The translations under genes and the position numbers were made by a program. From Savitreella phatthalungensis (Eukaryota), in contig AP039694.1 in the NCBI GenBank assembly GCA_051599415.1, positions 496,001 through 560,000 on the forward strand: a stretch of 64,000 nt of DNA, written 5' to 3'. Positions 1 through 64,000 of this stretch are shown here, one piece after another; position 1 is the first letter of the stretch; every line of letters begins with the position of its first letter. Below the pieces are notes generated by a model. The model did not search any database and was not told the origin of the DNA. It saw only the letters and a list, made by a program, of their open reading frames with translations.

Positions 1-1047
1 GTCACCGGAGTTTGCCTCGTCAAGCTGGATTCGACCCTCACCGATACCCGTAACTGCAGCGATCGTGGACGAAGAGCGGAAGGCCGACCAGGCAATGGCA
101 AAGAAGGTGAAGATGGCGCCGATGACAATTGATGCCGTCTGCGTGCCAGCGGATTTGAGTAGTGGGTTGCACTGGCTGTTCCCCTGGGTTGGCTCATTCG
201 CAACTGCGGAGATGGTCAGGTAGGTGGTGTAGAAGCAGACCATGGCTGCTTGCGCGAGACCGGACCTAGGGTTGTACTCCTGCACGATCGGGTGGATCGA
301 GGCAACGGTTGACACAAACAGCAGGATCAAATTGATGGTGATGAACGCCTGGTTCATAGAGCAGCCGCTGCCGGCGAAGAAAGCATACATCACGCCTGTC
401 AGAGCAATCGCACCAGCATACATGCTCAAGGTGGACCCGACGAGCAGCGTCTGCCACGCTTTCGACTCTGTGGCTTCGTACTTTTCCAGACAAGTCTCTG
501 CCCAAGAGTGCGCGAAATCGACCAGAAGCCCGAGTCCGAATAGAATGAAGAGCACGGAGCCAGCCATGGAGAAGTAGTTTGCCCAGACTGCAAAGAAACC
601 ATTGGGAATAAAGAAGCTGAGAACGACAAGTGCAGCCCAACCGACCAGTTTAAAGCCCCACGCACCGTTCTGGATGAATGCTCGGGGATTGCGCGAGCTT
701 TGAACGCCGTACAGAGCTATTGCGAGGAGTAAGTGGAAGAGGCCCAATGCGAAGTTGATACGATGAACTGCGAGGACACCGTAGCATTTACCGCCTTGGC
801 ACGAGATCTGCATATAGTCTAAGGTGATGTGCTCGAGCTTCTTGATTGCCCAGCCGGACATCATGATCCACGAGAGGATCGAGTTGACGAGGAATAAGAG
901 CGAGTATGCGAGGCGCGTTGCGATCGAGCTCTGACATGTACCGCAAGTACGGCCGCAGAGCGCAAACATCCCGCTGCATGCACAGCTTGTCAGCATCGGC
1001 GCAACCCACGAGCCGGCCATGATAGGCAGCGAAAGGAGGACTCCCAT
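1..1047 (-). CDS. TMS1: SERINC/TMS1 (serine incorporator) membrane protein, 3'-truncated by the window edge
   Basis: Manual translation from ATG 1047 stays open to position 1: MGVLLSLPIMAGSW...CQSSIATRLAYSLLFLVNSILSWIM...CYGVLAVHRINFALGLFH...RAFIQNGAWGFK...LLVDFAHSWAETC...NPRSGLAQAAMV. These are SERINC hallmark motifs. Absent from the ORF track because it has no stop within the window. Confidence 0.93.
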   Translation of the reverse strand, partial: MGVLLSLPIMAGSWVAPMLTSCACSGMFALCGRTCGTCQSSIATRLAYSLLFLVNSILSWIMMSGWAIKKLEHITLDYMQISCQGGKCYGVLAVHRINFALGLFHLLLAIALYGVQSSRNPRAFIQNGAWGFKLVGWAALVVLSFFIPNGFFAVWANYFSMAGSVLFILFGLGLLVDFAHSWAETCLEKYEATESKAWQTLLVGSTLSMYAGAIALTGVMYAFFAGSGCSMNQAFITINLILLFVSTVASIHPIVQEYNPRSGLAQAAMVCFYTTYLTISAVANEPTQGNSQCNPLLKSAGTQTASIVIGAIFTFFAIAWSAFRSSSTIAAVTGIGEGRIQLDEANSGD

Positions 1048-1454
1048 GACAGGCGACCAAATTTCAAGTCACTCTGAATGTCTTCGACTGGATTAATCTT
1101 ACGTATAAGCCGGGCGCAATCTTTATAACACGAGATGATGTCGACAGTCCGTGAGTGCGTAACGGTCAATGTGTGCTGTATCCTGAAGGTAATTCTGGTG
1201 AAAGTGGCTCAGGTGGCTGGTAAGACAAACAAGTCTTCACGTGCGTGACAGGCTACACGTGCTGATTGGATGAATCAGCTGCTTGACCGAGACAATTGAT
1301 GTCACTGCTTATATGAAGGAACTTGATACGTTGATTCATCCAGGCAGTTCGAAGCCAAGACAAAGGATACCTTGAACTTTGGACTGTCGTTGCTGTCAAT
1401 ACAGGCGCCCAGTAAAGCGCTGACATTAGGGTCTCGGATCGAGTTCTGCAAGAC

Positions 1455-2678
1455 ATGCAGACCCTGCGCTGCTTCGCATGTGGCCGCACGGGTCAGCAGC
1501 AGGGTGAAGCGCTCGAATGCAACTTCTGTGGCTCTGACTTTGTCGAGATCTTAGACAGCCCTTCCCCGGAGCCACGACGAACAGAACAGCAACAGCAGCA
1601 CCAGCAGTCATCGCAGAATGGTCCACAAGGAGCACCCGGCGGTGGTGGCAATGAGTCTGGCCAGCCTGGGGAGAACACAGGCAACAGCTTCTCTAATATA
1701 TTGTGGAACCTTGTACAGCCGATCGTCACGCGTCATCAGGAGACAGCACGGCAGCTCCACCAGGACTTCTTCGCAGGTCAGCAACCTGCGTCGCCGGGAG
1801 AGCGCTCCTATAGTGACGCTACAGCAGGCAGATCGAGCAGTGCTCCACCACAACATCATCCACAGCACAACGCTTCTGCCAATCAGCCGCCGCCTCTGCC
1901 ATTCAACGATTTCTTTTCACAGCTTTTCGGCGGACTGCCAATGGCACCTGCAACGCATGCCTACAACCAGCATCATCAGCAGCACTACGACCAGCAGAGA
2001 ACCGATGGACAGGACGAACAACACTCTCAGACAAATCCGACACCTCCACAGACAGACTCCCACCCGGGCTGGCACACACAGACGATGCGAGGACCCGGTG
2101 GAATGACTTTCTCTGTCTCGTACGGTTCTGGTCCACCGGCAGCTGGACCGATCGGGTTGGAGCAGTTGTTTGGTGGTGGGTTCGCTCCTCCAGGAGCGCC
2201 ATTCGCACCTCTGCCGACGACTCCGCCGACGCTGCCAAACCTAGCTCAATTCATCGCTCAAGCGCTAGGCCGAGTACCAGGCACAGACATGCGTGACTAC
2301 GCAGCATCGGGCGCGCAGTTTGATGCAATTGTCACTGAGCTGATGAATCGGAACCCGCAGTCGAATGTGCGACCCGCGAATGAGGCGGCAATTGCAAGCA
2401 TTCCCCGGCGGAATTTGCAGCAGAACGACAAGCGGGTTGGGGAGGAGTGTACGATTTGCCAGGAGGAATACAAAGTGGCGGATGAGCTGATGGAGCTCGA
2501 CTGTCACCACGCCTACCACACGGCTTGTGTGACGGAGTGGCTACGCGTCAACGCCGCCTGTCCCATCTGCAGAAAGCCCGTCGTCGCACCAACCCACCAA
2601 ACAACTCCACACCCACAACCACAAACAGCATCACAGCAACCACAGCACGAGACGACTGAGCAGGACGGACTGGACTGA
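1455..2678 (+). CDS. RING-H2 E3 ubiquitin ligase, RNF126/RNF115-like
   Basis: N-terminal zinc ribbon CFAC...CNFCGSDFVE. C-terminal RING-H2 CTICQEEY...CHHAYHTACVTEWLRVNAACPICR, preceded by DYA..FDAIVTELM. Confidence 0.9.
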   Translation: MQTLRCFACGRTGQQQGEALECNFCGSDFVEILDSPSPEPRRTEQQQQHQQSSQNGPQGAPGGGGNESGQPGENTGNSFSNILWNLVQPIVTRHQETARQLHQDFFAGQQPASPGERSYSDATAGRSSSAPPQHHPQHNASANQPPPLPFNDFFSQLFGGLPMAPATHAYNQHHQQHYDQQRTDGQDEQHSQTNPTPPQTDSHPGWHTQTMRGPGGMTFSVSYGSGPPAAGPIGLEQLFGGGFAPPGAPFAPLPTTPPTLPNLAQFIAQALGRVPGTDMRDYAASGAQFDAIVTELMNRNPQSNVRPANEAAIASIPRRNLQQNDKRVGEECTICQEEYKVADELMELDCHHAYHTACVTEWLRVNAACPICRKPVVAPTHQTTPHPQPQTASQQPQHETTEQDGLD

Positions 2679-2942
2679 GGAATCCCAGATCCTTAACTGT
2701 ATGACAATGAGCGACGAATCCCTTTAACCTCGAATCTACCATTCATCCGCAAATGAAAATGTCTATTCACGTTGGTAACGACACAGCATGATCTGGCAGC
2801 TAATACGGCGAATTGTGAAAAGTCGATGTGTGCAAAGGTGTTTTCATTGATCCTTGCTACGATCTGTACCGAGCGATATAGGCGGATCGTAGGACGTCAA
2901 GGCAAGACAGGGGCATGTATGGTGGGTTTCGGATGCATAAGC

Positions 2943-3659
2943 TTAGGCCTTGAGTGCTGCGGCGTTGTCCTTCTGGGCCTGCTCGAATGCATCCTTGAAT
3001 GCGTTAGCGTTGTCAGAGTTTGCGAATCTGATTGCGAGTGTCTCTGCGGTGGCTTCGCCCTCGGAGACGTCTGCGGCCGTTGCGTAGACCCAGGACCTGT
3101 CTGAGCCGACGTTTGGAGAGAGGGACATGTCCGGGACGATGTAGTGGTTGGCGCAGACCTTGAGTGTCTTGTCACGTCGCATCACCAACCGAGTCCGCGA
3201 GTTGTCCTTGTGCTTCAAAAACTTGACATCACCTGTACCACGCTCCTTCCACTCGTTCGACTCCTGCACGAACCGGAACAGCTTTGCTCGCATCTTGAAA
3301 ACGACCTCCTCGCTCTCCTCGTTCGTCGTCACCTCTACAGCCTTGTCCAGCTTGATCACTGGCTCAAAGTGAACGTCGGCCTCCTCCTCGACTGCCTTGT
3401 CGTCATCGTTACCTCCTTCTGCAGCTGCCGCCGTAGATGGCTTCTCTGAGCTAGCTGTGTCCTCTGTCTTCTTCGACTCGCCTGCCGGTGCGGCCTCGGC
3501 GATCGACTTTGGCTCTTCAGTCGTCGTTGTTGTTGCTGCGGTGGATGAAGGCTTGCTGCCACCGAAGAGAGCCTTTGCCTCGTCAGTCACGGTCTGTGCA
3601 GCGTCTGCAATCGCGCTCTTGACCGACTCGGTCGTTGTAGGTGTTGTGCTGTCAGCCAT
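2943..3659 (-). CDS. YRB1: Ran-binding protein 1 (RanBD)
   Basis: [60 protein letters not shown]. Start placed at MADSTT (3659); the ORF stays open to 3791. Confidence 0.95.
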
Positions 3660-3826
3660 CGGATATGAATCTATGTGGTATACCCGATGGGATCTACTCT
3701 TCTTCAAAATGTGGAGGCGGAGCTTCAGTAGCTTGTTGTGAGTTGGATGGTGGAGTCGTGGGCGTGCTGCTGACGTTGCATCGTTCGACATTCACTCGGT
3801 GGTTGAGATTGTCAGAGGAAGACTGT

Positions 3827-3847
3827 AGAGAGAGAGAGAGAGAGAGA
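3827..3847. repeat. (GA)n microsatellite upstream of YRB1
   Basis: agagagagag... run seen directly. Confidence 0.9.
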
Positions 3848-4746
3848 AAGAGAAACAGAGATGCTAGACAGACAATAGAGATTGTGAGAGTTCCTGGTAA
3901 TGCAGGAGCAGGAGCAGTAGTGCATTAGCAGTAGTGGTAGCAGTAATCGTAGTGGTGGAATCATGTTGGAATTCAGATGCATCAAAATCAATCTGCACAC
4001 TGTCAGGCAGATTGGACCATTCACGTGTACCACAGCTATTTGTGTGAAGTTCTATACAGTATAAACAGTGCTATATAGTACATGTTAGATCGAGTCAATG
4101 ATTGAATTTCAGTCGATGTTGGAGATGTTAAGGGAGTTCTGGTTTTCGAATGCAATTCAATGCGATGCACAGTACCTTCTTGGTGGAACATTGCACACTG
4201 ACCGTCGATTCAATGCACGAACATGAGCACTAACCTTGCCACCACATAATATCACATCCTCCCCATGCAGGCGCGCACGGGATGGACGTCAGGACATTCT
4301 CAGATGCACACACTCTCGTGCAGATGAATTTGTCCCTGTAGAACAATTCAGATCCCATTAGGTAGACTTGCCTCCCATTCGAAGCCAGTCATAAGATTGT
4401 CAAGAGCCTTGATCTGCTTCAATATTGACTATCTGATCACAACCCAATACAACGATAGTCGCTTTTTCTATACAATCGCTTGGTTCGCATGCTAGAGGCA
4501 GCAAATAGGAGTACGAGACCTGCAGCACGACATCAGCAGAGAGTATCGCGGAAGTTGATGCTTCCAATATGAGGGAGGACGGTGGCCAGGTAATCTGATG
4601 ACCTTTCCCCCTTGCAAATCAACGAGCATGTATACTGACAGGTAGCATTTGTGGGGCAACAGTCGACCGACGTCATCTGAAGCTGGTCTTGCTCCATTCT
4701 CCAGCTTCACCTGGCTCAAAAGCTGAGAATAGAACTGGGGGCAAGA

Positions 4747-5560
4747 GACGCGTCTGAGAGCTGGTTCCAGGTTGTGTGGAAATTAGACGCGTCTTGCAAT
4801 GTAGAATCCATAGATCCTGTAATCTCCAATCTGATGGAGTGAACATACTGAACTGAACGCGTGCTCTTAACTGATGACTGAATTAATTATGCATGAATGA
4901 TCAAAATACACCCGCGTCGTGATTCTGGTTCGAGCTAGCTTCAAAAAAGAGTGCAACCAGCCATCTCCATGAGTAGTTCTCTGACTTAGCTTCGAAAGGC
5001 TCTCCTAAATTGACTTTGATCTGATATAGGTTTCGTCATTCCTGTTCTGTTCAGTCAATTCAAGTTTAATCCTAGGAATGCTCGACGATGCTATAATCAC
5101 TTGTCAGATCTTATCGATATACATACTAGCTTGATTATTGTGGATTTTCACTAATTCAGTCGCGTCAATACAGAAGCTATTCTATAGGGAATATTATAAT
5201 TCGAGAAGGTAATAATGCATGCGACTATGCTAAATTGCATTTACCTCTGCAGAAGTCAATTACAAATTATACTGCAGATTATACTCTCAGACTTTTCAGC
5301 TGTCTTTTGTACGAGGTCGAATAAATTCAGGTCGAGTCATGTCATGCATGATGCACGCTTACCGTGCCTAGTACAGCCAGTCTGGATGTATGCGTGTGTG
5401 TGTATCTACTCTTTTAACCTCCTAACGAGTCAACCAGCTTACTAGTCAATCAGTCAACCAGTCAACCAGCCATCCACCAACTCCCCTTCCGTTACAGACG
5501 CGCTTCCTCTTACCCCTCGACGCGTCTTACTCACCAACTCACGCACGCTGCTAGACGCGC
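4747..5560. promoter_or_regulatory. Cluster of MluI cell-cycle boxes (MCB) upstream of RNR2
   Basis: ACGCGT at 4748, 4787, 4857 and 5520; ACGCGC at 5498 and 5555; TATATAA at about 5616. MBF regulation of RNR genes through MCBs is established in yeasts. Confidence 0.7.
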
Positions 5561-5792
5561 GCCAACTTGATCCCTGACGCAACGCCAGCACACATCTCCA
5601 GACAGGAGTCAAGAGTATATAACCTCCTCGGCAGCTTCATCTTCCACCAAACCCGTCACCTCTCTTTTTCCGGAACAACAAGCCATCTGCTACGATCCAT
5701 CTCAATCGTTCAGAGTCATCATCAGAGTTTCCCCGATACTCTCACAAGCATCCACAATCCCGCCGCTCGACTCAAAATTAGGATATAGCAAA

Positions 5793-6968
5793 ATGGCACC
5801 CGCAATCGACATGACACCCAGCAAGCAGGCAGCCACCGCCTTTGAGACCCTCGACCTCAGTGTTCAGCAGAGCGTCAAGTCCCTCAAGGACAAGTTCGCT
5901 GCTGCAGGCAAGAAGGACGGTATTGCCAAATACAACGCTACAAAGGCAGAGGAGGATCGCGCAGAGGCAGAGGAGGATGAGCCTCTCCTGGTCGAGAACC
6001 CAAAGCGTTTCGTCCTCTTCCCAATCAAGTACCACGAGATCTGGCAGATGTACAAGAAGGCAGAGGCCTCATTCTGGACCGCAGAGGAGATCGATCTCTC
6101 AAAGGACACACATGACTGGGAGAACAAGCTCAACGATGACGAGCGTTTCTTCATCTCCCATGTCCTCGCTTTCTTCGCAGCTTCCGACGGCATCGTGAAT
6201 GAGAACCTGCTTGAGCGCTTCTCGAACGAGGTCCAAGTCCCTGAGGCACGCTGCTTCTACGGCTTCCAGATCATGATGGAAAACATCCACTCCGAGACAT
6301 ACTCCCTCCTTATCGACACATACATCAAGGAGCCGGCACAGCGCCGCCACCTCTTTGACGCCATTGAGACGATTCCTTGCATCAAGCAGAAGGCTGACTG
6401 GGCCCTCCGCTGGATCTCAGACAAGGACGCTACCTTTGGCATGCGTCTTGTTGCCTTCGCAGCGGTCGAGGGCATCTTCTTCTCCGGCTCATTCGCCTCG
6501 ATCTTCTGGCTGAAGAAGCGTGGTCTGATGCCTGGACTGACCTTCTCCAATGAGCTTATCTCCCGTGACGAGGGTCTCCACACCGACTTTGCATGCCTGC
6601 TCTTCTCACACCTGAAGCGCAAGCCATCAAAGGAGCAGGTCCAGGCCATCATCACCGAGGCTGTCGAGATCGAGCAGGCTTTCCTGACAGACTCGCTGCC
6701 GTGCCCTCTGCTAGGTATCAACGCCAAGCTGATGCGCGAGTACATCGAGTTCGTGGCTGACCGTCTGCTCTTGTCGCTTGGCAACAAGAAGTTCTACCAC
6801 ACCGTCAACCCCTTCGATTTCATGGAGAACATCTCCCTCACTGGCAAGACCAACTTCTTCGAGAAGCGTGTGGGTGACTACCAGAAGGCTGGTGTCATGT
6901 CTGGCGCAAACAAGGACGGTGAGGAGAAAACGTCTGGCCACGCCTTCTCACTCGAGGAGGACTTCTAA
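5793..6968 (+). CDS. RNR2: Ribonucleotide reductase small subunit (class Ia beta)
   Basis: [69 protein letters not shown] and C-terminal FSLEEDF. Confidence 0.99.
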
Positions 6969-7301
6969 AGCATCCACTTTGCTTCCGACCTGTTCCCTCC
7001 CAGCTACATGACCCCCAATTCACTCCGGCATCTGCATCATGACCCTTGCTCCTCTCGGACACTCTATTTTTCTCCCCCTTGTTAGACGACACTCCATCTC
7101 CATCCCAGCAGCTTTCCCTTCCCTCTCACATCTCATGTACGTAGGCCTGTCCGCAGCGCACTCACTCGAAACCCTTTTTATGTACCATAAGCAATCATCG
7201 TAAGCTCCAGACGCAGTGTTCAGATGCCCATTCATTGTGACCCGATGATCTCATGCATGACCTTTTTGCTGTCATGTATGTCTTTGTATGCTATGCTACA
7301 C

Positions 7302-8075
7302 TCACCTGCCGAGCCAACCACCATCCACAACGAGAGTCTCACCTGTAGTCCATGCAGCTGCTTTCGAGAGAAGGTAGATGACTGCACCGGCGAGTTCTTC
7401 TGGCTTACCGTACCTGCCTGCTGGCGTCCTGTTCAAGATCTCGTTGTTGCGCTTCTCGTCCTGTCGGAGTGCTGTGATGAGGTCGGTGGCGATGTATCCT
7501 GGTGCGAGCGCGTTCACCCTGATTCCCTGTGGCGCCCACTCGTTCGACATGGCCTTCGTCAACCCCACAACGGCGTGCTTCGTCGCAGCGTACGCGCTCA
7601 CACCCACACCACCCTGGTACGACATCACGGAAGCGAGGTTGACGATCGATGGCGAGATGGCAGAAGATCCTGTGTCGGGCGAGCGCGAGAGCACGAGCGA
7701 TGCAAAGTCTCGACACAGGCGCCAGGTCGCGTGCAGGTTCACCTGCATCACCTCCCCGTACTCCGACTCTGGGAAGGTGTCTGCGGTGTGACGGCGGTTG
7801 ATGCCGCCGCAGTTGACGAGGCCTGTGAGTGGGGTCGGTGCGATCTCGGATGCCCGTGAGATCAGTGTCGCTACCTGAGAAGCATCCCCAAGCTCGCACG
7901 TCACGAATAGCTTCCCGGTCGACGGACCATCCTCCGGCAGTGTCCGGACTGATCGGATCACCGTTGCGCCAGCAGCCTCGAGAGCTTCAGCCAGAGTAGC
8001 ACCAATCCCACGTGACGCCCCTGTCACAAGAATCGTCTGGCCGGACAGACCGAATAGGTTGTCGAGATACGACAT
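7302..8075 (-). CDS. Short-chain dehydrogenase/reductase, 2-deoxy-D-gluconate 3-dehydrogenase (KduD)-like
   Basis: TGASRGIG Rossmann motif, catalytic YAATK, NEWAPQGIRVNALAPGYIAT, RTPAGRYG and VDGGWLGR terminus. Confidence 0.85.
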   Translation of the reverse strand: MSYLDNLFGLSGQTILVTGASRGIGATLAEALEAAGATVIRSVRTLPEDGPSTGKLFVTCELGDASQVATLISRASEIAPTPLTGLVNCGGINRRHTADTFPESEYGEVMQVNLHATWRLCRDFASLVLSRSPDTGSSAISPSIVNLASVMSYQGGVGVSAYAATKHAVVGLTKAMSNEWAPQGIRVNALAPGYIATDLITALRQDEKRNNEILNRTPAGRYGKPEELAGAVIYLLSKAAAWTTGETLVVDGGWLGR

Positions 8076-8576
8076 GCTGGGTGAATCGTTCAGTGGAGAT
8101 GTTGATCGGCGTATCGAGCGTCTCTGGATAAGTCAAAGGAGAGGTCGACCTGAAGAAAGGGTTGCGGAAGGGACGGCCTGGAGTGGAGTGGAGTGAAATG
8201 AAAGTGCGGGATGTTGACCATTGGGCGGTTGACTTTTGCGGATGTTCGGAGATGGAAATTGCTTCGTTTACAATATATTCCGCTCCACAATTTATTTAAA
8301 TTTAGTAGTTGTTGTGGAGCCGTAACTAGAGAGATTGAAGGATAAATAAATAAATTCCGGGGAAATAGTAATAATTCACAAGCAAAGGATTTAAACTTTT
8401 GTTGAGTGATTGTTCAGAAGTGACCTCATCGCATGAGTGCACGATCGAATGCACAAACACAAAAATAACGTGCTCATAACTCATCCATTCATTCATCCAT
8501 TCATTCATTCATCCTCCTCCTCATCACCACTACCAACAACCTCTTGGTACTACACGAACATCATCTTCTTTTCTAT

Positions 8577-9707
8577 ATGCCAACCAAGGCAATCAAGCTC
8601 GACGTCAAGAGAAGAGCAGTCGATATCCACAGCAAGAGTCAAAGCGCAACTAAGACATCGGCTACCGCTATGCCGATCGAGTCACAGCGTCCACGGTCAC
8701 GTGCTGACACCAGCGCTCCGTCGAGTGCTGACATCACACCTACCGTTGACACGGACGAAGCAGTTCACAAGGCCATGCAGGCGGCCCCGTCAGCCAAGTC
8801 AGAAACATCTCACGCCACCAACGCCTTCAGCGTCCTCATGAGCAAACCGGCCGCTCGCAAACCACAAACATTCATCCCGCCGGAAGGCAAGCGCTCGCCT
8901 GGCGACAAACTCGCTGGCGTAACAATACGACCTACTCGGGACAGCGATGCGTTTGCATGGCCTCGGTCGCGGTTAGGTCGCGGGCTGCGGGAGTACATCG
9001 TAGATCCTGTCGGTTCGAGGAGCGGTGGGAGCGTGGTGTACGAGGACGACAGGTTTGTGGTCATCAGGGACATGTATCCAAAGGCGTTTGTCCACCTGCT
9101 CATCCTCCCAAGGGACATGCACGCCAACGCACTACACCCGCTCGTCTACCTGACCGACCCAGACCGCGTCGCCAAAGCGAACGACGTCGTCCAAAAGATC
9201 ATGCCGATGGCTGTGACTGCGCTCGACAAGGCCACGCGATCTGCGTTTCCCGAGTTGTTTGCGGGTGTGGAGGTCGGTAGCGATTCTGACACGACTGATG
9301 GTGAAGGTGGTGGCGGTGAGCGGGGGTTGGTGGTTTCGGAGGAGGATTTCATGGTAGGGATTCATGTGAATCCGTCGATGGCGCACGTGCACCTGCACGT
9401 CATCTCGCGTGATCTCGCAGGCCGCTGTATCCGCCACAAGGCTCACTACAACTCCTTCACCACCGACTTCTTCGTCACCGCCTGGACACCAGCCCGCTCA
9501 AACGAAGTCCCGGACGCTCCACTTACCGGCAGAGAGTGGGTCTGGGACCATGACGTCAGGATGGGTTGGCATTCGCTCCCGCTAAGGGACAGGAAGACTG
9601 GAAGGCCTGTCAAGGACGTGCCGACGTTGAAGCAGCTGCTACTGTCGAATTGGCGCACAGAGGTAGCCCAACGACTCAAACGACGCAGTCCTAGACCTGC
9701 CCTGTGA
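8577..9707 (+). CDS. HNT3: Aprataxin-like HIT protein
   Basis: NAFSVLM, VVIRDMYPKAFVHLLILPR, GIHVNPSMAHVHLHVISRD (HIT triad), HKAHYNSFTTDFFV. Confidence 0.9.
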   Translation: MPTKAIKLDVKRRAVDIHSKSQSATKTSATAMPIESQRPRSRADTSAPSSADITPTVDTDEAVHKAMQAAPSAKSETSHATNAFSVLMSKPAARKPQTFIPPEGKRSPGDKLAGVTIRPTRDSDAFAWPRSRLGRGLREYIVDPVGSRSGGSVVYEDDRFVVIRDMYPKAFVHLLILPRDMHANALHPLVYLTDPDRVAKANDVVQKIMPMAVTALDKATRSAFPELFAGVEVGSDSDTTDGEGGGGERGLVVSEEDFMVGIHVNPSMAHVHLHVISRDLAGRCIRHKAHYNSFTTDFFVTAWTPARSNEVPDAPLTGREWVWDHDVRMGWHSLPLRDRKTGRPVKDVPTLKQLLLSNWRTEVAQRLKRRSPRPAL

Positions 9708-9956
9708 ACGACCGTTCAAGCACATCTACTCGCGCCAGCTCGGCAAGGCGAGACCACGACCACGAATTTGACGAGATTTGTATGAGGAATGACTACACTA
9801 TTGAAAAAGACTTTTAGCTATACTAGATTGTTGGCGTGGGCTAGAGGTTCCTCTTCTTTCGTTGCGTCCTAGAAATTACACGAAGTTATGAAAATATCTC
9901 TTTCGGAGAGGGATCTAGTGGATAAAGGTGCTCGTGTGTAATGAATGAACCCATTT

Positions 9957-11753
9957 TCACTTGAGCGACTGCTTGCCGACGAGTTTCGGGTCACGGAGGA
10001 AGCAGGCAAAGATGATGAGTGGGACGACGAGGGCCATGCCGACTCCACACAGAACCACCTGGACGTGCTTGTAGGCCTCGACGATGGCGTCCCGGATCGG
10101 AGAGCCGAGCGGGTAGGTGGGAGCGACTGTAAGGGCTGAGCCGTAGACGAGTGTGGCAATGGTCGTGTTGGAGGTCACCTTGGCAAGCTCCGACTGGAGG
10201 CGGCCTGGGAGGACGTTTGTGTAGACTGCTCCGGAGACGGCAGAGCCGATGCCAGAGCCGACGTAGAAGAGCGCGAGGTAGAGTCCGGTGATGACAGCCA
10301 GGTTCTCGTGCTTGGTGGCCGCTTGGGCAGAAGTCAGGGTCGGGTAGGTGAAGAAGCCTGCGCCGAATCCCAGGAGGACCTGGGCGGCAATGATACCTGC
10401 GCGCGACGTACCGTGACCACGGTAGTAGATGAGCAAGGCAAATGCCGGCAACCACATGAATGTTCCAAAGAGGATGAATGGCTTGACACGCTGGACGCGC
10501 GGCAGGGCAACGACCATGCCGACGATTGTGCCGGTCAGGGTGGAGACGAAGGTGTAGAGGGACGAGATGCGAGTGGCAGAGAGGATGGACTCGCCGAATG
10601 AGACGACGAGGACGGTGTAGAGGTAGTCACCCTGCATGTACCAGCACCAGTCGAAAATGACGGCTATGCCGAGCGCTGCCCAGACGCCACGGTCCCTGAG
10701 CAGGTCGAATGGGACGACTGGCTTCCGTGCCCCCTTGAGCTCCCACAGCACAAAGACTGGGATGAGAACGAAGCCGACGACGAGGGGAGCGATGATGTGG
10801 CCCTTCTGCCAGGTCGAGCTCACGCCGCCAGCCAGGGTCAGAGGGACGAGGATGCAGGCGAGGACTGCGATCATGAGAATGACACCGACAACGTCGAGCA
10901 GCCAGAAGAGCTCGATGATGAAGTTCTTGGGTGTCATCTTGTGGAAGGGACCGGGAGGTAGCTGGCCACGGGCCTTGTATCCATTGTAAGCGAGCATGGC
11001 AAGCATTGGTAGAGCGATGACGGGGATGATGATGGCCCACATGCCCATACCCCAGTGCCAGGTGGTGCGACCAAGGACTGCAGCCGTGACGTTACCGGAG
11101 ATCCAGACGTTGACGATGTACGGCATGAGTGGGACAAAGGTGCCAAGCACACGGTATCGAAGAGAGACAAAGTCGGCAATGATGACGGTCACAGTGATCA
11201 AGACTCCGCTGAAACCGATCTGGTAAATGATGACGCCCGCAGCGAACTGACGGAGACCGTTCGAGGTCGCCTCGATGATAGTGCCGATGATGTAGAAGCC
11301 AATGGCGACCATGAGGATCTCGAATCGGCCAAAGACGTCGGCAAGCTTGGCATAGGTGGGCTGTGCTGCTGCGCCGATGACCGAGCGCAGGACGTTCACT
11401 GTTGAGAGGAGACCCAGCTGTGCGAAGGAAGATGTGGCGTATGATTGGTAGGTGTAACGGATTGTGCCGTCGAGGTCGTAGCCATAGGCAAAAACGAAGA
11501 TGGCGAGGAGGAGAAGGATGATCTCGGTGTTTGAGAACTGACCGGCGAGGACCTCGACACGCTTGACTCCCGCTGACTTGGACTCGATCGATGAAGTTTC
11601 GGAGAAGTCGCCTTGAGCGCTGGCATCACGCTCTGCCACTTCTGCGTCATAGGATGACTTGGACATGTTTGTGGTCCTTTGCGCTGATGGCTGGACCGTC
11701 GGAGGTTGATCTACCGAGAAGAAGGATGACAGACGGTCTTTAAATGTTGGCAT
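9957..11753 (-). CDS. Siderophore-iron transporter (MFS, ARN/SIT family)
   Basis: KSAGVKRVE, AYGYDLDGTIRYTYQSYATSSF, AAAQPTYAKLADVFGR, WYMQGDYLYTVLVV, SAQAATKHENLAVITGLYLA; about 14 hydrophobic segments. Confidence 0.93.
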   Translation of the reverse strand: MPTFKDRLSSFFSVDQPPTVQPSAQRTTNMSKSSYDAEVAERDASAQGDFSETSSIESKSAGVKRVEVLAGQFSNTEIILLLLAIFVFAYGYDLDGTIRYTYQSYATSSFAQLGLLSTVNVLRSVIGAAAQPTYAKLADVFGRFEILMVAIGFYIIGTIIEATSNGLRQFAAGVIIYQIGFSGVLITVTVIIADFVSLRYRVLGTFVPLMPYIVNVWISGNVTAAVLGRTTWHWGMGMWAIIIPVIALPMLAMLAYNGYKARGQLPPGPFHKMTPKNFIIELFWLLDVVGVILMIAVLACILVPLTLAGGVSSTWQKGHIIAPLVVGFVLIPVFVLWELKGARKPVVPFDLLRDRGVWAALGIAVIFDWCWYMQGDYLYTVLVVSFGESILSATRISSLYTFVSTLTGTIVGMVVALPRVQRVKPFILFGTFMWLPAFALLIYYRGHGTSRAGIIAAQVLLGFGAGFFTYPTLTSAQAATKHENLAVITGLYLALFYVGSGIGSAVSGAVYTNVLPGRLQSELAKVTSNTTIATLVYGSALTVAPTYPLGSPIRDAIVEAYKHVQVVLCGVGMALVVPLIIFACFLRDPKLVGKQSLK

Positions 11754-12575
11754 GGTCGAGGGTATTTGTAGGTGCGAGAAGGGACCTCAGGAAGAATGGA
11801 CGGGGATTCGGCGATGCTGTGCCTCAGGCTCGGGTAGACTCCTCTCTGAATAGAACGTGAGTTCGGACTCAAATTTAGATCAGATTAGATCTCCGACCGA
11901 CGACCTCTTTTTTGCTGGCTTCTGCCGTTGCCTTTTGAAGAAGCCTGTGAGGGAGTGGATTCAAGGTAATAGGCGGAGATTCGTTGAAGTGGAAACTCAG
12001 AACGGATGAACGGAGGTGGTCACTTGCGGCGGAGTGATATATGAAGCCTGTGATGCGGCAGCAGGCGGCGGCGGCGACAATAACAAGAAAGAGAAAAAGG
12101 AGGAAGCAGAGTGAGTTGTATGAGGTGTAGGTGATGATTTCGTTTGGATGACCAGGTAGAGAGAGATCTTCTGACTTGACTTGACCTAGAGAGAATCTGT
12201 CGATGGCGGCAACTTTTACTTGAGACTGACTGATTGACCTTTGCGTATTCTGTGCGCAAGTCTTTTTGACTTATAGCCTCTCTTCTTGTATGTTCCAGCG
12301 CTTTCTGAGGCTTCGGAGGATCGGGATAATCTTTGAGCAATTGTGGTGTACCTGTTTTGTGTCTAGAGCTGTAGTTACTCAAGTAAGCGTCCTTGCTGAT
12401 GCTGCTGCTGCTGATGATGATGATGGACGATGTGAGGATGAATGATGAAGGATGAGTGTCTTCTGACTTGTGCTCCTGCTTCTACTGCTCTTGATGATGT
12501 TGATGTTACTGATGATGCTGATGATGTTGTTTTTGAGGGTGATTAGTTAGATCAGATTGTATTCTCTTTCCCCGA

Positions 12576-12584
12576 TTATCAGAT
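12576..12584 (-). promoter_or_regulatory. Iron-repressor GATA factor site (ATCTGATAA; SreA/Fep1 type)
   Basis: TTATCAGAT on the + strand equals ATCTGATAA, about 820 bp upstream of the siderophore transporter ATG. Related ATCAGAT and GATAA motifs lie nearby. Confidence 0.6.
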
Positions 12585-13474
12585 GAGAATCTGACAGGGC
12601 AGGGCTCATCATCAGAATCTAACTTGCAAAATAGAGGATAACTCCACTTGACTGTACCTTACTGCCACTGCTACTCCCACCGCTACTCCCACTGCTACTC
12701 CCACAAGCAGGACACTGTTCTACACCCTACAACACTGCACAGCCCAACTTGGACCGGACAAGCATCAGACAAAGATCTTATCAAGCTCAACCGTTTCTAA
12801 GAGCTCTATACTCTACAATCCAACTCATTCGTCCTCTCTAGCCCCACTTGAGAGTTGATCCGTCTGACCCTTCGCGGTCTTGTGCTTTTGTTGCCCTGTT
12901 ATGTGTTGTTATGTGCTACTATGCCATTCTGCTGTTGTGCTGCTCCGATTGCTTTGGAAGTGGTTTTGTCTTGTGACTGCCATGTGGGCCTCGTGATAGT
13001 TGAGGTAGATACAGTTGCCGGGCACCCACTTGGGTACTAGCAGACTTAAGATCCTGGTACCGTCGATGCTATCCGATCTTCTGCTAAGCCTCTCTTGCGG
13101 CATATACGCCAAAAAGAGCTCGCCAGCATCACCGGTGAGTCTCAGCTCGAAGTTCTAGCAATGGCAAAAAGACCGATCCGATGCGAGAGTACAACTGTGG
13201 CATCTGCTCAAGGTCTGCCGTGTAACTCTTTAGAGCACTCTGTGAACTCTCTTGACGCGGTCAATAGAGAAAATCGTGCATTCGATAGTCGAAGTCACCT
13301 CGTAGTCATCTGTTGCTCTGTCTAGCAAGATGCACGCATGTGGTCGATGCCATCGATGTGATTCAGGGCTCCTAACGACCGATACCCTTGCTCAGCTCTG
13401 TATGCATTGGAGTCGCGTCCAAGCTCCTGCGAATGCTTTCATCGAAGGCCGGGGAGATTCATCTACTGTCTGGT

Positions 13475-14488
13475 CTAGAGCTCGTCGCGCTTATGATTCA
13501 TGGGCCAGGATACTTGGAGCCACTCGATCGTGAATAGGGAGAGGATTTTGGCGAGGTCATCGATGATACCTTGGTCGAGTGCGTCAGCGTTGTCGTCCTG
13601 TGTATGCCAGACGCGAGGGAATGGGAGCGGAATCACATGAAGGACTTCGACGCCTCTGTGGAGAAACGGGGTGTGATCGTCACCCATCGTTCCTGCTGCG
13701 TGGTAAGCATTGTCACCGCTGAAGATGCGGTTCCGTCCGCCGTGGACAAGTCGTTCAAGGTCTGCCAAGGCATCGTACGCCGGCTGAGTGGTCTGGAAGA
13801 ACGACGGGACACTTGCGTCGTCCGTTCCAAGCAGGTCGAGGAGGACTAGGAGATCCATGGACTCGAGCCGCGTCCGATGTGCGCCAGTCGGTGTCGGGTG
13901 CTGGTATTGCTGTTCCCACACTGCGGCCAGGTGACGTGATCCGTAGATGGAGTCCTCGTCAGTCCAGTAGTTGACGGCCTCCTCGCCATCGAAGAATATC
14001 AGCTGTAGCCCTTTGCCCGGAGGCAGCATGTCCCGCGTCAGCTGCTGTGCAACGTAGAGCAAGATGGCACATGGCACAGAGCTGTCTGTAGCACCGATGA
14101 AGCCGAACGGCTCGCGCTTCGAGTCGTAGTGTGCGGCGAGGACGAGCCTGCCGACATCCTCAGGCCGACTATCGATAGGATCCAACGTCGCAATCAGATT
14201 GACGAACTCGACGCCTGGAGAGATCGGTGTCGGCGCCACGAAACGATCCTCCTCGAGATGCCAGTGTGATGTATTGATTTTGGAGCGGAGAAAGTGAAGG
14301 ATGTCTGTGGCTCCTTGAGTGCCGGAGACGCGAGGTACGAGCAGAGGCTTCAGTAGCGAGCCATCCTTGATTGCCAGACTCTTCAGCGATGGCAGATTCG
14401 CCAGGAAAGACTCGCGTTCCTCGTCGAACAGAGGCTCATAAGCGCTCGCGAGAGCTACGATGGCACAGATCGCGCGAAGAAAGTGCAT
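13475..14488 (-). CDS. Glutaminyl-peptide cyclotransferase-like M28 peptidase
   Basis: Signal peptide; LAAHYDSK, GATDSSVPCA, FFDGEEA, DSIYGSRHLA, LLDLLG, DDHTPF, PFPRVWHT; C-terminal RDEL. Confidence 0.92.
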   Translation of the reverse strand: MHFLRAICAIVALASAYEPLFDEERESFLANLPSLKSLAIKDGSLLKPLLVPRVSGTQGATDILHFLRSKINTSHWHLEEDRFVAPTPISPGVEFVNLIATLDPIDSRPEDVGRLVLAAHYDSKREPFGFIGATDSSVPCAILLYVAQQLTRDMLPPGKGLQLIFFDGEEAVNYWTDEDSIYGSRHLAAVWEQQYQHPTPTGAHRTRLESMDLLVLLDLLGTDDASVPSFFQTTQPAYDALADLERLVHGGRNRIFSGDNAYHAAGTMGDDHTPFLHRGVEVLHVIPLPFPRVWHTQDDNADALDQGIIDDLAKILSLFTIEWLQVSWPMNHKRDEL

Positions 14489-14793
14489 TGTGAGGGCTGC
14501 TACCTTTGTACTTGCGCGTTCACGTCAGCGTCATCTTTATACCCGCTGTAGCCACAGATCCTTCGTCCACCTGAACGATACTGTAACACTTGACATGACA
14601 TGACACGTCCCACATCGTTATGTACGGTGCGTGCATTGAGTGTTCGATTGTGCATTCTGCCTCGATCTTGTCTCCTCCGCATAATCGATCCTCTTGCACG
14701 TGTAAGTATGTCCTGAATGGAAGTTTGCTTCACAACGGTTGACGTCAAAGCAGCCTTGCGGGCACCACAGGGAAGTGCTTGGAGTTCGAGGAC

Positions 14794-15342
14794 ATGGCGT
14801 GGTTCTGGCAGACGACGCCTGAGCCAGGATCGGACAAGCAGGCGGAGAACGGTTCAGACCTGTACCGGAATCTTGATCCTGAGCTTGCTGCGTTTGCACG
14901 ACAGACGACTGCTCAATTGCCTGAGGGAGACGATGTGAAGCCCGCGCTCGGCGTCAGTGGGCTACCCGCTGCCGATGACGCAGTCTTGACAGACTCGAAC
15001 ACCACAGCAGCCGAGAAGGTTGTCTATGCGATCAATGCGCGTGACCAGCGCAAGATCATTTCGAAGGGCGCACAATTCAATTGTGCTGTGCTGGAGAGCG
15101 AGTTGACGGAATGCTTGAGTGGTGGCGAGAATGCTGGCTGGCGGGGTAGATTGAATATGTGTGAGGCCTACAAGAGGAAGTTCTACGATTGCCTGGAGGC
15201 TAACAAGATCGTCCTCACACAGTTAGGATACGGAGCGAGAGGTAATTCGGAAAAATACAACCAGCAGCTGCTGGAACGCGCGGACGATATGGTCCTTGCC
15301 AGTGACGCCGAGAGTATCAAAGACAATCAGAACAAGGCTTGA
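14794..15342 (+). CDS. Uncharacterised fungal protein with twin CX9C motif
   Basis: MAWFW N-terminus; CAVLESELTEC and CEAYKRKFYDC are both C-X9-C. Confidence 0.7.
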   Translation: MAWFWQTTPEPGSDKQAENGSDLYRNLDPELAAFARQTTAQLPEGDDVKPALGVSGLPAADDAVLTDSNTTAAEKVVYAINARDQRKIISKGAQFNCAVLESELTECLSGGENAGWRGRLNMCEAYKRKFYDCLEANKIVLTQLGYGARGNSEKYNQQLLERADDMVLASDAESIKDNQNKA

Positions 15343-15455
15343 AAAGCGACGTCAGGCGACTCAGGAGCGATGAACGGAGTTAAAACATCAATTCACATGA
15401 TCGTCGAAAGCGCTACATACTTAAAGGAGACAAAAAGCGATCGACACGTAGCTCA

Positions 15456-17306
15456 TTAGGCAGCTGCAGGATGAACAGCGAGACCTTCCTCGAGCATCTT
15501 GATGCTAAGGGCGAGGCGTTTGCTGTAGTAGCGGCAGAGGGCGAGGTTGCCACCCATGTACCACATACCTGGGTGACCGGAGTTGCGCCAGATGGTGGCG
15601 AGCTCACCTTGTTCGTCGAGACCCCAGACGTCCTTTGTCTGATCGGCAACCTCCTGAGACAGAATTCGTGCGGCTGTTGTCCGCATGTTCTGGTAGCCTG
15701 TGGCGAGGACGACAATGTCCGCCGGGACGATCGTGCCGTCCACAAGCTCGAGCGAGTTCTTGTGGAAGCGCTTGATACCCCGGCCACTCTCGACCTTGAT
15801 CTTGCCTTCGGCAATCAGCGAGGAAGCTCCGACGTCGAGGTAGTAGCCTCCGCCGCGAGTGAAGTACAGGCCGAGGAAGGAGACGCCATCTCCATTGTTT
15901 GTGGTGAATCCGCCCTTAGCCAGGTTCTCAAGCAACTCTTTGTCGGCGTCGGCGATGCGCTTGGCTGTCTGACCTTGGAGAACAAGGTGCATCGGATTCG
16001 GAATGGAGGCAAACAGGAGGTCTGCGTCCTCAACATCCGGACCATTCTCCTCGTATAGTCCCTCGAATAGAATTCGCAGACCGTTTTCTGAAGACATGAT
16101 ATACGTTGAGCTGCGCTGGATGATTGTGACGTCTGCACCCTGCTCGTAGAAGTCATGTGCAATATCGTGTCCGCTGTTGCAGCAGCCGACGACTACGGCC
16201 TTTTTGCCGCTGAAGTCCTTGCCGGTGGTGTGCTGTGACGAGTGGCAGATTTTTCCTTCGAATTCGTTTTCGCCTTCGAAGTGCGGGATATTTGCCTCTC
16301 CGGAGTGGCCGGTGGCGAGAACGACGTGTTTCGGATGGAGCTCGCGGATTTTGCCGTCTGGGCCTTGCACAGGAACAGTCCAGGTCTTAGTATCCTTGTC
16401 GTAGGTAGCACCCTTGACCTCGGTCTTCATCCAGACGTTGAGCTCCATCAGATTCGCATATGCCTCGAACCACTCTGCGAGCTTGTCCTTGGGTGTGAAA
16501 ACTGGCCAGTGAGCCGGGAAAGGAATGTACGCCATGTGATCGTACCAAACAGGATCGTGTAGGACGAGGAAATTATAGCGCTTACGCCAGTTGTCGCCGA
16601 TGCGTTCATTCTTATCGACAATGAGCGTGTCGACATTGAGCTGACCAAGGCGAGCTGCGAGGTTGAGACCAGCTTGTCCCGCACCTATGACCACCACCGT
16701 CGGTTCGCTGTCAAGGAAATTCTTCTTTTCGTGGCGCAAATCCTTCCATGCCTTGCGGTCGACGTTCTCGCCATGGTTTACACCCTGCGGTCGGGTGGCT
16801 CCGTTCTTTTCCTCGAAGCCTTTGAGCTCTTCGAGAGAGGTGAAGCAGGTGAAGCACTTCCAGGCGCCACTTGCTGCAGAGGATGATGGCATCAGACGAA
16901 TGAGGCCACGGCCCCGTCCGATCTTTGTCTCGAAGTTGATGAAAGCCTGGATCCAGGTGAACCCTTCGACAGGATGCTGTAGCGCTGGCTCGTGCTTGCT
17001 GCTCAGCTGGAATTTCGTGAACTGAGCTTTGGGATTGTGCTCGGCGACGAATGATTTGATCTCATCCTTCCCATGGAGGAGTTTGTGGTCGAGGGTGAAG
17101 TTGAGCAGGTCACGCCACCATGATTCGTCATGGAAGAGCTTGTCAAGTGTATTGTAGTCGTTGTTCGTCAAGCAAGCATTGAGGGCATCAATCCAATCAG
17201 CGCAGACCTGGTGTATCTCCCTGGCAGTCAGCTCATGCGCGCCCTTAAGCTCGCTTGGGAACTGAGCGACTGGCGCTGCCACAGGCGCTTGCATCGTCGT
17301 TGCCAT
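15456..17306 (-). CDS. Flavin-containing monooxygenase (class B, long N-terminal extension, type II FMO/YUCCA-like)
   Basis: GAGQAG (FAD), IGDNWRKRY, ATGHSG, FEGKICHSSQH (FMO fingerprint variant), GCCNSGHD (NAD(P)H), LATGY. TATA-like motif near 17372-17380. Confidence 0.9.
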   Translation of the reverse strand: MATTMQAPVAAPVAQFPSELKGAHELTAREIHQVCADWIDALNACLTNNDYNTLDKLFHDESWWRDLLNFTLDHKLLHGKDEIKSFVAEHNPKAQFTKFQLSSKHEPALQHPVEGFTWIQAFINFETKIGRGRGLIRLMPSSSAASGAWKCFTCFTSLEELKGFEEKNGATRPQGVNHGENVDRKAWKDLRHEKKNFLDSEPTVVVIGAGQAGLNLAARLGQLNVDTLIVDKNERIGDNWRKRYNFLVLHDPVWYDHMAYIPFPAHWPVFTPKDKLAEWFEAYANLMELNVWMKTEVKGATYDKDTKTWTVPVQGPDGKIRELHPKHVVLATGHSGEANIPHFEGENEFEGKICHSSQHTTGKDFSGKKAVVVGCCNSGHDIAHDFYEQGADVTIIQRSSTYIMSSENGLRILFEGLYEENGPDVEDADLLFASIPNPMHLVLQGQTAKRIADADKELLENLAKGGFTTNNGDGVSFLGLYFTRGGGYYLDVGASSLIAEGKIKVESGRGIKRFHKNSLELVDGTIVPADIVVLATGYQNMRTTAARILSQEVADQTKDVWGLDEQGELATIWRNSGHPGMWYMGGNLALCRYYSKRLALSIKMLEEGLAVHPAAA

Positions 17307-17832
17307 GGTCAATGAGTATTTCAAATAAGAGGACAGGTATTGCCTGAGAGTCAAGGACAGGGAGGGCGTACTATATTTATAGGTGTGGGCTGGCTTTTTG
17401 GAGATTGAACGCCCAGTGATCCACCCGTCTAGAACCTTGGGCAGAGCTCGAGCTTGTAGTCACTTGATGTGGGGCGCGCCTGGAGTAGCCGTAGAGGCGT
17501 TGATCCACCTGCACGGACGGGACGCACGGACAGGGCGTTACGCGTGGGTCGGCGCGTGACCTGTACCTCGTTGGGGGTATACGGTGGAGCCGGGGAACCT
17601 GTAAGCCTTGATCCTGGAGCCTGGAGTCTGTAAGTCAGCCCAGTTTTCCTCTCCTGTATCATTTGCTATGCAATATACCATGCATGACTGCGATCTGGCC
17701 ATCTTGTTGATCGTCTTCTGGCGGGAGGTGCTGCAGATCCATCACACCCGTGAATGAAGTGAAGTTTGAGGCAGAAGTCCCATAGAGCCAGCCTACTTAG
17801 ACTGCTGACCTCTTGTGTTTAGCTGAGATCTC

Positions 17833-17866
17833 TGATGTGATGTGATGTGATGTGATTTGATGTGAT
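17833..17866. repeat. (TGTGA)n pentanucleotide repeat
   Basis: tgatgtgatgtgatgtgatgtgatttgatgtgat seen directly. Confidence 0.8.
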
Positions 17867-19023
17867 CTGGTTCGACTCTATCCTTTTTTTTGATCTGCAT
17901 CCAGTTTCTATGCGTATAGCTTCATGTGGATTTGCTACAGGCTTCAGTTCAGTAGGATAGACGTTGGTTATCCTTTAGCGTATAGCGTAGACTGCTCCCC
18001 ATCCAAATCATCAGGGTGATTGAGGAAGTGTTTTAGGCGGGTGATATTGCCCAAAGTCAAAACCGTTTACTCAGTAAAGTAACGATTTTCCTCTCCTGCT
18101 TCTCCTCCTTCTTCCATCCCACGTAAATACTTTTGGGATAGATATGTTCACTCTCCCTTCTGATCCACTCTTCCAAGTTCTATCTATCGTCATGTGATGG
18201 GCCAAGGTGGAAAATATACCTTCAATAGATTGCTCCATTATTGGCGACGGTGTTGTGCTTGAGTTGTTTCCCCGGATTTTCGGAAATTTTAAATATGAAT
18301 AACAAAGGAAAGCAATCATCCCGCGCACAGCTTGCGGAATTTAAAAATAGGTTGCCTTCTCCCGAATCGCAGATCAATCCAGAGCAACAGATTTCTGAAA
18401 TACTAGTCCAGTTGCCGTGATTGCCACTGTAGTCACATGAACACTCAACACTGCCCTCCTTTGGAACACACCTTGTTATCGCAAGTGGTTACAGAGACCA
18501 GACCCAAAATCCTTGACTGGCAAAGCCCAATTGACAGGCTGGTTTGATGGCACTCCTTTCATTTATTTGAGCTTGACTAAATTCTCTCGGAATTTTCTCC
18601 AGATTCACTTTCTCGACTCCATCGGATGAGTACCCATCGGATGAGTACACGTGTACCGCTCCATAACTTGCAAGGATATATCTACCGTCAGGGTGGCGAA
18701 TTCACTGCTTGAGATATTGGAAGTGAAATTTCCCATGCAGGTATGCAGTGCCTGCACCATGAAGCATACGTACGCTATCAAACTTAAAATAAATTTTAAT
18801 CATTTCAATATTCAACGAGTATTACAGTACGTGCATGTGTCCAAAGTTGACTTGATTCTATCAAGCCCCGGTGCTAGAAGCTCTCAACAAGTCACCAGGT
18901 ATCGATTCCACCTCTCACCTCACCTTCGTACACTAGACCGTCCTGCCAGCAGGCCTGTATCTCTTTCACCTCTATCCGTGTACAATCGTCATCTTGAGCA
19001 GTCTTCTCAGACAACATTTTCAT

Positions 19024-20277
19024 ATGGCGCGTTCAACCTTGCGTCAACTCAATCGATTATTGCGCCAGCTAGGGCTCCCAGAAGTTGCAGATCTAGACGA
19101 AATCACCTCTTCCCTTCTTGTAGTAGCATATGAGTGCGTCACTGGCTATAGACTGCCTTTACCAGATAAAGTCAAGCAATCACGTTCTCGACGCGCTCGC
19201 ATTCTACTGGTACAAGCGCTCATTACCGACCTTACTGAGTCATGGCTACAACCAAAACTAGTCGACTTCCAGGCAGCAGAAGTGGTCGATGGCGACCCAG
19301 TAGCAGTCCATGCTGCATGCCGAACCTTGCTCACCGTGGCACAGATCAGCCGGGCTCTGAGGATCACAGCAGCTGACGACTCAATCAGCAAAGCAGATAC
19401 GCTTCGGGAAACCGATGAACCGTCAATCTTGTCATTCACCTCATCTACACCGGGGATCAACATAGCTCATAGGCGTCGACCAGCTCGACGTGGGCCCGCC
19501 AAGAAGGAAAGACACTGTCTATGCAATCAGGACAGCTCGATCGTCTCTGCAGAAAGCAGCTTCTGTCAATGTACGCCTACGCGACTATATAAATCGTCGA
19601 ACCACAGTCAACCACTCGTGTACACAGCGCCACTTCGTTCAGATCCAGTAGAGCAGGGTCACTCGATCTCTCTATCACAATCCATCTGTGAGTCACGTCA
19701 ACGTCAACACAAAATCGATCCAATTCAGAATGAGAAACGCCTGTGGCCATCTCCAGTTGCACTCAATCGTTTTACGTCGACTATGCGTCCTGGAGTTGGC
19801 CCCTCATCTTTTCCGATTGCACCTCCAACCCTGTCAGACAGCGCACACCACCAATTGTGGTCACGCGCGAGTGCATCTGATGAACAAATCTGGCTGGGGA
19901 ATAGCGCAGCAGCGACTGTGGGCAGCGACTCGCCCTACTACTTTGCAAATGCATTGACACCTTCTGGAACGCGACTGAACGGTGGCGACTGGGTTGCTCC
20001 AAACGACGTCGATAGTCCAGGCACCGCACTCGTCAGACGCAGGCATGAGGATGCTAGAAGGTCATTCCGGATCGAGCAGGAGGCGACGATTTCCCGGCTC
20101 TCGCGCTCTGTCGGTCCTGAACAAATGTTCCGGCCGACTGTTCCGTTGACACAGCCACAGACACGACCACAGGAGTCGATCACACAACCGCTGCTCACAA
20201 GATCTCTATTCGGTCTCAGCTCTCACCGCCAGGATCAAAATCACAATCCCTACAGTGCACTACCCTCGCGTTCATGA
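19024..20277 (+). CDS. Uncharacterised protein with DUF5745/CEP95-N-like domain and disordered tail
   Basis: The N-terminus LNRLLRQLGLPEVADLDEITSSLLVVAYECVTG...AEVVDGDPVAVHAACRTLL resembles DUF5745 (recalled, not searched). The remainder is S/P-rich. Confidence 0.55.
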   Translation: MARSTLRQLNRLLRQLGLPEVADLDEITSSLLVVAYECVTGYRLPLPDKVKQSRSRRARILLVQALITDLTESWLQPKLVDFQAAEVVDGDPVAVHAACRTLLTVAQISRALRITAADDSISKADTLRETDEPSILSFTSSTPGINIAHRRRPARRGPAKKERHCLCNQDSSIVSAESSFCQCTPTRLYKSSNHSQPLVYTAPLRSDPVEQGHSISLSQSICESRQRQHKIDPIQNEKRLWPSPVALNRFTSTMRPGVGPSSFPIAPPTLSDSAHHQLWSRASASDEQIWLGNSAAATVGSDSPYYFANALTPSGTRLNGGDWVAPNDVDSPGTALVRRRHEDARRSFRIEQEATISRLSRSVGPEQMFRPTVPLTQPQTRPQESITQPLLTRSLFGLSSHRQDQNHNPYSALPSRS

Positions 20278-20360
20278 GTTGTCCACAGTCGAGATTACTA
20301 GGTACGGAGAGGGCTCGTCAGATGAGCGCTATGCAAGGGAGCATGAACAGCAGGTGTACT

Positions 20361-23300
20361 CTAGTGGGACTCGACAAAGGCAACAGCACGTGCCTTGACT
20401 CGTTCGACGTCGTCTTCAGATCCGTGTTTCTTCTCGAGCGCCAGCCACTTCTTGAACACGCTCTTGGCCTTCTTGACCGAGAGCTTGAGTGGGGAGGCAT
20501 CATCGAGGACTCTGACAAACAACTTACGTGCCGGTGTCAACAGCTCACCTAGAGGCAGTCGCAACGCATCGACGTCCTCTTCGTCTCCGAGAGTCTCGTC
20601 ATCATCGTCAACATCCCTGATGGGCTGAATACCTTCTGCTTTGGCTTGACGTAAGGCGGCCGCAACTTCCTGGTCGATGTAGACGAACCAGACGTCTAGC
20701 TTTTTTGGGTAGGATGCTAAGAGACCTTCGAACAAGGTCGCTCCGCGTTCAGGTTCGCCGAGATGGTACTCGAGTCTAGCGAAACGCTCCATGTGGGCGA
20801 CGTGGTCACGCTCCGGCAGTGATTTGAAGGAACGCGCATACACAGAGCGAGCGTCATCAATGCGATCCTGTTGACGCGCAAGCCAATCGGCGTACTCTTG
20901 CCAGACACGAGGGTCTGTTGATCCGAAGCGCTGGACAGCCTTCTTGAAGATTTCCTCAGCTTCCGCGTTCTTGCCAGCACGGATGTAGACGCCGGCCAAG
21001 CGAGCGTGCATGTCTCGCGGGTCGTGAGAGGTGCAAGCACGTTTGAAGACGGCTTCTAGCGTATCCTCGTCTCCGAAACTGCACTCGAGGTTGAGCAAGG
21101 CGTTGTAGACGTTGAGTTTCTCAGACAGCTCACGGTAGTGAATTGCGCCAAGAGCACGCTCGGCAATGCTTCGAGCCCGGCCGACATCAGAAGACTCGAG
21201 GTAGTAAGCCATGTAGCGCACCCAGTGGAGCGAGTTGTTTGGATCGCCGAGGACTAGGCGCTCAAAGTCTTCGGGCGTGGTAGGCTCATCGTCAATGGAC
21301 TTGACTTGACGATTGTTCTTTCGCTTCTTGTTCTTACGAGAGACTTCCCCTGCTTCGTCGTCATCAGAGGAGTCGGCGTCAGACTCGTCTGCATTGTCAC
21401 CGAAGACGTCTCCCGCATCCAGGTCGAAGCCGCCGGCCTTGACAGCAGGCGCGTCAGCGTCGCCTTCCATCGACTCATCCTCATCCACGTAACCATCATC
21501 ATCTTCTTCTTCTTCCTCCTCCTCCTCGTCATCTTCCTCGAATTCCGCATCGTCGTTATCGGCATCGTCCATGTCGACTTCACCATCGTCCTCGTCCTCG
21601 TCTTCGTCATCCTCAGCCTGCTCATTGTCATCGAAATAGGAAGCTTTAAGACCAAACGAGACACGGCGCTTTTTCTCGTCGACCTCGAGGACAATCGCTC
21701 GGACTAGATCTCCTGGAGAGTAGATCTTGGCTAGATCGCCAACGGCCTTGTCGGCAACTTGTGACTTGTGGCACAAACCGTCGATGTGGTGGTCCGTCGT
21801 GGTGAGGAAGATGCCGAAGGTCTCAATCTTCTTGACAGTCGCATCGACGATATCGCCCTTGGATAGCATCGATAGATCAGCAGCATCTGCGGAAGTGTTC
21901 CTGGCAGTCTTACCCGACGGCGTTTTCCGGAGAGAGAATTCGACACGGGAGCTCTTCGTGTCGACGGAAAGTACACGGCCCTCGACAAGCTGATGAATAG
22001 TGAAGAGGCGGCGCCAGTCCTTGACAAAATCGTCCGACAGCTCTGCAATCTTGACACGCGCAGTCACATTGCGACCGAGCTCGACAAAGAGGCCGTGATC
22101 AGCCACGTTCTTGATATAGCCGCGGTAGGTTGCACCTTCCTTGAGGTCTGCGACGGCGTTGATTTCAGGGTCCTTGGCGTTTGGCGCCGGGTCTCGCAAG
22201 GAGAGCGACAGTCGCTTGTTTGGCAGATCGATCGCCTTGACGGTGACGCTGACAACTGCATTTGTAGCAACCTGGCTTGTCGGATCGGCGATGTCTTCGT
22301 CAGCGATGTCCGTCAAGCTGACGCGACCAACAACAGACTCGCTCAATTGGACAAGTAGGCCAGACTCGAGTACTTTTGTTACGCGGCCAGGCAATTGCTG
22401 ACCGATTTTGAGTGACTTGAGGGATGTAATAGCAATGACGTCCTGGTCGACCGCGCGCTCAGAGAGATCCAGATGGTCGTTTGCGATGTCGATATTGATC
22501 ACACGCAAGTTGAGCGCCTGACCAGGCACGTAAGCCTGGTCGACGCCGGTCGACTGCGTTCCGGTTGTGAGGTCCGCAAGATCGACAAGCTTGACACGGC
22601 CACGAACCGAAGGCGACAGACTGACCCAGACAGAATCGTCCGCAACCTTGTTAACAAATCCAAGGTAGATTTTGCCCTTCTTGACCTGCCGGAGCGTGAG
22701 AACTGGAGCGTCTGCATCGGCAATAGCGGACGGCTTGAGAGAGCACTCAGCCATCGTGGAAGCGTTGCTCATTCGGTGTGTGAGCGGCAGGAACTTGTGG
22801 GTACGAGGGTCGTGGCGACCAATGATACGGACTGTGATCGTGGCGCCTGCCTGGAAGCCCTTGAGTGGATGACGCTTGTTGCGAATGTCATCTGCCGAGT
22901 CAAAGATGGAGGAGACGTCAACGCGACCGTGCATGCCGTTTGGCAGCTCGAGGTTGAGCTGAGTTTGACGGATACCAATGATTTTGGCCTGAACGAGATC
23001 ATTCACAGCTGTGCCGTTCGAGGCGCTACCGATTGTCGGCTTCTCGCGGAATGAGACAAGCAATTTGCGCTGAGCAGCATCTACGCTCGTAACGGTTGCC
23101 TCAATCGATTGTGAGGGCCGGAAGACGGAGGCTGGCGTTGCAATGTATTCTTCCGCGAGCTCGCTTTTGAGACAAAGACCAGTCAGGCCGTGAACGAATT
23201 GCACGAGGACACCGTAGTCGTAGACCTTGGCGATCGAGCCAGCATACTTGAAGCCAACCTTTGCATCTTCGAGCTCCTTCAGCAGAGTGTTACCTTTGGC

Positions 23301-25601
23301 TGCACGCACGAGGGATGGCTTGGCTGACAGAATCAGCTGACCTTGAGAGACGTTCTTGCCAATAATGACAGCCTCTTTGAGGTGGCCACCGACGCGAATG
23401 CGTTTGAATGCCTTCTCGCCTTTCTCCTCATCGCCGTCGGCAAAGTGGCCAGCTTCAATCGAGCCTGTGAGCTTCTCGCCCTCGACATGGACACTGACGA
23501 CTGCATGGTCCTTCGTCTTGTCCGTGAAGTCGCAAGCGACGATGGCTCCTATCTCGGCACTGCGAAGTGTGTCTACGTCGACCGAAGCGCCAGCCTTGCA
23601 CGAGACAACCATTCGTCTGCGCTCCACGTCAACCTCGATCACGCGAACATTCACAGTCTGTCCAACTCGGAAATGCTCGCGAGGATCAGCAATGTGCGCC
23701 TCGCTCATCTGACTGACAGGCAGGAATGCTTTCGTGTTGCCGTAAAAGTCGACGAGAGCACCTTTGTCGAGAAGTTTGGAAATGACAGCCTGAGTTTGCT
23801 TGCCGAGAGCTGCGCGTGAGAGCTCTGACACGATGTCTTCGGTGTCGACATTGATCCAAGACTTCTTCATAGTCATATTGACATTCTGCCTGGTAGGGTC
23901 AAGCGACAGAATCTTGCCCTTAACGTCGCTACCGACCTTGAACTTCTGCTCAGGGAACTGGAGCTTGACGTCGGCAACATGCAATTCCGGGACGCGAGCA
24001 ACAAGGGACTTAGACAGTCGCACGAAGACTGCTCCATTGCGTACGGCTTCCACCTTGCCCTTGACGAGCTGGCCGACGTGGAGATCAGCAGTGCTGAAGA
24101 GCTTCGATTGAACGACTGAAGGCTCTGTTGAGATGCTAAGCACGCCATCCAGTGCGTTGAAGCCGACGACACGAGCAGCGTGGCGTGAGCCAATTTTGAA
24201 GTTGCCGGATGTGGCGTCCAGTTCTTTGACCTTGTCGTCGGCAATTCGAGAGATGTGGACAAAGCCTGGGGTGCTTTCGAGGCCGACGTTGGCCCATAGC
24301 CCCAGGTGCGGAACAACAGAGGTGATGGTGACTGAGTCCAGAACCGTGCCGTAAGGAAGCGCCTCGCTGGGGTTTTGGGCCTTCGTGGCATCGGCGCTGG
24401 GCGATTTGAGGTTGAGCACGAGAGACAAGATCGAGACGGCTACTTTGCGCTCGCCATCGACATCATTGCAGAAGAGAACACGGGCAGGGATTCGTTGGCC
24501 GAGAGTGACAGAGCCGCTCTTGAGACCTTGACGAGCGTGGAATGGATCGCATGTTACGTCCTGTAAGCCGAAAGCGCGACCGACAAAGCCACCGCCTTCC
24601 TGCTCATCTGTGGGCACGACATCGATGCAATCGCCCGGCAGCAGAGCCCTGACATCCACGAGCTCTTTGACGCGGAGTTTCGTGGCATTGTTCTGGATAG
24701 CTGGGGTGAGCTGAAGGACTTTGCCGTTCTTCTCGACCTCCAATACGCGACAGAGGGTTACCTGGCCCTCTTTGAGCTTTGTCTCACCAAGTTGTTTGCT
24801 CTTGATGAAGCCTGTGCTGCCTTCGATGCCAGTCTCTACAACAATGCCGTGGTCTTCAACGCTGCGGACTGAAACCTGGACGAGCGCATTCTTTTGCACA
24901 GTACGGCGATCGTGCCCAGCATTGACAACGGAGGGCTTGAGAGTCAGATCGATTCTGTTCTTCTTGCTTGCGTCCTTGCCCTGTTGCGGTGTAGAAGCGA
25001 TGACAGAGGTGCGAAGATACTGACCAGGCGCGAATAATGTGGTCAGCTTTGGTAGGTCCGGCAGATCCATGTCATCATCATTATCCGAGTCGTCCACGCC
25101 TTCCACAAGCTTCGCCAGCTCATCCGAGACCTCGACGAGGGAAACAAAGCCAAGCAAATTGTTCGGCAGAGCGATGACAAGGTCGTCATTGTTGACAGCC
25201 GAAATTTGACCAAGAACCTGTGTTCCCTGTGTAGCTCGTTTATATGACAATCCGGCAGCGTGTTGGACTGTACCATCTACTGGCTTCTTTCCCGTGCCTC
25301 CTGACTTGCGCTTCTTGCTCTTGTTTGACTTTGTGGCAATAGCTCCGGTTGAGCCACGGCTGATGTCATTGTCATCGACATCCTCGTCTTCACCATCGTC
25401 CAAGAATGCTTCCCTGCGAGCTTCTTGTGTAGCTTCCTTATACTCTAAAGGTGTGAGAGAGCTACCTCCACCACGTGGGAATGCTGCCACTTCAGTCTTG
25501 GATGTCAATGTAGCAGGACGGGTCTGTGTAGTTGGAAGAGCGGTGGAGGGTGTTCCGGTTGATTCCCTCTTGCGCTTCTTTGTCTCTGCGACAGGAGCCA
25601 T
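20361..25601 (-). CDS. RRP5: rRNA biogenesis protein Rrp5 (S1 repeats + HAT/TPR)
   Basis: FPRGGGSSLTPLEY, many S1 domains, acidic linker, DFERLVLGDPNNSLHWVRYMAY, FKKWLALEKKHG; 1746 aa. Confidence 0.97.
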   Translation of the reverse strand: MAPVAETKKRKRESTGTPSTALPTTQTRPATLTSKTEVAAFPRGGGSSLTPLEYKEATQEARREAFLDDGEDEDVDDNDISRGSTGAIATKSNKSKKRKSGGTGKKPVDGTVQHAAGLSYKRATQGTQVLGQISAVNNDDLVIALPNNLLGFVSLVEVSDELAKLVEGVDDSDNDDDMDLPDLPKLTTLFAPGQYLRTSVIASTPQQGKDASKKNRIDLTLKPSVVNAGHDRRTVQKNALVQVSVRSVEDHGIVVETGIEGSTGFIKSKQLGETKLKEGQVTLCRVLEVEKNGKVLQLTPAIQNNATKLRVKELVDVRALLPGDCIDVVPTDEQEGGGFVGRAFGLQDVTCDPFHARQGLKSGSVTLGQRIPARVLFCNDVDGERKVAVSILSLVLNLKSPSADATKAQNPSEALPYGTVLDSVTITSVVPHLGLWANVGLESTPGFVHISRIADDKVKELDATSGNFKIGSRHAARVVGFNALDGVLSISTEPSVVQSKLFSTADLHVGQLVKGKVEAVRNGAVFVRLSKSLVARVPELHVADVKLQFPEQKFKVGSDVKGKILSLDPTRQNVNMTMKKSWINVDTEDIVSELSRAALGKQTQAVISKLLDKGALVDFYGNTKAFLPVSQMSEAHIADPREHFRVGQTVNVRVIEVDVERRRMVVSCKAGASVDVDTLRSAEIGAIVACDFTDKTKDHAVVSVHVEGEKLTGSIEAGHFADGDEEKGEKAFKRIRVGGHLKEAVIIGKNVSQGQLILSAKPSLVRAAKGNTLLKELEDAKVGFKYAGSIAKVYDYGVLVQFVHGLTGLCLKSELAEEYIATPASVFRPSQSIEATVTSVDAAQRKLLVSFREKPTIGSASNGTAVNDLVQAKIIGIRQTQLNLELPNGMHGRVDVSSIFDSADDIRNKRHPLKGFQAGATITVRIIGRHDPRTHKFLPLTHRMSNASTMAECSLKPSAIADADAPVLTLRQVKKGKIYLGFVNKVADDSVWVSLSPSVRGRVKLVDLADLTTGTQSTGVDQAYVPGQALNLRVINIDIANDHLDLSERAVDQDVIAITSLKSLKIGQQLPGRVTKVLESGLLVQLSESVVGRVSLTDIADEDIADPTSQVATNAVVSVTVKAIDLPNKRLSLSLRDPAPNAKDPEINAVADLKEGATYRGYIKNVADHGLFVELGRNVTARVKIAELSDDFVKDWRRLFTIHQLVEGRVLSVDTKSSRVEFSLRKTPSGKTARNTSADAADLSMLSKGDIVDATVKKIETFGIFLTTTDHHIDGLCHKSQVADKAVGDLAKIYSPGDLVRAIVLEVDEKKRRVSFGLKASYFDDNEQAEDDEDEDEDDGEVDMDDADNDDAEFEEDDEEEEEEEEDDDGYVDEDESMEGDADAPAVKAGGFDLDAGDVFGDNADESDADSSDDDEAGEVSRKNKKRKNNRQVKSIDDEPTTPEDFERLVLGDPNNSLHWVRYMAYYLESSDVGRARSIAERALGAIHYRELSEKLNVYNALLNLECSFGDEDTLEAVFKRACTSHDPRDMHARLAGVYIRAGKNAEAEEIFKKAVQRFGSTDPRVWQEYADWLARQQDRIDDARSVYARSFKSLPERDHVAHMERFARLEYHLGEPERGATLFEGLLASYPKKLDVWFVYIDQEVAAALRQAKAEGIQPIRDVDDDDETLGDEEDVDALRLPLGELLTPARKLFVRVLDDASPLKLSVKKAKSVFKKWLALEKKHGSEDDVERVKARAVAFVESH

Positions 25602-25651
25602 GGTTGTCAGATAGGGAGCTCACAGCCCTTTGACAAGCGAAATGACTACTG

Positions 25652-25659
25652 TGTGACTG
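25652..25659 (-). promoter_or_regulatory. HomolD-like box (CAGTCACA) upstream of RRP5
   Basis: TGTGACTG on the + strand, about 50 bp upstream of the RRP5 ATG. It matches the S. pombe HomolD core promoter element. Confidence 0.45.
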
Positions 25660-26062
25660 GCCTTGCACTGCTGCTGCTGCTACTGCTACTGCTGCACAAG
25701 AGTATCTCGAGTGTTGACTTATGTGTTCGAGTGTGTGCCTGAAGTGCCTGTTCTCAAGTCAAGCTTGATCCAATATCGATATCATGTACTGTACAGTATA
25801 TGCATTGTGTGATCGGGCACGTGTTTACCATCTCAATGCGGGATGCTCGATTCCATACGGGGATCGATGGAGCTTATGGACGAGTGTTCAGGAAGCTACT
25901 CAGTCGCAGCTGTGGATTCACAAGGATAGCTAGTCACAGCTCGACGGATCGACTAGCACGAGAGATTGATTCCTGGAAGGCTAGTTCTGTTTGATATCAT
26001 CACTCGCAAAACTCTTCTATTAACTTGATCAGACACGGCAGACCATAGACGTATTCTCGGAC

Positions 26063-27853
26063 ATGACTCTGCCGATATCCGCTGATGACGTGGTAGCAGC
26101 TGCAGATCGGATCAAGGATCACGTTCACAAGACACCTGTGCTGACGTCCACATTCATCGACGAGCTTGCATCAACGTTGACGCAAAAGCGAAGGCTGCTC
26201 TTCAAATGCGAGCATTTGCAGAAGATTGGTGCTTTCAAGATCAGAGGAGCCACGAACGCGCTTCTGCTCACGAGTGCAGAAGACCGTGCAAAGGGAGTCG
26301 TCACACATTCATCTGGCAATCATGCTCAGGCTTTAGCGCTCGCTGCAAGACAGCTCGGCGTCAAGGCTACGATCGTCATGCCAAGTACTTCACCACAGGT
26401 CAAAAAGGATGCAGTTCGTGGTTATGGTGCTAAAGTGGTCGAATGTGAGCCGACTCTTGAAGCGCGTGAGACCGAGTGCCAAAAGATCATCGACGAGACC
26501 GGTGCCACCTTCATCCACCCTTACAACGACCCGCGAGTGATGGCAGGACAAGGAACACAAATGCTTGAGCTACTCGAACAAGCTGTCGAGATCGGTAGGC
26601 CCCTAGATGCAGTCCTCATACCTCTAGGCGGCGGAGGCATGCTCAGTGGATGTGCTACAGCTGCAAAAGCCGTATCACCGTCCACTAAGGTGTTCGGCGC
26701 AGAGCCGCAAGAGGCAGATGATGCATACCGATCATTCAAATCTGGCGAGATCCAGGCGCCTGTGCCTCCAAAATCAGTTGCTGATGGCCTGTTGACAGCA
26801 CTCGGTCCGAACACGTTCGCCGTCATCATGGACAGAGTAGACGATATTTTTCTTGTTACCGAGGAACAGATCATCAGGGCTATGAAGCTCGTTTGGGAGC
26901 GGATGAAGCAGGTCATTGAGCCATCCGGCGCTGTTGGCTTGGCTGTGGCATTATACAACGAGAAGTTCCGTGCTCTCGAAGGTATTTCCGACATTGGCGT
27001 CATCCTGTGTGGCGGCAATGTGCAGCTTGATCGGGCGATGAAGCTGTTTGCAAACCTGGATCAGCAAATTTCCCCAGCCACGCAACCAACCACAAGGTCA
27101 GTAATCCTCCTCAAGACAAAGTCGACGCCAAAAGACCCTTACGAGTCAGAGTTCATGTCTCGTGGCTACAAGCCATACTTTGTGCCTGTCCTCTCGCACG
27201 CCATGGTGAATTTGGCTGACTTGCAACAGAGATTAAGTGCTATTGACCAGTACAGCGGCTTGATTGTGACAAGTCAACGCTCCGTAGAGGCTGTCGCGGA
27301 CATGATCGCAGCTCTGACGACTTCACAGAAGACTGCTCTACTACAGAAGCCAGTCTACACGGTCGGACCCGCGACTCATGCGGCAATCTCTCGCATTGGG
27401 TTTTCCGACATCCGAGGCAGCGAGTCCGGTAATGGTGACGCTCTAGCGACTTTCATTCTCCGCGAGCGACCAGAAAACGAGATTCGTCCATTTTTCTTCA
27501 TTGTCGGCGACAAGCGACGAGACATCATTACAAAACGCATGGCTGCCGCTGGAATTCCGCTCGAAGAGCTTGTGGTGTACGAGACTGTGACAGCTTCCAC
27601 GTTCATCTCGGACTTCCAGAGTGCGACTATGGATGCAGGAAACAGCATTGAATGGCTCGTGTTCTTCTCACCCGCAGGAGCAGACGTCGCCCTCGAGTTT
27701 GTCAAACGGTCAGGAAATCGAACTCGGATCGCCACGATTGGTCCGACTACATACGACTACTTGGTCAACACCTGGAGCATCACACCACAAGTCGTCTCGC
27801 CAAAACCAGAGCCTGTGTCACTTGTAACTGCACTCGTCAATCACTCTGTATGA
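26063..27853 (+). CDS. Fusion: serine racemase/dehydratase (fold-type II PLP enzyme) + uroporphyrinogen-III synthase (Hem4/HemD)
   Basis: aa 1-~330 carry KCEHLQKIGAFKIRGA, HSSGNHAQA, GGGGML, EPSGA and LCGGN. aa ~345-596 carry VILLKTKSTPKDPY, GLIVTSQRSVEA, VYTVGPAT, SGNGDALA, GDKRRDII, ELVVYET, VFFSPAG and ATIGPTT. One continuous ORF. Confidence 0.92.
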   Translation: MTLPISADDVVAAADRIKDHVHKTPVLTSTFIDELASTLTQKRRLLFKCEHLQKIGAFKIRGATNALLLTSAEDRAKGVVTHSSGNHAQALALAARQLGVKATIVMPSTSPQVKKDAVRGYGAKVVECEPTLEARETECQKIIDETGATFIHPYNDPRVMAGQGTQMLELLEQAVEIGRPLDAVLIPLGGGGMLSGCATAAKAVSPSTKVFGAEPQEADDAYRSFKSGEIQAPVPPKSVADGLLTALGPNTFAVIMDRVDDIFLVTEEQIIRAMKLVWERMKQVIEPSGAVGLAVALYNEKFRALEGISDIGVILCGGNVQLDRAMKLFANLDQQISPATQPTTRSVILLKTKSTPKDPYESEFMSRGYKPYFVPVLSHAMVNLADLQQRLSAIDQYSGLIVTSQRSVEAVADMIAALTTSQKTALLQKPVYTVGPATHAAISRIGFSDIRGSESGNGDALATFILRERPENEIRPFFFIVGDKRRDIITKRMAAAGIPLEELVVYETVTASTFISDFQSATMDAGNSIEWLVFFSPAGADVALEFVKRSGNRTRIATIGPTTYDYLVNTWSITPQVVSPKPEPVSLVTALVNHSV

Positions 27854-28150
27854 TGGCATGCAGTCCAAGAGGCGGCTCAGTGGCTTAATTCTTGGTCCTG
27901 AGTAAAGCGACGTCCAGCATACTTTCGATCTGCATTCAGTTTTATCTTTTCAATCAAGTATTTCATGACCCCCACGCACGCGAATTGATCAAGATGCAGA
28001 GTGCCCGAGATGGAATCCAAGCAGTATATTTGCGTCATAGTGAATTGGTCGTAAAGGACGTGTTGTTCGGCGCACCATCTGGCAGACCGCGTCGTTTGGC
28101 GTAGTACCGATGGTTTGCCCCGGCTAAAAGGGGGCGAGAAGGCGTATATT

Positions 28151-29698
28151 ATGTCGCGTCTGGGCCATGCCCCTATCACAGAAGCATACGCCAGCCTGTT
28201 GTCTCGCGGAGTGATGCGTCCTGATCCCCTCCAAGCAGCTCTCGTCGACCGCCTGGCGAAAGTCCAGCTGTCGGTACTCGACCCGGTGCACTACAAGGAT
28301 GGCCCCGGAGATGGGCGCATCCGGGGATTGTACGTCCACGGTGGCGTGGGCACGGGTAAGACAAAGCTTGTGGACTTGTTCCACTCGACGCTGTCGAGCT
28401 CGATTGGCAGTGGTTCTGGCGGTCACGGTGGGATGAGCGGGTCAGCTGTGCGGACGCGGCGGGTACACTTTCATGATTTTATGCTCTCAGTTCACGCGCG
28501 CCTGCACGCGCTCAGGACACAGGCAGACGCCGCTCTGTCCGGGATGTCGGTCCTCGAGGCTGTGGTCGCGCGACAACGCAGAGCGGCTGCTGCAGCGGCA
28601 TTGGTCGATCCGCTCGTGACGCTCGGACGTCAGATTTTCCTGGAGTCTCCCGTTCTCGTGCTCGATGAGTTCCAGGTCAGCGATATTGCGGACGCCATGA
28701 TCCTGAAGAGATTGTTCCATAGCATCTGGAATCCACTGACTGGCAACCAGGAAGATGACAGGGATGTCAACAGTACGCTCGGAAAACTTGGGGCAGGGGT
28801 TCTGGTGGCTACAAGTAATCGTCCACCGCGCGACCTATATGAAAACGGTCTCAATCGAGGGCTATTTTTACCTTTCATTGATGAGCTCGAGCAGATGTGC
28901 GACGTCTGGCCGATGAATGGCAAGGTCGACTACAGACTCGGCCGCCCGCGGAAGAAGCGATCCAGTAGATCCGGAGACGGCGGCAATAGTACAGACGACT
29001 CCGCAGTCGAAACGTTCTTCCTAGATCGCGCTCAATTTGACGCTGCGCTTGAAGGCGAGCTCGCCGGTCGTCCTTTGCAGGTGGCAACGTTGCCTATCGG
29101 CATGGGTCGCTCGCTTGACGTAAGTCTGACTGCAGCTACAGAGGATGGCGAACGGATCGCACACGCATCCTTCCGACAGCTATGTATGGCTAGCCTGTCG
29201 CCACTCGACTACCTCGGCTTGTGCAAGCACGTCGACGTGCTGTACATGTCGGATCTGAGACCATTGAGGGCTGATGAGCTGGATTTTGCCCGTCGACTGA
29301 TCACACTCATCGACGTTGCGTACGAGCGACGCGTTCGAGTGGTGTGTCAATCGACTGCGCCGCTCGCACATACATTTGCGGCGCTCGTACCAGGTGGTGC
29401 TCCGGTGATTGTGCAAGCGGCTGCAGCTCAGGCAGCTGCCGCACACGACGAGGGCGATCTGAGCGAGCGCAAGGCCGTGGCGCGAGGCATTGCAGAGATG
29501 ACTGTCAAGGGCGAGGGAGGTGCATCGTCGAGCAAATCAGCCACGTATATCGGCGAAACCGAATGGTCGGCCACTGGGCTTCCTGCATCGTTGGCACAAG
29601 GCGGCGCAGGTGAGACAGATGTTCGTTTCGCCGTGGGTAGAGCGATCTCTCGGCTATATGAGATGGCCTCGGCTGATTATGGCCTTCATGTAGAATAG
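28151..29698 (+). CDS. AFG1/LACE1/ZapE-family AAA+ ATPase
   Basis: [13 protein letters not shown] (Walker A), [26 protein letters not shown] (Walker B), [26 protein letters not shown]. Start codon uncertain. Confidence 0.92.
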
Positions 29699-29732
29699 GA
29701 TAGGGAATTGGCGAAAGGGTGTTATTGCTTGC

Positions 29733-30356
29733 TCACACGGGACCTGTCTCAAGCCAATCTGCAGCATTTCCGTCCACCCTCATCCTTCGCTTTGTGATCC
29801 GAGGGTCTCTGCCGCCCTCTGGAACGTTGCCGAAGCGCGACGGTGGCCAGATGATCTTTGAGACCTTCGACTGGATCAGGTTGATTGGCACGGGGCCGTA
29901 AGTGTTTGAATCCGTCGAATGGAAGCGCTCGTCTCCTTCAACCCAGACATGGCCTTGTGGGACTGTGACCACATGGCCAGCTTCAGGCGCGCGCGTGCTG
30001 ACGATATCGCCCGCGAGAGCGACGACTCGTTTTGTCACGAGCCTGTTCTGAGTAGGGCTGCGCATGACGACGACTTCTCCGCGGCGGAAGAGGTCCGAAG
30101 GATCATGCGGAGTGCTGGAGGACGAATCTGCCGGTCGGGAGTGACGACCGAACCAGAACCACTTGTTCTCGAGTACCCAGTCTCGCCAGAGCAAGTTTGA
30201 CTCAGGATTGAAGGCTGGTTTCATGGAAATACCATCCACAACGGCGATGCTTGCAACATGATTCTCAATGAAGATCAGCGGTGGTAACCAGCTAAGAAGA
30301 ATCAAGGATTGTCTGAATAGCGTTCGTGCGAAAGCAGATGACGCTGTACCAGTCAT
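29733..30356 (-). CDS. IMP2: Mitochondrial inner membrane peptidase subunit (S26), IMP2-like
   Basis: VDGISMKPAFNP (Ser), KRVVALAGD (Lys), VPQGHVWVEGD..HSTDSNTYGPVP, IIWPPSRF. Confidence 0.88.
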   Translation of the reverse strand: MTGTASSAFARTLFRQSLILLSWLPPLIFIENHVASIAVVDGISMKPAFNPESNLLWRDWVLENKWFWFGRHSRPADSSSSTPHDPSDLFRRGEVVVMRSPTQNRLVTKRVVALAGDIVSTRAPEAGHVVTVPQGHVWVEGDERFHSTDSNTYGPVPINLIQSKVSKIIWPPSRFGNVPEGGRDPRITKRRMRVDGNAADWLETGPV

Positions 30357-31173
30357 CGACCCTGCAAGAGGCTGCAAAGGGAAGCACAACTCCCTTAGCA
30401 AGTTGGGTCCTTGTCAGGAAGGGTGTGCCTGCACGCTAATTATCGTGCATCCACATCAGACTGTACGTAATTTTAGATCTGAGTATGCATCTGTCCACAG
30501 CCTCACCATGCATGTGGAAGCATCGAGGACTGAAGCTTCCATATGCATAGAAATTGCCGTGATACGTATAATGAAAGATTGATGGGAGACGCCACAGTGA
30601 GGCTGGGATTTCCAATACACGTGTAGTTAAAGCTCGCAGGAGCATTCCCTGTGTCCTTCTCGGCTATATCACTGGCAAAAAGTCAAAGACATCATCGGCA
30701 CACGAATGACTAGGAGATGCAGGCTTCTCCTACTTCTGCGCAGTGAATATACAGAAGGGAGCGAGTCACGCCGATGAGCGAACGATAGTCAATGTTCTAT
30801 CGTAAGAATTAAAAGATTCACCAGACCATCTTGTCATTGAACCCATCCATTTCTTGTATTGAAGGTTCAGTTGGGGGGAATGGGAATTTGTTTACTACTT
30901 TCACTTCTTCAACCAATTCCGTTGTCATTTGTTTACTTTTTTCCTTTTTTTCCTTTTGATCAGCCGGTTTTCCAGCTTTGCTGCTTATGACTTTTTGCGT
31001 CGGCCTGTTGAATCTGTATTTTCACCTGGATCAGATTCAATTCACTTCACGATTGGAGGCCACTCCCGCACATTCTGACTTGACCGGCAAGTGCGTGCTC
31101 GCGCGCGTGTGTGTGTATGTGTGTCATGGCCAGCACTCGCACAGGCTCACCACACGGCACCCCCAACAACCAA

Positions 31174-31227
31174 CACATCCACACCCACATCCACACCCAC
31201 ATCCACATCCACATCCACATTCACACT
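31174..31227. repeat. (CACATC/CACACC)n hexamer repeat upstream of the 31430 gene
   Basis: Tandem cacatc/cacacc units seen directly. Confidence 0.8.
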
Positions 31228-31429
31228 CCTGCCCACTTCTCCTACACACTCGGAGATACGCTCCAGCCGCTAGCTTACCCATACACCTCCGGATACACGC
31301 CTTCGGCCACTCCGTCTGACAATCACGTTCCCGGAATCACGCATCACCAACACATTCGGTCTTGCTCATCGTCCTGAAGACAGGTCGCGCTTACAGAGTC
31401 TCCATTGATCTGTTGCTAAATCAGTCGCA

Positions 31430-32377
31430 ATGTCTCTTGCAAAGTACAAAAAATCAGAGCTGAAGGAGATCCTCGACAAGCTCAAGCTGTCAACGGAAGG
31501 TCTCAAGCAGGAAATGGAGGATCGCATCGATGCCTACCTCCAGGACAAGAAGCAGACCCTCGACGACCTCCCTGAGCTCAAGGACTTCTTCAACGAGAAT
31601 GTGTCATCGCCGGTCAAGCGCGCGCGCAAGTCGGTCGCCAACACGGTTTCTGACGAGGCCGACAAGGTGACGGAAGCCGTCAAGCCTTACGTGGATGCTG
31701 TTGCCGACCTCGATGTGTCACCGTCAAAGGTGGCCAAGTGGGCAAACGACACGCGCGACAAGGTGGTCGCACAGTCAAAGGCGAGCCTCCAGTCCGCACC
31801 TGGTGTGAAGGAGCTCCCATCGACAATCGACGAGCTCCGCGCGGGCTTGTCCAAGGTGAGCTCTGTGGCGATCGTCGCAGCGTCTGTTGAGGCGGTGCTG
31901 CTGGCTAAGCACCTGCTCCCGTTGTCAACCGAGGTCAAGCTCTTTGGGTTCGGTGCTCTCTCAATCCCGGACCTCCTCGTCGTCCTCGCCCTCGACAGCT
32001 TCTGGAAGCCGCTTCTCGCTTGGGCGCTATTCCAGATCATCCCGCTCATCCTCGGCTCCCTGTTCAACCTTCGATCGGCAGCCGCGCACGTCCACGGCAG
32101 CAGCAGCACAGCAGCACGTTCAGGTCGCCGCGCTTCCTCCCCAGCTGCATCAAGCAACAGCAACAGCCTGCAGACAAGCTCCTACGTCGTCGACCCTGTC
32201 ACCTTTGCAGCTGCAAAGCTCCTCCTAGTCCAGATCATCTTCGAGTCTGGAATCGGCAAGCAGTTGCTGGGCCGTAAGCAGATCGCTCTACTCGAGCTCG
32301 CTGTTGGTGAGAAGGTCATCTTCACCTCGGCCGCCGTCACCCTCCTCTTCGCCCTCTACGAGGCCATCCTCCTCTGA
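31430..32377 (+). CDS. Membrane protein with N-terminal SAP-like motif (GTT3-like fungal family)
   Basis: KKSELKEIL..L.LSTEGLKQEMEDRI (SAP-like), SSPVKR, then hydrophobic segments with IPDLLVVL..FWKP, VDPVTFAAAK and terminal LYEAILL. Confidence 0.6.
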   Translation: MSLAKYKKSELKEILDKLKLSTEGLKQEMEDRIDAYLQDKKQTLDDLPELKDFFNENVSSPVKRARKSVANTVSDEADKVTEAVKPYVDAVADLDVSPSKVAKWANDTRDKVVAQSKASLQSAPGVKELPSTIDELRAGLSKVSSVAIVAASVEAVLLAKHLLPLSTEVKLFGFGALSIPDLLVVLALDSFWKPLLAWALFQIIPLILGSLFNLRSAAAHVHGSSSTAARSGRRASSPAASSNSNSLQTSSYVVDPVTFAAAKLLLVQIIFESGIGKQLLGRKQIALLELAVGEKVIFTSAAVTLLFALYEAILL

Positions 32378-32597
32378 GAACTATTCGTATTCTCGGAGGA
32401 TCGAGAGCGTGTACAGAGTCTGTATATAGTCGCGAGGACGGAGGATGGGTTGGAAGATAAAATTGTAGGCCATAGGCTAGCCCGTGTACTGTCAAACCAA
32501 TCGAGAGCAGCAGGTCGAAAGGAGGAAGACTTTTATATATTGCGTACGTCGAGATTCTTTCACCCTTGGACCACGTCGTGACAATGTGTATACGTCC

Positions 32598-34316
32598 CTA
32601 TACTGCTGCCGACAGTGAGGATGCTACTTGCTGGATGCTGCCCTTATGTAGCTCAGCAAGCGGTCCAGAGCACGCATCGATGACTGCGGCGACGTGTGCG
32701 TAGTTGCGAGCGAGCATGGCGTTGCGCGCCGCAGGCTCACATGCCGCTGCCATACGTGTCATGCAGGACTCGTAGTCGTGACGAAGACGATCGAGCGATC
32801 TCGCTACAGGCTCGTCTGCCGCCCCTGGCGTGTCTCTGCCTAGCTGGAGGATCGCGTTCAGTAGGTCTGCAAACTTGACGGTGAGTGGCAGCGGTTTGCG
32901 AGCGCGTGCGTGCTCGTTCACGCTCGACACCGAGATCGCCGAACCTCGCAAGGAAGCCGAGTGGAGATCCATGACGGCCTGCACTCTCGGCCACAGCGTG
33001 ATGGCCAAGCCGTCCAGGAAAGGCTCCAACCCAGCAACCTTGCGCTTCTGCAGATCAAATGAGAGTTTCTGACACTGGCGAATGCAGATGAGCAGACCAA
33101 TGACATCGAGGGACTCGTGCGTCAGTTGACGTACCCAGTTCTGCGCGTCTCGAAGTGTTGCGTCGATAGTCTGAGCGAAAAGGTCTGCGATCTGACGGGC
33201 GTTGCTCGAATCACGAGATCGGAAGAACTCGTTCTGGAAAAGGTACTCGACCGCGGCATTGTCCACCAGAGCCACAACGTAGGAACGGAAGATGCGCTCG
33301 AGATTGACCGGCTTGCCTCTTGCATCTTCTGCGACATGTGCCAAAATAATGCCGCTTGTCTTGTCGTGGAGATGTCTGGCGCGAGTGCCGAGCTTCAGGA
33401 GAGCCGCTACGGTCTCTTCCGAGCCAGTCTTTCCGGAGCTTGATTTATTGGTTGCCGAGGACGAGGAGAACATGCCACCTAAGGATTTAGAGGTCTCATC
33501 CGCAATACCTCCTCCCAGCAGATCGCCCTTGCTAGGACTGAGCACCGTCATTCGAGAAAGCGCTTTCTGATATCTGTCGAAGGACGATTGATAGTACCAC
33601 CGCATCGTGTAAGTGTATGCCTGAGCGATTTCTTTCGCGAGGACCGCATGATGGTCCTGTAGGAAAGGCCAGATTTTACGGTGGCGAAGGAAGCTGGCTT
33701 GCTGAATGACACCGACGTTGGCGTTGGGTAGTCGCATCTGCTTGATCTTGGAGACCACGTAGTCTCGAATCCGTCGAACAGCAACTTGCTTCAGCTTCTC
33801 TACGAGCTCTTCGGGATATTCGACATCGATCTTACTCGTCGAGGTCCTGCTCTTCTTTGAAAATTGGTCCAACTGCATCAGGCCAGCGACCCAAGTCTTG
33901 TCGACTGGAGCATCGGATATGAGTCTGATGAGCTCAGGCGGGAGCACGACCTCATCCACAGCTGGACCGAGCACTGCTTCGAGCGCTCGCCGGTTCTGTA
34001 GCCTTCCGGCCATGGCTGTTGATCGACCTTGTAGGCCATCGATGTCGGATGTCACGTTGTCGAGCTCAGTCTGGAACGTTTTGAGTTCTGCCTGGATCTT
34101 GGTCAGGATTTCATCGCATGCAGATATTGTTTGCTTGAGCTCCGTAAGTCTGAGGATCGCCGGATCATGAAGAGCGCCATCAGTCCCATGACTGACTGCC
34201 AGCTCAGAATCTGTGGCCGTTGTTAGATTGGCGTCTGGTAGCTCGAGCTCTGTGACGAGCTGGCGAGGAGGCTTGAGCAGCGAGTCAAGAACGTCCATCA
34301 AGTCATTTGCGCTCAT
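32598..34316 (-). CDS. VPS52: GARP complex subunit Vps52/Sac2
   Basis: FQTELDNVTSDIDGLQGRS..RLQNRR, RIRDYVV, AYTYTMRWYY, VDNAAVEY, D.IGLLICIR, LWPRVQAVMDLH. Confidence 0.93.
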   Translation of the reverse strand: MSANDLMDVLDSLLKPPRQLVTELELPDANLTTATDSELAVSHGTDGALHDPAILRLTELKQTISACDEILTKIQAELKTFQTELDNVTSDIDGLQGRSTAMAGRLQNRRALEAVLGPAVDEVVLPPELIRLISDAPVDKTWVAGLMQLDQFSKKSRTSTSKIDVEYPEELVEKLKQVAVRRIRDYVVSKIKQMRLPNANVGVIQQASFLRHRKIWPFLQDHHAVLAKEIAQAYTYTMRWYYQSSFDRYQKALSRMTVLSPSKGDLLGGGIADETSKSLGGMFSSSSATNKSSSGKTGSEETVAALLKLGTRARHLHDKTSGIILAHVAEDARGKPVNLERIFRSYVVALVDNAAVEYLFQNEFFRSRDSSNARQIADLFAQTIDATLRDAQNWVRQLTHESLDVIGLLICIRQCQKLSFDLQKRKVAGLEPFLDGLAITLWPRVQAVMDLHSASLRGSAISVSSVNEHARARKPLPLTVKFADLLNAILQLGRDTPGAADEPVARSLDRLRHDYESCMTRMAAACEPAARNAMLARNYAHVAAVIDACSGPLAELHKGSIQQVASSLSAAV

Positions 34317-34533
34317 TAACGGCGTAGACTTCGGCCATGACGCGCCAGATTGGCGTCTACGTCAAGCATGCACTTCACAGATCCACTTTCTACGATGGGA
34401 CATATTCACGTAACAGTGGCAATTGGAGGTACGACTGCGTATAGCGCGCACACGCCATGGATGATTGCATGCATATGCTATCGAGATTGAGAATATGATC
34501 GTTGATACGTAGCTACGGGCAAGCTGGAGGCGG

Positions 34534-34726
34534 CACGTGTGTGATCGGTGGGATCTCTTCCGAACACGTGGACTTGAGATTTCAAGACACGTGTACTAGG
34601 TTCGACGTGCAATCTGGCCAACACGTGCAACCTGAGCAACTTCAACTTCTGTGATACTTAAGCCACAAAATTGGTCGACAGCTAAAGCCACAATATCAGT
34701 CCATATCCAGCTAGAAGGTCCACGTG
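34534..34726. promoter_or_regulatory. Cluster of five CACGTG E-boxes in the VPS52/eIF5A divergent intergenic region
   Basis: CACGTG at 34534, 34565, 34588, 34622 and 34721. Confidence 0.55.
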
Positions 34727-35497
34727 AATCTACGAATATAGGCTGAAAATCGAACTTAGAAAGACCGTGCGAGTTTGATTGTCTCGCAGAAGATGCACGA
34801 GGAAAGGAGATCTGACACTATCGCAGCAGGTCAGTCAGGAACTTTCAATGCAGACGAATCGAGTTCCGAGAATAGCTTTTCTTGCTGGCTTATTCAAGAG
34901 GCGTTGTGATGAGAATCAACACTCAGCTCACTGACACTCGACGAACAGCTTGCAAGGCTTTTGATCCGAGCTTGTCGAAGTGATGCCCATGCGCATCTCT
35001 CTGGGTGAGCCTGCTTGTCCATTGTCTGAAATCAAATTGTATTTCAAAGAAATTCTATACCTGTAGTATCAATTGATTAGAATTTATCAATCGAGAATGT
35101 CGAGCGGCGAAACTCGCGGTTCCAATAAAGCTGTGCCTTGGTGTAATTCTGGTGGTCTATGTGATTTAAACTGTAATCCATCCAGCTATGTAGTCAGTCT
35201 ATCGAAACTTCAGCAAGGCTCTTATTTCTGAATTGGCTAATTCAGACTGTCGGGCGAGCAATTATCAATTAATTCCCTCTAGGCGATTGAATACTTGTCA
35301 GTAGAACTTTTGCTAAGCTGCATTAAATCTTATATCGCCATATATAAATTTGAACGATTCTGCCTAATACTTAATTTGTCTTGGTTCAATTTTTTTTCTT
35401 TCTATGCAGCATTTGCTACTGTGGGTGGATCTCCCTCACAGGATCTCCAGGTACTGTACACACCTGTGTGTGCTTTGACGCTTGTCCAACCAACTAA

Positions 35498-35600
35498 CTC
35501 TCTCTCCCTCACCCTCACACTCACTTTCACACTCACACTCACACTCATACTCTCACTCATACTCACTCACTCTCTCTCTCTCTCTCTCACACACACACGC
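35498..35600. repeat. CT/CA low-complexity tract in the eIF5A promoter
   Basis: (ct)n, (cacact)n and (ca)n runs. Confidence 0.8.
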
Positions 35601-35783
35601 TGCTCCTCTCAACCTTGCAAGCACGTTCGGATTCCCGCAGCCATACCCTAGCAAGTGCTTACCCTGGCCAACAACGTTCTCGTGCTCGTTCCCGCACTCC
35701 CCAATCCTTCCTCGTGCACAACGTAAAAGTTTGTACCGTGTCATTCAAGATTATCCTTCAAACTTCGGAACCACCTATCAATC

Positions 35784-36100
35784 GTAAGTCTTCATTGCAC
35801 CCATTGGTCCAGATCCTTTTTCGATGTTTGCGCGACAGGAGCGAAAGTCTCAGCTATGATCTATGTTGTGCCTGTTGGGGCTACTGAGACAGCCACTGGG
35901 TCTAGTGATGACCCTATATCGTTTCCTGGGACCGACCTATGCGGTCTCAGCTGAGTTGGAGAATCGCATTGCTTGCAAGCGATTATGTGCCTCTGATGCT
36001 CACTTCCGGCGCATCGCTGTGAATCATCGCTCCATTCGCATTCATCAGTGAAGGTCGGCCAAGACAACCTGTCGTTCACGACGAGTACTGACCAATCTAG
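35784..36100 (+). other. Predicted 5'UTR intron of eIF5A (317 nt)
   Basis: Donor GTAAGT at 35784, branch TACTGAC at 36086-36092, acceptor TAG ending at 36100 directly before the ATG. Splicing gives the context caatcATG. Confidence 0.75.
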
Positions 36101-36586
36101 ATGTCCGACGCACAGCAGCAGGCAGAGCTCGAGGCTGACTTCGAGACCGGAAATGCCGGTGGCTCGCTCACCTTCCCGATGCAGTGCTCGGCCCTTCGCA
36201 AGAACGGTCACGTCGTCATCAAGGGACGTCCTTGCAAGATCATCGACATGTCCACCTCCAAGACCGGCAAGCACGGACACGCCAAGGTCCACCTTGTCGC
36301 CACCGACATCTTCACCGGCAAGAAGCTCGAGGACCTTTCACCCTCGACCCACAACATGGACGTCCCCAACGTCACCCGTGTCGAATACCAGCTCGTCAAC
36401 ATTGACGACGGCTACCTCAACCTCATGACCAACGAAGGTGTCGCAAAGGACGATGTCCGTGTTCCTGACGGTGAGCTCGGCGACAAGATCCAGGCTGACT
36501 TTGACGATGGCAAGGACCTCGTCGTCACCATCTGCTCTGCCATGGGTGAGGAGCACGCCATGTCCTACAAGGAGGGCCCCAAGTAA
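36101..36586 (+). CDS. TIF51: Translation factor eIF5A
   Basis: [22 protein letters not shown], hypusine loop [23 protein letters not shown]. Confidence 0.99.
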
Positions 36587-36944
36587 GCCTGGGTCCATAT
36601 ACTGCATTTAGATAGAGTGACCTGCGCGACACACAACGAAGTCCACGTAGTCTCCTTTTCAATGCTAACAGACCCGTTCTTGTCCCCACCACACGTTCTC
36701 TTGCCATCCATATCGTCTGATCTTCTTGAACCAGCCGGGATAGAGTACTTTTCAGCTTTACCCAGCGAAACCGCCTGTCGCGTGCTTCGAAAATCTGTCG
36801 TTCGTTCGTGGAAGCCTGAACATTATTTCTTCCATGCCTAATTAGGCAAAAGCCAAATGTGTTCCTGCATGGTCATCAGCGGTCCTCTTAGAAACGCTAG
36901 GCACGCAACAGGCTCAACAACGCTCGAAAAGCTCGCCGACGGCT

Positions 36945-38528
36945 ATGGCTGCGCCAGTGACTACTGCGTTACCCCTGTCAGATGACGCGGAAGCCATCTT
37001 GCATCGGAAAGTCGCTGAGGGCTCGAAGCGACGTCGACTAGATCATGTGGAGCTCCACATCCAGTACGAAATTGAAAGGACTGTCACGCAGGTCGTTCAT
37101 GCTGAATATAAGCATGTCGCATTGCAGTTCCCAGACGAGCTGCTACCAGACGCCGCTGCAGTCGTCGCGGCGCTCGAGATTGGTGTCCGAGACTCCGCGA
37201 GCACGCTCGATCACGTTGCACCTTGCCGTTTCTATGTGCTAGGAGACACATCGTATGGATCTTGCTGCGTGGACGAAGTCGCTGCAGAACATATCGGCGC
37301 GGACGCCATTGTTCACTACGGGCGGTCCTGTTTATCTCCGACATCACGCCTACCCGTGATCTACGTTTTCGGCAAGCATGAGCTCGACCTCGATGCTCTC
37401 CGCGGAAGCGTTGGACAGCTTGAAAAGAAACCTATCCTTCTAGTCTTCGACGTAACGTATGCATCTTGGCAGGACGACATTGAAAAGCTGCTGTCTTCAA
37501 CCGGACATGAAAATGTCGTTGTTGCACGACCTGCGCCGGCGACTGCCTCTGATAACGCAGGACCTGCCACGATGGGCAGCTCCCTTGCTGGTCGTAAATA
37601 TTTCCTGCCGACCGGTGCTAGCTTGTCAGACTACACCTTGTTGTACATCGGTCCTCCTAGTACGACGCTGACGACCACGTTGATGACCCACAATTCTTTG
37701 GTGGCGGATCTGTGGTCGTTTGATCCGACCACTTCGAAGCTCCAACGAGAAACCGCACAGAACATCTCTATCCGCCGAAGATACGCACAAGTCTTGAAAG
37801 CGCGTGACGCCGGTGTAATCGGTATCGTCGTGGGTACTCTCGGTGTGGCACGCTATTTGGAATTGCTCAACTCGCTGCGGGGACTCATCCTGCGTGCTGG
37901 CAAGAAGCCGTATACTTTTGCCATGGGAAAACTCAACCCTGCCAAGATGGCAAACTTTGCCGAGGTCGATGCATTCGTCCTTGTAGCCTGTGGAGAGAAT
38001 TCATTGATTGAGTCACGAGACTTCTACAAGCCAGTCGTTACACCTTTCGAGCTCAGGCTGGCTCTCGAAGCGCGCTCGTCTGACGCGGTTCTCTGGACTG
38101 GTAGTTGGATCACAGACTTCGAGCGTGTCCTGACACTCGAGAAAAGCGAGTCACAAGTGGCAGTAGAAGAACGAAGCGAAGAAGAGCAAGACGATGACTC
38201 GAATGCATCTCGCGACGACGATGCGCCTCACTTCTCCCTAGTTACAGGGAAATACTCGACTGGTGCTAGGCCCATCCACACGGCTCTCAAAACCGCCACC
38301 GACGAAGACTATGTGCTTGCCAGGCGTGTGAATGAAACGTCACTGACCAAGAAGGGCGCTTTCATCAGCCCTGCTCTCGAGCATCTCAAGTCTGCTCGCT
38401 CGTGGACAGGCCTCGGCAGTGATCATCGTTCTGCTGCGGATGACCTCGATGGGCAGGATGACAGTGGTGGTGCTGTGTTGACAGAAGGGCGTGCAGGAAT
38501 TGCTAGAGACTACGGCACGCCTTCATAG
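36945..38528 (+). CDS. DPH2: Diphthamide biosynthesis protein 2
   Basis: VALQFPDELL, GDTSYGSCCVDEVAAEH, VHYGRSCLSPTSRLPVIYVFG, GKLNPAKMANF, EGRAGIARDY. Confidence 0.95.
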   Translation: MAAPVTTALPLSDDAEAILHRKVAEGSKRRRLDHVELHIQYEIERTVTQVVHAEYKHVALQFPDELLPDAAAVVAALEIGVRDSASTLDHVAPCRFYVLGDTSYGSCCVDEVAAEHIGADAIVHYGRSCLSPTSRLPVIYVFGKHELDLDALRGSVGQLEKKPILLVFDVTYASWQDDIEKLLSSTGHENVVVARPAPATASDNAGPATMGSSLAGRKYFLPTGASLSDYTLLYIGPPSTTLTTTLMTHNSLVADLWSFDPTTSKLQRETAQNISIRRRYAQVLKARDAGVIGIVVGTLGVARYLELLNSLRGLILRAGKKPYTFAMGKLNPAKMANFAEVDAFVLVACGENSLIESRDFYKPVVTPFELRLALEARSSDAVLWTGSWITDFERVLTLEKSESQVAVEERSEEEQDDDSNASRDDDAPHFSLVTGKYSTGARPIHTALKTATDEDYVLARRVNETSLTKKGAFISPALEHLKSARSWTGLGSDHRSAADDLDGQDDSGGAVLTEGRAGIARDYGTPS

Positions 38529-38749
38529 TGATTGTACACCAGTTTCATATGATCCGCACAAGGACACGAATGGCTAATAGCTTGACGATGAGCTCTTTCC
38601 CTCAGCGGGTCCTGTTGAGGCAAATACAATTTCTTCGTGCAGTGTGCATCTCGATCAAACTCCCGTTTTAGCAACATGTAACGTGAAGACGCACGACTAA
38701 ATCGGAACAAGCTGGAGGACGTCCGTGACTAAGTCTTACTTCATCCTCA

Positions 38750-40117
38750 ATGTCAGCCGGGGACCCGTTTAGCGGCGGCGGCCCAGGGCCGAATCGACCT
38801 ATGGGCAGTCAGAGACCTACTTTGGGTGTCAACACTCATCACGCGCATCGTAACAGCTTCTCCGCCGCGACCTTCCACAACTACTTCGGCCAGCCGCCTG
38901 CCAATCCATACGCACGAGGCTTTGCACAGCAAGCGAGGCCGCCTTATATTGCAGATTTGCCGTGGCCCGTGTTTGCGCTCGACTGGCACGCAGGCGCATC
39001 TCAGGGTAGAGCATCTGGCAGAATAGCGATTGGCTCATTTTGCGACGATGCATTCAATCGGATAGGCATGCTTCAATACACAGACGAAGGTGAGTTGATC
39101 AAGACTGCGGACTTGGAAACGCCGTTGCCGTTCCCGGTCACGCAAGTCAAGCTCGAGCCTCCGACGACAGACAGGCCGCATGGTAATCTCGTGGCAAGTG
39201 TGGGCGATTATCTGCGCATCTTTAGCATCCACGATGCGGAGCAAAGTGGACGAAGACTTGGTGTCATCAGACAAGAAGCACTCTTGGGCAATACGAAACC
39301 GGACTTCTCTGCACCACTGACGGCACTATCCTGGAACAAACATGATACGAGCATAATTGCGACGGCTAGTGTAGATACGACATGTACCATTTGGGATCTC
39401 AACACGCAGCAGGCGCGCACTCAACTGATTGCTCATGATAAGGAAGTCTTTGACGTCGAATTTCTGGCAAATTCGGTAGACGTCTTCGCGTCTGTTGGAG
39501 CTGATGGATCTGTTCGCATGTTTGACCTTCGCGCGCTCGAGCATTCGACCATTCTTTACGAAGCTCCATTATCAATGGCTCAACGGCCGTCATCTCGGCC
39601 GGACAGCGCAATGGCTCAGTCAGCGCAGTCAGACGGCAAAGGAGCCACAGCTGGCGCAACACCGCTTCTTCGTTTAGCTGCTTGTCCTGCTGAGCCGAAC
39701 CTCTTGGCGACATTCCATGCTCATGCGCAGACAGTCCAGATCTTGGATGTCCGCCGTCCTGGAACACCGTTGCTAGAGCTGGACGCGCATGTCGGCACAG
39801 TTAATGCACTCGCCTGGTGCCCGACTGCGAAAAACATTCTCGCTACTGTAGCGGATGACGCACAAATTCTTGTCTGGGACCTGAATGCCAACGCATCTCC
39901 AGGTCAGACACCAGTCACTCCAGCGAGTACCACAGTCGGCGGTGGTTCGGCGGGAAGCGCAACAAGCGCGGGTTCATCAGGTGCGACCATGGCACGTATC
40001 AGGGAGCCTTTGATGGCGTACACTGCGGAGTCGGAATTGAACAATCTAGCGTGGTCCGGCGACGGCACAAAAATCGTGACCACATTCGGCCGCCATGTGC
40101 AGGTTGTCCGTCTTTGA
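38750..40117 (+). CDS. WD40 protein DCAF7/WDR68/AN11-like
   Basis: APLTALSWN, ASVDTTCTIWDL, TQLIAHDKEVFDV, FASVGADGSVRMFDLRALEHSTILYE, PLLRLA. Confidence 0.93.
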   Translation: MSAGDPFSGGGPGPNRPMGSQRPTLGVNTHHAHRNSFSAATFHNYFGQPPANPYARGFAQQARPPYIADLPWPVFALDWHAGASQGRASGRIAIGSFCDDAFNRIGMLQYTDEGELIKTADLETPLPFPVTQVKLEPPTTDRPHGNLVASVGDYLRIFSIHDAEQSGRRLGVIRQEALLGNTKPDFSAPLTALSWNKHDTSIIATASVDTTCTIWDLNTQQARTQLIAHDKEVFDVEFLANSVDVFASVGADGSVRMFDLRALEHSTILYEAPLSMAQRPSSRPDSAMAQSAQSDGKGATAGATPLLRLAACPAEPNLLATFHAHAQTVQILDVRRPGTPLLELDAHVGTVNALAWCPTAKNILATVADDAQILVWDLNANASPGQTPVTPASTTVGGGSAGSATSAGSSGATMARIREPLMAYTAESELNNLAWSGDGTKIVTTFGRHVQVVRL

Positions 40118-40253
40118 TCAAGCGTGGCAGAGTGTGACGTTGCATGATTCGATGTGATAAATTGCGACGCACACAGACGCACTACAACGTCAGGCGGGCT
40201 TCGACTCAATTGTACTCATCTGGACCTGACCTCAATGTACAGGCTGCAAAGTG

Positions 40254-41621
40254 ATGTTCTGGCTCGCGAAGGTAGCTCTGCTGCATCAAGGCGCTTTGGT
40301 TGCAGGTAATGTCGGATTCATGCTATCCTCAAATTCTGGCATTGACATCCTGCGCCTCCTGCACCCATCAGTAGAGCAAATCCTGGTCAATACTGGCTGG
40401 GTCGAGAAACGCTTGTACGACGTTAACATAGTCGCAATTTCGTCAGATTGCCCTCAAAGCGTCAAGGCAGCGCTGGAGGCAACACGCGGTCTGGATGTCT
40501 CTCAAAACGATGCCGTCACAATGCTTGGCTGGCAATGGGATTTTGATGCACCATGGCATTTAGCCAGGCTCAACGCAGACGATTGGGACTATGATCTTCC
40601 GATAGATCCAACTCGCTCGATGTACTACATTCATGATTCCGAAGAGCTTGGACAAGGTGTGGATGTCCACATCATCGATACCGGCGTCGATAAGGCAAAC
40701 TCTTTCTTCGGCGGGCGAGCAGTGCCCCGAGGCCCAGGCCGTCGAGGTAGACAGCTCGAAGACCAGGATGCAGACGGTCATGGTACCGCTGTCGCCGGAT
40801 TGGTAGGCTCTGCCAAGCACGGCGTCGCACGAGGTGCCAAACTCGTCACCTTCCGTTGCAAGGTGGACGAACGCATGCCATGTACCGTCTTCAAGGTACT
40901 CGAGTATATGGAGGCTGTCTGGGAACGACGTCGTCGTGTGGCATTAAATCATGAGCGGACGACTGCAATCGAGATGATGCTCCTGCCCTTCAAGGTCGCT
41001 CGGAATCACGCGCTCGACATGGGCGTAAAGCGAACGATCGCTTCCATCGTTCCCATAGTGGCCCCTGCGGAGCCGGTCAGTGCAAATACCTGCGAAGTCT
41101 CGCCGCAGCGATCCGACTACTCGATCGTTGTCGGAGGATTGACGCGCAAAGATGCGACGATCGGGGGAAGACGACTCGCTCGTTGTGTCGACGTCTATGC
41201 GCCAGCAGAAATGCTTCTGACAACTGGGATACAACCGAACGCGAATCGTTACTCGCGTCCAAACCACGATTCGGAACTTTACGTATCCGGAACAAGTTTC
41301 AGCGCCGCCATCGTCACAGGAGTACTGGCGGTGCACCTGCGTCGTATTGTCCAGGATTTTCGCATCAATAGGCAAAACGGTGTTCATCGGATGGTCAGGC
41401 AATATCTATGGAATAATCTCGTGCTGGAAGGGAAGATAACGGGCGCAGCCAGATACAACTCTCCGTCCAACAGGATAATCCACTACATGCCGGAATCCTT
41501 CAAGCAATGTTGGCGGGATGAGCACGCGCACGAACTTTTCCCCGAACCGCTTCAGGACGCTGTCATGCAGGATATCACGCGTCCCACCGGCGTGTGCTCA
41601 CCAACAAATCTTATCGGGTGA
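40254..41621 (+). CDS. Divergent subtilisin-like (S8, proteinase K-type) protein, copy 1
   Basis: APWHLARL, GQGVDVHIIDTG (Asp), DGHGTAVAG (His), CVDVYAP, SGTSFSA (Ser). Lacks the AAGN motif. Confidence 0.85.
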   Translation: MFWLAKVALLHQGALVAGNVGFMLSSNSGIDILRLLHPSVEQILVNTGWVEKRLYDVNIVAISSDCPQSVKAALEATRGLDVSQNDAVTMLGWQWDFDAPWHLARLNADDWDYDLPIDPTRSMYYIHDSEELGQGVDVHIIDTGVDKANSFFGGRAVPRGPGRRGRQLEDQDADGHGTAVAGLVGSAKHGVARGAKLVTFRCKVDERMPCTVFKVLEYMEAVWERRRRVALNHERTTAIEMMLLPFKVARNHALDMGVKRTIASIVPIVAPAEPVSANTCEVSPQRSDYSIVVGGLTRKDATIGGRRLARCVDVYAPAEMLLTTGIQPNANRYSRPNHDSELYVSGTSFSAAIVTGVLAVHLRRIVQDFRINRQNGVHRMVRQYLWNNLVLEGKITGAARYNSPSNRIIHYMPESFKQCWRDEHAHELFPEPLQDAVMQDITRPTGVCSPTNLIG

Positions 41622-41756
41622 CAGACCTCACGTGGGGTCGACGACTTCGGACTCAGGTATCGATGTTTTATCGCATGCACGTCAGCGGTACAGAGAAGCA
41701 CCGTCGAGCAAATATCGAGAAAAGACATCCGTCCATCAAAGGAGTGCCAGTTAACG

Positions 41757-43400
41757 ATGCCGTCTCCTGCGGGCTTGGTTATCCAAGTGGGCTTGGCTGC
41801 GGCATCAAGGATGAATGAGATATTCTTGACCACACCGAATGGAAGTCCGCTGCTGGACTTGCTACACCCGCAGTTGATCAGAGGATTGCACGCGTCGCAA
41901 GCGATCCAGCATCACTACTCTTATCTGAATGGGTACCGGCTTCATGATTCCTTGACACAAGCTCAGCGATTCGCTCTCCATGCCACTCGAGGTATCGATG
42001 TTTCGCCGAACGACGAATTCACGTTCTCCAAATGGCAGGTTCAACGTGACAGCCCCTGGCACCTTTCCCGACTCAACGCGCAGAGTCCACCGCCTTCTGA
42101 GCTTGCGCGCTTCGGCCTAGACGGTGCGTATGTCTACGATTCGGCGTACGCTGGCCAAGCGACTGAATTGATCTCACTGGACTCGGGCGTTGATTGCGGC
42201 AATGACTATCTCTTCCCACGCGTGGTATGCTACAATCGAGGTAAAGCGCTGCGCGACTGGCCTGGTATGGACATACACGGCCACGGCACCGGCGTCGCAG
42301 GCTTGGCGGTCTCGAGTCGACACGGTGCGGCGCGCGAAGCTCATGTTCTACCAATTAACCTGCTCATCGAAGGCTCTCCGCCACGAGTGGATACTGTCCT
42401 TGAAAGCATCAGCAAGGTGTTACAACGGCTCGACAGTTTCTCGATGATACAGAGATCTTCCAAGGCATTCGTCGCAGTCATAGCGGCGGAAATGCGTGGC
42501 AATCTAGCGCTGGACATGGGCGTGATGCACTTGTTGCATTCGGGTGTGCTGGTCGTTGCTGCTGCAGGCAATATGGGTGAAGATGCTTGCAATTTCTCCC
42601 CACAACGTGTGCCTATGGTGCTGACAGTCGGGGGAGTGTCACCGGACGACACATTCTCGTCGTTCTCAAATCATGGAAGCTGCGTCGACATACTCAGTCC
42701 CAGTGAAATGATGCGTAGCACGGCTCATTTGAAGGGCTCGACCCACTTATCAGCGCATGCAACTCATCACAGTCTGGAAACGCTGGTGACCGGAACGTCT
42801 TTTGGCGCAGGTGTTGTCGCTGGTGTCGCTTTGTTGCACGCCCTTCGCTTCGCCCGCCTCCATAGTAGCCGCATCGCCGAATCGCTATCATTCTACCTTG
42901 TCAGGCATGCTGCACTGCACGGACAGATCAAGGGCCTTCCGCCAGATACGCCAAACAAGCTCATTCACTATCTGCCGAAGGACTTCGAGGCTGCTAAGGC
43001 CCGAGGATTCGTGGACGAAGCAGGAACATCTGGCAAGCATGACAGATCCGAAGACGACGAGCGCACCGCCGAGGGTCGGGCGAGGAAGAAGGGTAAAATG
43101 CATTCTTCGTCAGTGTATGACGAGGTTCCGAGTGGGCAATCTATCAGCGACTACCTGATTGGCAAACCCAGCGTTCGAGACGTTGAACCCTGGAAAGGTG
43201 GTCCCGAGCCATCAACTATCCACGTTGCAAACCCTGCAGCGCCCCAGCAAGACGAGCAGCTCGAAGTCTGGTTCGAGCCTGATGAGATTTCCCAAATCAT
43301 GGGCAGCATCGATGATGATGATGACGACAATGAAAGCTTTAGCCGTTCACTCTCGTCCTCAAGTCTGCACAGTAGACCCAGTGGCAAACGAGCTCAGTAA
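41757..43400 (+). CDS. Divergent subtilisin-like (S8) protein, copy 2, with disordered C-terminal extension
   Basis: SPWHLSRL, SLDSG, HGHGTGVAG, VAAAGN..DACNFSP, FSNHGSCVDILSP, TGTSFGA, TPNKLIH, then a charged tail of about 140 aa. Confidence 0.87.
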   Translation: MPSPAGLVIQVGLAAASRMNEIFLTTPNGSPLLDLLHPQLIRGLHASQAIQHHYSYLNGYRLHDSLTQAQRFALHATRGIDVSPNDEFTFSKWQVQRDSPWHLSRLNAQSPPPSELARFGLDGAYVYDSAYAGQATELISLDSGVDCGNDYLFPRVVCYNRGKALRDWPGMDIHGHGTGVAGLAVSSRHGAAREAHVLPINLLIEGSPPRVDTVLESISKVLQRLDSFSMIQRSSKAFVAVIAAEMRGNLALDMGVMHLLHSGVLVVAAAGNMGEDACNFSPQRVPMVLTVGGVSPDDTFSSFSNHGSCVDILSPSEMMRSTAHLKGSTHLSAHATHHSLETLVTGTSFGAGVVAGVALLHALRFARLHSSRIAESLSFYLVRHAALHGQIKGLPPDTPNKLIHYLPKDFEAAKARGFVDEAGTSGKHDRSEDDERTAEGRARKKGKMHSSSVYDEVPSGQSISDYLIGKPSVRDVEPWKGGPEPSTIHVANPAAPQQDEQLEVWFEPDEISQIMGSIDDDDDDNESFSRSLSSSSLHSRPSGKRAQ

Positions 43401-43457
43401 GCTAGATGATTCATTCATGCATGAAGTGAAATACACGCCGGTTGCGCTGCTTGCAAA

Positions 43458-44336
43458 TCAGTCAACCTGATCGCGCCATACAGCCTTTGCGTTGCCGTGT
43501 TCGTCTTTCTCGGTCGTTTGTGTCGGCGTATTGACGCCCCTGCCGAGCCTGACGAGGACGGATGGGTCGATGTCATAGCGATCTAGGACGGCTTTGACAC
43601 CAGCCGCGTTGTCATCTCCCCCAGCGCGCTTGCGAGCGTCGAGGAGCGCCGTGATCTCACTCATCTCAAGATGTTTGCGTTTGACGGGAGCCATGGGTTT
43701 GCCGTCCGGCGATAGCTGACCTGAAGCTTCCAGCGCCTCCTGCTCGCGCGCAATCTCCTCGGCAATTCGCGTCCGTGCAGTCCACATTCCCGAGAGTGGA
43801 TCTTTCCGGGCCGATGTCTTCCCATCGCTCGGCGCCGTCTGGACACCAGCGAGTCCCTGCTTGCGTCCTGCGTCTGGCTCTCCGTAGCGCACTGGACCGA
43901 CGCCGCGAAGCATCTGAAGAAAGTGGGGATCCTGGCCGTCCTCGGCAATGTCACGAGGCTTCTCGCTCGAAGCTAGCGCAGCGCGAGAGGCTGGTGCACT
44001 GCGATCGCCACGAGCTGCGTCATTGGCCACACGCACGGTCGATGGTGGCGGGCGATTTTGGGCACGAGCAGATGCATCTGCCGGACCGGACTCTGGATGG
44101 GCCAGGTCTTCCGGCGACGACAATCTTGCTCCGGGTCTTGAGACGTCTGGATGTGGCCGTGCAGCATCACTCGCAGTTTGAGAGGTCTCATGGGCTGCCT
44201 TCCCGAGCTTGGTCGATGGGCCGTCTCTCAAAGCATATTCTCCAAGGTCTTGAACAGGTCTGTAAATTCCGCCAGCCTTATCCTTTGGCAAAGCAGAGGG
44301 CAATCTTCTAGCCGTCTTGGACGCGGCTCCCCCCAT
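43458..44336 (-). CDS. Uncharacterised fungal protein with predicted N-myristoylation motif
   Basis: MGGAASKTARRLP start (MGxxxSK), DGQDPHFLQML..GPV, and a C-terminal helical segment. Confidence 0.65.
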   Translation of the reverse strand: MGGAASKTARRLPSALPKDKAGGIYRPVQDLGEYALRDGPSTKLGKAAHETSQTASDAARPHPDVSRPGARLSSPEDLAHPESGPADASARAQNRPPPSTVRVANDAARGDRSAPASRAALASSEKPRDIAEDGQDPHFLQMLRGVGPVRYGEPDAGRKQGLAGVQTAPSDGKTSARKDPLSGMWTARTRIAEEIAREQEALEASGQLSPDGKPMAPVKRKHLEMSEITALLDARKRAGGDDNAAGVKAVLDRYDIDPSVLVRLGRGVNTPTQTTEKDEHGNAKAVWRDQVD

Positions 44337-44620
44337 AGTGTGCACCTGAAGTGACTGCCTTGTGTCTCCGAAGAAAGTCCTCTTGTCTAGTCTGCCTCGT
44401 TCAATTACGTCAAGTCAGATCGGTGGAGCACTCCGGTCACATTCCATCTGAAATACACGTGCACCAGTCCGAGAAAGTTATTATGTACACGTGTTTTGTA
44501 AACATAACAAAGGCGCCGTCGACAGGGAGCGACAACGGCGACGTTCTGTGAGAGCGACAGTGGAGCATACTCACAAGGCAAGTCAAGTTCAGTTTGAGAG
44601 TCAACCGAGTCGACTGAGTC

Positions 44621-45511
44621 ATGGATACCATCCGGCCTATTATTCAATCAGTCACGCGCAATCTGCCACCTGTCGTCAGTGAGCAGCTTGTTTTGCTCTT
44701 GGGATCGCAGAAATGCTACAAGTCAATCGTCGAGAATGTCAATTTGCAGGACATCGACTGCTTGAAGCTATGCGTCAGTAAAGGACTCGGTATTGGCATT
44801 GTTCTTGCAGCATGCGTAGTCAAGGTCCCTCAGATTTTGAAGATCGTGCGCTCGCGCTCTGGAGAAGGCGTTTCCGTTCTGTCCTACCTGCTGGAGACGA
44901 CCGCTTTCCTGATCACCTTGGCGTACAACGTTCGCCAAGGATTCGCGTTCTCAACGTACGGAGAAACCCTCTTTATCCTCCTTCAGAATGTCGTCGTCAC
45001 CATACTCGTGCTGTTCTATGCCAACCGCGGTTTCCTCGCTGGCCTTGTGCTCGGAGGGCTATCGCTCGGTGGTTTCCTGCTCTTTGGATCGCAGGACAGT
45101 GAGTGGTCAACCATTCCAGAGGCTCTGTGGAAGCTCCTCTCGTTCGGCGGGAAGATGCCTCTCATCGCCGCGCCTGGTCAACCGTTCGTGAGCAACCAGG
45201 ATCTTCAATATCTTGCCACCCTGACAATTCCTCTGTCGCTGGCCTCCAAGATCCCTCAGATCCTAACGATTGCCCGGCAACGCTCAACTGGCCAGCTATC
45301 AGCCTTCGCAGTCTTCAATTACCTAGCAGGCTCTCTCGCACGCGTCTTCACTACCGCCCAGGAAGTCAAGGACCCAGTGCTTCTGTGGGGTTTCATTCTT
45401 GGAGCTGCGCTGAACGCCGTCCTCGCTTTCCAGACCATCATCTATTGGAACAACAGCGGTCCTGTCAAGCGCTCGATCAAAGAGAAGCGAGCTGCAGGCA
45501 AGACAAAGTGA
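44621..45511 (+). CDS. MPDU1: Mannose-P-dolichol utilization defect 1 (PQ-loop) protein
   Basis: SKGLGIGIV..VKVPQILKI, FSTYGE, SKIPQI, STGQLSAFAVFNYLAGSLARVFTT, and a C-terminal lysine-rich ER-retrieval-like end. Confidence 0.93.
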   Translation: MDTIRPIIQSVTRNLPPVVSEQLVLLLGSQKCYKSIVENVNLQDIDCLKLCVSKGLGIGIVLAACVVKVPQILKIVRSRSGEGVSVLSYLLETTAFLITLAYNVRQGFAFSTYGETLFILLQNVVVTILVLFYANRGFLAGLVLGGLSLGGFLLFGSQDSEWSTIPEALWKLLSFGGKMPLIAAPGQPFVSNQDLQYLATLTIPLSLASKIPQILTIARQRSTGQLSAFAVFNYLAGSLARVFTTAQEVKDPVLLWGFILGAALNAVLAFQTIIYWNNSGPVKRSIKEKRAAGKTK

Positions 45512-45594
45512 TTGTAATCCAGGATAAGGCTCCTAGGCGGCTGGATATCCATTTCATATTCCCGTAGCTGTACGATAGATCGAAGGTTGGACAT

Positions 45595-47646
45595 TTACAA
45601 ATCGTCGAAGAATGTGCTGCGTGACTTGCCCGCAGCGCGCATCAACTCCGCTCGCTTCGCGTCCTTGCGTTGCTTCTCGAGCTGACGGCGTTTTTCACGT
45701 TTTCGCTGGTTGCGATTCAGCTTGTTGTCGGCATCGCAGTCCGAGTCGTCGCCGTCCACAGAAGCTTCGTCAAGCTCTCCATCGTTGGTATCAAGCTCGG
45801 CTGAGATTTCCTTGACAGCTGATTCAGCGGCATCTTCGTCGTGCGCGACCCCTGCCTCATCAATAGCATCTTCAGATTCTTCGTCCTGGACGACGGAGTT
45901 TCTATCATGATCATCGTCGTCGTCGTCGCTATCGTCATCGTCATTCTGATCGTCCTCGTCGTTGTCGTCGTCACTGTCTAACCGATCATGCTCGTCTTCG
46001 GTTGAGATCGGAGCGTTCGGATCGATGGCTAGCAGCTTATCGGGCACCGTGTAAACCCGTAACAGGTAACCCGTGGCAACGAAAATAAGCGGCGAGGATT
46101 CCCGATTCCGTTCTTTTTCAGACAGCGCGCCGGTCCACACTGCCGCCATGGCCGTGACAGGCTCACCTGCGATTCCCTGATCCTCGTCCTCATCGTCCTC
46201 ATCCAGCTCGCTGTCGAAGTCGTCATCGTTGTCTTCATCTAATCCGCCCTGGGCGAAAAGCTCGTCTCGAGCCGCTTGCCTGGCAGCGCGATCGTCCCGA
46301 TTGTCCTTGAGAGTATCTGCCGCAACACCGAGCCAGCGATTTGGTAGCACGTGCAGTAGTCTGACACGGCCATCGGATCCACCGACTAAGGCTCTGTCAC
46401 CATCGAGCTGGACGATGACCTCGGGTGAAATGACTTCTTCTGTCAGTCGTTTCCGCTGCCTTTTTGTGAGCTGACCACTGTTTGAACTGTGTTCACCGCG
46501 ACCAGCCCCTCCGGGGACTGTCTCGTCGGTTGGTAGTAATGACGGGGGCGCGAGGATTCGATCTGTACAGTCTCCCCAATCACCAGCACTGAAGATGGCT
46601 ACTACACCTTCTGATGTGCCGACTAGGAATTTGTCCTTCTTTGACAACTTTCGCGAGGATACCGTGCTAATTGCAAAGTCCGCGTCGGTCTTGCTGGCGT
46701 TCTCAGCTGCATCGTTCTCGTCGGATGAGTCCATGTCAGAGTCAAGATTGAATTGACCGGAGCCGTGCTTGAACGGACCGGCGATACAAAGGAGTTCGTC
46801 TTCTTGGTCATCGCTGCGCTTCACAAGAGGTGAACGAGTTTTGCGCTTCTTTGACGCCGCGCCTTTGCTTTCCTTCGCCCGCTTGCGTTTGCCTGGATCA
46901 TCAACAGCTTCATGATCCTGATCTGCTTGCACTTCTCCTTGTGAAAAGATCTCGCTAAGGTCTTGTGGCACTCGAAGATCGTGAACAGTCAGAGTGCCGT
47001 CTCCAGAAATTGCGAGGACGAGTCTGCTTTCCAGCCCGACCAATTGAGAGATGTAGTCGTTATGAGCGTTCTGATACGCGCGAATCGGACCTGCATTCTG
47101 CTTGATTGACCAGCCACGTAAATGTCCGTCATCGTCTGCCGTGACGAAGACGTCCTCGTTCACCCAACAAGCAGCGTTGATCGATGCGCCGTGCATTGCG
47201 TTAGCCATTGTCGAGCGTTTTTTGGTTTCCGTGCCACCCTTCTCACCAGCTGAAGCACTTGATGGCTCGAATTTCTGGACTACCTTGCCAGTAGACCCAT
47301 CACATCGTTTGACGACACGATCTGCTCCGGCAGTGACGAGCCACTGGCCGTTTGGAGAGTAGGCGATGGCTCTGCAAGATTGCTTGTGCCGCCTTGTTGC
47401 CCAAAGGACTTTGAGACTTTGGTGGGCAACGAGCTTGTCCACAGCTGTGGATTGCTCCTTGACAGGCTTACGCTCGCGTACATTGCGAGACAATACCTCA
47501 TCGGGCGTATAAGAAACACAATAGACGTGACCGGTCACGCAGGAGATGGCCAGCTCCGGCCTACTGGGATGGTGAACGACCGCCTGGATGTCATGCTCCC
47601 GAGGAAGACCGGCGAAGATGCTGCTCGCTGTCTTCAGGATGGTCAT
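45595..47646 (-). CDS. JIP5: WD40 protein Jip5/WDR55-like (ribosome biogenesis)
   Basis: LWATRRHKQSCRAI, TADDDGHL, HNDYIS, SDDQEDELL, GDWGDCTDRI, acidic tail ending FFDDL. Start placed at MTILK (47646); the ORF stays open to 47910. Confidence 0.85.
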   Translation of the reverse strand: MTILKTASSIFAGLPREHDIQAVVHHPSRPELAISCVTGHVYCVSYTPDEVLSRNVRERKPVKEQSTAVDKLVAHQSLKVLWATRRHKQSCRAIAYSPNGQWLVTAGADRVVKRCDGSTGKVVQKFEPSSASAGEKGGTETKKRSTMANAMHGASINAACWVNEDVFVTADDDGHLRGWSIKQNAGPIRAYQNAHNDYISQLVGLESRLVLAISGDGTLTVHDLRVPQDLSEIFSQGEVQADQDHEAVDDPGKRKRAKESKGAASKKRKTRSPLVKRSDDQEDELLCIAGPFKHGSGQFNLDSDMDSSDENDAAENASKTDADFAISTVSSRKLSKKDKFLVGTSEGVVAIFSAGDWGDCTDRILAPPSLLPTDETVPGGAGRGEHSSNSGQLTKRQRKRLTEEVISPEVIVQLDGDRALVGGSDGRVRLLHVLPNRWLGVAADTLKDNRDDRAARQAARDELFAQGGLDEDNDDDFDSELDEDDEDEDQGIAGEPVTAMAAVWTGALSEKERNRESSPLIFVATGYLLRVYTVPDKLLAIDPNAPISTEDEHDRLDSDDDNDEDDQNDDDDSDDDDDDHDRNSVVQDEESEDAIDEAGVAHDEDAAESAVKEISAELDTNDGELDEASVDGDDSDCDADNKLNRNQRKREKRRQLEKQRKDAKRAELMRAAGKSRSTFFDDL

Positions 47647-48010
47647 GCCCAGCGCTTCTGTAATCGTGAGCGAATCACTTGAGATGAAGAGGTCGGTCAG
47701 GCACGTCCTTGTAGAACCTGCATTTGATCTTATACCGTACCTTGTGAGACCTGGAGATATCTGTGAGGACCTCTGGAGAAGCTTGGGAAGCCTTTGTTCA
47801 GGCTCCACAATCATACACAAAAACAAGATGTTCCAACTCGACACAGATTGACGGTCTCTTGCACGTATGAAAGAGCAAGGACGGACACATATGAATGCAC
47901 CGACGGGCATTGTTCAGTTAAGCAAGTCACCGATCATGCCGCAACGACCATCCATGAGCTTACAAACTCGGACGAAGTACGGTCAGACAATCAATACATA
48001 TCATCATTAT

Positions 48011-49504
48011 TCAAATGCTCTTCTTGATCTCAGTCTTCTGAGTGGTAAGCTCCGACGTCTTTCTACGCTTTTCACGTCGCTGTGTTCTGAATGCTTTCGC
48101 CTCCTTGACAAGGGCGAGGATGAGCGGAATGAAGACTGGTCCGAAGAGTGGCATGTAAACGCCATATTTGTGCTCGTCCGGAAAGTAGAGTAATGAAACC
48201 ATCTTGTCATCGAAGAAGGCTCTCTCAGCTTCGACGTGTGCTATCTTCGCGAGCGCCATCGCTGATTCTAGATAGCCCTTCCCTGTAACGACGTGGCTGT
48301 GTCGGGTCAGGGCAATTGATGCGCGCTCACTGTGGTTGGTATTGCCGTTGAGAAGACTGAGCGCAGCGTCAAGTGCATCAATTGAATGCTGCATGCGCAC
48401 ACCGACATGAACGGGCACATGCATGTTTGGGATCTGATGAACGACCTTATGCAGGGATTCAAGTGTTCTCCTGACCACAGAGCACGCTTCCACAGTCCTG
48501 TGACGGCACAATCCATCGAGCTGCAGGAGCGTGGCGTCGCCCTCGAAAGCAATCTCGGGCAGGCCCATCAAATGTGCAAACTTACCCATCAGCACATCGA
48601 CAAGGCCACTGAGAACGTCAAGTTCCAGCGGCTTACCTGCCAATGATTCCGGCGGATTGTAAATGACGACAGCTCCAGCTTGTGGCAGCAGAAATGCGTT
48701 GTCCTGAACTGGTTTTCCATTATCGCGTACAATGAGCGGTCGAAAGCGTACCGCAGGTACGTACACCATGAGATTCAGGGGCTTGCTGTCGCCCGAAGCG
48801 GTCGCAAGGTTCCATTCTGCACTGTTGACGAATCCCGCAAGATGTGTTTGATCGAGCACGTATTCACCTGTTGCAGTGTCGTACGGCGGCTCGAAGGTGA
48901 GGTCTGTGAAAAGTTGCACTTGGTCTGCGATTGAGATATTCGCGAGGCTGGAAAGCGCATCCACCCACGGACTGACCTTATGCTGGAACAAATGATGCAT
49001 TGGCCATTCTAAAAAGGGTGCTTCCGCCGCACCGTTCATGAGTGAGAAGAGAATGTCATATTTCGTGCCGTATTGCACAGTGCGCAGATCTGCAGTGAGG
49101 CGCCTGGCTTCGCCCTCATCGGACGTAGCTCGAATGCGCCTACGCTCGTCCGCAAATATTTCGAGAAAGGAGTCCACAGCTGTCTCTCGCGGTACTCTGA
49201 TGCTATCGCCGTTTTCAATTGTTGTCGTAAAGTCATTAGATATGTGTAATGGATAGCCACCTTGCGGATCTTCGAAGAATCGAAGCTCAGACTGAAGTGC
49301 ATTGGCCTGAGCGATGAGATCACGCGGTACACCGTCCTGAAGAGCTAGACCAATTGCTGGCTGTGGGGTTGGTAGATGCGGAACAGAGGGAAGCGGTGCG
49401 CGTGAGACCCTGGTTGTGAAATACCATACTGGAACACCGAGACCAATGACAAGCCAATAACTCAGCAAGATAAGTCTGCGTGTATAGACCTTGTCCAGTG
49501 ACAT
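48011..49504 (-). CDS. GPI17: GPI transamidase subunit PIG-S
   Basis: GVPVWYFTT..RAPLP, LAGFVNSAEWNL, NAFLLPQ.G, AERAFFDDKMVSLLYFPDEHKYGVYMPLFGP. Confidence 0.95.
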   Translation of the reverse strand: MSLDKVYTRRLILLSYWLVIGLGVPVWYFTTRVSRAPLPSVPHLPTPQPAIGLALQDGVPRDLIAQANALQSELRFFEDPQGGYPLHISNDFTTTIENGDSIRVPRETAVDSFLEIFADERRRIRATSDEGEARRLTADLRTVQYGTKYDILFSLMNGAAEAPFLEWPMHHLFQHKVSPWVDALSSLANISIADQVQLFTDLTFEPPYDTATGEYVLDQTHLAGFVNSAEWNLATASGDSKPLNLMVYVPAVRFRPLIVRDNGKPVQDNAFLLPQAGAVVIYNPPESLAGKPLELDVLSGLVDVLMGKFAHLMGLPEIAFEGDATLLQLDGLCRHRTVEACSVVRRTLESLHKVVHQIPNMHVPVHVGVRMQHSIDALDAALSLLNGNTNHSERASIALTRHSHVVTGKGYLESAMALAKIAHVEAERAFFDDKMVSLLYFPDEHKYGVYMPLFGPVFIPLILALVKEAKAFRTQRREKRRKTSELTTQKTEIKKSI

Positions 49505-49954
49505 GTTGATGCCTGGTTTACTGATGCATGAGTGAAGATGAATAGAATCGTGACACAGAGAGGATGACTTCCTTGACCCCGCCTGAAGGAGATCTTGATT
49601 AGCGACTTCGAGCGCGTCTACTGCTAGTGCATATAGAGATCATGCCTTCTAGCTGTTATATTATCATACAGTCTCACCTATGTATGCACGTGTACATGCT
49701 GGTTAGTGGTAGACCAAAATTCCAACAGTCAAAAGACCACGGTCAATTTCCTGTGGAGTCTTCGGTTGATTTCCGGTTTGCTGATTCTCACGTGCGTGCG
49801 TCATAGCTGTACTGATCAATCGATGAGGTAAGAGGCGAGTAACTTGTTCTCTCTATTACCATAGGTCATATATACAGCACAGGACACTACCACAGCAGCA
49901 TTTGTGAGTATATCACAGCCCATTGCCCATTGAACACCAAAGACCAAAGACAGC

Positions 49955-50716
49955 ATGCTATCTCGAAGAGTTCTCGTCTCGACCAGACGTGGTCTGAGCA
50001 TCGCAAGGACGCTCCGTCAACCGGCCAATGATCCACCCACAAATGACCGCTCACTGCCGGGAGATAATGATCCCGCAGGGGCATTTCACAAGAATGACTT
50101 TGTTGCACAGGATCCTTATCCTCTGATCGGCAGACTTGATCCTCCTCCACCAAACGCCCGGACGAGTATGAACCATGGGCCTGTTCACTTTCCGGACGAG
50201 ACACTGCCGCATCCACCGATCGATCGGTCTGGCGAGACGGTTGGACGGAAGCGTGCGCGACTTTTGTGGCAGTCTCGGAAGCGTGGTATCCTCGAGACCG
50301 ATTTGCTCTTGTCTACGTTTGCGGCCAAGTACCTTGGTGAGATGACGCCAGAGGAGCTCGAGCTGTATGACAAGTTGCTGGATGAGCCTGATTGGGAGAT
50401 CTACTACTATGCCACAGGCAAGAAGACTGCGCCCGCCATGTTCCAGGACACGCCTTTGCTGCACAACCTGATGGAGCACGTGAAGAATGAAGAAAAGGTC
50501 TCTCGCCGAATGCCAGGTCTCGCTCCGGAGAGCGCCAACTACAGAGCCGACCGTGCTCTCGACAACATCCGCTTCTCTGACGGCCACGAGACTAATCAGG
50601 AAGGTAAGAGCAAGGACGATGGCAGACCACTGGGTGAAGACCGACTCAAGGGTGGCAAGAACGAAGATTTGGGCGAGACTGTCACAAAAGATAAGCCTGC
50701 TGGCTATGCATCGTAG
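49955..50716 (+). CDS. SDH5: Succinate dehydrogenase assembly factor 2
   Basis: Arg-rich mitochondrial presequence; [42 protein letters not shown]. Confidence 0.95.
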
Positions 50717-50825
50717 AGAGATTGTTGCAAATTAGGCGTTGGAATGCTATTTTTATCTTCCAGATATATGGTTCGGATTTGTCGGATGTGTAGGCGTGGT
50801 CGAAGAGGAGCAGTTGAAGGGCAAT

Positions 50826-52751
50826 TTAGACGAGCGTGACGAGTCCGATGAGGAAGCTAGCCACGAGGGAAACAAGCGAAGTGTTCGATAGACACTCAGT
50901 CTTGGGCATGAGTCTGTTTGCGGCTGAACGAGTGGATGATGCGGTGGCAGAGCCCGACACCGAAGCGACCGCGGCAGCTTGGCCACTCGGCTGGACCGTA
51001 GCGCCGCCGCTTCCTGAGCCAGCACCGTTGCCCGGTATTGTTTGTGGGACACGCAGGCGAGGCGCTAGCAGCTGCTGTGGAGGAGTCTGAGGAGCCAGTG
51101 TGCCGTTCCAGCACATTTGAGAAAAACAGGTCTGGCAGTCCGTAGGTAAGCTGGCGTTCGCACGCTCGAGACCACGGCGGATGACTGCGCAAGCGATGCA
51201 ACGACGCATTGCCGTAGAGTTTCCGCCGCTCACAATGTTGAGACCGTTTTGCAGAGTGCCAAGAATATCATTGCGGCTGTACTGGCCATCGAAGGTGGAA
51301 AAGTTGGAATAGTACGAGAAGGGCTCGTTCGGAATGTAGATGAGAATAGGTGGAGGTGTGTTCGGATCTGTGCCGTTTGTAGCGTTGCATCCGAAGAAGG
51401 TGACATTACGGTTCAGGCCAAGATTGATGAAAGTGTTTGTGTCTGGGATGTAAGGGAAGGACAGCTGTTTATTGGAGCGCTCGAGGTCTTTGACACGTGC
51501 ATACGTAGTTGTAAGCGCTGAACCGTTTGGCCAGTTGTAAGTGGTGTCTGCGGACGAGTCGACCGTCAATATTGCGTCGACCTCACGCTCTGGCTGGATT
51601 AGTGGCCAGAGAGGCACATTCTGGTTGTCCAGTCCACCGTCTGTCAGAGTGAGATTACCAGCCTGTCGAATCGCTTGGGTGACATTGTCGATGCCGTAGA
51701 AAGGATTGGGATAGAACGCAATATCCTCATCATCTTGTGCAAGGTCGCGCAGAATGGCCTGGATAGCAGAGGAGATAACACCATTTCCACTGACGCTCCG
51801 AAGTGCGCCGTTGAAGATCGCAGACGAAGTTCCGACAGTGAAACCCATGTTGTCCCAATTTGTGAGGCAAACATTTGATTGTGCAGGTTGACCGTTCGTC
51901 AAATTGCTACCGAGATAGTACACGTTCACAAAGTTGTCGACATTGCTGTCCCACGAGCCAAACTCGTATGGGTTGAACTCATACACGGTCGCGTTGGCAG
52001 TGACGACAATTTGTCCTGGAGCACGACCGTCAGCGACGATAATCGGGAAGGGCATCGAGTGGTTTTGGAAGCTGGAAACATTTTGGATGGCGGACCATTG
52101 GACTCCCGGAATGCCGTTCGAGCTGTTGAAGAGATGGTAGGAGATGAAGCGACCCCAATAGTCGGTGATGGTGGTCTCAAAGCCAGCGTCCCTTTTGTTC
52201 TTCACCGTCTCTACGATATCGGAGTAGTAAGAGACGGTAGAGATGATGCCGCCATTCGGGGAGGCGAAGACGTTGTCGATGTCCCAATGATTCTGGACGA
52301 GATTCTGAATAGTAGAGAAGTCGTACAGGGAGACTCCACCAATTAGCCAACTGCCGCCAGACAGACCGGCCATGTACTGCGAGCCCTGGATCAGACCACC
52401 GACGGTGCCAAGGTTTGCTCGGGAGTCGAGTGCTTGGAAAATGGCTCCACCAAAAGTCATGGCCCGCAGGCCGCCTCCGGAGGCTGCGAAAGCGAGGCGA
52501 GGAGCAGTTCTATTTGAGCCGAAGATGGTGTTTAGGTCAAGACCTTGAATGTCAGCCTGGGAGACAAAATTACGCAGGGCTGATTGTGTCTGTGGAGCGC
52601 GGTTGGTGAGATAGTCTTGTTCGAGAGAAGAGATGCTACTGGCGGCACGGATCAGCGGTGTTGATGGACAGGGGACATTGTAGGGCACATATGCGGTTGA
52701 GCCTGCAGCTGAGACCGCGCAGACCAGTGAGAAGAAGGCAAGATCCAGCAT
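50826..52751 (-). CDS. PLB1: Lysophospholipase / phospholipase B, secreted and probably GPI-anchored
   Basis: Signal peptide; SGGGLRAM, GLSGGSW (Ser), PFPIIVADGRAPG, EFNPYEFGSWD, DGGLDNQNVP, DSSAD; S/A-rich linker and hydrophobic C-terminus. Confidence 0.95.
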   Translation of the reverse strand: MLDLAFFSLVCAVSAAGSTAYVPYNVPCPSTPLIRAASSISSLEQDYLTNRAPQTQSALRNFVSQADIQGLDLNTIFGSNRTAPRLAFAASGGGLRAMTFGGAIFQALDSRANLGTVGGLIQGSQYMAGLSGGSWLIGGVSLYDFSTIQNLVQNHWDIDNVFASPNGGIISTVSYYSDIVETVKNKRDAGFETTITDYWGRFISYHLFNSSNGIPGVQWSAIQNVSSFQNHSMPFPIIVADGRAPGQIVVTANATVYEFNPYEFGSWDSNVDNFVNVYYLGSNLTNGQPAQSNVCLTNWDNMGFTVGTSSAIFNGALRSVSGNGVISSAIQAILRDLAQDDEDIAFYPNPFYGIDNVTQAIRQAGNLTLTDGGLDNQNVPLWPLIQPEREVDAILTVDSSADTTYNWPNGSALTTTYARVKDLERSNKQLSFPYIPDTNTFINLGLNRNVTFFGCNATNGTDPNTPPPILIYIPNEPFSYYSNFSTFDGQYSRNDILGTLQNGLNIVSGGNSTAMRRCIACAVIRRGLERANASLPTDCQTCFSQMCWNGTLAPQTPPQQLLAPRLRVPQTIPGNGAGSGSGGATVQPSGQAAAVASVSGSATASSTRSAANRLMPKTECLSNTSLVSLVASFLIGLVTLV

Positions 52752-54674
52752 ACTTGGAAGGAGGAAATGCTAACGAAGCCCAAGGACTAGAAAGCTAGAC
52801 AGATCTGCGAGTGGACCGGTTATATCGCTGATGAAAGGTCGACAACGAAGCGGTGTCGGACGCTTACAAACGCGGTAACTCCGTCAGATGATGGACTGGA
52901 GACAAGAAGACTTTAGAAAATATATGAGAATCCTGACGAACTGGCTACACACTCTTCTCTGCGGACGAACACGGAGCACGTATGGATGGGATGTCTGGGA
53001 GTAGGAGTATGAGTGCCTCCGTGTGGAAGTAGCCTGGTTGTGTCAGGAGTGGTAACCCTGGCTACCACACGACAGCTACGGTAAGCTAGAAGTTCGAAAG
53101 CAGAAGAGGAAAAGGGAATTCCGGGATAGACGTCATATGCATGTACTGCACTGCATGTTGATGGATCAATCAATTAAAATTCCAATACACTTGCTTGAGC
53201 ACCTGCATGCACATGAGGTGAATTCTGCTTCGTGTCGATAGATGTCGACAATGGGAAACGATACAACAGGGTGGATGGATCTTACGTACGTGGTAATGGA
53301 CGATCAAGCAAGGGTGTTCAGGTCAGTCCGGTCACGGTATCAAAAGTTTATCAAGGAGAATAGAATCGGGCTCACACAGTCGAAGTCGATCTGATTTCCT
53401 TGAACGGTGTGGAATCCGTCTATCCACTTATCCACTACCGATTCTTGTTTTCTACCTGAGATATGGAAGCATGACCTTCCTTTCTTTCCGGAGCCCTATC
53501 TCATTTGCGTTGACGTTGCACGTATGAGACGGATGAACCTTCGGGTGGCTGACTGAGTATATGCGCCGATGCCGCACTGGATTCCTGACTCTCCGGTCTT
53601 CATATAGTCGATTGGGGACTATTTTTGTCTCCGAACTGCTTTAGGATTACAGTGCTCCTAAGCTTGTGCTATTTGCAATGTACACTAGCCTGAATATTTT
53701 CTTAGGTTTACCTGCTGCAAAGTAAAAGAGGCCGAGCATCTCTTCTGCTTCCCGTTCCCGCTCGTTCTCTCATGGAAGCCTGGTAACCAAAATTCAGACT
53801 TGACATACATGCACGCATGTCATCGGCTAAGCTGTAAACTCTTCATGACGTGCTGGACATTCACTCGGCCAATTGGACAGATCCCTTCCACGGCATTGCC
53901 AATAGCACAGTGCATCAGAGCCTATGACAGACAGCTTTCGTGAATCCGTAAAGTATGTGACTCCCGCATCGGCATTGTGTCAAGTAAGAGCATGTGCACC
54001 ACATGTCGATATTTTCATTGTCGCCTCATCGGCCTTGCACGCTCGCCGTGTTGTCCGTGCAAGATTTACAGTCCACTCCGAGAGTCCGATGAGGATGAAC
54101 TGGCGTGGGAGCGCATGACGAAGCGCACCAATTTTACCCACACATTTGCACGCAGATGCTCCACCTGACTGATACAGCACCGAGCGGCGTACCAGCGGGT
54201 TTGCGCGCAGTATGATACGTCATACGTGTGATTTTGGAATCCGGCAATGTCAAACAGTACAACACTGCCTGCAACAATCTCTAGCTACTCGATGAGAGCT
54301 TTCGGCAGTGAACCGACGGAGGAATCGAACTTAATGAAAGCCATTCCATTTCGCTGCCAGATCTACGGAATATGATGAAAAATCCTCCGAGATGCGTTCA
54401 TCATTCATGCTGGATAATGAAATGAAATTCCCCGGTCTCAAAAAGAAACTCGCCGAAGTGATCTCAGCTACGTAAAAATTGTCAGTTACTATTTGGAAAA
54501 CCATGCATCAATACAACCTCTCCGATCAGACTCCCAGGAATGAGCAAGAGAATCTCGAGAAAGGGCACCTCGAATACGATTGCTAATGTCTCGTCCTTGG
54601 AGGAGAGTGCTCAAAAAGAGGGTCCGTGCGCGCCTGCTAATCGACGTATTCTGATACAGAATCGCATTGTTAGC

Positions 54675-57600
54675 CTAGGGCGACGGTGGAGCGTAGGCAG
54701 GGGTCTGACCGCCGAGAGCCGGTGCTTGAGCCCTCCTGCTCGGATGGATATCGCCTTCCCAGTCGTCAGTACCATTGGATGCTTGCGTTTGTCCTGGTGG
54801 TCTGTGAGCCGGAGTCCGCGCACCGTAGTTGTCAGTCGGTGCGTATGCATCCGTGTTCGGGCCTCCCCTGCCGCCGCCACCATATGCTGACTGCCCCGCG
54901 TCATACGATGCTCCATACCCGCCGCCGCCGCCGCCGCCGCTGTTGTACGCCGGTGTTCGACCGCCAGCGTTGTAGGCAGGTGTTCGTCCACCTCCTGCAT
55001 TATAAGCCGGTGTTCTACCACCAGCATTATACCAGGTAGGAGTCTTCGATCCAGCATTCCAGGCAGGTGTAGCACTGCCCGCTCCATTCCAAGCGGGTGT
55101 CGCACTGCCCATGCCAGCACCGTTCCACGCGGGTGTTTGAGCGCCGCCGCCCCATGCAGGAGTCTTCGCACCACCGGAAGCGCCCCATCCAGGGGTTCGG
55201 GAGCCTGAAGCTCCCCACGCCGGAGTGCGAGCACCGGAGGCTCCCCAGGCGGGCGTACGAGCGCCGCTGTACGTGCCAGCTGCCGGAGTCGCGCCGCCAC
55301 CGGCAGACGTACCGGCTGCGCGAGCCCAGGCGGGACGCGCGGCATCGTTGATCCGAGGCATCGGCGCGGCACCGCCGCTCGAGGACGAGGATGAGAAAGA
55401 TGCACCACCCGAGCGCTGTGCAACGAACTCTGCATATCGCATCATTGCGCCACCACCCTGCCGACGGAAACCGAGTTTGTCCTTCGGCACGTTGATGGTC
55501 TTCGTGCCAGACTGCAGCTCGAGCTTGACATGTGTATCCGTGGACGACTTGATCAGGCCAGCGATGCCCTTGTGCGGACCGGAAATGACACTTGCCGTAA
55601 CGCCGATAGCCCGATCCCGACCAACGGTCTTGGGCGCGGCTGCAGGGGCCGCCATGGCTGGAGCACTGCCAAGAGCCGGATTCATCTTGCTGAAGTTGAT
55701 ACCCCGAGCACCAGCCAATGAGTTCAGATTCTCGATCTGATTCGGCCGCAACACGAATATACCGTTGTCCTTGACGAGAGCCAAATCGCGAGCAAACACC
55801 TTGCCGAGATGAATCTGGATAACTGTGCCTTTCCGGTTCTCGCCATCTGTTTCACGAATCTTGTCTCCGACGCGGACCTCATTGCCATTCCGATCAGTCG
55901 TCGCTGCAACGCGGCCTCGAGGCTGACTGAGCTTCATGCTGATTGCATCACTATTGACAGTGCGCACCCCCGTACCGTCGCCCATCAGGACCCTGATCAG
56001 GTCGCCCTCGAGCCGGATGACACAGCCAAATTCGCTAGCGTTGAGGGCGACAAGCTCTTCGACCTCGTACTTCGCACGCACGGGCATCGCAGAATTCTCA
56101 CTCACCTCGCCTAGGTCGCGCGCGAAGACCGAGACTTCCGTGTTGGTCATGTCGCTCATGAAGGTAACGTTCCCGCGCTCCGTGGACAGGACGAGACCGG
56201 TCTCGCCTGCATGTTTGCCTGCCTGGACACGGACGTGAGACCCCACTGCGAATTGTTTCCGAAGACCGTTGACGGGCACTGAAAGGTTGCCAAGACCGTC
56301 TTCGGCAGTCTCGATGGTAGCGACATTGTTTGAAATCGATTTCACTTTTCCCACAACACCAGCCTGTTCGCCAGACGTAACCTCGACTGTGTCGCCGAGT
56401 GCAAAATTATTTGTTCTCAGGCCGTTCTGCAGCCCCGTCAAATCGAATGAGGCAGAATCAGTCGGGAAGTTTTTCAATTCGTCAATAGTGGGCTTGACAT
56501 CTTCTTGAATCAGGTGCTCCAGCTTGAAGTCCTTGATAAGATAGCCATCCTCATAACGGTCCCCGTTGAATTCGTAAATTCCATCACCGCCTCTTACGCG
56601 CTGACCGGAAGTTCGTTCAGCGTCTGTGGCGTTGAAGAATCTGGCGGGAGGGCGCTCGTTTGTTGTGATGTTTCTCTTCAATATGGCCTCACTACTCGAG
56701 TAGTCGATCCGCGGTACGATCTTCACACGAGCTTCAAGCCCATCGGGGTGGATGTCGTCGATTTGAGCGAGGTCGCCAGCATATCGCTTATTGCGCTTGC
56801 TGACGCGCACGTATGAGCCAGGAACGAGCTGCGTTCCTGACTCACGAACGCGCAGCAGCGATGCCATCTCAGAGACCTCGACAAGATGAAGTTTGGAGGC
56901 ATACAGATTGCTGACGTCCTTGACAGCTTCCTGCACATGAGACTGCTTCCAGGCCTCGACATAGATCCAGCCAACGAGGGCGTCGCGCTGGAATGCAGAA
57001 ACGATTTCCAAGGGCGTGTCCGTGTACTCGAGATCTGCCTGCTTCCTCAAAAGGTTGAAGATAATCTCTTGTTCCTTTCCGATCTTGCAGCGCATTCCCC
57101 ATATTGATGGATCTTGCACAGAGGGCAGCAGTAGACGTTGGGGCACAACAGTCGTGTCGCCGCGATATTGTGTTTGACTCTTTCCATATTGCTCTCGATA
57201 TCGGGCAGCGAGTTCCTGGGCATTCAGACTGTCGATCTCCCTTCGCTTCTGATCGAGCTCGCGGTGGCGGCGATCGTCCTCACGATTTGCGGCGCCGTCG
57301 ACGTCCTCAGGATCGTTAGCAATAAAGTCCTGATTCAACTCCTGCTCTTCCTCCTCGTCGTCCAAGTCTTCGTCGTCGTCATCGACTTCGGCCTCTGCGT
57401 CAATGAAGGCTGAAACATTGCCACGTCTATGCTTCTTTCTTCGCCGATCTGTGACTGCGTCTTCGTCTTCTTCGTCGTCTTCTTCATCCTCGTCCTCATC
57501 TTCGTCATCGTCGGCATATTTCCGCTTAGCGGGCGTGGCTTCATCGATCTCATCGTCTAGCTCATCTTCATCCTCGTCTTCCTGCGGTCGAGGTATAGCT

Positions 57601-57824
57601 CGAGGCGCGTCGTTGTCCTCATCCTCGTCCTCGTCCTCGTCCTCCTCTTCTTCCGCCTCGTCATCCTCGGCTTGAGTATCAGCAGCGAGTGACGCCGCCA
57701 GTCCCTCATCTACATCGTCCGCGCCTTGTACAGGACGAGGAATATCGACTTCGTCCACTGTCTCCTCCTTCTTCGGAAGCACTGGGGTAGAGGAAGAACC
57801 CGCCGTTGAGTCAGACGTCGACAT
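54675..57824 (-). CDS. SPT5: Transcription elongation factor Spt5
   Basis: Acidic N-terminus, LLLPSVQDPSIW, NGN domain (GWIYVEA), YAGDLAQ, KOW motifs and C-terminal TPAW/TPAY repeats. Confidence 0.97.
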   Translation of the reverse strand: MSTSDSTAGSSSTPVLPKKEETVDEVDIPRPVQGADDVDEGLAASLAADTQAEDDEAEEEEDEDEDEDEDNDAPRAIPRPQEDEDEDELDDEIDEATPAKRKYADDDEDEDEDEEDDEEDEDAVTDRRRKKHRRGNVSAFIDAEAEVDDDDEDLDDEEEEQELNQDFIANDPEDVDGAANREDDRRHRELDQKRREIDSLNAQELAARYREQYGKSQTQYRGDTTVVPQRLLLPSVQDPSIWGMRCKIGKEQEIIFNLLRKQADLEYTDTPLEIVSAFQRDALVGWIYVEAWKQSHVQEAVKDVSNLYASKLHLVEVSEMASLLRVRESGTQLVPGSYVRVSKRNKRYAGDLAQIDDIHPDGLEARVKIVPRIDYSSSEAILKRNITTNERPPARFFNATDAERTSGQRVRGGDGIYEFNGDRYEDGYLIKDFKLEHLIQEDVKPTIDELKNFPTDSASFDLTGLQNGLRTNNFALGDTVEVTSGEQAGVVGKVKSISNNVATIETAEDGLGNLSVPVNGLRKQFAVGSHVRVQAGKHAGETGLVLSTERGNVTFMSDMTNTEVSVFARDLGEVSENSAMPVRAKYEVEELVALNASEFGCVIRLEGDLIRVLMGDGTGVRTVNSDAISMKLSQPRGRVAATTDRNGNEVRVGDKIRETDGENRKGTVIQIHLGKVFARDLALVKDNGIFVLRPNQIENLNSLAGARGINFSKMNPALGSAPAMAAPAAAPKTVGRDRAIGVTASVISGPHKGIAGLIKSSTDTHVKLELQSGTKTINVPKDKLGFRRQGGGAMMRYAEFVAQRSGGASFSSSSSSGGAAPMPRINDAARPAWARAAGTSAGGGATPAAGTYSGARTPAWGASGARTPAWGASGSRTPGWGASGGAKTPAWGGGAQTPAWNGAGMGSATPAWNGAGSATPAWNAGSKTPTWYNAGGRTPAYNAGGGRTPAYNAGGRTPAYNSGGGGGGGYGASYDAGQSAYGGGGRGGPNTDAYAPTDNYGARTPAHRPPGQTQASNGTDDWEGDIHPSRRAQAPALGGQTPAYAPPSP
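54940..55300 (-). repeat. Spt5 C-terminal repeat region (G[AS]xTPA[WY][GN])
   Basis: About 12 coding repeats such as GARTPAWG, GSATPAWN and GGRTPAYN, similar to the S. pombe TPAWNSGSK repeat. Confidence 0.85.
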
Positions 57825-58699
57825 CACGACAGAGGATCCTCAGAGTCGGGGTGTCAGCGCGACCGTATGCAGCAAGCTTTGTAGCACAGCGCACTCGGAA
57901 TCGAGTCACGACCTGCAGAAAGGATGCCAACAGGGACAGGCTACAAGAGCTTCGGTATTGCTTCCTGGTCGAGAGAACTCGAGCGCGTTCGTTATGTCTT
58001 TTCCCTTCTACAGTAATTCGACCTATTGTGCTGCGCGGAGTGGCTGCTGCACAGGTGGAATAGACAGACAAAACCAGAGTACAATACTGTACTATAGTAG
58101 CTATCGATCGATCATGGACGCCGATGTGCATCCATTAAATTAATTCCATTCTCTCGATCAATGCAATTATCCTGATCTAGCTCCATCGCTACACAAAGAA
58201 GAGAAAAAAGTATACTTCGATTTCAATTGAAATCCACATTTCATTTTAGCGCCTTATGTCCGTGATCGGGAATAAATGAAACTCGGGGTCGAATTTAAAT
58301 GCATCATTAATTTTGTATCTAAATGAAATAGAAGTCTGAGGAAACCTTGTCAATTTCAGGCACGTGATTTACAATCTGAATGAACAGTATATATGCAGCT
58401 GGTGGCAAGCAGGCCTGTGGACAAACTCCAGCGGGGGGAGGGCCAGGGAAAGTGGGAGTGGTGATGAGAGTATTGTGCTTCTCATGTCAGATGCTTCCTC
58501 TCCTCAATCTAGCCAATAGTCACCATGAACCTCAAAAATAGGGACCCGTCACAGCTGGCAGCCTTCTTGCCTCATCACACCTCATACGAAGAAAACCATA
58601 ACATTCCGTTGTTGTCTTGGCTACACATGTGTCATACCGTGATTCATAGACTCATCCGAGGGCCTTTTATTCTCAATTCGTCAGACTTTCTGGGTTTAT

Positions 58700-59965
58700 C
58701 TAAACTGCCAGATCAAGCAGACCTGTGTCGTACTCTTCGTCATTCTCATCCCGGTCGTCACATTGATGCTTAGAACGACCGCTTGCCGCAGCCAATGTAT
58801 TCTTTTCAATGAAGCCTTCTATTTTGGCCTGCTGCAAGGCTTTAACGAGCTTAGTCCTGCCGCTGACATGCTTGATCGGAATCATTTCCTTGCCGTCGCC
58901 ATCTGAGAACATTGTCTCATCCGGTCGGGGACAAAATATCCAGCAACGCCACCTGTCCCAAGCTTGATACGCGTACTCATCTGTGGATGATCTGGTGATT
59001 CGCTCATTCACGACAGTCCCCACTCGATCCTCAATGAAATCCCCTTTCCTCAGCATCGGTCGAATGTGATGGAGGCCACTTGAGCCCGCATCATCGTCGT
59101 CGAGAACTATAGTTGGCCAGGTTTTGCCCACGGTAGACCCTGCTTGCTGATTGGTCAATCTCGTGTCTTCGTAGTCGACGTCCGCCACCTGTAAAGCGAA
59201 CAAACGCGTGTAGAAGTCGCGAGACGCGATGTGTGGTCTGTCAAAGATATGCAGACAAGGAACGACATGATCGATATGCGGGAATCGCTTGTCACGCGGC
59301 AAAGCCTTCAATCTTTTCCGTGCCTCACGCATGACAAAGCGCGATCGCGCATTGATGTTGCCACGACTCGATTCGTAGTCAGTCGTGTGTCTCGCGACGA
59401 AGGTAAGATACTCGATGCAAGCTCTCCCTTGTGAATCTCGCAGCTCAGACATCGCATCTAGTAGCTCTCGAAACGGTAGTTGCGGCTTGCCGTGTGCTGG
59501 TGTACGGAAGTGCCAATCGTGCTGAAGGACAAACACATGGCTGGTCTTGCAGTGATCCAAGCAGGACTTGACCCCGAATGCAAAACCCGTGTGTTGGGAT
59601 TGACAAAGCAAGGTCACTCTACCATTCTGAGTATAGCTCACAGTGCAAAGACCTTTGCTATCTGGCTGCCAGGTTCCAGGTGATTCTGCTGCAAAGAGCG
59701 CTCGAACGTTCTCAACATACTGCGGATACAACTCTACCAAATCATCTGACGCTTGGCCAAGCTTCAATCTCGGTCCTTTGCCGGTTGGTCTCTTCGGAAG
59801 ACCCTCTGTCGTTCGACACTTGTCAAAGGTGATGACAAGAGGAAGATCTCTCAGCTCAGGAGGGAGTGAGACAAGCAGGTCTGAAATGAGCTCAGGCGAT
59901 GGCACAGACGGAGACACACTTGTCGTAATGATCAATGTCAAGTGCCCATCGATCTTGACCGTCAT
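58700..59965 (-). CDS. Uncharacterised protein with probable GT-A glycosyltransferase-like fold
   Basis: LTLIITTS..PS.PS.ELI, LVITFD, GFAFGVKSCLDHCKTSHVFVLQHDWHF follow the GT2-like pattern, with QHD at the DxD position. Confidence 0.55.
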   Translation of the reverse strand: MTVKIDGHLTLIITTSVSPSVPSPELISDLLVSLPPELRDLPLVITFDKCRTTEGLPKRPTGKGPRLKLGQASDDLVELYPQYVENVRALFAAESPGTWQPDSKGLCTVSYTQNGRVTLLCQSQHTGFAFGVKSCLDHCKTSHVFVLQHDWHFRTPAHGKPQLPFRELLDAMSELRDSQGRACIEYLTFVARHTTDYESSRGNINARSRFVMREARKRLKALPRDKRFPHIDHVVPCLHIFDRPHIASRDFYTRLFALQVADVDYEDTRLTNQQAGSTVGKTWPTIVLDDDDAGSSGLHHIRPMLRKGDFIEDRVGTVVNERITRSSTDEYAYQAWDRWRCWIFCPRPDETMFSDGDGKEMIPIKHVSGRTKLVKALQQAKIEGFIEKNTLAAASGRSKHQCDDRDENDEEYDTGLLDLAV

Positions 59966-60219
59966 CCTGACAGGGGTTTATGCCGTCTCATCCTTGGTGC
60001 AGAGCCCTGGACCAGGCATAGCGCCCGGCATGTAGACCTGACTTGGTGAGCAGCAGGCCGGACGGAGGTTTTGCATGCAATGTCTAATGATGTTCACCAC
60101 TTAACTTCCCAATCTGGAAGTACCTCAACCATGAACTTTTGCACAGTACCGGAATAAGCTGATGAATTCTACAAGCACAAGAAGTGTTGCAAGAAGGATA
60201 ACAGTCCTGACAGTTCAGC

Positions 60220-60657
60220 ATGTCGTCAGCTGTGACATCAACGACGGCGACAGCATCCTATCGACATCTTTTGAGGGCTATCCACGTTGCATTTCGTGGA
60301 GATGCTCCTCTACTGACGCGAGCTCGCATGGATTCTCGTACGGCTTACGAGGATGCACGAGCGATCGAGGACCCTCAGCAGGCGGACGCCAAAGTCCGGC
60401 ATGCGGAAGAAGTTGCACAGGTACTGCGGACACAAATTGTTCAGGGACGACGTAGAGATCAGACATCTGAGGGTATGACGACTGTCGCTGAGGACGAGCA
60501 GACCGTCGACCACGCGTCTAATGGCAAAATCTATGAACTACGTATCCACAAGGATATCGAGCTTGGCGACAACGAGACCATCAGGAAGAACAAGAGGGAT
60601 CCATCGTCAGCGGCGTCTTCTTCCGGCGGCTGTTGCGGAGGTGCGGCCAAGCCATAG
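60220..60657 (+). CDS. MZM1: Mitochondrial LYR protein Mzm1/LYRM7 (Rieske protein chaperone)
   Basis: SYRHLLRAIHVAFRGD, AEEVAQVLRTQIVQG, YELRIHKDIELGDNETI, GGCCGG tail. Confidence 0.92.
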   Translation: MSSAVTSTTATASYRHLLRAIHVAFRGDAPLLTRARMDSRTAYEDARAIEDPQQADAKVRHAEEVAQVLRTQIVQGRRRDQTSEGMTTVAEDEQTVDHASNGKIYELRIHKDIELGDNETIRKNKRDPSSAASSSGGCCGGAAKP

Positions 60658-60772
60658 CTCTTGCGTATTGGTTGAGCGTTTGTAAAGATTGTACGGTTCT
60701 TGGCATAGATGATTATTACGACTACGACCGGTCGATGGTGACGACGTCTGCAGAGACAATGGCTATCGCCAG

Positions 60773-61399
60773 CTACTGTGTCAGATTGACGCCTTCTTGC
60801 GCCAACTTGGCCTTCAGGGCATCGGTAGTGTCATGCAAGCCACCCTTGCCTGCAACGCTGCCGCCCTGCTCCTTCTCCATCAGGAGACCGGACTTGACAC
60901 CGTGTGCAACGCCACGCTCGCCGGTCAGACCGTGCGCGCCAGCATCCTTTTCGTCGTTGACGTACTCGCCGACCTTCTCCTTGGTCTGGTTAACGGCGTC
61001 CTTTGCTTGAGCGTGCGCCTGGTTGGCGTTGTCAGGCAGCTTGGACTTGAGGTCATCGGCAGTGCTTTGAGAAGCTCCGAGTCCCTTGTAGTCTCCCGAG
61101 CCTGAACCCAGCTTCGGAGCCTGTGAATCGCGCTCAACAATACCGGCAGAGGAGCCACTGGTACCTGCAGCACCAGCGAGAGCCCCGCCGGACGGAGTGG
61201 AGGATGTTGCGACAGTGCCAGAAGACGGAGCTGTTGATGAACCATGAATCTGGTTGCCATTGCCGGATGTCAGGGCATCCTCGTGTTTGCCGGCAAATAG
61301 GCGTTCGGCAGCTCCATGAATGCCTGCTGAAGCGGCAGATGTGACACCAGAATCGCCGGGTGCAGATGAAAGAGGTTGACCGATTCCTGACTGCGACAT
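60773..61399 (-). CDS. Gly/Ser/Ala-rich hydrophilin/LEA-like protein
   Basis: 208 aa, highly hydrophilic, no Cys or Trp, with AKDAVNQTKEKVGEYV (LEA-like). Confidence 0.6.
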   Translation of the reverse strand: MSQSGIGQPLSSAPGDSGVTSAASAGIHGAAERLFAGKHEDALTSGNGNQIHGSSTAPSSGTVATSSTPSGGALAGAAGTSGSSAGIVERDSQAPKLGSGSGDYKGLGASQSTADDLKSKLPDNANQAHAQAKDAVNQTKEKVGEYVNDEKDAGAHGLTGERGVAHGVKSGLLMEKEQGGSVAGKGGLHDTTDALKAKLAQEGVNLTQ

Positions 61400-61742
61400 G
61401 ATGAGAAGATTAAGGGCTTACTACTATGTGTTCAAGGAGATGAGTGTCTTGGTAGAGTCGATGATCTGGTATGAGAGATTAATGAACTTGTTTGCCTGTC
61501 GGCATTCACCATCCCAGCGTCACATCCAGAAATAATTCGCGTGACGTCAATTCTTTGATCGTTTGAATCTGGGCTCGGTAAAGATGACTACTTTCTGATC
61601 AAGCAACCTTATCAGCAATCGCGGGGTTCACAACATGGCTTGGTCAGGCCTCAGATACAGGCTACATTACGAGGAGTCAAATCCAAGATTCTGTCGAGTA
61701 CGCCAAAATGATGATGATACCTATCTGTAGCTTGACTCATCC

Positions 61743-62372
61743 CTAGTTGACAGGTGTCTCGAGCTTCTCATCCTCGCCGTGGCCAACGTGTGCCTTCTGG
61801 GAGATTTGCTGTGCCTTCAGGCCAGCTCCTGGTGCGGCAGCATCGAATTTGCCGTCTCCGAAGGTTCCGTCACCCTTGGCGTTGGCCTCCTCGGGCGTGA
61901 TCTTCTTCTCAGCTCCGTCCTTGGGCTCTTCGAGAGGCTGACCGGCACCTTGAGCATCTTTCTCGCCGCGACGAGTAGAAGAGTCGGCTAAGCCTGCGGA
62001 AACTGAGCCAATACCTCCGGGTCCTCCCTGCGATCCAGTTTCTACAACAGGTTAGTGAAAAGTGCGATGATCAGCACGAGCTTGTAGCCATACGATTGGA
62101 GTGCTCATTGCTGAGAGAGGTCGGTCCGCCGGTACCGACTTCCTTGTTGCCCGGGGCTGGGACATCTGAGCCAATGTGTGCAGCCGAGCCAGGCGCATCC
62201 TTTGCATCGGTAAGGTGATTGGTCGGATGGCGACCACTGTAGCGTATTAGTCGATGTCATGCAGAACCTATCGAAAAGATCAAAAGACTTACTCTGGTCC
62301 AGCGGCCTGCGCACGAGATGTGTCTGCGTGTGGTGCAGGAGCTCCCTGATCGATGTTGTGAGCGTGCGACAT
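61743..62372 (-). CDS. Three-exon hydrophilin-like protein (173 aa); exons 62372-62293, 62236-62094, 62041-61743
   Basis: Manual assembly. Intron 62292-62237 is GTAAGT..CTAAT..CAG and intron 62093-62042 is GTATGG..CTAAC..TAG; the phases match. Product MSHAHNIDQGAPAPHADTSRAQAAGPDGRHPTNHLTDAKDAPGS...GDGKFDAAAPGAGLKAQQISQKAHVGHGEDEKLETPVN*. TATA-like motif near 62430. Confidence 0.8.
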
Positions 62373-63456
62373 GATGATATCGTTGTCGAGTATGTCTTAT
62401 GATCTGGTTCGAGTGACAGGCTGGCTCTATATACTTCGAGTGTCTGCAAGGAGACTCCGAGTACCGTCTGCACCGAGGCCAGTTGGCTATTGCGTGTCAC
62501 CGTCGGGTACGTCTGAATCCCAGCAAGGGAAGGGAACGACTGGTTGTGATCATGCGTATCGAAAGCCGTGGCTGAAGTGACGTCTAGCGTAGACACATGG
62601 ACCGATATCTGCACTGGGTTTTGAGCTATCAGATTCTGGCCAGTGTGGGATTCCAGTTGCCCAGATTCTGGCTCGGGTATAATGAATACTGCAACTACCA
62701 CTAGCGCCAGCACTGCTCACTGTGCAGCATTTGCCTCTTTTTTCACTCATCATGCAGCCAGAATGCACCACCTGCAAAGTAGAGGACTACCCACCACCAG
62801 TGAAAAGCTAGAAGTGATAAACTAGAAGACAAAGATCCTCCAATTACAGTCTACTTCCTTTCATTCGATGAGAGCTACCTGACTATCCAAAGCATGATGA
62901 CACACGAAATCTCGTTGTCCAAGAGAGCATAGATAGGGATTGGCATCCTCTGTGGGGCCCGGAAGAGGAGGCTTCACTGCTGTCCTCTATCATCGGCTCT
63001 TCTTGCCGGTGCATCATCTGATCTGGTTGGGATGAGTTTCAAATAGCCACGACTAAACGATTTCTGACGTCATTTGAGAATCGAACAATTCATCGCTGGA
63101 ATTAGACCATGCACTCGATCACTATTCGTGCGGAGTATGATACCACCACCTCTATAGCAATTCAGACAGGGCGATCAGCAAGCAGGACGCCTCATGTGCA
63201 GAGGTAGTCTGTGAACGAGCACGTGATGATGTGTTGAAGGACAGACAATATATGGTTGATAAGCACAAGTCCGGAGGACCGTGACAATGCCACTGCAATT
63301 GGCGAGCATTCATGTCGCTTGCATGATTGACAAGAAACTATACGCGGGCTGAAGTCTTTCTGATAGTGTGGGTCAATAGTGATGTCTAGTAATGATGACT
63401 TTTTTTCTAGACGGTCGTGACTACGCATATGATCGCGATACATGCGGGACCTGAGC

Positions 63457-64000
63457 CTACTTACGCACGGTCGACCAGCCTTCTTCTGCTTCTGCTTCTG
63501 CGTCTGCCTGTTGAGCAGCCGCCTGTGCCGCTGCACGGGTCGCAGACTCGGTCTGACCGGCTGTTTGGGAAGCACCGTCTTCAGCCAAGGTCGACTGCTC
63601 CCCGTCCTCGTCGATCGACAGATCAGCTGTCCCCTTGAGTACATCGAAGGGCTTGTCCGTTCGTGAATCGAATCGCTTTGTCTTGGAGTCTGATGCGGTC
63701 TCGCGAGCTTGCGTCGACGACTGGCGAACGTCCCGCGTTGACTCGGAGCGGCGCGATTGCTGCTGAGATTCACGTCGGGCAGCGGCAGCCTCTTCCCGTT
63801 CTTTCTGAGCCTGCAGTCGCTTTTCCTCTGCACGCTGCTCAGCGGCCGTTGTGTCGACGGCGCGAGCAGCACCAAACGGCGATGCCTTGCTGGAGGCCAC
63901 AGGGGAAGCGGCAGCAGCACCTGAGGGCGTATTCGAGCCGTCAGTCGAGTTCGTGCGAGGTGCGAGCTGCAGCTTCTTGCGTTCAGCAGGAGCAGGTGCC
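63457..64000 (-). CDS. TIF3: Translation initiation factor eIF4B, C-terminal part (5'-truncated by the window edge)
   Basis: Frame open from 63999: ERKKLQLAPRT...SKASPFGAARAVDT...EGWSTV, typical of fungal eIF4B C-termini. The RRM is not in the window and the exact 3' end is uncertain. Confidence 0.75.
   Translation of the reverse strand, partial: APAPAERKKLQLAPRTNSTDGSNTPSGAAAASPVASSKASPFGAARAVDTTAAEQRAEEKRLQAQKEREEAAAARRESQQQSRRSESTRDVRQSSTQARETASDSKTKRFDSRTDKPFDVLKGTADLSIDEDGEQSTLAEDGASQTAGQTESATRAAAQAAAQQADAEAEAEEGWSTVRK

Follow-up and report, generated by a model that had tools for sequence, protein, structure and literature searches.

In human MOCS1 a single locus supplies two enzymes of a cofactor pathway, and its splice forms encode either the upstream protein alone or a two-domain fusion that supplies the downstream enzyme; as described there, MOCS1A and MOCS1B serve one pathway step and the MOCS1AB fusion is cleaved in mitochondria (bioRxiv 10.1101/429183). 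Aco2-L21 of Schizosaccharomyces (Taphrinomycotina) unites unrelated housekeeping genes through a linker that evolves fast, and alternative RNA processing yields either the fusion or its N-terminal enzyme by itself, the latter through an internal polyadenylation site; according to the same work, worked examples of functional alternative splicing in fungi are few (bioRxiv 10.1101/2019.12.16.879015). Arabidopsis BIO3-BIO1 is a chimeric two-enzyme gene of cofactor synthesis, with one bifunctional product whose activities are described as consecutive steps of one pathway (PMC11616359), and Leptospira HmbS-UroS joins neighbours of the tetrapyrrole pathway (bioRxiv 10.1101/2021.02.09.429727). The locus described here joins a serine racemase to uroporphyrinogen-III synthase (UroS, here Hem4). 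Like MOCS1 and Aco2-L21, it carries two separable domains in one frame, and one sequencing run, X2, which is not recorded as RNA, holds both skipped and unskipped contigs across the junction. It differs from MOCS1 in having unrelated partners and in the proposed retention of an intron that lies over coding sequence, and from Aco2-L21 in its partners, its lineage and the proposed use of a frameshifting intron to make the short form. Unlike the BIO3-BIO1 activities, the racemase and Hem4 are not consecutive steps of one pathway, and unlike in HmbS-UroS, the Hem4 domain is joined to an amino-acid enzyme here and to a protease in the related protein P0276. By analogy with MOCS1 and Aco2-L21, the RNA-processing principle would be a known one and the partners new: among the open-licence papers listed, neither a racemase-Hem4 nor an insulinase-Hem4 fusion was seen described, although supplements of Taphrinales genome papers may list the architecture.

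The gene lies in a window of 64,000 nucleotides (the whole stretch of DNA analysed), between RRP5, which is divergent from it, on one side and a gene for an AFG1-like ATPase on the other. Its features are the following:

26063..27853, + strand: racemase-Hem4 fusion frame, the proposed intron-retained product (translation, Pfam, AlphaFold2)
26063..27067, + strand: serine racemase/dehydratase domain, residues 1-335 (Pfam PALP; K59, S84, R135, E214, D220 and GGGG loop)
27038..27040, + strand: Met326, with no later in-frame ATG ahead of the Hem4 domain; candidate internal start in helix 322-335
27068..27094, + strand: Q/P/T linker, residues 336-344, of low model confidence
27095..27853, + strand: uroporphyrinogen-III synthase (Hem4) domain, residues 345-596 (Pfam HEM4)
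27097..27229, + strand: candidate optional 133-nt intron over the first 44 Hem4 codons (run X2 joint, motifs)
27234..27236, + strand: TAA ending the spliced frame after residue 346 (in-silico splice)

The region from 26063 to 27853 translates on the + strand as a single stop-free frame of 596 aa, as an earlier note on this DNA, made from the letters alone, had read it; the same note had claimed two complete domains, and both Pfam matches do cover nearly the whole length of their profiles. PALP extends over residues 18-317 (E 1.8e-74) and HEM4 over residues 360-588 (E 1.4e-39; 136 bits, where the cut-off is 27.5; positions 3-230 of the 231 in the profile). Its positions were also exact, with codon 345 (AGG, arginine) at 27095-27097, Met326 at 27038 and a GTCAGT at 27097. 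AlphaFold2, run on a 52-row alignment in which about 25 N-terminal residues are misplaced in the rows of stand-alone Hem4 proteins, predicted two confident domains (mean pLDDT 94.3, pTM 0.65) with a linker below pLDDT 50 at residues 337-342, and these values suggest that the domains have no fixed mutual arrangement. The Q/P/T character that the earlier note gave to this linker holds for the present protein, and the linker is not conserved among its fused relatives: it has some 13 residues in the present protein and some 25 in P0004, and is almost absent from P0002, P0003, P0005 and P0006. As to a protease site in the linker, dibasic pairs are found in some relatives and none here, and this candidate was rejected.

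The PALP match spans the whole racemase half, and the closest solved chains are serine racemases (fold type II PLP enzymes), namely those of Dictyostelium (6lut, 319.8 bits), mammals (3l6b, 292 bits) and Schizosaccharomyces pombe (1v71, 258.9 bits). Because the first two outscore the S. pombe enzyme, racemase-type is a better description than Sry1, so that of the double label given earlier, Sry1/serine racemase, only the second part is retained. The alignment to human 3l6b and the residue table show K59, S84, R135, E214 and D220 kept in the fusion protein, the first two in the motifs where the earlier note had pointed out a PLP lysine (GAFKIRG) and a racemase serine (HSSGNH). Their human counterparts are K56, the PLP lysine and si-face base, S84, the re-face base, R135, the substrate anchor, and the metal ligands E210 and D216 (PMC6424897). 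One loop reads HPYN in the fusion and HPNQ in the human enzyme. Judged by this family match and these residues, the N-terminal half is a predicted serine racemase/dehydratase. The three solved serine racemases share fold and catalytic residues with it and, among the chains listed, none has a Hem4 domain. A six-frame profile search of this genome gave six PALP matches; the other five resemble what we take to be Ilv1, two cysteine-synthase-type enzymes, Trp5 and Thr4, which leaves the fusion locus as the only racemase-type gene found. Under the same presumptive labels, neither Sry1 nor a Ser/Thr dehydratase of the catabolic kind is apparent among the matches other than the fusion gene.

The Hem4 half matches human UROS (1jr2) over the whole domain with E 1.8e-29, and the motifs to which roles are assigned in this family (TSxR, VGxAT, the Y of VYxT, FFSP and IGPTT) are all present. 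By its agreement with the family, the C-terminal half is a predicted uroporphyrinogen-III synthase. Hem4 is required for heme synthesis, and whether this is the sole copy was among the checks that the earlier note had asked for. In six-frame searches, which work exon by exon on an assembly that may be incomplete (12.7 Mb, 27 contigs), the HEM4 family has one match, at the fusion locus, and the Hem4 of Saitoella used as query likewise matches only there with E up to 1. Hem3, Hem12 and Hem15 have one match each elsewhere in the genome, and the pathway therefore looks intact and in need of this Hem4 domain. Where UroS is missing, ring closure of the bilane leads to isomer I, a dead end (bioRxiv 10.1101/2021.02.09.429727).

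The possibility that the two halves are separated in the RNA is raised by a set of motifs at the junction and by one contig. The donor GTCAGT at 27097, the branch motif GCTGAC at 27215, which lies 9 nt ahead of the AG, and the acceptor CAG ending at 27229 fit what we take to be the fungal intron consensus. Synonymous resampling of the junction produced a set of donor, branch motif and acceptor of this kind in 70 of 5000 draws, and 4 of 437 windows taken from 25 other frames contained one, with a motif set that was chosen after the site was seen. Four runs (X1-X4) were aligned to 25600-28300, of which X1 and X2 come from the same sample. X1 gave a single contig of 120 kb that shows neither differences nor a joint, whereas X2 gave two contigs at this place, both without other letters: one of 191 nt that runs through the junction (27067-27257) and one of 58 nt that joins 27094 to 27228, skipping 133 nt. 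When the cut is shifted by +2, the skipped piece is 27097-27229 and has GT..AG ends; this joint is one contig from one sample, with 28 letters on its shorter side and a likeness of 80. The stop or frameshift at the junction that the earlier note had named as the sign against a fusion is absent from the X1 contig and from the X2 junction contig. Run X2 is listed as 'DNA?' and has no library record, and from the GT..AG ends and the intron motifs at the joint we infer that it is RNA; a DNA deletion with exactly such ends would be unlikely. With X2 taken as RNA, the GTCAGT at 27097 appears to be a working splice donor.

In-silico removal of the intron shifts the frame and leaves a 346-aa protein ending in TTRD. 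As the donor falls at the first Hem4 strand in the AlphaFold2 model (residues 345-351), the spliced product would be the whole racemase with its linker, close in length to its stand-alone relatives (333-345 aa). The earlier note had seen in the GTCAGT a chance of alternative splicing beside a Hem4-only isoform: the joint lies exactly at 27097, as it proposed, and the product is racemase-only, not Hem4-only. Moreover, the next ATG behind the spliced stop is that of Met414, downstream of the conserved TSQR at 403, and a start there would lose this motif, which makes Hem4 from spliced RNA implausible, so that only the retained RNA could supply the enzyme. Mean intron length in Taphrina is 48-51 nt (PMC4007546), against which 133 nt is long and would fit weak splicing.

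Some other uses of these data were tried and rejected. A search for RNA runs over the stretch came back empty, which is evidence neither way. The X2 contigs start 53 nt ahead of the ATG, finish 75 nt past the stop and leave a gap towards RRP5; this looks like a transcript, but holes between filtered contigs prove nothing, and it was not counted. Nor can the depths of the X2 contigs (80.9 for the upstream, 97.7 for the unskipped, 107.1 for the skipped and 344.3 for the downstream one) serve as a splice ratio or as a sign of an internal start, because they cannot rank parts of a gene. Runs X3 and X4 hold parts of one half each at contig depth below 5, with the junction not spanned, and 12 of 13 differences in X3 and 4 of 7 in X4 are synonymous. 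A strict-motif scan of the window gave no candidates for other introns, and a scan with looser motifs gave 11 unvalidated rows, which offer no yardstick for donor strength. A 7822-nt X2 contig begins at 27962, 189 nt before the AFG1-like ATG, and would cross several genes on both strands; neighbouring transcripts would therefore overlap, if X2 is RNA.

It is probable, in our judgement, that the locus is one transcription unit with two products, in which a Hem4 without a start codon of its own is carried on the racemase gene and is expressed through partial retention of a frameshifting intron. In a Taphrinales-like lineage HEM4 would have lost its own start and been added, in frame, to the end of the gene for serine racemase. 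A weak 133-nt intron beginning at the first Hem4 residue would be removed only sometimes: its removal would shift the frame to an immediate stop and give a normal 346-aa racemase, and its retention would give the 596-aa fusion, the retained RNA being the sole source of uroporphyrinogen-III synthase. Joined by a loose linker, the two domains would each fold and function on their own. Serine racemase is described as a dimer (PMC6333871), and mixed dimers with zero, one or two Hem4 modules would thus be expected. The racemase would be a carrier rather than a metabolic partner, lending its promoter, its start codon and perhaps stability. The last of these is a speculation that follows from the reported heat-lability of UroS (bioRxiv 10.1101/2021.02.09.429727), which the carrier might counteract. 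Under the same proposal, the dose of Hem4 would be set by splicing efficiency.

The fusion is not private to this genome. The same in-frame join was found in five other proteins, and the six fused proteins are 61-82% identical pairwise. Both domains occur in 6 proteins (query included) among the best 120 of 7346 matches, and the same six two-domain proteins came out of a search with the Hem4 region among proteins of 327-1043 aa (55 matches), proteins above 1043 aa being covered through the best 150 of a representative search. Of the 424 proteins collected, 268 match the racemase profile, 162 the Hem4 profile and 6 both, which answers the earlier call for a survey of the PALP+HEM4 architecture and bears out its suggestion of a lineage-specific fusion, confined here to one Taphrinales-like group. 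The nearest named Hem4 proteins are those of Protomyces lactucae-debilis (53%; annotated as partial, without a start Met) and Saitoella complicata (49%; with its own Met), by which we place the genome, on sequence likeness, in Taphrinomycotina and near Taphrinales. The stand-alone racemases P0007-P0012 form one clade with the fused ones (100/99), and a clade of the fused racemases on their own was not rejected (p-AU 0.28); a further tree, of 30 rows, was only a quick one. Searches of a viral collection (51 pattern matches, none a relative) and of the ESM Atlas (no usable match) added no further members.

The donor is less constant than the join. At the amino-acid level, judged from protein sequence, one of 13 listed donors could be encoded in the nine positions before the Hem4 strand in 2 of the 5 fused relatives (P0005 and P0006), which against a base rate of 35% is the level of chance. 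No listed donor can be encoded there in P0002, P0003 or P0004, of which the first two are the closest relatives; these three have a compatible site elsewhere in the stretch that reaches from 30 residues ahead to 45 residues behind. The fusion is therefore old, and the splice switch at this exact site may be younger. Among these proteins P0006, whose sequence starts at THSSGN and whose Hem4 contains an insert of 14 residues, is probably an intron-containing gene read by a caller that ignores introns.

A related Hem4 was also found in a second host. P0276, P0421 (1229 aa) and P0420 (1336 aa), from three contigs of 9-14 kb, are M16 proteases of the insulinase/Ste23 type with a complete internal HEM4 domain. 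This block (residues about 712-975 in P0276, about 260 residues) has neither Met nor stop of its own in any of the three, no Met lies within the 45 residues upstream of it, and it is a clean in-frame insert when compared with the insert-free insulinase of this genome (1138 aa, contig C3). A 23-row Hem4 tree groups the P0276 domain with all six fused domains, the partial Protomyces model and a fragment (84/94), and inside this group the branching order is not fixed. At the amino-acid level the start of the P0276 block can encode a donor, and the block may be a spliceable intron. The partial Protomyces Hem4 (P0124, ORY86312.1) has no start Met and ends where the P0276 block ends, and it may also be embedded in another gene. 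A start-less Hem4 in two unrelated hosts argues against a special link between racemase and heme; the constancy of partner seen in the HmbS-UroS kind is lacking here, and the partner looks interchangeable, more as in hitch-hiking than in metabolic coupling. One may go further and suggest, tentatively and with more doubt than confidence, that HEM4 in Taphrinales is a start-less passenger expressed only from retained introns of unrelated hosts, with at least one change of host: in one group it would sit at the end of serine racemase, in another in the middle of Ste23/insulinase. In each host splicing would give the plain host protein and retention the heme enzyme, and the splicing efficiency of the host gene would set heme and siroheme synthesis.

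The reading that competes most directly with partial intron retention places a second promoter inside the racemase gene, so that translation from Met326 would yield a Hem4 of 271 aa preceded by a short leader, while the splice would provide the racemase with its stop and the fusion would be a minor by-product. Met326 itself speaks for it and against the splice switch, since this position holds Met in 5 of 6 fused proteins against 1 of 6 stand-alone racemases, with Val in the two outgroups shown (Fisher p 0.08, on rows that are not independent), and no further in-frame Met lies between it and the Hem4 strand. However, P0002 has Leu there, the insulinase hosts P0276 and P0420 offer no upstream Met to a Hem4 of the same group, and an out-of-frame ATG at 27018, 20 nt upstream, leaves only a narrow window for starting; in the predicted structure, moreover, Met326 would lie within the last helix of the racemase, where a hydrophobic residue is expected regardless. 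We therefore regard an internal start as unlikely. The same joint could also be a leak, or a switch towards decay by which the levels of both Hem4 and racemase fall, maybe recent and private to the species, with the fusion as the sole useful product. The premature stop, followed by 692 nt to the end of the covering contig, would suit nonsense-mediated decay, and the failure of 3 of 5 relatives to encode the donor at the same place would suit a recent origin. Against this, the cut leaves a complete racemase that ends where its stand-alone relatives end, and in X2 the skipped form is a contig of its own beside the unskipped one and not a rare variant, so that a leak or decay switch seems to us quite improbable.

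A selected bifunctional enzyme, in which racemase/dehydratase chemistry, with D-serine, pyruvate and 2-aminoacrylate, would be coupled to heme synthesis by contact or co-regulation, could explain why the join is kept across 61-82% identity, and the earlier note had offered such a link between D-amino-acid and tetrapyrrole metabolism. We know of no metabolite common to the racemase and heme routes. The only link found is the reported sensitivity of yeast Hem1p to 2-aminoacrylate, a reactive enamine (PMC9127364). A linker that ranges from about 0 to 25 residues and is poorly ordered (pLDDT below 50, with a pTM of 0.65 despite a pLDDT of 94) does not favour contact, the related Hem4 rides in an unrelated protease, and the rest of the heme pathway (Hem3, Hem12 and Hem15) is encoded separately, so that the claim of the earlier note found no support and coupling appears very improbable. 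As for an artefact, a mis-assembly or a lost stop fusing neighbouring genes, X1 is the sole run with the whole frame in one contig and may be the source of the window DNA itself; but the same join is present in five proteins on other public contigs (Logan, ENA and NCBI), and is therefore not an assembly slip, and a separate X2 contig passes through the junction without other letters, which makes an artefact scarcely credible.

If retention of the intron does supply Hem4, the supply of an essential core enzyme would hinge on an intron kept inside the very sequence that encodes it, and the outcome would read out simply, as one of two states. The insulinase as a second host points to one way in which genomes may be compacted, a small enzyme surrendering the promoter and start codon it once had, and a start-less Hem4 may explain why the Protomyces Hem4 is annotated as partial. 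Gene callers can splice away such a domain, which is a warning for annotation.

Other composite proteins were met in the same collection. P0013 of Clonostachys byssicola (852 aa) carries PALP and PF01042, presumably the RidA family, in one protein, and Dothideomycete Hem4 proteins of 617-742 aa (P0231, P0241, P0242, P0244, P0245, P0246, P0254, P0255 and P0256) have a long C-terminal part, either another fusion or merged gene models, which in P0231 gave no Pfam match. The window itself is very gene-dense and intron-poor: RRP5 (20361-25601, - strand, 1746 aa) is intron-free, as is a frame of 1049 aa at 54675-57824 (- strand) that we take to be Spt5-like. Finally, two tandem divergent frames at 40254-41621 and 41757-43400 (+ strand) carry DTG/DSG, HGT and GTS motifs and are presumably of the subtilisin-like family.
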